Shown here: piece after piece, positions 1 to 36,046 of the stretch
How positions within the stretch are numbered: position 1 is the first letter of the stretch
Layout of the letters: each line of letters begins with the position of its first letter
Source: a virus
Lineage: Duplodnaviria > Caudoviricetes
Reading direction: 5' to 3' (one strand)
Virus record (IMG/VR): IMGVR_UViG_3300027732_000064
Coordinates: 1 to 36,046 of that record
Length of the DNA stretch: 36,046 nucleotides
The notes under the pieces: model-generated
Told to the model about the DNA's origin: nothing
What the model saw: only the letters and a program-made list of their open reading frames with translations
The model's database searches: none
Program-made: the position numbers and the translations under genes

Positions 1-456
1 GGCTCATGGTCTAGTGCAAATTATGTTTCAGCAACAGGCGCAACAAAACTGATTGAAACTAACTCGGCCACCTTCTACATCACAGGCGTACAGCTTGAAA
101 AAGGCAGCACAGCCACATCGTTTGACTATCGGCCTTATGGGACGGAGTATCAACTTTGCCAAAGGTATTATCAAGTATTGGTATCTGGCGAATATTTGGC
201 AGCTTTTGCTTACTCTACAAACAGAGTTTTAGCTGGAATTACGTACACAAACTGCATGAGAGCAGCGCCAACCGCAACAGGGGCAGCAAGTTTATTTCAG
301 TATTACACCCCTGGAATAGCACAAACTAGCTCTGCTATAACAATGATACCAAATAAAACAGGAATGGTAAATTTAGATGTAACAGTTACAGCTATATCAG
401 GTGCGGCGGGTATTGGTGCAATACAATCTTCAATTGCTTTTTCTGCGGAGTTATAA
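1..456 (+). CDS. Tail fibre / carbohydrate-binding protein, 5'-partial
   Basis: Frame 1 is open from base 1 and reads ...ATFYITGVQLEKGSTATSFDYRPYGTEYQLCQRYY..., a motif common in phage fibre proteins; the track ORF 178..456 is its tail. Confidence 0.8.
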   Translation, partial: GSWSSANYVSATGATKLIETNSATFYITGVQLEKGSTATSFDYRPYGTEYQLCQRYYQVLVSGEYLAAFAYSTNRVLAGITYTNCMRAAPTATGAASLFQYYTPGIAQTSSAITMIPNKTGMVNLDVTVTAISGAAGIGAIQSSIAFSAEL

Positions 457-612
457 ATGTATAAACTACACAAAAACATTAAAAGTGAAGTTGATATGGT
501 TATTCGCATAGCTGACAACGCTTGCATACCCTTCGACCCTGCCAACACAGACTACGCCGAGTACCTACGCTGGCTTGCTGAAGGCAACACGCCACTACCT
601 GCGGACGAATGA
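457..612 (+). CDS. 51-aa fibre-associated protein (putative assembly chaperone)
   Basis: Not in the track; translated by hand as [51 protein letters not shown]; ATG abuts the upstream TAA; [18 protein letters not shown] is typical of genes following this fibre type. Confidence 0.8.
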
Positions 613-613
613 C

Positions 614-850
614 ATGAACCAGTCCGAACGCGCTGAACTGGTTGCCGATATTGCTGCGGCGATCAAGGCATCTTCCACTCTATCGGAAGATGAGGTACGT
701 TGGGTCAAACTTGCCATTGAAAAGCAGGAGCAGTCAATCAAACTTCGCCAAGCCATCATCGAGAAGACACTAGGCGGCTTGGTGTGGGCTGCATTGGCTG
801 GGCTGGCTTACATTGTGTTCGACTTTGCAAAGAACCACGGATTCAAGTGA
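614..850 (+). CDS. Small coiled-coil protein with one TM helix (holin/antiholin-like)
   Basis: ATG at 614 follows the stop at 612; C-terminal hydrophobic LGGLVWAALAGLAYIVF; first gene of the lysis region. Confidence 0.6.
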   Translation: MNQSERAELVADIAAAIKASSTLSEDEVRWVKLAIEKQEQSIKLRQAIIEKTLGGLVWAALAGLAYIVFDFAKNHGFK

Positions 851-1023
851 TAGATGCAATTGCTTCAGCACAGATACCTTGGCCCAACACGGATACAAAA
901 ATCGTGCTGGTGTGCCGTGTCGTGCTGCCAAGCGAGAAGTATGGAGCCAATGAATTCCTAGACAAAGACGGAAGGGTGTGCCGGTGGGTGCTGGTGACTA
1001 AGAATGAATCAAGAATACCTTAA
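847..1023 (+). CDS. Hypothetical protein (58 aa)
   Basis: GTGA start/stop overlap at 847-850; VIDAIASAQIPWP... Confidence 0.5.
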   Translation: MIDAIASAQIPWPNTDTKIVLVCRVVLPSEKYGANEFLDKDGRVCRWVLVTKNESRIP

Positions 1024-1507
1024 ATCTTTATTTACTTATGACAAAGAAACTGGTGATTTTCGATGGAAAGTTGCCCGTGGAAGAAATGTAAAAATTGGTC
1101 AGTTAGCCGGAGGTTTAAATGGGCATGGTTATTTTGTAGTAAAAATAGATGGAAAAAGTCATTTAGTTCATAGGTTAATTTGGTTGTATGAAACTGGGGA
1201 AATGCCCAAAATTTACATTGACCACATGAACCGAGTAAGGAATGACAACCGTTTTTGTAATTTGAGAGAAGTAGGGTACTCTGACAATTGTCAAAATATA
1301 AGCACTCCAAAGCACAATACAAGTGGACACATTGGCGTGTCTTGGTATAAAAGAGATGAATGCTGGAATGTTTACATAAAAGTAGACAAAAAAAACAAAT
1401 GGTTAGGTCGTTATAAACTTATTGATGATGCAATAAAGGCGAGAAAAAATGGGGAGGCTGCTTACTACAATTTGCCAAAGCAAGAAGTAGCATCATGGAC
1501 CCACTAA
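1004..1507 (+). CDS. HNH homing endonuclease with AP2-like C-terminal DNA-binding domain
   Basis: HRLIW...IDHMNRVRNDNRFCNLR (HNH_3 pattern) then NTSGHIGVSW...LGRY...AIKAR; visibly more AT-rich than its flanks. Confidence 0.92.
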   Translation: MNQEYLKSLFTYDKETGDFRWKVARGRNVKIGQLAGGLNGHGYFVVKIDGKSHLVHRLIWLYETGEMPKIYIDHMNRVRNDNRFCNLREVGYSDNCQNISTPKHNTSGHIGVSWYKRDECWNVYIKVDKKNKWLGRYKLIDDAIKARKNGEAAYYNLPKQEVASWTH

Positions 1508-1962
1508 CGGCCTTCGCAGTTGCCCAAGGAGCCATCAAAGGCATCCAAGCCGCCATCAAGATGGGCAAAGACATTCAGGGCATCACCGGCGATGTGATGA
1601 AGTTCTTTGATGCAAAGGAAAAGGTTGCAAAGGAAGCAGTTAAGGACCCGAAGAAGAAATACAGTTCCGACACCAGCCAAGCGATGAGTACCGTCATGCA
1701 ACTGCATGAACTGAATCGGGCTGAAGAAGAACTCAAGTGGCACTTCATCAACCAAGGTCACAGCCAGTTGTGGAGTCAGATTCTTTTAGAGCGCAACAGC
1801 ATTGTGCAGCGCAGAAGAACGCAAGAAATACTAGATGCTAAAGCGGCCAAGAACCGCAAGAAGGAAATAGACGAGGCCATCACAATGGGGTTGTGCATAC
1901 TGGTGGCTGCGGCCATCTTTATTTTGGTGGCTTGGGGTGTAATTGCTTTGAAAGGAAAATGA
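1495..1962 (+). CDS. Hypothetical membrane-anchored protein of the lysis region
   Basis: 155-aa ORF with helical body and C-terminal TM segment. Confidence 0.7.
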   Translation: MDPLTAFAVAQGAIKGIQAAIKMGKDIQGITGDVMKFFDAKEKVAKEAVKDPKKKYSSDTSQAMSTVMQLHELNRAEEELKWHFINQGHSQLWSQILLERNSIVQRRRTQEILDAKAAKNRKKEIDEAITMGLCILVAAAIFILVAWGVIALKGK

Positions 1963-2372
1963 TGTTTGACATTACAGGACTATTAGCAGTTGGCGGTAAG
2001 TTAATCGACAAACTGATCCCCGACCCAGAGGCCAAGGCCAAAGCCCAGCTTGAGCTGGCTACGCTTGCCCAAAGCGGTGAGTTGGCAAAGATGGCCAACG
2101 AGACTGAGATGTTTAAGGCTGAACAGGAAAACACCACTGCACGGTGGACTGCTGACATGGCATCGGATTCGTGGCTGTCTAAGAACATTCGCCCAATCGC
2201 ACTAATCGCCATCTTTATTGCTTACTTTATGTTTACAGCGATGTCAGCCTTTGGATACAACGCACAAGAGTCCTACGTAAATCTGCTAGGTTCATGGGGT
2301 CAGATCGTGTTTCTCGCATATTTTGGTGGCAGAACGGCTGAGAAAATTGTTGAGATGCGGAGCAACAAATGA
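1959..2372 (+). CDS. Holin, GTA_holin_3TM (DUF3154)-like
   Basis: ATGA overlap at 1959-1962; GKLIDKLIPDPEAKAKAQLEL, DSWLSKNIRP and AYFGGRTAEK motifs with TM helices. Confidence 0.8.
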   Translation: MMFDITGLLAVGGKLIDKLIPDPEAKAKAQLELATLAQSGELAKMANETEMFKAEQENTTARWTADMASDSWLSKNIRPIALIAIFIAYFMFTAMSAFGYNAQESYVNLLGSWGQIVFLAYFGGRTAEKIVEMRSNK

Positions 2373-2599
2373 GCAGAGAGCAACTATCCCAATGGGTTAC
2401 TTTGATTGCTTCCGTCACTCTGTCGCTTACCGTGCTGTCAATGGTTGTTGTGTTTATGTTTGGTTTCTTTGACGTGCTAGTCGATAACGACAAACTCTTT
2501 GGAATTGTTGGCCCTGCGTTTCAGACTATTGTTGGCGGGTTTCTTGGCCTTATCACTGGCATCAAAATAGGAGAAAACGGCAATGACAAGCCTAAGTAA
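2369..2599 (+). CDS. Small two-TM membrane protein
   Basis: ATGA overlap; two hydrophobic segments; lies between holin and endolysin. Confidence 0.7.
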   Translation: MSREQLSQWVTLIASVTLSLTVLSMVVVFMFGFFDVLVDNDKLFGIVGPAFQTIVGGFLGLITGIKIGENGNDKPK

Positions 2600-3014
2600 A
2601 CACTTCACCCTTGCGGAACTTACCGTCACCGACCACCGTGAGTTTGATAACAGCCCGACACAGGAAGAAATAAGCAACCTGCAACGCTTGGCGCAATTGC
2701 TTGAGCAGGTCAAATCTACCTTGGGTGGCAAGCCTGTGATGATTAACTCTGCGTTCCGCTGCAAGCAGGTCAATGACGCAGTGGGCAGCAAGGACTCCAG
2801 CCAACACCGTCACGGTTGTGCGGCTGACTTCCGAGTGCCAGGTGTGACTCCCGACGAAGTAGTCCGCGCTGTGATTGCTGCGGGTTTGCCATTTGATCAG
2901 ATCATCCGTGAGTTTGACCGATGGACGCATATCAGCATCCCTAACGTGGATGGTGCAGAACCCCGTGGCAAAGCATTGATTATTGACAAGGCTGGCACTC
3001 GTCAGTTTGAGTAA
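2583..3014 (+). CDS. Endolysin, peptidase M15A (Peptidase_M15_3) Zn-peptidase
   Basis: LSKHFTLAEL, SAFRC..VN.AVG....SQH..G.AADF and WTHIS motifs. Confidence 0.9.
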   Translation: MTSLSKHFTLAELTVTDHREFDNSPTQEEISNLQRLAQLLEQVKSTLGGKPVMINSAFRCKQVNDAVGSKDSSQHRHGCAADFRVPGVTPDEVVRAVIAAGLPFDQIIREFDRWTHISIPNVDGAEPRGKALIIDKAGTRQFE

Positions 3015-3679
3015 TGGCAACAAACTACACCAGCCAACTTACAACACCGGCAGCACCCAACACGGGTACGCCTGGGAATGAGTACGAGCAGAGATACTTC
3101 AGCCAGACCTTTGCCAATATGGGAGGGTACTTTCAGCGCGTCACAGGCATCATTGCTGCGCTGTTCGGGCCGAGGGGAGGGAAGTACATCAACATACCCT
3201 ACGGTGCGTTTCAGGACGGTACAAATCAGACGGCGGCCAACACCACCACAGCCTACCCTGTAACCTTTGACACTACGGACTTCAGCAACGGGGTGACATT
3301 GTCAGATTCATCAAGGCTTAACGTGGCGCAGCCTGGTGTGTACAACCTGCAATTCAGCATCCAAGTCAAGAACACGACAAACAGTTCTGAGGATGTTGAC
3401 TTTTGGTTCAGAAAGAACGGGACGGACATTGCCAAATCCAACAGCAGGTTTGGCATTTCGGCAAGGAAGTCGTCGGGCGACCCGTCCCATGTAATCGTTG
3501 CCCTTAATTTCTTTGTCAGCATGGTCGCAAATGACTATGTGCAGATCGTTTGGAGGACAAGCGACGTTGCGGTGACCATTGAAACCTTTGCGGCGGGAAC
3601 CTCCCCGACACGCCCGTCAGTTCCTTCGGTGATTGCCACCATGTCGTTCGTCTCCAATTTGTCCACAGAAACAGCATAA
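3014..3679 (+). CDS. Virion protein with C1q/TNF-like beta-sandwich domain
   Basis: YGAFQD..NQT...PVTFDTTD....GV......RLNV..PGVYNLQFSIQ...NDYVQI pattern; directly upstream of the nozzle gene. Confidence 0.65.
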   Translation: MATNYTSQLTTPAAPNTGTPGNEYEQRYFSQTFANMGGYFQRVTGIIAALFGPRGGKYINIPYGAFQDGTNQTAANTTTAYPVTFDTTDFSNGVTLSDSSRLNVAQPGVYNLQFSIQVKNTTNSSEDVDFWFRKNGTDIAKSNSRFGISARKSSGDPSHVIVALNFFVSMVANDYVQIVWRTSDVAVTIETFAAGTSPTRPSVPSVIATMSFVSNLSTETA

Positions 3680-3686
3680 TCTCGTC

Positions 3687-5168
3687 ATGGCACTCATACC
3701 ACTCAAAATCCCCCCAGGCGTCTACCGTAATGGTACTGAGTACCAGGCTGCGGGACGCTGGTACGACTCAAACCTTGTGCGCTGGTACGAGAACACTCTG
3801 CGACCCATTGGCGGGTGGAGAAAGAGGTCAGCGACGCAACTCACTGGACTCTGCCGTGGATTGATAGCATGGAGATCAAACATCGGTGGCCGGTACGTTG
3901 CCGCTGGTACTCATTCAAAACTTTTTGCGATGGACGAGAACTCCGTTGTCAAAGACATCACCCCAACGGGTTTCACTACAGGCCGAGCAAACGCACTCAG
4001 CGGTACTGGCTATGGATTCAATACCTACGGTTCGTTTGCCTATGGCGTCGCACGTCCTGACATCGGCTCCGTGGCTCCTGCCACAACGTGGAGCCTTGAC
4101 ACCTTTGGCGAGTACCTTGTGGCGTGTAGCGACACGGACGGCAAACTCTACGAGTGGCAGTTGGGTTTTTCAACTCCGACTCTTGCTGCTGTAATCACCA
4201 ATGCCCCAACGGGCTGCGCCGCCCTTTTGGTGACTTCAGAGCGAATTATCTTTGCGTTGGGAGCCGGTGGGAATGGCCGTCTAGTGTCTTGGTGTGACCA
4301 AGAGAACAACACAGTATGGACTGCCGCGTCAACTAATCAGGCGGGTGACTTTGAACTAGCCACAGTTGGATCACTGAAGGCAGGAAAAAGAGTCCGAGGT
4401 GTAAACTTATTGTTTACAGACGTGGATGTGCATACAGCAAGTTACATAGGCCTTCCCTTCGTGTACTCGTTTGAGAAGGTAGGTTCTGGCTGTGGGGTGA
4501 TCTCTTCGCAAGCAATAGCGGCCATTGACACCTCCGCGATGTGGATGTCCAAGTCAGGCTTTTGGCAGTACGACGGCTACGTCAAGCCAATGAACTGCGA
4601 AGTGTCCGACTACGTCTTCAACAACATCAACTACAACCAAGCCTCAAAGGTCTACGCAGTCCACAACTCTTCGTTTGGTGAGATCACATGGTTCTACCCT
4701 TCAAGTGCATCAAACGAGAATGATTCCTATGTGACGTACAACTACCGTGAGGGTCACTGGGCTATTGGAACTATGTCTCGCACGGCTGGCACTGACAGGG
4801 GCGTGTTCAGCAACCCCTTGATGGTGAGCGCAGACTCCTACATCTACGAGCATGAGGTGGGATTCACCTACGACTCTGTCAACCCCTACGCCCAGTCAGG
4901 ACCCATTGAGATCGGTACAGGCGAGAACATCATGTCCGTCAGGTCTGTTATCCCCGACGAGCAGACACTGGGCGAGGTTGCCATCTCCTTCACGGCAAGG
5001 TTGTACCCGACATCGGCTGAATCTACCTATGGCCCGTTCTCGGCCAAGGCTCCTACCGATGCTAGGTTCTCAGGCCGGTCCGTGAAGATGAAGGTTACAG
5101 GCAACATATTGGATGACTGGCGCGTTGGGGTTATGCGTTTGGAGACTACAACGGCAGGTAAGCGTTAA
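3687..5168 (+). CDS. Tail nozzle / DNA-stabilisation protein (P22 gp10 or tail tubular B-like)
   Basis: Likely start MALIPLKIPPGVYRNGT at 3687; about 490 aa, beta-rich with propeller-like repeats; precedes the ejection genes. Confidence 0.75.
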   Translation: MALIPLKIPPGVYRNGTEYQAAGRWYDSNLVRWYENTLRPIGGWRKRSATQLTGLCRGLIAWRSNIGGRYVAAGTHSKLFAMDENSVVKDITPTGFTTGRANALSGTGYGFNTYGSFAYGVARPDIGSVAPATTWSLDTFGEYLVACSDTDGKLYEWQLGFSTPTLAAVITNAPTGCAALLVTSERIIFALGAGGNGRLVSWCDQENNTVWTAASTNQAGDFELATVGSLKAGKRVRGVNLLFTDVDVHTASYIGLPFVYSFEKVGSGCGVISSQAIAAIDTSAMWMSKSGFWQYDGYVKPMNCEVSDYVFNNINYNQASKVYAVHNSSFGEITWFYPSSASNENDSYVTYNYREGHWAIGTMSRTAGTDRGVFSNPLMVSADSYIYEHEVGFTYDSVNPYAQSGPIEIGTGENIMSVRSVIPDEQTLGEVAISFTARLYPTSAESTYGPFSAKAPTDARFSGRSVKMKVTGNILDDWRVGVMRLETTTAGKR

Positions 5169-5530
5169 TGGAGGAGTTTTGGTCGCTGCGCAAACACATC
5201 GAAGCGGCTTTAGAATACTCAGGAGGGACACACACAATTGAAGACATTGCGGAGGGTGTGGCTAGTAACAGATTTCAGTTCTGGCCTGGCACTAAATCAG
5301 CAGTGGTTACTGAGATCATTGTCTACCCGCGAATCAAGGACTTGCACTTCTTCCTTGCTGGCGGCGACCTAGATGAACTCAAGCAGATGCGACCATACAT
5401 CGAGTCTTGGGGCAAGCAGTTGGGTTGCAGTCGAGTATCTCTTGCTGGCCGTCAGGGTTGGCAGAAGACGTTCTTAAAGGATGAGGGTTACGAACCTAAG
5501 TGGTTCATTTTGAGCAAGGAATTGATATGA
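5168..5530 (+). CDS. GNAT-fold-like virion assembly protein
   Basis: LHFFLAGG...WGKQLGC.RVSLAGRQGW; sits after the nozzle, the position of T7 gp13-type genes. Confidence 0.6.
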   Translation: MEEFWSLRKHIEAALEYSGGTHTIEDIAEGVASNRFQFWPGTKSAVVTEIIVYPRIKDLHFFLAGGDLDELKQMRPYIESWGKQLGCSRVSLAGRQGWQKTFLKDEGYEPKWFILSKELI

Positions 5531-6543
5531 GTCTAGGTGGCGGTGAAACACAAACCCCAGTTGCTGGTAGCAACAAATACGCGCAGATCATGGAGTTGAT
5601 GCGCAAGCGCAATGCCATGAACCCACTGTCTTACACCGGCGGCTTTAATCCTTATGGATCAGCGACATCCGTCTCGGCTGCGCCATCAAGTTACTATGAT
5701 GAGTTGATGCGTGAGCAGGCGTTGGCCAATCCCAATTCAAATCGTGGTGGCAGTTCGCGTGGTCAGATACAAGAATCTAGGTTCAACAGTGAAAGCCCAA
5801 TGGCTGGTTCTGGACCATCAACCTTTATAGGTAATTTAGCACTTGGATTAGATGCTTATGGAAATGCACTTGGTGGATTTTTGCCTGGTGGATTCCTAGC
5901 CCAATATGCTTCTCAGGCAATGCTCCCATACGCAACTGTAAAAGAAGCAGAAGCTAACCAAAAACTCCTTGCTGGTTTGATTGCAGCAGACCCAACATAC
6001 GGTGGAGGCGGTTATGGCACTCCAACATCGTCAGGTGGTTATGGAGTTACATCACCTACAGGAGCAGGCATTGCATCAAACTCAATGGGTAATGATGTAG
6101 CTACAGCACAAGGACAGCAATCCATGAATGCAGCGAATGCAGCGGCAGCAGCAAATCAAGCAATGACAGACGCTGCGAACGCGCAAGCAACAGCCAACGC
6201 AGTAGCGGCTGGTGGACTATCTTATTCTTCAGATTCTGAAGGTGGTCTTAGCCCATCAAGTGGCGGTGGTGGTGGTGGTGGCGGTGATACGGCCGGACGA
6301 GGAGAGCCTGGGAACCGAGGTGAGTGGGGACGTGGCGGTGGCTATGCCAAAGGCGGTCAGGTCACAATGGATCGCTTACAGGGTCCAAACCCAATGGGTC
6401 CCGATGATGGTTACGGAGGATTAGATTCCGGCGAGTTCGTCATCAACGCCAAGTCCGTTGGTAAGTACGGCATCGAGTTGATGAACGCCATCAACGCAGG
6501 CAAGATTTCAAAGGGCAAACTTCGCGGTTTGCTCGAAGCATAG
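5527..6543 (+). CDS. Gly/Ala/Ser-rich internal virion (ejection) protein
   Basis: ATGA overlap at 5527; low complexity; C-terminal YAKGG...GP..MGPDD.....SGEFVI motif. Confidence 0.65.
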   Translation: MSLGGGETQTPVAGSNKYAQIMELMRKRNAMNPLSYTGGFNPYGSATSVSAAPSSYYDELMREQALANPNSNRGGSSRGQIQESRFNSESPMAGSGPSTFIGNLALGLDAYGNALGGFLPGGFLAQYASQAMLPYATVKEAEANQKLLAGLIAADPTYGGGGYGTPTSSGGYGVTSPTGAGIASNSMGNDVATAQGQQSMNAANAAAAANQAMTDAANAQATANAVAAGGLSYSSDSEGGLSPSSGGGGGGGGDTAGRGEPGNRGEWGRGGGYAKGGQVTMDRLQGPNPMGPDDGYGGLDSGEFVINAKSVGKYGIELMNAINAGKISKGKLRGLLEA

Positions 6544-6553
6544 GAGATACAAA

Positions 6554-7303
6554 ATGTCAAAAGGCGGTTCCACAACATCAACCCAAACCATCGACCCGCA
6601 GTTAAAGGCTGCGTACCTTGAGAACTTGGGTCAGGCTAAGTCAGTCGCTACCGCACTTCCTGTACGGCAGTTTGCTGACTTCAACCCAATGTACATGGCG
6701 GGTGAAGAGCAGGTCGTTAACCAGTCCCTGACCCCGTTCAGTGGGCAGGACATCAACGCCTTCATGAACCCGTACCAGCAAGACGTAATCGACCGCAGCC
6801 TGGGCGACATTGAGACAAGCCGTCAGATGGCCGATCTCAGAGATCGTCAGGCTGCCACAGGCGCAAAAGCGTTTGGTGGTTCACGTCAAGGAGTGCAGGC
6901 TGCTCTTACTAACGCCTCTGCTCTCAAGCAGGCCGCTGATCTGTCTGCGAATATGCGTGAGCGTGGTTACGGTACAGCAGCGAACTTGGCTCAGTACGCT
7001 AGAGCGCAGAACATCCAAGGCGGTCAGAACGTGATGAACTTGGGCGGTGCGCGTCAGCAGTTGCTACAGAGTCAGATGGATGCGTTGCGCAACATCGGGA
7101 CGGAGAAGTTGGGAGTGACTACCGCAGCACTTGGCGGCAACATCCCGAACCTCGGTATGTCTACCACAACGCCTTACTCTCGTAATGTGGGTGCGGGTGC
7201 TTTAGGTGGAGCGTTAATGGGGTCTAAATTAGGCTCTGGAATTGATGTGCTTGGCGGTGGCGGTGGCGCATTGCTTGGCGGTATTCTTGGTCTTTTAGGT
7301 TGA
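6554..7303 (+). CDS. DNA ejection/pilot protein
   Basis: AGGAG SD; MSKGGSTTSTQT start, FMNPY and AFGGSR motifs, Gly-zipper C-terminus. Confidence 0.7.
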   Translation: MSKGGSTTSTQTIDPQLKAAYLENLGQAKSVATALPVRQFADFNPMYMAGEEQVVNQSLTPFSGQDINAFMNPYQQDVIDRSLGDIETSRQMADLRDRQAATGAKAFGGSRQGVQAALTNASALKQAADLSANMRERGYGTAANLAQYARAQNIQGGQNVMNLGGARQQLLQSQMDALRNIGTEKLGVTTAALGGNIPNLGMSTTTPYSRNVGAGALGGALMGSKLGSGIDVLGGGGGALLGGILGLLG

Positions 7304-7311
7304 GGTGAATC

Positions 7312-8724
7312 ATGGCAGCATTTGACTTTGGTGGTCTTTTAGGCTCCGATATGTTTGGCGGTGGTGATACTGGACTTGAAGAGTACCTCACTCCAGAGCA
7401 GCGATCACGAATGAACCAACAAGGCATCATGGCGTTGGCCGCGTCCCTGCTCAAGTCATCAGGTCCAAGCGCAGTCCCAATCGGGATTGGACAGGCTTTG
7501 GGCGAGGCTTATGGTGCTGGTCAGCAAGGTTATCAGCAGGCTCAGACAGGAGCCATTGCCAACATCATGACCAAGCAGAAGTTGGATGAGGCCAAGCGTT
7601 CAAGGGATATGCTTTCAAGTATGCAGAAAATGCTTGTTGGAGATTATGGGCAGACCATGCCAGCCGCAGGTGTTGCCATTACACCTGAGCAGTCACTTGC
7701 AATGCCAAATATGCAGGCTGGTCCTACAGTGGCTCGCGCCAACATGATTGGACAACTGCCAACTCCGGCACAGGTTCAAACTGTGCAGCAAGTACAGCAA
7801 AGCAGCCCATTTGCTAATTTAAGTCGGGAGCAAAGAGCGTTGATGTCTCTCCTTCCAGCGGATCAACTTGCAAAGTCAATGTCTGACGTAATCGCTGCGT
7901 CTCAAGAGTTTGGGAACCCGCAGAACCTGATGATTGGGAACAAGCCTGTTGTTGTCCAGTACAACAAGCAAGGACAGCGCAGAATTGTTAGTGATGCACA
8001 ACCCTATGAGGCAATGCCAACTGACATTCGTGCAATGGAATACCTACAAGGACGACAACTTGGTGGAACTGGGGCAGAAGGCATAGCGGCATTAGGAACC
8101 TATCGTTCTCAGATTGCACCTAAAACTGAAGTGAGGTTGCCACCTGGACCAAATGCATTTGCAACTGGAGCCGGAAGTGCTGGAGCGACTCGACTGCAAC
8201 AGGTCACAGATGCCGCAAATTCAGCCAATGACACGTTACGCAACATTGATACTATTGCACCGGCTCTAAGTGCCGCAGTTCTTGGACCGGCAGCAGATTA
8301 CAGAACTGCAATGCTACGCGTTGGACAGCAGTTGAAAATTGCTGGTCCTGACGCTGAGAAGACGTTACAGAATACACGCCAAGTTGTTCAAGGTCTTGCG
8401 CAGTCTGAGTTGACTGCTGCTGCCTCAATGAAGGGTCAGGGGCCAATTACTGACAGTGAACGTGCTTTGATTAAACGCGTTGCAGCAGGAGATCAGACAA
8501 TGACTGCCGCAGAACTTCGCACTGGTATGGCAGCAATGCAGAAACTTGCCTATCAGCGCATCAAAGATCATGAGTTTGTTTACGCAAATGCATCAAAAGT
8601 CAAAGGGTTTGATGAGGTCGCTCCATTGTTCCAAGTAATGCCTTACACAGTGCAGAATGACCTTAGTGGCAATCTGAACATGGGTAACGCTATTGACGAA
8701 GCACTCAAACGGAAGACAAGATAA
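7312..8724 (+). CDS. Internal virion/ejection protein
   Basis: GAGGTG SD; 470-aa Ala/Gln-rich ORF in the ejection cluster. Confidence 0.65.
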   Translation: MAAFDFGGLLGSDMFGGGDTGLEEYLTPEQRSRMNQQGIMALAASLLKSSGPSAVPIGIGQALGEAYGAGQQGYQQAQTGAIANIMTKQKLDEAKRSRDMLSSMQKMLVGDYGQTMPAAGVAITPEQSLAMPNMQAGPTVARANMIGQLPTPAQVQTVQQVQQSSPFANLSREQRALMSLLPADQLAKSMSDVIAASQEFGNPQNLMIGNKPVVVQYNKQGQRRIVSDAQPYEAMPTDIRAMEYLQGRQLGGTGAEGIAALGTYRSQIAPKTEVRLPPGPNAFATGAGSAGATRLQQVTDAANSANDTLRNIDTIAPALSAAVLGPAADYRTAMLRVGQQLKIAGPDAEKTLQNTRQVVQGLAQSELTAAASMKGQGPITDSERALIKRVAAGDQTMTAAELRTGMAAMQKLAYQRIKDHEFVYANASKVKGFDEVAPLFQVMPYTVQNDLSGNLNMGNAIDEALKRKTR

Positions 8725-10673
8725 TGGCACAAACTGATCTGCAACAGGTTCTTGATACCTTCACCGTCGAGGAGTTGCAAGCACTCAAGGCGGGGAACAA
8801 CAACGCCATCCCGCTGCCAAAGTTGCAGGCAGTGCAGGCCGCGCTCGCACCAGCACCACAAGCACCTCAAGGTGAGACTCCAAGTCAGCGACTGCGATCT
8901 CTTGCGCAGGGTATTACCTTTGGCAGTTCCGACGAGTTGGAGGCATACCTTCAGTCGCTGGCCGGTGTACCTTACGACGCGGCAGTTGCAGACATCAGAT
9001 CAAAGTTAGAGGCTTACAGGAAAGACAGCCCATACGAGGCACTTGCGTATGAGGCTGGTGGTGCAATATTGCCTGCAATCGCAGCCACAACCTTAACTGG
9101 TGGTGCAGCAGCCCCAGTCGCACTCCCTGCGCTATTGGCTCGCGCCGCTGGCGTTGGAACGTTACAGGGTGGATTGACTGGGTTTGCAACTGGTGAGGGT
9201 GACTTCTTTGAAAGGTCAGGGCGTGTTGTTCCTGGCATGGCTGTTGGAGCAGTCGCTGGCCCAGTCGGGACTACGCTTCTCACTGGCGGTAGCGCAGTAG
9301 CAAACAAACTGATTGACTTTACAAGGCGCACCATTGGAGGCCGTGGCGCAAAGGCGGTTGAGACAGAGATTCAGCGGCTGGCCACAGAGTCAGGGCTTAC
9401 CACTGACGAGATCGTGGACAGGGTCGCCAAGGGCGAGATCATGGCAGAGAACGCCACCTTGCAGTCAATGGTACGTGCGATGTACACCCAGGGCGGTCCT
9501 GCGTCGGCCACCATAGGCAAGGCACTCACTACGCGTCCCAACATCATGCGTGATGAGGCGATGAAGCAGATGCGCGCTGGATTGTCTCCTACCGGCGACA
9601 AGAATATCTTGCGCCAGTACAAGATGGACGAGGCAGACATTAAGGTCGCAGAGAACGCCATGTACAACGCCGCGTTTGAGCAGGGCGGCGTAGTTGACAA
9701 GCCAATGCTTGATGCCTTCTCAGCGGCCCTGCAACGCGCTCCACAGGCAGCAAACAACATCAATCAACTGTACAGAGCCACAACAGGCAAGGCCCCATTC
9801 TTCACGTTCAAGGATGGGAACATCGAGTACAGCCGAACCCCAAACCTTGAGGATATGGAAATTGTCCGTCGCGGTATTCAGGACGAGGCAAACAAGGCGT
9901 TCTCCCAGGGTGCTGGCGGCGTTGGAACTGCACTCAAGGACGTTGAGTTGCAGTTGCGCAACTCCCTTGACCAGTCATCCAAGGCGTTGGCTGGTGCTAG
10001 ACAGACGGCTGCACAGACACGGTCTGCGCGTGACGCGTTCCAAGAGGGACGCAAGGCGTTTACTAAGAGCGCGGACGAGGTCGCTGTAGAGTTTGAGTCT
10101 ATGTCTCCTGCCGCAAAGCAGGCGTATCGGTCAGGTCTGATGGACGCAACGCGCACTCGGATGGCCACAGGCTCACGCAAGAGCATGATGGGACGGTTTG
10201 CCGATGAGAACCTTAAAGAGGGTCAGATTCTGCGCAATGTATTCCCTCAAGATCAGTTGGACAATTTGCTTGGCTCTGTCAACGTGGCCGCTGGCTCTCA
10301 ACGTGCAGCCACCGGCATTCTTGGCGGCTCTCCTACGGCAGCAAGCCTGCAACAAGGTCAGCGCATCGGGATGAACATCTCTCCCGAAGAGGTCACAAGC
10401 GCACTTAGCGGTAACGTCATGTCGGGATACCGAGTCCTGCGCAAGTTGGTGGGACAGAACACCGGCAACTTGACAGATGCGCAGTCAGATCAAATCGCTA
10501 GAATTCTTGTGTCTCAAGACCCTCAAGTTGTCCGCAATGCTTTGGTTGATGAGAGCGCAATGGCTGCTTTGCAGGACGCGATTAAGCGTTTGTCTTACAA
10601 GGTGGCAGTCGGAGCGCCTGGTGCGGTTACTCAGATCGGTGCTGGCCGCCTTCAGCCAACACAACAAAAGTAA
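8724..10673 (+). CDS. Large DNA transfer/ejection protein
   Basis: QGITFGSSDELEA motif followed by hydrophobic Gly/Ala segments and a long helical body. Confidence 0.7.
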   Translation: MAQTDLQQVLDTFTVEELQALKAGNNNAIPLPKLQAVQAALAPAPQAPQGETPSQRLRSLAQGITFGSSDELEAYLQSLAGVPYDAAVADIRSKLEAYRKDSPYEALAYEAGGAILPAIAATTLTGGAAAPVALPALLARAAGVGTLQGGLTGFATGEGDFFERSGRVVPGMAVGAVAGPVGTTLLTGGSAVANKLIDFTRRTIGGRGAKAVETEIQRLATESGLTTDEIVDRVAKGEIMAENATLQSMVRAMYTQGGPASATIGKALTTRPNIMRDEAMKQMRAGLSPTGDKNILRQYKMDEADIKVAENAMYNAAFEQGGVVDKPMLDAFSAALQRAPQAANNINQLYRATTGKAPFFTFKDGNIEYSRTPNLEDMEIVRRGIQDEANKAFSQGAGGVGTALKDVELQLRNSLDQSSKALAGARQTAAQTRSARDAFQEGRKAFTKSADEVAVEFESMSPAAKQAYRSGLMDATRTRMATGSRKSMMGRFADENLKEGQILRNVFPQDQLDNLLGSVNVAAGSQRAATGILGGSPTAASLQQGQRIGMNISPEEVTSALSGNVMSGYRVLRKLVGQNTGNLTDAQSDQIARILVSQDPQVVRNALVDESAMAALQDAIKRLSYKVAVGAPGAVTQIGAGRLQPTQQK

Positions 10674-10684
10674 AAGGTACAGAC

Positions 10685-13252
10685 ATGGGACTACTTGACG
10701 AATTCTACGCACCTGACTACAGCAGACTAAAGCGCGGCCAGTTCAGGCAGGACACGCCAAAGATGCGCGAGTACGCTGCAAGCGCACCTGTTGATTTAGG
10801 GCGTGGAACGGTTGCTGGATTACTTGGTTTACTTAGCGATACTTTGAATTTTGCACCTGCCTATTCGCCAAAGCCAATGGAGCAGTTTGGTGATTTTGAC
10901 TATGCGCCATCGCAAAAGGTTCCATTCGGCTCTGAGGAGTTGCTTAAAACTCTTCCACTTGCACCGGCAGCAGATAACCCCGTAGGCAGGGCAGCAGGTC
11001 AGATAGGTACGTTTGCGCCGATGGTTCCAGTTCAAGCAGCACGTCTTGCAGGTCGCGGTGCTAAACAAGTAGGCAAGTTCGTTGCTCCCAAGGCTGGCCA
11101 GTTGGCAGAAAACTATATGCAAAGCATGGGGATGATGCCTGGGATTGTCTCTAAAGAGGGCGGCGGATTGCTTGGAGATGCGGCTGCTGTAGTTAGAACC
11201 CCAGAGGAACAATTGGTAATTGACAAATGGGGGCAAAAACAACTGCAAGAAAAAGCAAGAGCAAAAAAAGTTGAAAAGATGTCACTTGAAAGTGCTGGAT
11301 TAAGTCCAGAAGATCAGATTTCTACATTTAAGTCAAAAGGGAAAAGACAAAAAACAGATGCTGATTACTATCGGCAGATGGCAGAAAATTTAGGAGATGA
11401 GGCGGTACTGAAAAGTGCAACTCAGGGCCAACATTTAAAGCAAACAGCCGGAGGATATGTGGGTGCGCCTAGAACTGTAACCAGCGGCCAGGGATTGGGT
11501 GCAATGCGCCGCTCTATGGATGCTGACTTTAATGATGCCGTTGCTGCTGTTCGACTTGCAGATGAAAGCCGTTTAGGTACATGGTATGACCGAGCCAAGC
11601 AAGGAATTGCTGAAAGTTCAGAACCATATCAGTTAAACAGAACACTTGAACAGCATGGTGTTTATTCAGCCGGTGTAAGCCCAGAATCAGAATTAGGATT
11701 TGCATTAAAGCACTTAAACAGTCGCGTTGCTGGTACACCAGAAATGGCCTACCGAGGCGCACCAATGAGGAATTTGGATACTGCCGTAGCAGAAGGACTC
11801 CCAGCAAATATGGGTTTCAAGATTGGTGAGTACGCCAACAAGAACGACCCAAGGGTTCCTAACGCAGGATTATTTGGAGTAAACGATTTCCGTCGCGCCC
11901 AGGGTATGGGCTACACCGATCCGCAAGGCAACCCGTGGAAGGCTGGCGTGTCAGAGACTATGCACCCATTCATGGACGCTGAAACAGCGTTGCAAGTTGA
12001 CAGAGCAAACAAGTCAGCAGTTGGTGGAAGAGCCAACTGGGCCGGTCCTCAAATTCAGGAAGTTCCTTGGGTTTATGGGAAAGGTCAAGACCTATACAGT
12101 CGTGGATTAAATAGTCGATATGCGGGAGATGAATTAGAAGGTATCAAGCAAGCATTGCGTGATGCAAACAATACCGCCAGAGATTATTTCTACAAGCAAA
12201 CTGCATCTGCTACACATGAGGCGATACCTGGCGCAAGCACGGGTCATGTCCCGCAAATGATAGATGCTCCATTTGAACAAAAAATTGCTTACGGTAATAC
12301 TGGACGGTGGGATATGCCAGTTCCAGAATATGCTTTAAATGATATGGGAACTATTGGGGCTGGAAATAGAGATGCAATTTACAGTGCGCTAGGGTATCGG
12401 CAACTACCAACAATTCAGGCATCTGGTGCCTATTTTCCAGAAGGTTCTAAAATTGCAGAACATCAGCCCGTAAATATTGCACGGGTACTTGCTGATTTCC
12501 CAACAGGAGGTGGCGGTCTACTTTCCGATCCAACTCAGCAAACAATGAGTTTTGCAGAACGATTCCGCGCACTTAACGATGCGCAAGAGGCGTTTGGATT
12601 TAATTTACCCAACACAATGAACAGTGTTAAGGGTAAAAATTCATTAGTGCTTGATACTAGAGCATCAAACCCCATGAAACTTGACGAGCCATACACTGGA
12701 GTAATGCCAACAAGTACACAAATGGGTGCGCTCACTCAGGCCTTAAACGATACTGGTTATGGAATTTCTCCAACAAGTCGTGGGGCTACTGTATTCCCAT
12801 TTGATTCAAAATCTACCGCTGCTGATGTCAGAAAACTGATGAAAGAAAAAGGTGGGCTTCTACAAGAAATTTACCCATCCAACATGAAGCCATCTCTCAA
12901 TACATCAGGCTATGGACCAGGCGTTGGAACATACACACCAGAAGGATTTAAAGCCACTGAACCTTTCAGCGGAATGGCAACAATGGGTCTTCTTAAAGAG
13001 GCCTCATATTTACCTCCTAATGTGGCTTTGAATTTAGGGGAGTCTGAAAGCGTTAGAAATGCTATTAAGGCAAAGATGAACCGTGATGCGGCATTGCCAA
13101 ATGCAAGAGCCGACATTCAAGAATCACGTAGATTCTTTAGTGAGGCTGATTGGCCAAAAGCCGTAGAACTTATTCGCCAAGGTTATACCCCTGCGGCAGC
13201 ATTAGCAGCCCTTGGCTATTCAGCGTCCAGCATGGCTCAAGATCGACGTTGA
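10685..13252 (+). CDS. Large putative injected protein (855 aa): ejection-type N-terminus plus globular, possibly enzymatic, C-terminal region
   Basis: Last gene of the ejection cluster; repeated GLL motifs; becomes more AT-rich after about 11200. Confidence 0.65.
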   Translation: MGLLDEFYAPDYSRLKRGQFRQDTPKMREYAASAPVDLGRGTVAGLLGLLSDTLNFAPAYSPKPMEQFGDFDYAPSQKVPFGSEELLKTLPLAPAADNPVGRAAGQIGTFAPMVPVQAARLAGRGAKQVGKFVAPKAGQLAENYMQSMGMMPGIVSKEGGGLLGDAAAVVRTPEEQLVIDKWGQKQLQEKARAKKVEKMSLESAGLSPEDQISTFKSKGKRQKTDADYYRQMAENLGDEAVLKSATQGQHLKQTAGGYVGAPRTVTSGQGLGAMRRSMDADFNDAVAAVRLADESRLGTWYDRAKQGIAESSEPYQLNRTLEQHGVYSAGVSPESELGFALKHLNSRVAGTPEMAYRGAPMRNLDTAVAEGLPANMGFKIGEYANKNDPRVPNAGLFGVNDFRRAQGMGYTDPQGNPWKAGVSETMHPFMDAETALQVDRANKSAVGGRANWAGPQIQEVPWVYGKGQDLYSRGLNSRYAGDELEGIKQALRDANNTARDYFYKQTASATHEAIPGASTGHVPQMIDAPFEQKIAYGNTGRWDMPVPEYALNDMGTIGAGNRDAIYSALGYRQLPTIQASGAYFPEGSKIAEHQPVNIARVLADFPTGGGGLLSDPTQQTMSFAERFRALNDAQEAFGFNLPNTMNSVKGKNSLVLDTRASNPMKLDEPYTGVMPTSTQMGALTQALNDTGYGISPTSRGATVFPFDSKSTAADVRKLMKEKGGLLQEIYPSNMKPSLNTSGYGPGVGTYTPEGFKATEPFSGMATMGLLKEASYLPPNVALNLGESESVRNAIKAKMNRDAALPNARADIQESRRFFSEADWPKAVELIRQGYTPAAALAALGYSASSMAQDRR

Positions 13253-13455
13253 GTATTGCGCTTGTACCATGACTCAGCACCAAACGTTTGCGCCCTTCTA
13301 GCAGCAACTTCTTTGTTTGACAAAAGTTGTGGTGAACGCTCAAGTTCATGAACGTTGGCCAATAATTGTTGCATCAGTTCGGCGCACTCGTCAAAGTAAC
13401 TGCCTGGTTCAACGCTTTTTAAAAACTCAATTGCTTTGTCATACTTATCCATCAA
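13237..13455 (-). CDS. Hypothetical 72-aa protein, last gene of the leftward operon
   Basis: Coupled to the upstream stop (TTG 13455 or ATG 13452); overlaps the convergent 855-aa gene by 16 nt. Confidence 0.65.
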   Translation of the reverse strand: MMDKYDKAIEFLKSVEPGSYFDECAELMQQLLANVHELERSPQLLSNKEVAARRAQTFGAESWYKRNTQRRS

Positions 13456-13814
13456 TTACTCCCAAAGAACGCGGCCACCAACGGGTCGCGTTTGATCTTC
13501 CACTTCTTTGCGCGTTGCCTAGCCAAAGCAAAGGCGTGTTCCTCTACACCCTGACCATCACGGCACTTGCGTGAACGCTCCGCGCAGGGTACTGGCGGAG
13601 GCTTGACGGCATCTACCCCTATCCCGTAACGCCACATCGCTGCAATGCCTGCCTTCTGCCTTCTGTAGCCCTGTATGTGTATCAGCCCTGCCTTGCGCAA
13701 CTTCGTGATGATGATCTGGGTCCCGCGCAATCCGCAGTGGATTACCTTGGACAGTTCCGCTGATGTCATGGCCTTGGCCGTGATGAGTTCGATCACCCTG
13801 TCTCGCCTCTTCAT
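13452..13814 (-). CDS. Winged-HTH DNA-binding protein
   Basis: MTSAELSKVIHCGLRGTQIIITKLRKAGLIHI pattern; very basic. Confidence 0.65.
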   Translation of the reverse strand: MKRRDRVIELITAKAMTSAELSKVIHCGLRGTQIIITKLRKAGLIHIQGYRRQKAGIAAMWRYGIGVDAVKPPPVPCAERSRKCRDGQGVEEHAFALARQRAKKWKIKRDPLVAAFFGSN

Positions 13815-13924
13815 TTCCTAATCAGCCAGCAGTGCTGGCATATCCACCTGACTGGTGACATATCCACCCCACCATCGTGCGGCTTGGACTCCAAGCACTT
13901 GGCGCATATCTTGTACTGGCTCAT
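13811..13924 (-). CDS. 37-aa CxxC...CxxC zinc-finger microprotein
   Basis: Not in the track; MSQYKICAKCLESKPHDGGVDMSPVRWICQHCWLIRK; ATGA overlaps at both ends fill the gap exactly. Confidence 0.8.
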   Translation of the reverse strand: MSQYKICAKCLESKPHDGGVDMSPVRWICQHCWLIRK

Positions 13925-14289
13925 GCATTCTCCTGTGGTGGTGTGCAAGTGTGAATCACGGTGAGGTCTGCTGTGCGCTTACCGCAGCGTGAACAGAAGT
14001 TGCGCTCCTGCTCTGGTTCTTTGTAAATGTCCTTTGCCGTTAGATACTGAGTTACAACTTTGTCGTCTTCAAACCAAGTCTTCGTTCCAACCACAGGCTC
14101 TTGCTGTGCCAAGGCTGCTTTGACGGCGGTGATGGCTTTGTTTAACAGTTTGTTGTTTCCGTCAACATCAAAACAACCACTGTAATAGCCGTCCATTGCA
14201 CCTTCCAAACCAAAATGATTTCCTGTGCCATTTATTAAATTGTTGCTGCTTTCCAACGCCTCAAGCGCAAGTTTCAATGCTTCTTTCAT
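13921..14289 (-). CDS. Hypothetical early protein with C-terminal Cys/His motif
   Basis: EALKLALEALE start and RNFCSRCGKR...HTC; ATGA-coupled. Confidence 0.75.
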   Translation of the reverse strand: MKEALKLALEALESSNNLINGTGNHFGLEGAMDGYYSGCFDVDGNNKLLNKAITAVKAALAQQEPVVGTKTWFEDDKVVTQYLTAKDIYKEPEQERNFCSRCGKRTADLTVIHTCTPPQENA

Positions 14290-14498
14290 TCCACCACCTC
14301 CTGCTTGGCGGTCAATTGTTCCAAGCGTTTAATCCGTGCCACGTTGTAAGCAACGATGGCTGCGTGGTACTCCTGTGCCGATTGGTGGCGCAATTTGCTG
14401 CGCTGTGCGTGTATTAGTTCATCTGCCACTAACTCCGCAGGGGTTGGCATTACCCAATGGTTTGTAAACCATGCCCATACGTTTTTTAAGTGGTTCAT
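14286..14498 (-). CDS. Hypothetical early protein
   Basis: ATGA-coupled at both ends; GGAG SD. Confidence 0.75.
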   Translation of the reverse strand: MNHLKNVWAWFTNHWVMPTPAELVADELIHAQRSKLRHQSAQEYHAAIVAYNVARIKRLEQLTAKQEVVE

Positions 14499-14692
14499 TT
14501 AAAAATACTCCTTGCTAAAACTGTTTTGGTTGGCTCGCATTGCTTAGACTGTGCCTTGCTGTTGCTAAAGTACCCGATGGCAAAGCAGATGGCGGCAAAG
14601 ATGCCAACGCACTTTAGGAACGTCATAAGGTAGTCCCACATACGCTCGAACACGGTAGGCGTTTCTTCGTCTTCTACAAATTGAATCTTCAT
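14495..14692 (-). CDS. Small single-TM protein
   Basis: ATGA-coupled; hydrophobic CVGIFAAICFAIGYF. Confidence 0.7.
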   Translation of the reverse strand: MKIQFVEDEETPTVFERMWDYLMTFLKCVGIFAAICFAIGYFSNSKAQSKQCEPTKTVLARSIFK

Positions 14693-15159
14693 GGTGTTTT
14701 CTCCAAAATTACTCTTGCACGTTTCTTTTTAATTTCGCCAAGGACGATGTCCATAGCCTTCTCCATCGTGGCAATGGATGTCACCTCGACCTGGGCATCG
14801 TGTATCTCCATCCCAAGGTTGATGGCGTTCAGTTCTGAGGCTTTCAGCACAAACCGATACCCAGCATCCACACCACGCTTTGCGGCTGCGTATAGCGCGT
14901 CCTGGGCTGCCTTGATCTCATCCTTGTACTCTGACGCAACCCCAAGACGGCAGAGTGCCTCCATGATGTTGAATGCCTCAATGATGTAGTCGATGTCAAG
15001 GCGGGTGGCAACGCCACGTCTTAGGGCATCAATCGCGCTGTGGTTCTTGATCTGAACGTCCACGATGCCAGCCTCTGCCACCGGCTTTAAGCCGTTTAAG
15101 ACCCAAGCCAATGGGTCAGGCAGTTGCGGCTTTGGCCTGTACTTACTGCGCTTTCTCAC
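14689..15159 (-). CDS. Conserved hypothetical phage protein
   Basis: GTGA-coupled; MRKRSKYRPK start and helical body. Confidence 0.75.
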   Translation of the reverse strand: MRKRSKYRPKPQLPDPLAWVLNGLKPVAEAGIVDVQIKNHSAIDALRRGVATRLDIDYIIEAFNIMEALCRLGVASEYKDEIKAAQDALYAAAKRGVDAGYRFVLKASELNAINLGMEIHDAQVEVTSIATMEKAMDIVLGEIKKKRARVILEKTP

Positions 15160-15422
15160 TGCTGCAACCCAATGATCTCAAGTTCAAGTTCCTTGACCCT
15201 GTCCTTGTTACACTGGTTCTCGTACTCCATTTGGGCAAGGGCGCGGCCAGCGCGTTCCTTGACATCCTTCTCAGCGGCCAGCCACCCGACCAACGCGCCC
15301 TTCGAGGCTGCGCGTCTGACGATGTCTTGCACGTCACGGGCGGTGAGCAGTCCTGCGCTGCTTGGTGGTGGAGCCATCATCGCAACGATGGCATCAATCT
15401 CCTTTTGCATTGGCTCGCTCAT
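15156..15422 (-). CDS. Hypothetical early protein
   Basis: Likely start MSEPMQ at 15422, overlapping the upstream TGA. Confidence 0.7.
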   Translation of the reverse strand: MSEPMQKEIDAIVAMMAPPPSSAGLLTARDVQDIVRRAASKGALVGWLAAEKDVKERAGRALAQMEYENQCNKDRVKELELEIIGLQQ

Positions 15423-15502
15423 GATGACCACCACTGCACGAGTGACGCTGCCAATGCAACGCCGATGGCAACGGCCAGGGCGTAGTCCTTAAATGAATTC
15501 AT
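15419..15502 (-). CDS. 27-aa single-TM micropeptide
   Basis: Not in the track; MNSFKDYALAVAIGVALAASLVQWWSS; GGAG SD; stop overlaps the next ATG. Confidence 0.7.
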   Translation of the reverse strand: MNSFKDYALAVAIGVALAASLVQWWSS

Positions 15503-15647
15503 TTCGTACTCCATCGTTAAGTGAGCCAATGGCTCGGAGAAAACTATTTTGCTCTAATACCTGGCGACGCTCGATAGCCAGTTCGCGCATGAGTTGGGCA
15601 AGGTCTTCGACCTGCTCCGTGAGTTTTTGCTCTTCTTGTTCAGTCAT
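15489..15647 (-). CDS. 52-aa coiled-coil early protein
   Basis: ATG at 15647 with AAAGGA SD; MTEQEEQKLTEQVEDL... Confidence 0.7.
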   Translation of the reverse strand: MTEQEEQKLTEQVEDLAQLMRELAIERRQVLEQNSFLRAIGSLNDGVRNEFI

Positions 15648-15667
15648 CTTGTTTCCTTTCAGTTGCT

Positions 15668-15681
15668 GGGGCCGTAGCCCC
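15668..15681 (-). promoter_or_regulatory. Intercistronic hairpin with cUACGg tetraloop
   Basis: Minus strand reads GGGGC-TACG-GCCCC with no U tract, so more likely an mRNA stability/processing element than a terminator. Confidence 0.55.
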
Positions 15682-15687
15682 GTTGGG

Positions 15688-15876
15688 TTATTGGTAAGAC
15701 AAACCTTGAAACTCAAAAGAGTCTGCTAACTCTGGCGCAGCAGACTTGCGCACGTTAATGGAAATGCAAGCAAAACCATAACGCTCTGCAAGATATTCCA
15801 AAGCGTCTGGAGTGTTAGCCACTACCGTGATTTGGGTAGCATTGAAGTCTGCGGGAGAGAAAGTGAAATCGGTCAT
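15688..15876 (-). CDS. First early gene, hypothetical 62-aa acidic protein
   Basis: ATG at 15876 with strong AGGAGG SD; MTDFTFSPADF... Confidence 0.8.
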   Translation of the reverse strand: MTDFTFSPADFNATQITVVANTPDALEYLAERYGFACISINVRKSAAPELADSFEFQGLSYQ

Positions 15877-15919
15877 AAGACCTCCTAAAAATTGCCTTTC
15901 GGCGGTTGTTGATGGGTGA

Positions 15920-15948
15920 ATCATAATGCACATTGACTACTTCGTCAA
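15920..15948 (-). promoter_or_regulatory. Leftward sigma70 early promoter
   Basis: Minus strand TTGACG (15948-15943), 17 nt, TATGAT (15925-15920). Confidence 0.8.
15933..15948. promoter_or_regulatory. Palindromic operator overlapping the -35 box
   Basis: TTGAC-TACTTC-GTCAA; related copies at 15988, 18127 and 22153. Confidence 0.65.
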
Positions 15949-16026
15949 CTATTTATCTAGGTGTTTTCCCTAAGTGTTGCAAAATATTTGCATTTTTAGT
16001 CAACTAATCCGTTGTAAAATACCAGC

Positions 16027-16088
16027 GCGGGGTATTGTTTCCCCCGCAGTTGCCTTTGAGGGGGGAGTTCACGCTCTCCCCTTTTTTT
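16027..16088 (+). ncRNA. Putative small regulatory (antisense) RNA
   Basis: TAAAAT at 16015-16020, hairpin GCGGGG/CCCCGC (16027-16047), single-stranded linker, then a terminator; segments match the early-gene RBS regions. Confidence 0.5.
16058..16088 (+). terminator. Intrinsic terminator
   Basis: GGGGGGAG-TTCACG-CTCTCCCC followed by T7. Confidence 0.85.
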
Positions 16089-16096
16089 CTGTACAC

Positions 16097-16125
16097 TTGC
16101 GCTGTTCATCAACTTTAGTTTAACA
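16097..16125 (+). promoter_or_regulatory. Rightward sigma70 promoter for the Cro-like/replication operon
   Basis: TTGCGC (16097-16102), 17 nt, TAACAT (16120-16125). Confidence 0.55.
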
Positions 16126-16133
16126 TCGCAATC

Positions 16134-16373
16134 ATGGAAACTTCTACACAGCAAGCAATTAAGGCGATCCGAGATCGCGCAAAGTCGGCAGGGTTTCGGC
16201 TCTCCGACGTTGGCAGGGTTGCCAACATTGACCCAGCCCAACTCTCACGGTGGGCAACCGGCAAGACAGTTCCTTTGTACTCCAGCATCATTAAGTTGAA
16301 CGAGGCCGTTGACGCGCTGATCTCTGCACGGATGACGCAACTAGCGAAAGACATGGAAGAGGCCGTCAAGTGA
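16134..16373 (+). CDS. Cro/XRE-type HTH regulator
   Basis: LSDVGRVANIDPAQLSRWATGKTVP helix-turn-helix; first gene of the rightward operon. Confidence 0.85.
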   Translation: METSTQQAIKAIRDRAKSAGFRLSDVGRVANIDPAQLSRWATGKTVPLYSSIIKLNEAVDALISARMTQLAKDMEEAVK

Positions 16374-16843
16374 GGGTTATCAGTATCGACCCAGGACTCA
16401 GTGGAGCCGTCGCGCTGCACGTTGACGGGACACTTGAGTCCGTGACGGATATGCCGGTGGTCAGCATCATGCGCGGAAAGACTCAGAAACGTCAGGTATC
16501 AGCGCAGGGGCTGGCGACTCTCATCATTGATTTGAAGGCAGACCACGCAGTAATTGAGAAGGTGTCCGCAATGCCAGGTCAGGGAGTGAGTTCAATGTTT
16601 TCCTTTGGCCGCAGTGCTGGAGTGATTGAGGGAGTCTTGGCCGCGCTGATGGTTCCTCAGACCTTTGTGCAGCCGGCGGTGTGGACTAGAGCCATCACCC
16701 GTGGGATTGGCAAGGACGCATCCCGCAGCCGCGCAATGGAACTCTACCCATCGCATCAGAAAGAGTTTGCTCGCGCCAAGGACGATGGCAGGGCTGACGC
16801 TGTGCTGATCGGCTTTTGGTACTTGAGGGAGTTGACAAAGTGA
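16370..16843 (+). CDS. RuvC-like Holliday junction resolvase
   Basis: ISIDPGLSGA, VIEKV.AMPGQGVSSMFSFG and DGRADAVLI catalytic motifs. Confidence 0.88.
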   Translation: MRVISIDPGLSGAVALHVDGTLESVTDMPVVSIMRGKTQKRQVSAQGLATLIIDLKADHAVIEKVSAMPGQGVSSMFSFGRSAGVIEGVLAALMVPQTFVQPAVWTRAITRGIGKDASRSRAMELYPSHQKEFARAKDDGRADAVLIGFWYLRELTK

Positions 16844-17061
16844 CATCAGAAGAACTCAAAACAATGCGTGACCACATCATTTACCTTGGGACCCAGTTGG
16901 AGAACGAGCGTCACCAGTCGGGTCAGAAGACCGTCCTACTGAAACGGATGCTTGACCCTGAAGACTTGGGACACGCTGTCACCACCGAGGTGCGCAAGTT
17001 GGCTTACCAAATCCTTATCCATGACACGGACAACGAAAGAAAACAATGGAAAACAAAATAA
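16840..17061 (+). CDS. Hypothetical protein
   Basis: GTGA overlap at 16840 with GAGGGAG SD. Confidence 0.65.
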   Translation: MTSEELKTMRDHIIYLGTQLENERHQSGQKTVLLKRMLDPEDLGHAVTTEVRKLAYQILIHDTDNERKQWKTK

Positions 17062-18116
17062 TCCTACGGCCAAGTTCAGCATCCCGCTGGATCGCCTGCC
17101 CCGCATCTGTACGGCTCAGTGAAGGCGTACCTTACGAACCCGCTGGTGAGGCCGCGCAGATCGGTACTGCCATCCACGCCCTGGCCGAGAAGTGCTTTGC
17201 TACGGGCGAGAAGGCTGATGCCTACCTTGGCAAGCCTGTAGAGGGCATCACGATGACTCAAGAGAACGTGGACTTTGCCCAGGCTCACCTTGACCACATT
17301 ACAAATCTGAAATCTGAACTTGGGGCTGTAAAGGTCGAGCAGTACGTGACGGTCTTTGATACTCCCGCTGTGAAGTTGGGCGGGACTGCTGACGTGATCG
17401 GGTTTGGTAACGGCATCCTTGAGATCGCAGACCTGAAGACGGGACGCGGGTACGTGGATGCAGACAGCAGTCAGATGAAGATTTACGCGCTGGGTACGCT
17501 GGCCAAGATCAAGAGTAAGCCTGTGGAGACTGTCAGGCTGTCCATCATCCAGCCGCACTCAGGCGATACACGTACACACATCATGACGGTGGATGAGTTG
17601 AACAGTTGGAAGGTTGACGTGCTGCTGCCTGCCATCGCTGAGTCTGCCAACATGGACGCGCAGCCAAAGCCATCTAGTAACGCCTGCCGTTACTGTCCTG
17701 CCAAGGTTATCTGTCCCGCGCAGACTAAGGCGTTGGAACTGATACCCGTCAAGTTGGATGTCAAGACCCTTGCGCCTGAAGTGGTCAGCGACCTGCTGGC
17801 TCGGTCTGAGATGGTCGAGGACTTCATCGCGGCACTACGCAAACACGCCACCAAGGTCTTGGAAGACGGCGGTGTCCTGTCAGGCTGGCAACTGTCGCCC
17901 AAACGCGCAACGCGCAAGTGGATTGATGAGGCGGCAGCCGTAGTCGCGCTGGAGGCTGCGGGTATCGAACACAGCAAACTCATGCTTACTGAGATCATTT
18001 CCCCTGCGGTGGCAGAGAAACTGCTAGGTAAGGAAAAGAAACACGTCCTTGAGGACATCACCAAAAAAGAAAGTTCAGGATTAACGCTTGCCAAAGCGGT
18101 TGGACTTGGACAATAA
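17046..18116 (+). CDS. Cas4-like PD-(D/E)XK exonuclease (DUF2800 type)
   Basis: SSASRWIACP, GTAIHALAE, GTAD, DLKTG, Q.KIYALG and CRYCPAKVIC motifs. Confidence 0.88.
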   Translation: MENKIILRPSSASRWIACPASVRLSEGVPYEPAGEAAQIGTAIHALAEKCFATGEKADAYLGKPVEGITMTQENVDFAQAHLDHITNLKSELGAVKVEQYVTVFDTPAVKLGGTADVIGFGNGILEIADLKTGRGYVDADSSQMKIYALGTLAKIKSKPVETVRLSIIQPHSGDTRTHIMTVDELNSWKVDVLLPAIAESANMDAQPKPSSNACRYCPAKVICPAQTKALELIPVKLDVKTLAPEVVSDLLARSEMVEDFIAALRKHATKVLEDGGVLSGWQLSPKRATRKWIDEAAAVVALEAAGIEHSKLMLTEIISPAVAEKLLGKEKKHVLEDITKKESSGLTLAKAVGLGQ

Positions 18117-18126
18117 TCACCTCCCC

Positions 18127-18142
18127 GTGACTACTTAGTCAC
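18127..18142. promoter_or_regulatory. Palindromic operator upstream of the SSB-like gene
   Basis: GTGACTA-CT-TAGTCAC with perfect 7-bp arms, in a 49-bp intergenic gap. Confidence 0.65.
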
Positions 18143-18165
18143 ATAACCTTGAAAGCAAAACGCAA

Positions 18166-18729
18166 ATGCTAAATCTCTCATCCTCCGGCGGCTCTGGTAA
18201 CTACATCCGTTTCTCACCCCAAGCCAACGCTTGGACAAACTCAAACAACGAAGAAATCCAGTTAAAAAAAGTCGTTTTCGACATCGACAACGTGCAGACT
18301 GGTTGGCTCCTGCTGGCCGTTGGTCAGCGCGAGTGGAACCCTGATGTGGCACTCGGTAAGAAGGGTCCGCAGCCAACGCCTGAACACAAGCGCGGGTTCA
18401 TGGTCACGCTGTACAACAAGGAGATCGGCGCAGCCGAGTGGTCTAGCAACGGAGTCGGACCCAACATGGGCTTGGAGCAGTTGTACAAGACCTGCGACGC
18501 GCAACGCGCTGCAAACCCTGGAAAGTTGCCGGTGGTTGAGTACAAGGGTTCCAAGTTGGAGAAGATCGGCAAGGGTACGACTCGCATCCCCAACTTTGAG
18601 TTGGTGTCGTGGGTAGCGCGTCCCGAAGGAATGGACGCTGTGGCGGCTCCTGTTGAGCAAGCACCTCAGCCAGTGCGTCAAGCACCGGCGAAGGCGGCTG
18701 TAGTGGAAGACGAAGACGAGATGTTCTAA
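18166..18729 (+). CDS. Putative single-stranded DNA-binding protein
   Basis: Lies between exonuclease and primase; beta-rich core, Pro/Ala linker and acidic EDEDEMF tail. Confidence 0.65.
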   Translation: MLNLSSSGGSGNYIRFSPQANAWTNSNNEEIQLKKVVFDIDNVQTGWLLLAVGQREWNPDVALGKKGPQPTPEHKRGFMVTLYNKEIGAAEWSSNGVGPNMGLEQLYKTCDAQRAANPGKLPVVEYKGSKLEKIGKGTTRIPNFELVSWVARPEGMDAVAAPVEQAPQPVRQAPAKAAVVEDEDEMF

Positions 18730-18744
18730 GCCGTAGTCCCGAAC

Positions 18745-18774
18745 GCCGAGGTGTAACAGCCTCGGCTTTTTTTT
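18745..18774 (+). terminator. Intrinsic terminator
   Basis: GCCGAGG-loop-CCTCGGC followed by T8. Confidence 0.88.
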
Positions 18775-18796
18775 CCCCTAAAAATAAAGAATAACT

Positions 18797-20860
18797 ATGC
18801 AAGCCGAACAAATAGCGCAGGCACTAGGCAACGCAAAGCAAGCAAACGGATCGTGGCTGGCATCATGCCCAGTCCAATCGCACGGCAAGGGCAACGGGGA
18901 CAAGAACCCATCCCTTTCCATCACGGAGACTCAGGACGGGAAGTACTTGTTCCACTGCCACGGCGGGTGCGACCAGCAGGACGTGTTCAACGCAATCAGA
19001 GACAGAGGTCTTTTGCCGGAACTACCTAAACGTGAGGAGATATTCAGCAGCCTCGCCACCCTCGCACCGCAGCCTATGACCTTGGAGCAGGAGTGGGAGT
19101 ACATGGACGAGGACAGGAACACCCTGTTCATCAAGCAGAGGTTCAAGACGAACACAGAGAAGGGCAAGGACTACAGGCTGGTCAGGGTTGACGCACTCGG
19201 CAGGCGGCACTCACGGCTTGGAGATGTAAGGATTGTCCCTTACCGATTCCCAGAACTCTTGGACGCAAAGACAGCAGGCCGTGCCATTTACCTTGTCGAA
19301 GGCGAGAAGGCGGCGGATGCGCTGGTGTCCATCGGAGCCATAGCCACAACGTCACACGCTGGGGCTGGGCATTGGCCTGCTGAGATAACGCAGTACTTTG
19401 CAGGGGCAAACGTGGTGGTGGTTCCCGACAACGACAAGGCGGGACAGGAGTACGCCAAGAAGGTAATCAAGAACCTGCTGCCGGTGGCCAAGTCTGTCAG
19501 GTATTTAGACCTTGATCTTCCGTTCCCTGGCGATGATGCCTTCGAGTGGGTGAAGATGGGAGGCACGAGGGCTGAACTCGCAGACCTTGCAAAGAAACTC
19601 CCAGCCATCACGGAAACGGATAGCGCAACGAACAGCGAACAGGTAGAGCCGTACTATGAAAATAGTACATCAGATGACTACAACTTCAAGTCAACTGAGC
19701 AAGACGAGTCAACCAAGGCCAAGCCTTTGTTCCTCAACATCGAGTCGTGGGACACCATTCAGGACGAGCCAGTCGAGTGGCTGATAGAGAAGGTCATACC
19801 CAAGAAGTCGTTTGTCGCCCTGTACGGACCACCAGGCAGTTACAAGTCCTTCATTGCCTTGGACATTGCCGAGGCGGTGGCAACGGGCAGGACGTGGATG
19901 GGTAACGAGATCAAGACTCCAGGCGCAGTGCTGTACATTTGCGGAGAAGGACATGGCGGTATTGGGGCAAGGATCAGGGCTTGCAAGATACACAACAACA
20001 CCCAGCAGGGCGCGGAAATCTACGTCATCAGACACCAACTCAACCTGAGATCGAGTGAGGAGGACTTCAACCTATTGATGCTGTCCATCCAGCAACTCAT
20101 CAACGACACGGGCGTGGAGTTCAGCCTGCTGCAAATAGATACCTTGGCACGAGCCTTCGGCGGCGGCAACGAGAACGACTCCCAGGACATGGGCGCGTTC
20201 ATCACCAACATCGGACGGGTCCAAAGGATGCTGGACTGCACCATCATGATCTTGCACCACAGTGGGAAGGATGCCACAAGAGGGCTGCGCGGCCACTCTT
20301 CCCTCTTAGGGGCCGTGGATACGCAACTGGAATTACTGAAGATAGAAGGCGGTAAACGCGACGGGATTGCGGGGTCAGGGCTGCTAACCATCAGTAAACA
20401 GAAGGACGGCGCGGACAACATCAAGATCGGATTTGAGATGGTTGAGGTGCAGTTATCAGCGTCTAGTTTGGGACTGGAACCCGTCATCAGCCTTGCCGTT
20501 AACCCTTCGGATGAGGCAACGAGGGTCATAGCAGACACGGAAAAGAAGGAGAAAAAGCCTCCATTGATGCGGGACAAGGGCGGCGATCAGAAGGTTTGTA
20601 TTGACTCTCTGCACAAGGCGATTAAGGAATTCGGAGAGATGCGTGACCTTGATGGCAAGAGAAATAAGGCCGTAAAGATCGATTATTGGAAGGAAAAGTT
20701 TAAGGAAGTGTGGGGATATGAGAAAACTGGCAAGCAGATTTCCAACAAATTTAGTTTCCTGATGCGTCAGTTTGTAGCAAGAAATAAGGTTGTTGTGTTC
20801 AAGGATTACGTTTGGGCGGTATTTGAGGACGAATCTGAGTTTGGTGGTGATGATGAGTAA
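18797..20860 (+). CDS. Primase-helicase: Zn-binding, TOPRIM and AAA_25 (RepA-like SF4) domains
   Basis: CP..SH..D.NPSL..HCHGGC; VEGEKAAD and DND; Walker A GPPGSYKS; IDTLAR; HHSGK; RGHS. Confidence 0.92.
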   Translation: MQAEQIAQALGNAKQANGSWLASCPVQSHGKGNGDKNPSLSITETQDGKYLFHCHGGCDQQDVFNAIRDRGLLPELPKREEIFSSLATLAPQPMTLEQEWEYMDEDRNTLFIKQRFKTNTEKGKDYRLVRVDALGRRHSRLGDVRIVPYRFPELLDAKTAGRAIYLVEGEKAADALVSIGAIATTSHAGAGHWPAEITQYFAGANVVVVPDNDKAGQEYAKKVIKNLLPVAKSVRYLDLDLPFPGDDAFEWVKMGGTRAELADLAKKLPAITETDSATNSEQVEPYYENSTSDDYNFKSTEQDESTKAKPLFLNIESWDTIQDEPVEWLIEKVIPKKSFVALYGPPGSYKSFIALDIAEAVATGRTWMGNEIKTPGAVLYICGEGHGGIGARIRACKIHNNTQQGAEIYVIRHQLNLRSSEEDFNLLMLSIQQLINDTGVEFSLLQIDTLARAFGGGNENDSQDMGAFITNIGRVQRMLDCTIMILHHSGKDATRGLRGHSSLLGAVDTQLELLKIEGGKRDGIAGSGLLTISKQKDGADNIKIGFEMVEVQLSASSLGLEPVISLAVNPSDEATRVIADTEKKEKKPPLMRDKGGDQKVCIDSLHKAIKEFGEMRDLDGKRNKAVKIDYWKEKFKEVWGYEKTGKQISNKFSFLMRQFVARNKVVVFKDYVWAVFEDESEFGGDDE

Positions 20861-20862
20861 AA

Positions 20863-20975
20863 GTAAACAAATGGTAAACAAATGGTAAACAAATGGTGCG
20901 TCCATTTGTTGGTGGTAAATGTAAACAAATGGTGGCAAATCCCTTAAGGGATGCCCATCCATTTGTTTACATTTA
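20863..20975. repeat. Iteron array plus palindrome: probable replication origin
   Basis: Three tandem GTAAACAAATG (20863-20895); 17-bp perfect inverted repeat 20916-20932/20959-20975 around ATCCCTTAAGGGAT. Confidence 0.8.
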
Positions 20976-21008
20976 TGAGGACAGCGTAAGAAACTAGTAA
21001 GGATTGAT

Positions 21009-21662
21009 ATGGTGACTAAAAAACGTGCAGTAGTAGTAAAGGTTGAGCAGCCAAGTTTTCCAGCAGACCCGTTCAAGGTCAAGTTGAACTCGTTGCTGTT
21101 GTCGGTCAGTAATCGAAAGAAAGACCATGAGGCTGTGTGGGGTATTGATAGATTGATTGGACTGGTGGACGCTGAGTTGCGGACAAAGTTTTGGAATCAG
21201 ATGGAGCGGGTGTGGACGGCTCAAGAGAATCGGGACGAGGAAAGGTTGGAGAAGGCGGTCAAGGGAATGATTGCGGGGTATGACGCTTTGGAACGGTACG
21301 CGGTGGCCAACGGGATAAGTGAGATGCCTGACATTGCGGCGATTGAGCATGAGATGGTGGACGGTTCGGTGATGGTCATTGTCAAGACCAAGGCTGACGC
21401 GTTGCTGTACAGCCAGTTCCGACCTGATGTGCAAGGACGGCACGTTTGGAACATGGAGGAGATCGAGACGATGATGGCCGGTGCGGTGATGCAGCAGGTC
21501 ATCAAGATCAAGCAGTTGGACGCTGGAGCCACGATGGTGAAGGTGGGCGGTGACAGCGGGTTCGATGACATGGAGAGTGACTTGGACTTCAGTAAACCGT
21601 CAACGTTGGAAAAGAAGTTCAACACGGAACTGGCTGAGGCTGGCAGGAACGCCTCAATTTGA
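21009..21662 (+). CDS. Conserved hypothetical protein
   Basis: 217-aa ORF with TAAGGA SD. Confidence 0.8.
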   Translation: MVTKKRAVVVKVEQPSFPADPFKVKLNSLLLSVSNRKKDHEAVWGIDRLIGLVDAELRTKFWNQMERVWTAQENRDEERLEKAVKGMIAGYDALERYAVANGISEMPDIAAIEHEMVDGSVMVIVKTKADALLYSQFRPDVQGRHVWNMEEIETMMAGAVMQQVIKIKQLDAGATMVKVGGDSGFDDMESDLDFSKPSTLEKKFNTELAEAGRNASI

Positions 21663-21729
21663 CGAGAAAATGGGTAGGTTGATAGGTTGGGTGCTTGGAT
21701 AGACTAAAACGCTTAGAAAGGGCTTAGAA

Positions 21730-22164
21730 ATGGCTGGTAGACCGAAACGTAAGGAGGACTTGATTAAATTGGATCAAATTCCGCAGGAACAGATCATCGT
21801 GATGCTGGAGGAGGGCAAGTCGATTACGCGGGTATGTATGGCGTTAGGCGTGGGTCGGACGGCCATGAATGCGTGGTTAAGCAAGCCAGAGAACGTAGAA
21901 TTGGTCTCGCGTGCGCGTGTGAGGGCGGCTGATCTGATGGTCTCCGATGCGCTGGACATCGCCGACTCAGCGTCCATCGAGGAGGTCAACCTGGCTAAGT
22001 TACGCATCCAAACGCGCCATTGGACGGCTGAGAGGTGGAATGCACCTGCTTACGCGCAGCAGAAGGGTCAGCAGGTCAGCATCAACATCCAAGGGATGCG
22101 CATGGATGCACTGCGCCACGTCGAGGTGCTGGAGGACTTATCCACACCCAAATTGTCCACTTAG
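21730..22164 (+). CDS. terS: Terminase small subunit (Sf6 gp1-like)
   Basis: N-terminal HTH, RAR...AD......LDIAD and AKLRIQTR.W.A.R..P..Y; upstream of TerL. Confidence 0.85.
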   Translation: MAGRPKRKEDLIKLDQIPQEQIIVMLEEGKSITRVCMALGVGRTAMNAWLSKPENVELVSRARVRAADLMVSDALDIADSASIEEVNLAKLRIQTRHWTAERWNAPAYAQQKGQQVSINIQGMRMDALRHVEVLEDLSTPKLST

Positions 22165-22227
22165 TCACATTAACCTGTGCATAAGTACCATACGACCACA
22201 CAATCCATGTATAACCTGTGCGTAAGT
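22138..22227. promoter_or_regulatory. Cluster of DnaA-box-like 9-mers and 16-bp direct repeats
   Basis: TTATCCACA at 22138; TGTGCATAA at 22176; TGTGCGTAA at 22217; TAACCTGTGCRTAAGT at 22171 and 22212. Confidence 0.55.
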
Positions 22228-22406
22228 GGCAATCTTATTAACATAATGAACACTGTATCAATTACAGTTCCGCATCGTGGAATCCTGCCTGTCTGGGGCT
22301 GGGTTCTGGCCGTCGGGCGGCTGACCCCCCCCCTTCGCGCCATCGGCGGGGGCGGGACTGATGCTGCCCCTAAGAAATACCGACCACAACCCATAGAAAG
22401 CCGCCA

Positions 22407-23927
22407 ATGACCACACCCCCCACCCCCACTATGGAACTCGCCCCTCTCCCAAAAAAAAATAAAAAAAACGTGGAATTGACTACTGAGGCAATAGAACAGA
22501 TCGCGGCCATGTCCGCAGCCGAAGACAAGAATCCGTTTATCGCGTTCGTGAAACGCTACAAGCACAACCCGACCCTGTTTGTCCAGGAGGTACTCAACAC
22601 ACAGCCCGATGAATGGCAGAAAGAGTTCCTTGCCCACATCGCGGACGGCAACCGGCGAATCAGCGTCAGGTCAGGCCACGGAGTCGGAAAGTCCACAGCA
22701 GCGTCATGGGCAATTCTTTGGTATCTGTTCCTACGCTTCCCAGTGAAAATCGTCTTGACGGCCCCCACCTCCAGCCAACTGTACGACGCACTATTCGCTG
22801 AGTTGAAGCGTTGGGTGAAGGCACTACCCGAAACCCTGAGAGATCAATTGGAGGTCAAGCAGGACCGCATCGAGGTCAAAGAAGCCCCCAACGAGGCGTT
22901 CATCTCAGCACGGACATCACGAGCCGAGCAGCCCGAAGCCCTCCAAGGGGTTCACAGTGAGAACGTGATGCTGGTGGCTGACGAGGCATCGGGTATACCT
23001 GAACAGGTATTCGAGGCCGCAGCCGGCTCTATGTCGGGACACTCTGCCGTGACCCTGTTATTGGGCAACCCCGTGCGCAGTTCGGGGTTCTTTTACGACA
23101 CCCACAACAGGCTCAAGGATGACTGGATCACGATGCGGGTCAACTGCACCGACTCCCCGCGGGTGTCAGAGGCTTACGTTGATGAGATGAGGTCAAGGTA
23201 CGGCGAGGAGTCCAACGCCTTCCGTATTCGCGTACTTGGCGAGTTCCCGCGCAGCGACGATGACACCGTCATCCCGATGGAATTGCTAGAAATGGCCATG
23301 AATCGTGACGTGGAACCCTCCGCACACGCTCGTTTGGTGTGGGGCTTGGACGTTGCGCGGTTCGGTTCCGACAGGTCAGCCCTGTGTAAGCGTCAGGGGA
23401 ATGCTGTGTTGGAACCCGTAAAGACTTGGAAAAACCTCGACCTGATGCAACTGACAGGTGCAGTCGTGGCAGAGTACGAGGCCCTGCAACCGAGCCAGCG
23501 ACCCCATGAGATTCTTGTGGACAGCATTGGTTTGGGTGCTGGCGTGGTTGACAGGCTGCGGGAACTAAAACTTCCAGCGCGAGGCATCAACGTCTCCGAG
23601 TCACCGGCAATGGGTGCGACCTACCGAAACCTAAAGGCTGAGTTGTGGCACAAGGCCAAAGCCTGGTTAGAGCAAAGGGACTGCAAGATGCCCAAGGATG
23701 AGTCCCTGATTGCCGAACTGGCTGCCGTGAGGTACTCGTTCACAAGTTCGGGGAAGATACAGATCGAGGGCAAAGACGAGATTCGCAAGCGTGGCTTGGC
23801 CTCGCCAGACAGGGGTGACGCATTCTGTCTCACATTTGCCAGCGATGCCATCATGGGAATGTACGGCTCGGCGGCAAGTTCCGTTTGGAACAAACCCCTG
23901 CGCCGAAATATTCCAAGAGTTGCATAA
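22407..23927 (+). CDS. terL: Terminase large subunit
   Basis: Walker A SGHGVGKS, Walker B VADEASG, GNP, nuclease GLDVARFGSD and SPDRGDA; exact start uncertain. Confidence 0.96.
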   Translation: MTTPPTPTMELAPLPKKNKKNVELTTEAIEQIAAMSAAEDKNPFIAFVKRYKHNPTLFVQEVLNTQPDEWQKEFLAHIADGNRRISVRSGHGVGKSTAASWAILWYLFLRFPVKIVLTAPTSSQLYDALFAELKRWVKALPETLRDQLEVKQDRIEVKEAPNEAFISARTSRAEQPEALQGVHSENVMLVADEASGIPEQVFEAAAGSMSGHSAVTLLLGNPVRSSGFFYDTHNRLKDDWITMRVNCTDSPRVSEAYVDEMRSRYGEESNAFRIRVLGEFPRSDDDTVIPMELLEMAMNRDVEPSAHARLVWGLDVARFGSDRSALCKRQGNAVLEPVKTWKNLDLMQLTGAVVAEYEALQPSQRPHEILVDSIGLGAGVVDRLRELKLPARGINVSESPAMGATYRNLKAELWHKAKAWLEQRDCKMPKDESLIAELAAVRYSFTSSGKIQIEGKDEIRKRGLASPDRGDAFCLTFASDAIMGMYGSAASSVWNKPLRRNIPRVA

Positions 23928-23947
23928 TTGGGCATTCACTTTGGAGT

Positions 23948-24115
23948 ATGAAAATGAAACTTGACAAGGCAGCGAAGAAGATCGCATCCGTGATGCACGA
24001 GTTCAAGACCAAGTCCCTGCACTCAGGTGCTGGCGGCAAGGTCGTGAAGAATCCGCGCCAAGCGGTCGCTATTGCTTTATCACAGGCAAGCAAACTCAAG
24101 AAGGGTAAGAAGTAA
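23948..24115 (+). CDS. Small basic protein (DUF6496-like)
   Basis: GGAG SD; KIASVMHEFK..SLHSG..GK.VKNP.QAVAIALS. Confidence 0.8.
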   Translation: MKMKLDKAAKKIASVMHEFKTKSLHSGAGGKVVKNPRQAVAIALSQASKLKKGKK

Positions 24116-24600
24116 TGGCAACACAACCAAGCCGCAGCGTCCCGTCACGCTACAAGGGTGCGATGGATCAGATGATGAAGGAAGACACTGACACATCAAA
24201 CTGTCCACTTCCCACGCAAGACATCACCCTAAATCTCAAGAACCGAGCCAAGGCGATCACCACAGCAGCCTACGGTCCTGAGAACCCCAAACTACCAAAC
24301 GAGGCTTACTGGAAGCGGATGGCCGACGAGTGGGACGTGTCTGCCGAGGAAGCAAAGCAAAGCCGTTGCGGGAACTGCGCGGCGTTCAACGTATCCGACT
24401 CAATCAAGCAGTGCATTGCTGACGGCATCGGCAACGACGCTGACCCCGCTGATGTCGTCAAGTTGGCCGACCTTGGCTACTGCGAAATCTTTGACTTCAA
24501 GTGCGCGGCAAGCCGCAGTTGCCGTGCGTGGGTTGTTGGCGGCCCCAACACCGGCGAGGCCAAGGATGAAGACGAAGAGATGGAGCGAGAAACAAATTGA
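24115..24600 (+). CDS. Cys-rich putative metal-binding protein
   Basis: RCGNCAAF...GYC...DFKC...RSCRAW. Confidence 0.75.
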   Translation: MATQPSRSVPSRYKGAMDQMMKEDTDTSNCPLPTQDITLNLKNRAKAITTAAYGPENPKLPNEAYWKRMADEWDVSAEEAKQSRCGNCAAFNVSDSIKQCIADGIGNDADPADVVKLADLGYCEIFDFKCAASRSCRAWVVGGPNTGEAKDEDEEMERETN

Positions 24601-24601
24601 A

Positions 24602-25300
24602 ATGATTTCTCCGATCTGTATATCAACCGTCACCGGCAAGGGTCTTGCTGTGATGCTAGCAAGCATTGACGAGTACTGCCCCGAGGCTCCCGTTTACCTG
24701 CGCGGACCTTTGCACATCATCAGCCACTTCGAGGCCGACTACAAGATGGAGGGCGACAAGAGCAACTTTGGTGATGCCTACAACGCCATCATCGACAAGG
24801 CGTTCTCCGATGGGTTTAGTTCCGTGGTGGTGGCAAACGATGACATTGTTGTAACGCCCACCAGTTACAAGTATTTGCTTGAGGACGTGCTGCAACTCAA
24901 GAAACAGATCAAGGAACCCTTGGGCTGGGTATCGGCAAGATGCGACGCAGCCCGACCTGTGCAGAACATCAGGTCGAACCCGTTTAATGAGAAACTGAAT
25001 TACTTCAAATACCCCTACGAGGACTCCATCATCCCGATGGAATGCCTCTCCCCGATATTCGGGTGGATCAGCGACGAGGCATGGAACACGTTCAAGTTCC
25101 CACCCCTGAACTGGTACTCCGACGATGTCCACTGTGAAGACCTGCGAGCCGCTGGGTTCCAGCACTACCTATCCCGATCCTACGTTCACCACCTCGGTTC
25201 GCAAACTATTGGCCTTGACGGAGAGAAACTGGTCGCCCAGGCCAAGCCGTGGATCGTTGAAAACAGGCCACGCTATGCAGCAGACTGGTTCAATTCTTAA
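24602..25300 (+). CDS. GT-A fold (GT2-like) glycosyltransferase
   Basis: Start MISPICI at 24602; FGDAYN, VVANDDIVV, WYSDD..C and YVHH..SQT. Confidence 0.8.
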   Translation: MISPICISTVTGKGLAVMLASIDEYCPEAPVYLRGPLHIISHFEADYKMEGDKSNFGDAYNAIIDKAFSDGFSSVVVANDDIVVTPTSYKYLLEDVLQLKKQIKEPLGWVSARCDAARPVQNIRSNPFNEKLNYFKYPYEDSIIPMECLSPIFGWISDEAWNTFKFPPLNWYSDDVHCEDLRAAGFQHYLSRSYVHHLGSQTIGLDGEKLVAQAKPWIVENRPRYAADWFNS

Positions 25301-25769
25301 CCTCGGCTCCGGCAAAGACCGGCGCGAGGGTTGTATCAACGCAGACATCCGTGATGATGTCGGAGCCGACTGGGTGATGGACATCTGCAAGCCAGTGCCA
25401 AGCCGCCAGTTCTCTCAGATCATTGCCAACGACGTACTCGAACACCTGCCCGACCTAGTGGCGGCCATGAAGAATTGCAGGGATATGTTGAAGATGGGTG
25501 GCAAGATGCACATCCAAGTACCCTACGACTTGAGCCTTGGTGCTTGGCAAGACCCAACGCACGTCCGCGCCTTCAACGAGAAGTCGTGGGTTTATTACTG
25601 CGAGTGGTCGTGGTACTTGGGCTGGAAGGACACCAAGTTTGAGATGACCCACCTTGAGTGCAGGCTCAGTAAGTACGGTGCTGCCCTAGAATTACCCCAA
25701 GAGGAATTGATGCGGACACCCCGCGCCGTTGATTCCATGTACGTGATCTTGAAGAAAGTACCGATATGA
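25275..25769 (+). CDS. Class I SAM-dependent methyltransferase
   Basis: LNLGSG, NADI, VLEHL, VPY and AWQDPTHVR motifs; likely start 25275. Confidence 0.88.
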   Translation: MQQTGSILNLGSGKDRREGCINADIRDDVGADWVMDICKPVPSRQFSQIIANDVLEHLPDLVAAMKNCRDMLKMGGKMHIQVPYDLSLGAWQDPTHVRAFNEKSWVYYCEWSWYLGWKDTKFEMTHLECRLSKYGAALELPQEELMRTPRAVDSMYVILKKVPI

Positions 25770-27952
25770 ACATGAACGAACTCCCAATCAGCACCGATGT
25801 CTCAGCGCAGGAGCCGATGGACGATGACGAGTTGCAGGCGATCATTACGCAGGACATCACCGACGCGATCAGTTATATCGACACCGACATCTCCCCAACC
25901 CGCGCCCGTGGCACTGAGTACTATCGTGGCGATCCCTTCGGGAATGAGGAGGAAGGTCGTTCCCAGGTTGTGGCTATGGAAGTCCGCGACACCGTCAGCG
26001 CAATGCTGCCCAGCCTGATGCGTGTGTTTTTCAGCACAGAGAATGTTGTCGAGTACACCCCACAGGGTCCTGAAGACGTAGAGAGTTCCAAGCAAGCCAC
26101 CGACTACGCCAACTTCATCTTCACCAAGGACAACAACGGTTTCATGACCACCTACGCGATCTTTAAAGACGCGCTGGTGCGTAAGTGCGGAATTGCAAAG
26201 TACTGGTGGGAAGAGGTCGAAAGCGTCCGAATTGAAGAGTACAGCGGACTCGATGACCAGACCCTGCAACTTTTAGAAGACGAGGCCGCCGAGGTCAAGA
26301 TCGTTGTCTCGTACCCTGACCCTGCGTTTGAGATGCAGATGCAGCAGATGCAGCCACAGATTGACCCGATGACCGGCCAGCCCGTCCCAATGCCACCACC
26401 CCCGATGCTGCACGATGTGCAGATCAAGCGCGTGATGAAGGATGGCCGAATCAAGATCATGGCCGTCCCACCCGAAGAGTTATTGCTTGACCGTCGCGCA
26501 CGTTCCTTTGATGATGCCGGAATCATCGCCCACCGAAAGATGGCCACAGTCGCTGAGTTGATGGCAATGGGCTACGACGAGGACGAGATTGAGGAGAACA
26601 TCAGTTCCACCGACTTGGACAACAACGAGGAGTACCTGGCTCGCCAGCCCCTGTCCACCACCTTCGGAACTAACGACTCTGCCAACCCAATGCAGCGTCG
26701 CGTCTTGTATATCGAGGCATACGCACGGATCGACTATGACGGCGACGGCATCCCTGAGTTGCGCAAGATTTGCTGTATCGGAGCCGGTTACAAGGTTGTC
26801 CGCAACTTACCCGCGTCTTACAACCCATTCGTGGACTTCCCCTGCGACCCTGAACCACACACATCCCCACTTGAGGCGATGTCCATCTTTGACATCACGC
26901 ACGACATCCAAGAGATCAAGTCCGAGATTCTGCGCAACACCCTTGACTCTTTGGCGCAGGCCATTCACCCCCGCACCGCGGTGGTCGAGGGTCAGGTCAA
27001 CATGGATGACGTGCTGAACAATGAGACTGGAGCCGTCATCCGTATGCGCGCGCCTGGCATGGTGCAGCCGTTTTCCACCCCATTTGTCGGACAGGCAGCC
27101 TTCCCGATGCTGGACTACATCGATCAGATCAAGGAAGACCGCACCGGCATGAGCAAGGCAGCGATGGGTCTAAACGCTGATGCGTTGCAATCCAGCACCA
27201 AGGCCGCGGTTGCGGCCACCATCAGCGCAAGCCAAGGACGGATCGAACTGACGGCACGTCTGATGGCCGAGGGCATGAAGAAACTCTTTAAGGGAATCTT
27301 GTTCCTGATGACTACGCACCAGGACAAGCCTCGGATGATTCGTCTGCGCAACGACTTTGTGGAGATCGACCCCCGTGCGTGGAATGCCAACATGGACGTG
27401 AACATCAATATCGGTCTTGGCAACGGCGACATGAACGAGCGTATGCAAGCCCTGATGATGATCTCCGCAAAGCAGCAGGAGGCTCTGACCCAACTCGGAC
27501 CACAGAACCCTTTGGTGACCCCGTCCCAGTACGCCTACACATTGCGCAAGATTGTGGAGATGTCCGGCTTTGCCGATACCAGCCAGTACTTCAACGCGAT
27601 CCCTGCTGACTACCAGCCGCCACCAGCCCCAGCACCAAAACTAAGCCCTGAAGAGGTATTGGCGCAGGTCCAGGCTAAGTCAATCGAGGCCGACATTCAG
27701 AAAAAAGCGGCTGAGTTGGAACTCAAGCGCGATCAGATGATTCGTGACGACGACTTCCGTCGTGACCAAATGGCTCAAGATGGACTACTAAAGAAATACG
27801 AACTTGAGTTAAAGTACAACACACAGATCAGTACTGCGGAGATTAAGGCTGCGCAGTCAATGGATCGAGAAGTATTGCAGCAACAGGCAAATATTGTCAA
27901 TCAGGCGATGCAACCTATGGCTGCGCCCATCAACCCTACAGGAATGGCGTAA
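25766..27952 (+). CDS. Portal protein (P22/SU10-like)
   Basis: 728 aa; YY.G.PFGNE.EGRSQVV, KDAL....G..K..W and E.RTG motifs; upstream of scaffold and capsid. Confidence 0.92.
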   Translation: MNMNELPISTDVSAQEPMDDDELQAIITQDITDAISYIDTDISPTRARGTEYYRGDPFGNEEEGRSQVVAMEVRDTVSAMLPSLMRVFFSTENVVEYTPQGPEDVESSKQATDYANFIFTKDNNGFMTTYAIFKDALVRKCGIAKYWWEEVESVRIEEYSGLDDQTLQLLEDEAAEVKIVVSYPDPAFEMQMQQMQPQIDPMTGQPVPMPPPPMLHDVQIKRVMKDGRIKIMAVPPEELLLDRRARSFDDAGIIAHRKMATVAELMAMGYDEDEIEENISSTDLDNNEEYLARQPLSTTFGTNDSANPMQRRVLYIEAYARIDYDGDGIPELRKICCIGAGYKVVRNLPASYNPFVDFPCDPEPHTSPLEAMSIFDITHDIQEIKSEILRNTLDSLAQAIHPRTAVVEGQVNMDDVLNNETGAVIRMRAPGMVQPFSTPFVGQAAFPMLDYIDQIKEDRTGMSKAAMGLNADALQSSTKAAVAATISASQGRIELTARLMAEGMKKLFKGILFLMTTHQDKPRMIRLRNDFVEIDPRAWNANMDVNINIGLGNGDMNERMQALMMISAKQQEALTQLGPQNPLVTPSQYAYTLRKIVEMSGFADTSQYFNAIPADYQPPPAPAPKLSPEEVLAQVQAKSIEADIQKKAAELELKRDQMIRDDDFRRDQMAQDGLLKKYELELKYNTQISTAEIKAAQSMDREVLQQQANIVNQAMQPMAAPINPTGMA

Positions 27953-28207
27953 ATGAATGACGAAGAAGTAGTTCGCAAGGGCTTGAAGGCCAAACAGTTC
28001 TTGGAGGATGAATCCTTCAACACTGCCATCAACAAGATGGAGGCAGATCAGGTCTGGGTTTTCAGGTCTACCAAGCCCGAAGAGTCAGCCAAACGTGAGA
28101 TCGCTTGGTCTATGCTCAAGGCAATTGAGAATCTGAAAATAGAATTATCGAAAATGATGGACAACGCAAAGGTGGCACAACGTGCCATCGAGCGTGTCAG
28201 TAAGTAA
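27953..28207 (+). CDS. Small head-module protein
   Basis: 84-aa helical ORF between portal and scaffold. Confidence 0.75.
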   Translation: MNDEEVVRKGLKAKQFLEDESFNTAINKMEADQVWVFRSTKPEESAKREIAWSMLKAIENLKIELSKMMDNAKVAQRAIERVSK

Positions 28208-28220
28208 TTAGAAAGCAGCC

Positions 28221-29219
28221 ATGTCAACAACACCAACCCCACAAGGAAGTGTCCCAGCAGGGCCAATGAGTATCACCGAAGCGGTGAATGCAATCTCTTC
28301 AATACTGCCCGATGAGGGAGAACAGTCAATTGACGAGGCGCAAATAGAGGAGGAGCAATCCGACTCTGCGGCGTTGGACGAAGAATTATCGGATAGTGCA
28401 GACGCAGCCGATGACGAAACGAACAACGAACAGTCTGAAGAAAGTGATGAATCTGAAGAGGAAAGCCAGCCACAGACCTTCACCGTCAAAGTTGACGGAC
28501 AAGAAGTATCGGTGACATTGGACGAACTCCAAAAAGGTTACTCACGGACACAAGACTACACACGGAAGACGCAGCAAATTGCTGAAGTGCGCAAGCAAGT
28601 CGAGCAAGAGGCTGAAGCAATCCGTGCCGAGCGTAGTCAGTACGCTCAGTTACTTGGAGCGTTGCAAGTTCAAGTTCAGCAAGCAGCCGAACCACAGATC
28701 GACTGGGACCGTCTCTACCAAGAGGACCCCATCGAATGGGTACGGCAGAAAGAGGTGATGCGTGAAAACCAAGAGAAGGCTAGGGCTATTCAATCCGAAC
28801 AGCAACGGCTTAATCAGATTTCACAGCAGGAGCAAGCACAGAATATGCAGCAATTTCTTGCTCAAGAGCAGGATTTGTTGCTGAAGGCACTGCCTCAATG
28901 GAGCGATCCAGAGAAGGCAAAAGCCGAGAAGTCCATGCTGATCGAGTTCGGCCAAAGGGCTGGATTTGCACCTGATGAACTGAAGAACATATTTGACCAC
29001 CGAGTCGTATCGGTACTGCGTAAAGCAGCCCTGTACGAGCAGATGATGTCCAAGAGGGGCAACATCAAACCGGTAGTCAACAACGGCCCTCGCCCTGCCA
29101 AGCCTGGTGCAGCAGGTCGCGTCTCACAGTCAACTGGAAGTACTCTCGCACAAAAGCGTCTTGCAAAAACGGGTCGCGTCCAAGACGCGGCCTCCGCAAT
29201 TGAACTTCTACTTAAATGA
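28221..29219 (+). CDS. Capsid scaffolding protein
   Basis: Acidic N-terminus, VKVDGQE..VTLDEL.KGYSR..DYTRKTQ and coiled coil. Confidence 0.9.
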   Translation: MSTTPTPQGSVPAGPMSITEAVNAISSILPDEGEQSIDEAQIEEEQSDSAALDEELSDSADAADDETNNEQSEESDESEEESQPQTFTVKVDGQEVSVTLDELQKGYSRTQDYTRKTQQIAEVRKQVEQEAEAIRAERSQYAQLLGALQVQVQQAAEPQIDWDRLYQEDPIEWVRQKEVMRENQEKARAIQSEQQRLNQISQQEQAQNMQQFLAQEQDLLLKALPQWSDPEKAKAEKSMLIEFGQRAGFAPDELKNIFDHRVVSVLRKAALYEQMMSKRGNIKPVVNNGPRPAKPGAAGRVSQSTGSTLAQKRLAKTGRVQDAASAIELLLK

Positions 29220-29228
29220 GGCACTTAA

Positions 29229-30191
29229 ATGGCTATTGTTGCTAATACCTTCACCACCTACTCTGCCAAGGGTATCCGTGAAGACCTTTCCAATGTAATC
29301 ACAAACATTTCTCCTGAAGAGACACCTTATATGTCCAACATTGGACGTGAGAATGTTTCTAACAGCCTGTACGAATGGCAAACCGACGTACTCGCCGCTG
29401 CTGCTGCAAATGCACAGTTGGAGGGTGATGACGTTACATCATTCGACTCAGTGACTGCAACTGTTCGTTTGCAAAACTACGCGCAAATCTCTCGCAAGAC
29501 TATCGTGTTGTCCGCAACTGAAGAGACTGTCAACAAGGCTGGCCGTCGCTCTGAGTTGGCTTATCAGATCGCCAAGCGCGGCTCTGAGTTGAAGCGTGAC
29601 CAAGAGTTCAGTATGCTTAACAGCGCAGTTGCTGCTGCTGGTAGCACTACTGTTGCTCGTGCGACTGCTGCCTTGCAATCGTTTATCAAGACCAACGTTG
29701 ATATGCAGACCAACGGTGCTAACCCATCGTACACAACCCTGCCAAGCAGCGCACGTACAGACGGTAACGTCCGTACTTTCACCGAGACAATTTTGAAGAA
29801 CGTCATTCAGCAAGTATGGACTTCCGGCGGCTCTCCAAAAATCTTGATGACTGGTCCTGTCAACAAGCAACGCGTATCCGGTTTCTCCGGCATTGCATCT
29901 TCTCGTTTCAACATTGATGGCGGCGCACGTCCTGCCACCATCGTTGGCGCAGCAGACGTTTACGTCAGCGACTTCGGGAACGTGCAAGTGGTTCCCAACC
30001 GTTTCCAACGTGAGCGTGACGCTTTCGTAATCGATCCTGATTACGCAAAGATGACCGTCCTCCGTCCTTACCAACAAGTTGAGTTGGCTAAGACCGGCGA
30101 CGCTGAAAAGCGTATGTTGATCGTCGAGTGGGGTCACAAGGTGTTGGCAGAGAATGCTCATGGCATTGCTGCTGACTTAGTTACTTCTTAA
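29229..30191 (+). CDS. Major capsid protein (SU10/DUF5309-like)
   Basis: GIREDLS.VI.NISPEETP, EWQTD, NYAQI..K, ELKRD.E, Y.SDFG and LAKTGD. Confidence 0.93.
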   Translation: MAIVANTFTTYSAKGIREDLSNVITNISPEETPYMSNIGRENVSNSLYEWQTDVLAAAAANAQLEGDDVTSFDSVTATVRLQNYAQISRKTIVLSATEETVNKAGRRSELAYQIAKRGSELKRDQEFSMLNSAVAAAGSTTVARATAALQSFIKTNVDMQTNGANPSYTTLPSSARTDGNVRTFTETILKNVIQQVWTSGGSPKILMTGPVNKQRVSGFSGIASSRFNIDGGARPATIVGAADVYVSDFGNVQVVPNRFQRERDAFVIDPDYAKMTVLRPYQQVELAKTGDAEKRMLIVEWGHKVLAENAHGIAADLVTS

Positions 30192-30202
30192 AAGTAAAAA
30201 GG

Positions 30203-30231
30203 AAAGGGCCAGGGAAACCTGGCTCTTTTTT
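30203..30231 (+). terminator. Intrinsic terminator after the capsid gene
   Basis: GGGCCAGG-GAAA-CCTGGCTC followed by T6. Confidence 0.85.
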
Positions 30232-30233
30232 AC

Positions 30234-30548
30234 ATGATTGAATCCAAACATTTTGATCGCAATGATGCCTTGGGCATCAATCGCACATGGCACTACAACA
30301 CGGAAACCGATGAGGCGACCATTGAAACCAAGCAGGACATCACTGCGATCATTGAAGAGAACAAGCAGGACTTCAACCTGCAAGAGAAACACTCCAAGTA
30401 CGGAGAGTGGAATAAGGTCGCAAGCATCCCTCTGAGTATCTACTTTGAACTCAAGGCGCAGGGTAAGTTGGACGATGACGCGTACATGAAACGCTGGTTA
30501 AACGACCCCGAAAACCGCTACTTTAGAACTCGCCCAGGACAAGTATGA
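30234..30548 (+). CDS. Conserved hypothetical head-module protein
   Basis: QDI..II..NK, VASIP and WLNDPENR.FRT; no clear SD. Confidence 0.8.
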   Translation: MIESKHFDRNDALGINRTWHYNTETDEATIETKQDITAIIEENKQDFNLQEKHSKYGEWNKVASIPLSIYFELKAQGKLDDDAYMKRWLNDPENRYFRTRPGQV

Positions 30549-31201
30549 ATTACATTGCAGTCTGCACCCCAGCGCGTGACATGGTCCACGCAAACTACAC
30601 CTATTGCATGGTCAACATGGTGGCGTACCACACCCTGAACACCACAGACGCAATTGCTCTGAAGATCATGCAGGGTACGTTGATCCAAAACCAACGAGCA
30701 GACCTTTGCCTTGACGCAATGCGCGAGAACTGCACTCATGTTCTGTTTATTGACTCCGACATGACGTTCCCCCAGGACATGATTGAGAGGCTGCTAAAGC
30801 ACGACCTTGACATCGTGGCAACCAACTGCGCACGTCGCAGGATGCCTACGGGTCCAACGGCTCAGAAGTACGGCCCTGACGGAGAGCGCGAGTTGGTCTA
30901 CACAATGCCCGAATCCACAGGCGTTGAGGAAGTTGGCAGCATCGGGATGGGTGTGATGCTTATCAAGCGCAACGTCTTTGAGGCGTTGACAGAGCCTTGG
31001 TTTGAGACCCCTTGGCGCACCGACAAACGTGGCTACATTGGCGAGGATATTTTCTTTTGCCGCAAGGCGCAGGCCGCAGGGTTTAAGATATGGATTGACC
31101 ACGACGTGTCCAAAGAAATTGGACACATTGGGACGTTTGAATTCAAGCACGACCACACATGGGTCATGCGTGACCTTGAGGAAAAGGAAAAGGCTACCTA
31201 A
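30545..31201 (+). CDS. GT-A fold glycosyltransferase
   Basis: THVLFIDSDM (DxD), GMGVMLIKRNVF, GEDIFFC and IGH. Confidence 0.85.
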   Translation: MNYIAVCTPARDMVHANYTYCMVNMVAYHTLNTTDAIALKIMQGTLIQNQRADLCLDAMRENCTHVLFIDSDMTFPQDMIERLLKHDLDIVATNCARRRMPTGPTAQKYGPDGERELVYTMPESTGVEEVGSIGMGVMLIKRNVFEALTEPWFETPWRTDKRGYIGEDIFFCRKAQAAGFKIWIDHDVSKEIGHIGTFEFKHDHTWVMRDLEEKEKAT

Positions 31202-31821
31202 TGGCTCTAACGACATACACCGAACTCAAGGCATCATTAGCGGACTGGCTTGTCCGTGCCGACCTGACGGCTGCAATCCCTGACTTCATTTCTCTGGCCG
31301 AGGCTCAGATCGAACGCAACTTGCGTACACGTCAGATGATTGTCCGCGCTGATGCGTATATCAACACTGAGTACAGTGCGGTTCCTGACAACTTCCTAGA
31401 GACACGAGCATTTAAGTTAAACACAAACCCAGTGACTCCAATGCAGTTTGAGACTATGGACTCGCTGGACATATTGGCATCACGCACAAACGCAGCAGGA
31501 AAACCGACCTACTTCAGCATAGTTGGAAGTCAGATTCGCGTTGTCCCAGCCCCTGATACATCGTACACAGGCGAACTAACCTACTACGCAAAGTTAACTA
31601 AGTTATCAAGTTCGGTTGCAACAAACTTCCTGTTGACCTCATCCCCTGACATCTACCTGTACGGCGCACTCTTGCAGGCCGCGCCTTACCTACAGGACGA
31701 CGCAAGAATCTCTGTCTGGTCTGCGCTGTACCTTGCTGGACTTGAGCAATTGCAACTCGCAGATGATCGAAGCACAACATCGGGCGGTTCTCTGACTGCA
31801 CGAGCAAGAACACTAGGCTAA
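31201..31821 (+). CDS. Head-tail adaptor (tail tubular A-like)
   Basis: TYTELK...ADWL.R.DL...IPDFI.LAE..I.R.LR and PD.YLYGAL. Confidence 0.85.
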   Translation: MALTTYTELKASLADWLVRADLTAAIPDFISLAEAQIERNLRTRQMIVRADAYINTEYSAVPDNFLETRAFKLNTNPVTPMQFETMDSLDILASRTNAAGKPTYFSIVGSQIRVVPAPDTSYTGELTYYAKLTKLSSSVATNFLLTSSPDIYLYGALLQAAPYLQDDARISVWSALYLAGLEQLQLADDRSTTSGGSLTARARTLG

Positions 31822-31823
31822 AA

Positions 31824-32012
31824 ATGCTAATCACTACGACCAAAGGCGAAATGGATGACTCCCTACTTGAGAAAAAAGAAGGGATAATTGATACCGACAC
31901 AGAGACAACTAACTGGGTTGAATACTGGCTTGCCAGTGAGTTGGTGCATCGGTCTGTGAATATGGTTTTGAAACGTAGCGTTTTTGCCCAAGGCGAAACG
32001 CAACAAATTTAA
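31824..32012 (+). CDS. Small hypothetical tail-module protein
   Basis: 62-aa ORF filling the gap. Confidence 0.7.
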   Translation: MLITTTKGEMDDSLLEKKEGIIDTDTETTNWVEYWLASELVHRSVNMVLKRSVFAQGETQQI

Positions 32013-32023
32013 GGGGAAATATC

Positions 32024-32479
32024 ATCGCTAATACACAAGCCCTCTGCACCAGCTTCAAAGGTGAACTCTTGGTCGGCCATCATAATTTTGGTACTGGTGT
32101 AGTGCGTGCCGCTACAACTGCTGATTCATTCAAAGCAGCCTTGTATCTGGCATCTGCCACCGTCAATGCGGATACCACAGCCTACTCAGCCTCTGATGAG
32201 GTATCAGGTACTGGCTACACGGCTGGCGGTGTTGCTGTGACGTTTGGCACACCCCCAAGCACAAGTGGTACAACAGCGTTTGTTACCCCAAGCGCAAGCA
32301 TTTCTTACTCTGCCGTGACTCTCTCTACAGCCTTTGATTGCGTCCTGATCTACAACTCGACCCAATCCAACAAGGCTGTGAGTGTGCATACCTTTGGCTC
32401 GCAGACCGTTACCGCTGGCACGTTCACCCTGACAATGCCCGTCAATGACGCAAGCACCGGCCTGATTCGGCTGGCTTAA
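32024..32479 (+). CDS. Virion structural protein; likely start at the ATC at 32024
   Basis: (I)ANTQALCTSFKGELL.G.HNF...FKAALY...GYTAGG; AAGGGG SD 7 nt upstream; the track starts it at TTG 32069. Confidence 0.75.
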   Translation: MANTQALCTSFKGELLVGHHNFGTGVVRAATTADSFKAALYLASATVNADTTAYSASDEVSGTGYTAGGVAVTFGTPPSTSGTTAFVTPSASISYSAVTLSTAFDCVLIYNSTQSNKAVSVHTFGSQTVTAGTFTLTMPVNDASTGLIRLA

Positions 32480-32494
32480 CGCGGGAGCAGCGGC

Positions 32495-33013
32495 ATGGCT
32501 GCTTACGGCACAGGCTATTACGGCAGGGGAGCCTATGGCATAGGCAATGTTGTCATCAGTGGCAACTCGTCTACCTCTGCCGTCGGCACGTTGCTGGCTG
32601 GTAGATCAATCCAAGAGGATGGGACGATTGCTACCGGCAATGTCGGAACGATCAGCCTGTCTGTGTCTATTGCCATCACAGGCAACTCAGCCGCAGGTTC
32701 TGTCCAATCCCTCTTTGTATCGCCAAGGATTACAGGCATCAGCACAACGGGTGCTGTTGGCACAATGCTTGCCGAGGTTATCTCGTTCCAGGACATTACT
32801 GGAGTTGAGGGGACTGTCTCCGCAGGCACTGCCACAAGCGTCGTTTCTGTTGCGATAATTGGCGTACAAACTAATTCATCAGTAGGGACGATGATTGGAT
32901 TCGGATGGGGTGCAGTTCCTGATACGTCAGAGACTTGGTCACCCATATCTGATACGTCAGAGACTTGGACTGTAGTTGCAGATAATTCGACAACGTGGCA
33001 AGAGGCCGCATAA
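32495..33013 (+). CDS. Gly/Ser/Thr-rich virion protein
   Basis: YGTGYYGRGAYG start, repeated G...TG.VGT units and C-terminal 10-aa Trp repeats. Confidence 0.75.
   Translation: MAAYGTGYYGRGAYGIGNVVISGNSSTSAVGTLLAGRSIQEDGTIATGNVGTISLSVSIAITGNSAAGSVQSLFVSPRITGISTTGAVGTMLAEVISFQDITGVEGTVSAGTATSVVSVAIIGVQTNSSVGTMIGFGWGAVPDTSETWSPISDTSETWTVVADNSTTWQEAA
32919..32968 (+). repeat. 20-bp exact direct repeat with 30-nt period
   Basis: CTGATACGTCAGAGACTTGG at 32919 and 32949, encoding DTSETW twice. Confidence 0.9.
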
Positions 33014-33023
33014 GAGGTGAAAT

Positions 33024-33527
33024 ATGGCTGATACAACGACGACGAACCTATTACTTACCAAACCTGAAGTTGGTGCAAGCACTGACACATGGGGTACTAA
33101 GGTCAATACTGACTTGGATGCTGTAGACGCTGTATTTGCAGCGGCAGGTACTGGCACATCGGTAGGTCTCAACATTGGTTCAGGCAAAACATTGGCGGTT
33201 GCGGGAACATTTACTGTTTCAGCCACCGATGCCATCAAGGTCGCATCAGGCACAACCGCACAGCGTCCAGGCACACCGGCCACTGCCCAGTTTCGATTCA
33301 ACACCACGCTGACAAAGTTTGAGGGATACAACGGGACTGCATGGGCATCCGTTGGTGGTGGTGCTACCGGCGCGGGATCAGACACCGTCTTCTATGAAAA
33401 CACGAAGGTGGTCAGCGGTAACTACACCATCACGGCATCAAATAACGCTCACTCTGTTGGACCAATCACCATCAACAGCGGTGTCTCTGTCACCGTTCCA
33501 TCTGGCTCACGCTGGGTCATTTTGTAA
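33024..33527 (+). CDS. Proximal tail fibre / fibre adaptor
   Basis: GAGG SD; [16 protein letters not shown] anchor, GTTAQRP, RFNT....FEGYNG..W and C-terminal SVGPITI. Confidence 0.8.
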
Positions 33528-33536
33528 AGGAAATAT

Positions 33537-34094
33537 ATGTCGTCTGTAATTATTTCAGGAGATACCAGCGGGGCTGTAACAGTAACAGTTCCTGCCGTAG
33601 CTGGTACTAATACAGTTACTATTCCAGCTTCTACTGGCACAGTAATGGTGTCAGGTAATATGCCAGCTTTTAGGGCATATTTACCCACAGCAAACCAATC
33701 TATCACTGCTGGAGTCAATACAAAAGTGGCGTTAAGTGCAGAAACATTTGACACTAATAACAACTTTGACTCAACTACAAATTACAGGTTTACTCCAACA
33801 GTAGCTGGTTATTATTTTGTGCATGGCATTATTTTTCATTCCGCTAACGGAACACGACCTTCCGCTGCTCAGACAATGATTTATAAAAACGGCGTAATAG
33901 CTGCTTCAAGCGTATTGAACATTTCAACCGCAAATCAATTAGTTGTGTCCGTTGAGGTGTCTTCCATGTTTTCTATGAACGGAAGCACAGATTATTTAGA
34001 GTTATACGGTAGCCAAACAGGGGGATCGTCCAATATTTTTGGTTTAGGTGAAACGGTAACATTTTTTGAAGCCTGCTTGGTAAGGAGCGCATAA
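33537..34094 (+). CDS. Short fibre/adhesin with C1q-like domain
   Basis: PAFRAY...NQSI....TKV....E.FDT...FD..NYRFTP.VAGYY...NGSTDYLELY. Confidence 0.8.
   Translation: MSSVIISGDTSGAVTVTVPAVAGTNTVTIPASTGTVMVSGNMPAFRAYLPTANQSITAGVNTKVALSAETFDTNNNFDSTTNYRFTPTVAGYYFVHGIIFHSANGTRPSAAQTMIYKNGVIAASSVLNISTANQLVVSVEVSSMFSMNGSTDYLELYGSQTGGSSNIFGLGETVTFFEACLVRSA
33669..34036 (+). repeat. 368-bp direct repeat, copy 1
   Basis: Matches 35679-36046 with 7 mismatches and no gaps (offset 2010). Confidence 0.97.
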
Positions 34095-34684
34095 TGGCAC
34101 AACTTGTTTTAACCTCTGACACACTGGCAGGTACGCCAGCCACAGGTACGCTCGAGTACAACGGTCAGTTCTTTGGTACTGATAGTGCTGCTGCTAGGGC
34201 GCAGATGCAGCGGATCACCCAAGGCACGGCTGTGGCATCCACATCGGGTACTTCAATTGACTTCACTAGCATCCCTGCTTGGGTGAAACGGATTACGGTG
34301 ATGTTTAACGCTGTGAGTACTAACGGTACTTCTGGTTTTGCAGTACAGCTTGGAACATCTGGCGGTTTAGAAACTACAGGTTATTTGTCTGGGTGTTCTT
34401 ACGCTCAAACCGGCAACCAAGCTCAAGCAACAAACTCAACAACAAGTTTACTTTGTGCTTTTCTAACTGGAGCCGCGCTTACCAACGCCGGGAGCGTTGC
34501 TATATCTTCTGTTGGCTCAAATGCTTGGGTAAGCTCAGGAACCATCTGCACATCCTCAACGTACAATTATTTTAGCGGCGGTGCTAAAACTTTGACGGGG
34601 ACACTAGACCGCATCCGCATCACCACAGTCAACGGCACTGACACCTTTGACGCTGGTTCAATTAACATTTTGTACGAGGGTTAA
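34094..34684 (+). CDS. Short fibre/adhesin protein
   Basis: TSGTSIDFTSIP.WVKRIT...LDRIRITTVNGTDTFDAGSINILYE beta-sandwich type. Confidence 0.78.
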   Translation: MAQLVLTSDTLAGTPATGTLEYNGQFFGTDSAAARAQMQRITQGTAVASTSGTSIDFTSIPAWVKRITVMFNAVSTNGTSGFAVQLGTSGGLETTGYLSGCSYAQTGNQAQATNSTTSLLCAFLTGAALTNAGSVAISSVGSNAWVSSGTICTSSTYNYFSGGAKTLTGTLDRIRITTVNGTDTFDAGSINILYEG

Positions 34685-34687
34685 ATC

Positions 34688-35119
34688 ATGTCAGTAATAA
34701 TTGATGGAAACGGCACTATTACAGGTGCATCAACTTTGGCAACAACCGTTGCCAGCCCCACGCTGACCACGCCAAACATTAATTCTGCACAATTTGCAAC
34801 TGTGTCGGGTACTGCGCCAATCTATGGCGCAAGGGCTTGGGTAAGTTTTATTGGTACTGGTACTGTGACTATTCGTGCGAGTGGTAACGTCACCAGCATC
34901 ACGGATAATGGTACTGGTAACTACACAGTAAACTTTACAACTGCGTTGCCTGACGCAAATTATTCGGCTGTAGCAACAGGCGATGCAACAACAGCACTAC
35001 TTGCCGGGACGTTATCAAGTTCTGTAGCGCCGACCACAACAGCTATTCGGATAGTAACTTATAACGGTGCTGGCGCTAGTACAGACTGCGGGTTTTGCAA
35101 CGTGGCTGTCTTCCGTTAA
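34688..35119 (+). CDS. Short fibre-tip protein
   Basis: ARAWV.F.GT....IRASGNV.SITDNGTG.YTVNF..A.PDANY motif. Confidence 0.8.
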   Translation: MSVIIDGNGTITGASTLATTVASPTLTTPNINSAQFATVSGTAPIYGARAWVSFIGTGTVTIRASGNVTSITDNGTGNYTVNFTTALPDANYSAVATGDATTALLAGTLSSSVAPTTTAIRIVTYNGAGASTDCGFCNVAVFR

Positions 35120-35131
35120 TTAGGAACAAAA

Positions 35132-35308
35132 ATGACCAAACGAATTATTTACCCAACTGACGATGGTGGTGTTGCTGTCATTGTTCCCGCCGAATCTATT
35201 GAAGCAGCGATGAAAGACATTCCTGAAGGCAAGCTCTACAAGATTGTGGATGTTGCAGACATCCCCGAAGACCGCACATTTAGAGGAGCATGGACATGGG
35301 CATCGTAA
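35132..35308 (+). CDS. 58-aa fibre-assembly chaperone-like protein (N-half)
   Basis: Not in the track; MTKRIIYPTDDGGVAVIVPAE...KDIPEG..YKIVD..DIP.DRTFRGAW; AGGA SD. Confidence 0.78.
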   Translation: MTKRIIYPTDDGGVAVIVPAESIEAAMKDIPEGKLYKIVDVADIPEDRTFRGAWTWAS

Positions 35309-35529
35309 TTGACATCACCAAGGCAAAGAACATAGCACATGACGCTAGACGTGCTGCTAGGTCTGCCGAATTTGCACCATTGGACATCAAGGCAACCATA
35401 CCGTCTGAGGCAGCGGCAGCAGAAGCAGCCCGTGCGGTTGTTCGTACCAAATACGCTGAGATGCAGAGTGCCATTGATGCTGCTACAACACCTACTGAAA
35501 TCAAGGCAGCAATGCCAACAGGAGTCTAA
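35290..35529 (+). CDS. Fibre-assembly chaperone-like protein (C-half)
   Basis: IDITKAKNIAHD.RR.AR..EF.PLD; start 35290 or 35296 after GAGGAG. Confidence 0.7.
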   Translation: MDMGIVIDITKAKNIAHDARRAARSAEFAPLDIKATIPSEAAAAEAARAVVRTKYAEMQSAIDAATTPTEIKAAMPTGV

Positions 35530-35531
35530 AC

Positions 35532-36046
35532 ATGGGAGTTAAACTCGCAGCGGCAAGCGGTGGAAGCATCGAACTTGTCCCAACAAACACAGCTAGTAAC
35601 TTTACGGTAACAGTACCTGCGGTGACAGCAACTATGCTGACAACGGTTACGGCTGGCGTGCCTATCAACGGCCCTGCGTTTAGGGCATATTTACCCACAG
35701 TAAACCAATCTATCACTGCTGGAGTCAATACAAAAGTGGCGTTAAGTGCAGAAACATTTGACACTAACAACAACTTTGACTCAACTACAAATTACAGGTT
35801 TACTCCAACAGTAGCTGGTTATTATTTTGTGCATGGCATTATTTTTCATTCCGCTCTCGGAACACGACCTTCCGCTGCTCAGACAATGATTTATAAAAAC
35901 GGCGTAATAGCTGCTTCAAGCATATTGAACATTGCAACCGCAAATCAATTAGTTGTGTCCGTTGAGGTGTCTTCCATGTTTTCTATGAACGGAAGCACAG
36001 ATTATTTAGAGTTATACGGTAGCCAAACAGGGGGATCGTCCAATCT
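35532..36046 (+). CDS. Second C1q-like short fibre/adhesin, 3'-partial
   Basis: Not in the track (open end); AGGAG SD; MGVKLAAASGGSIELVPTNTASNFTVTVPAV...GPAFRAYLPTVNQSI... Confidence 0.85.
   Translation, partial: MGVKLAAASGGSIELVPTNTASNFTVTVPAVTATMLTTVTAGVPINGPAFRAYLPTVNQSITAGVNTKVALSAETFDTNNNFDSTTNYRFTPTVAGYYFVHGIIFHSALGTRPSAAQTMIYKNGVIAASSILNIATANQLVVSVEVSSMFSMNGSTDYLELYGSQTGGSSN
35679..36046 (+). repeat. 368-bp direct repeat, copy 2 (runs off the window)
   Basis: Matches 33669-34036 with 7 mismatches. Confidence 0.97.

Follow-up and report, generated by a model that had tools for sequence, protein, structure and literature searches.

What the small RNA predicted between the two divergent operons of this phage is directed at was the question raised by the locus. 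The window, that is, the whole 36,046-base phage record that was analyzed, encodes capsid, portal, terminase, primase, exonuclease and resolvase proteins, and the RNA unit has the early operon, read leftward, on one side and the cro-resolvase-exonuclease-primase operon, read rightward, on the other. An earlier note, made from the sequence, had proposed an antisense RNA aimed at the ribosome-binding sites of the first two early genes, in a phage with no recognisable CI. The last point was borne out by a scan of 54 ORFs against PHROGs, in which neither a CI-type repressor nor an integrase was found. No annotated phage matched positions 13200-18200 of the window at the DNA level.

The predicted RNA is about 63 nt long (16026-16088, plus strand; 5' end placed from the -10 box), in agreement with the earlier estimate of about 60 nt. 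Its -10 box TAAAAT (16015-16020) is followed by hairpin 1 (16027-16047; GCGGGG/CCCCGC, loop TATTGTTTC, with a U-rich variable loop at 16033-16041), the seed CGCAGUUGCC (16045-16054) and an intrinsic terminator (16058-16088; stem 16058-16083, T-run to 16088), and all positions first given for box, hairpin, linker and terminator checked. The 63-nt strand folded at -30.2 kcal/mol (z -4.1), with 1 of 200 shuffles equally good, and the plus strand was more stable than the minus strand in 86 of 92 distinct sequences. Across these 92 sequences UUGCC was unpaired with a probability of 0.85-0.97. The claim that the pairing segments are mostly unpaired needs one correction: two bases, the final C of TTGTTTCC and the C that opens CAGTTGC, belong to the stem.

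No -35 consensus accompanies the -10 box: the RNA promoter was absent from the promoter-scan list of the window, and its -35 position formed no consensus-like column across relatives, as had been suspected from the single sequence. Among 96 distinct upstream regions, the -10 hexamers were TAAACT (36), TACAAT (33), TAAAAT (19), TAGAAT (6) and TAAGAT (2); the script accepted these five plus TATAAT, and such a box was present in 190 of 191 seed-bearing loci. That the unit has a -10 box and a terminator to itself speaks for a primary transcript rather than release by RNase P. In the assembled contigs of 8 RNA runs (13 were listed; contigs cannot show RNA ends), one piece touched the unit, a 181-nt contig that includes the promoter and is possibly DNA, and in a freshwater library (X1) pieces were present at 99-100% identity. 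GCAGTTGCC occurs 3 times in the window against 0.61 expected; the two further copies (1516-1524 and 24515-24523) lie inside ORFs, lack terminators and are probably due to chance.

Relatives were fetched with the Cro-like helix-turn-helix protein as anchor (16134-16373, plus strand, 79 aa; HTH_3 E=2e-4, under the Pfam cut-off), taking the best 80 of 332 and the best 80 of 248 matches, which overlap, with a query alignment built partly from motif-found loci. From the 160 loci fetched, 147 had at least 150 nt upstream, giving 102 distinct upstream regions. The -10 box, hairpin, seed and terminator stood ahead of cro in 74 of these, 3 had kept hairpins and terminator and lost the seed, and 25 had no unit (the RNA-less sister clade comprises 24-25 distinct loci). 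Unit length ranged from 58 to 98 nt over all 229 usable loci, the 90-98-nt forms having three tandem hairpins. In 15 aligned members 98.6% of cells paired and 6 of 15 pairs showed double-sided changes (hairpin 1: 5 pairs with 100% of cells paired and double-sided change in 2; terminator: 10 pairs with 97.9% and double-sided change in 4), so that the covariation suggested as a check was found. The covariation score was reached by 0 of 500 shuffles and slid controls dropped to 41-66%, in a test where the structure was drawn from the very alignment tested and the sequences are related.

Seed variants among the 74 loci were CAGTTGCC (67), TAGTTGCC (6) and CAGTCGCC (1); the core GCAGUUGCC barely changes, and the loops are clade-specific and U-rich. 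With a covariance model, each RNA-bearing genome gave a single strong match and the two RNA-less genomes searched gave no such match. The seed also recurs directly before a terminator in other phage contexts, with other promoters, 5' parts and neighbors (ParB-like, DUF5856 and others); at least seven architectures were counted by eye among 76 distinct seed-terminator contexts, a few of which are probably chance, and about 340 stretches are estimated to carry one strict seed-terminator pattern. Rfam returned 0 gathering matches in the window, 20 phage loci and 10 host loci (only sub-threshold matches at E<=10), which so far upholds the earlier description of the RNA as possibly undescribed. No description of the phage RNA, or of the host lepA-leader RNA treated below, was found in the literature; the scope was mostly open access, with uncurated motif catalogues outside it, so the novelty is provisional. 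The Burkholderiales-1 motif was considered and is unrelated to the unit. Taken as a whole, the comparisons support a small-RNA unit that is discrete, conserved and apparently undescribed, and whose mode of action would be short base pairing. Upstream of cro in L349, L473 and L479, three-hairpin units keep promoter and terminator and have the seed replaced, perhaps through a change of target or through decay. On a 2.9-kb contig of a MAG titled Bdellovibrio lies a phage-type copy together with its cro (L285:1471-1534), likely a misbinned phage piece.

The surroundings of the unit bear on how it might be controlled. The leftward early promoter (TTGACG-17-TATGAT, 15920-15948, minus strand) carries over its -35 box a perfect palindrome, TTGAC-N6-GTCAA (15933-15948), the sole match without mismatch in the window, and this is a putative operator of the Cro-like protein. 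An imperfect copy (15988-16003; 2 mismatches, alone not significant) straddles the -35 position of the RNA promoter; its GTCAA half is kept in relatives, and it may likewise be an operator. A separate cro promoter is predicted after the terminator (TTGCGC-18-TAACAT, 16097-16126, plus strand, giving a leaderless mRNA), with a -35 box reading TTGACG or TTGACC in most relatives, and cro therefore need not rely on terminator read-through. The cro ATG lies 7 nt after this -10 box, and leaderless translation is apparent throughout the RNA-bearing clades (16097-16134 in the window); in the RNA-less clade cro has a short leader with a Shine-Dalgarno (SD) sequence, and its sole promoter candidate is at the position of the RNA promoter (GTCAA, then TAGAAT). 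Right after the terminator, a -10-like hexamer (TACACT/TAAACT/TATACT; 16092-16097) is kept in most relatives, and TTCACG in the terminator loop, 18 nt upstream of it, could form a further promoter or a pause signal. Palindromes GTGAC-N6-GTCAC (18127-18142) and TTGTC-N6-GTCAC (22153-22168) lie just upstream of ORFs at 18166 and 22177 and are possible further operators.

Early gene 1 (15688-15876, minus strand, 62 aa) is a module that has been swapped; its promoter and leader have their homologues in the RNA-less clade, and L364 shares both gene 1 and the leader with the window. By comparison with L364, the window is a recombinant, since the left half of its intergenic region (15877-16005) and gene 1 derive from the RNA-less clade. 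The match once proposed at this gene exists, TTGCCTTT occurring at 15892 and 16050, but gene 1 was rejected as a target because it is weak: the matching segment sits in a leader hairpin (GCC-GAAA-GGC, 15892-15905, minus strand) with a ddG of -5.4 against -9.1 for gene 2, and a homologue of the hairpin is present in phages without such an RNA. At the position of the match, most RNAs of the window clade read TTGCCTTC.

The match at early gene 2 (15489-15647, minus strand, 52 aa, no family match) fared better. The RNA reads TTGTTTCC-cccg-CAGTTGC at 16035-16053 and the plus strand reads TTGTTTCC-ttt-CAGTTGC at 15649-15666, both as first reported, and this two-box pattern occurred exactly 2 times in the window against 0.00 expected (100 shuffles). 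On the minus-strand mRNA the site GCAACUG-AAA-GGAAACAA covers the SD sequence and spacer of gene 2 (cofold ddG -9.1) and is a possible secondary target. Ahead of it lies a UNCG-type hairpin (15668-15681, minus strand), and hairpin and site form the constant part of an early-gene cassette repeat, with up to three such leaders per genome (e.g. L022). The pattern GCAA(C/T)T-N2-5-GGAAA was present in 18 of 18 non-redundant loci of the window clade, whichever gene fills the cassette, in the single locus L104 (1/1) and in 0 of 95 other loci. When the loop of each RNA was used, a two-box match of at least 8 nt was found in 19 of 90 cognate RNA/phage pairs, compared with 5 of 4548 non-cognate ones. 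L104, with a 10-nt loop match and a seed box at its first gene, belongs to another Cro clade, which makes two independent cases. As an observation in its own right, the early genes look like exchangeable cassettes, each opened by a UNCG hairpin and a constant ribosome-binding site (window 15649-15690; L022:5400-5800), with 1-3 cassettes per genome in the window clade and gene content that varies between close relatives.

These matches could mean that the main role of the RNA is to silence the early operon of its own phage, or to set its timing, through C4-like two-box pairing at early ribosome-binding sites, and the regularity within the window clade, the case of L104, the low non-cognate rate and a 5' domain in the window clade that adds nothing to host pairing (see below) all speak for it. 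Against it, 71 of 90 RNA-bearing loci have no two-box site of their own and keep the seed nonetheless; the class-level energy test of loop against early leader was not significant (p=0.16; p=0.61 without the two matching classes), although the covariation windows of at most 14 nt under-score two-box pairing; gene 2 ranked 6th of 58 own starts by cofolding with the window RNA; some leaders of the clade have lost one box (L026, L421); and GCAAC-rich leaders are common upstream of SD sequences generally. Whole or near-whole genomes of other clades showed no consistent own target, own-genome targets in 23 further phage records (rough codon-score gene calling) gave no consistent site, and the exact two-box pattern in viral contigs gave only close relatives and chance matches. 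Control of the own early operon as the main purpose is consequently judged unlikely. What stands of the original proposal is a clade-specific match at gene-2-type sites, with boxes and targets agreeing in the window clade and L104; the family-wide co-variation and purpose that it implied were not supported. Since the site is absent from the 71 other loci, it can be at most a lineage-specific second target, and from complementarity we tentatively assign the gene-2-type site a secondary, clade-specific function, at somewhat under an even chance. A seed that is kept without own targets needs another explanation.

A pattern search of 301 genomes of the family containing the Limnohabitans MAG G027 brought up a recurring element with the same seed; the family label Comamonadaceae was taken from the titles of its member genomes (Limnohabitans/Variovorax family). 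The host unit lies after mucD/degP and just before lepA, in the order TACAAT, CCAAC, GCAGTTGCC, TTGTTGG, terminator, and its promoter, like that of the phage RNA, has no -35 consensus. It was present in 9 of 17 lepA leaders obtained (20 genomes asked), namely in Variovorax, Ramlibacter, Acidovorax, Hydrogenophaga, Rubrivivax, Thiomonas and three family-level genomes, and absent from those of Cupriavidus, Gallionellaceae, Rhodocyclaceae, Accumulibacter, Sulfuritalea, Pseudomonas and two other Burkholderiales. By a strict pattern, a single copy was found in 118 of 151 family genomes, with 0 control matches. An order-wide search with a host model gave 2 strong matches in 121 genomes, both family members, which is weak evidence of absence elsewhere as 37 candidates were scored per genome. 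A pattern scan of GTDB contigs (14 of 64 parts, 120 rows) returned mostly chance matches and the phage-type copy on the 2.9-kb MAG contig mentioned above; it missed the host unit because the host spacer is longer. In the fold of the host unit the seed lies in or near a loop; the consensus fold instead prefers a weak alternative that pairs the seed. Examples at L535:1485-1555 and L603:1398-1463 show the conserved lepA-leader unit, which is itself a candidate for a host sRNA or an attenuator. Some 60-150 nt ahead of this unit, between mucD/degP and lepA, L534-L563 carry a conserved GTTGC-N6-GCAAC palindrome, and they also carry a cluster of 9-mers that we take to be DnaA-box-like; the region may be the replication origin in part of the family.

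The position before lepA invites a reading in cis, in which the motif is part of a leader-terminator acting by attenuation or antitermination on the downstream gene, lepA in the host and cro or packaging genes in the phages. No second promoter or SD sequence was seen between the host terminator and lepA, and in one phage type only 12-14 nt separate the terminator from the start of a ParB-like gene, both of which suit this reading; however, cro has its own predicted promoter beyond the terminator, other Betaproteobacteria have a lepA-leader hairpin without the motif, and the fixed synonymous codons and joint loss described below are left unexplained. A purely cis role is very unlikely on this evidence, and cis and trans roles could coexist in the host unit. 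The palindrome upstream of the host unit, the missing -35 box and the lack of a visible transcript in the contigs of the RNA runs (which cannot show ends) would fit still another case, that GTTGC is a protein-binding half-site on DNA, or a silent remnant, and the rest merely a terminator. This is highly improbable, given that added hairpins place the seed anywhere between about 15 and 55 nt from the -10 box, that the stems covary and that G-U pairs favor a plus-strand RNA.

The seed pointed to a target in trans, in that GCAGUUGCCAU is the reverse complement of AUG GCA ACU GC. In 5 of the 5 genomes first asked, two genes start with AUG GCA ACU GC and continue AAG AAR, and such MATAKK genes belong to three Pfam families, HC2 (histone H1-like), SWIB and Bac_DNA_binding (HU-family); 1 of 8 tested had no Pfam match. 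The exact complementary start (ATGGCAACTGC-type) was found in 136 of 151 family genomes, with 0 control matches. In a codon-degenerate search with 198 MATAKK rows, GCA ACT GC was exact in 130 of the 150 listed (hand count; 129 of 149 omitting the unpublished G176), compared with 14 of 53 in the remainder of the order (genomes outside the family sample, one row being the unpublished G471). Other SD-led Met-Ala-Thr starts in 5 family genomes were exact in 2 of 100 cases, or in 5 of 103 when three MATA[K/A]K genes are counted as well. A search for the seed complement ahead of host start codons gave no target that recurred among the rows listed; the reversed-pattern control was an unfair one there.

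Host RNA and exact site tended to occur together. By hand cross-tabulation of 151 genomes, 114 had both, 4 the RNA only, 22 the site only and 11 neither (odds ratio 14, p=9e-6, a value inflated by incomplete genomes and shared ancestry). In all 4 inspected genomes with only drifted starts (G107, G149, G158, G167) the seed was missing at lepA, and of these G107 still had the promoter and the terminator. Six inspected genomes with an exact start carried the seed there. Outside the family, 0 of 5 inspected genomes had the lepA-leader seed, yet G515 and G559 had an exact start.

The window RNA pairs over 9-10 nt at +3 to +12 of MATAKK mRNAs (G GCA ACU GCG), with a median cofold energy of -11.4 kcal/mol over 36 MATAKK starts vs. 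-3.7 for 138 host starts of other kinds, among which 6 equalled the median target; three host RNAs gave -9.6 to -13.6. Perfect stretches between 92 phage RNAs and host starts were 8-15 nt long, reaching 13-15 nt in the three-hairpin clade, and in 46 of 59 distinct 5' domains pairing was better to codons 4-11 of MATAKK genes than to other starts. The window clade is among the exceptions (-10.4 vs. -10.1), which fits its loop having moved onto own leaders. In most type-A phage RNAs the seed ends in UU, so that only 8-10 nt pair and the A and U of AUG are missed. This missing AU pairing, together with the display of the motif unpaired beside a terminator in every context, would be expected if the phage RNA were a decoy that mimics the host lepA-leader RNA and titrates a partner that recognises GCAGUUGCC, either a sponge RNA or a protein (chaperone, nuclease or regulator), the MATAKK complementarity then being a matter of the host RNA only. 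A decoy is quite unlikely, because the 5' domains of the phage RNAs tend to continue the pairing on these mRNAs and because stretches of the length seen in the three-hairpin clade are needless for a pure protein decoy.

The explanation that we favor, and hold to be probable, is that the RNA core, which complements the first codons of Comamonadaceae HC2, SWIB and HU-like genes, pairs there as part of the predicted 63-nt RNA and blocks translation in the presumed host. Seed invariance is better explained by such a host target, which was out of the earlier note's view. The phages likely copy a host regulator, the lepA-leader unit with the same seed, to turn nucleoid proteins down. These statements are to be read with the facts that the host target was found after the fact, that genomes and phages share ancestry and are not independent, and that incomplete MAGs inflate joint absence. 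The assignment of Comamonadaceae-type bacteria as likely host rests on the seed itself: no cultured relative of the phage was found by homology, no close Cro was present in 401 family genomes, and capsid matches reached only 35-44%, in 4 of 301 family genomes.

Under the favored explanation, host RNA polymerase would make the RNA early, from a -35-less promoter resembling that of the host unit, and the Cro-like protein may modulate this at the TTGAC-N6-GTCAA sites. The unpaired AGUUGCC would nucleate on G GCA ACU, and pairing would then run on by 2-3 pairs into the base of the stem; additional pairing of hairpin 1 with Lys/Pro/Ala codons would be possible in most clades. That sRNAs pairing within the first codons block initiation is well established, and it has been shown for IhtA; here, 30S loading would be blocked and synthesis of nucleoid proteins would drop, repression being assumed by analogy. 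With fewer nucleoid proteins, phage DNA may stay open for transcription and replication; if nucleoid proteins are very stable, stopping their translation may have little effect within a short infection. Only in the window clade, the loop would instead have come to match the own early-cassette ribosome-binding sites, and may damp early genes as the RNA accumulates. The fuller account, in which several unrelated freshwater phage lineages independently copied the seed of a lepA-leader Comamonadaceae RNA that controls a three-gene nucleoid regulon via a shared codon-level site, use it to lower H1-like, SWIB and HU-like proteins, and in the window clade also rewired the RNA onto own early ribosome-binding sites, is given just short of an even chance.

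By analogy, the best reading is a seed mimic that would block translation of host nucleoid proteins, working like IhtA and HnrS. In Chlamydia, the stem-loop RNA IhtA, which has a terminator, represses the histone-like HctA by 7-nt G/C-rich pairing around the AUG, and the first codons of its target are unusually conserved, the first 31 nt being identical across species (PMC4355289). The phage RNA is alike in that its seed also complements the start region of histone-like protein mRNAs, the likeness being one of complementarity only. It differs in that IhtA, in the part of the source available, is chromosomal, 107 nt long, with three stem-loops and an ACGCCAU-type seed site (CAUGGCG) in a loop, and targets Hc1 instead of HC2, SWIB and HU (PMC4355289). 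Between IhtA and the phage RNA no sequence or Rfam similarity was found, nor was a phage copy of IhtA.

HnrS is a 66-nt sRNA of an EHEC prophage that represses translation of the host nucleoid-associated protein Hha by seed pairing, and is described as the first phage sRNA shown to counter xenogeneic silencing (PMC13502914). Both are short phage-encoded RNAs complementing a nucleoid-protein mRNA, here by complementarity only and with a presumed host. In none of the tests made did the RNA of the window prove homologous to HnrS or to IhtA. Unlike the RNA of the window, HnrS pairs at the hha ribosome-binding site, in a prophage and virulence context, and the consulted portion of that report mentions no host RNA with the same seed (PMC13502914); the window has no detected integrase, and its predicted targets are HC2, SWIB and HU-family proteins, not the H-NS-system silencer Hha. 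VpdS of VP882 and PreS of lambda are phage sRNAs that target host mRNAs or compete for Hfq with sRNAs of the host; they have other targets and hosts, and no seed common to a host RNA is described for them in the part of the source at hand (PMC12197685).

An analogy with C4 and CI RNAs had been drawn at the outset, and as membership it failed. C4 of P1/P7 has three stems at a junction, is cut by RNase P from a precursor and has a specificity loop that changes with the target (PMC5320573, PMC2864571, as far as these sources were available). The window-clade RNA resembles it in two short boxes that could pair over and upstream of a ribosome-binding site in its own early mRNA, whereas the phage unit has two tandem hairpins, its own promoter and terminator, and an invariant box that points to host mRNA. 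Two-box own pairing that changes with the target, as in C4, was found in 19 of 90 loci (two lineages) and not in 71, and membership in RF01695 was ruled out by the lack of an Rfam match and by two (or three) tandem hairpins without a junction. Burkholderia double-hairpin or toxic sRNAs (RF02278) have CU-rich anti-SD seeds and 3-5 chromosomal copies, and share with the unit a length of about 60 nt, two hairpins, pyrimidine-rich unpaired parts and a betaproteobacterial setting (PMC5688073, in the part available). Membership in RF02278 was also rejected, with no match at gathering or at E<=10 and one copy per phage or host genome. UCUCC loops occur in some phage clades.

The analysis puts forward two apparently undescribed RNAs, one of phages and one of the host, and a shared target site in genes of little-known role outside Chlamydia. 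If true, phages without a detected integrase would mimic a host regulator at the RNA level, the H1-like, SWIB and HU proteins of abundant freshwater bacteria would be a barrier that restricts the growth of phages, and a terminator preceded by the 9-nt seed would serve as a sequence marker of the host family for hundreds of uncultured phage contigs.

Some minor observations concern possible additional pairing. In HC2 leaders (L634, L642, L676) a hairpin of CUCUUUG with CAAGGAG hides the SD sequence, and many have GCAACU in the loop, a possible second seed site. Phage clades with UCUCC loops may have a second, anti-SD site. In hairpin 1 of L093, L105 and L152, UGGUUUUCUCC is an 11-nt complement of the SD-spacer region in one host HC2 leader (GGAGAAAACCA).
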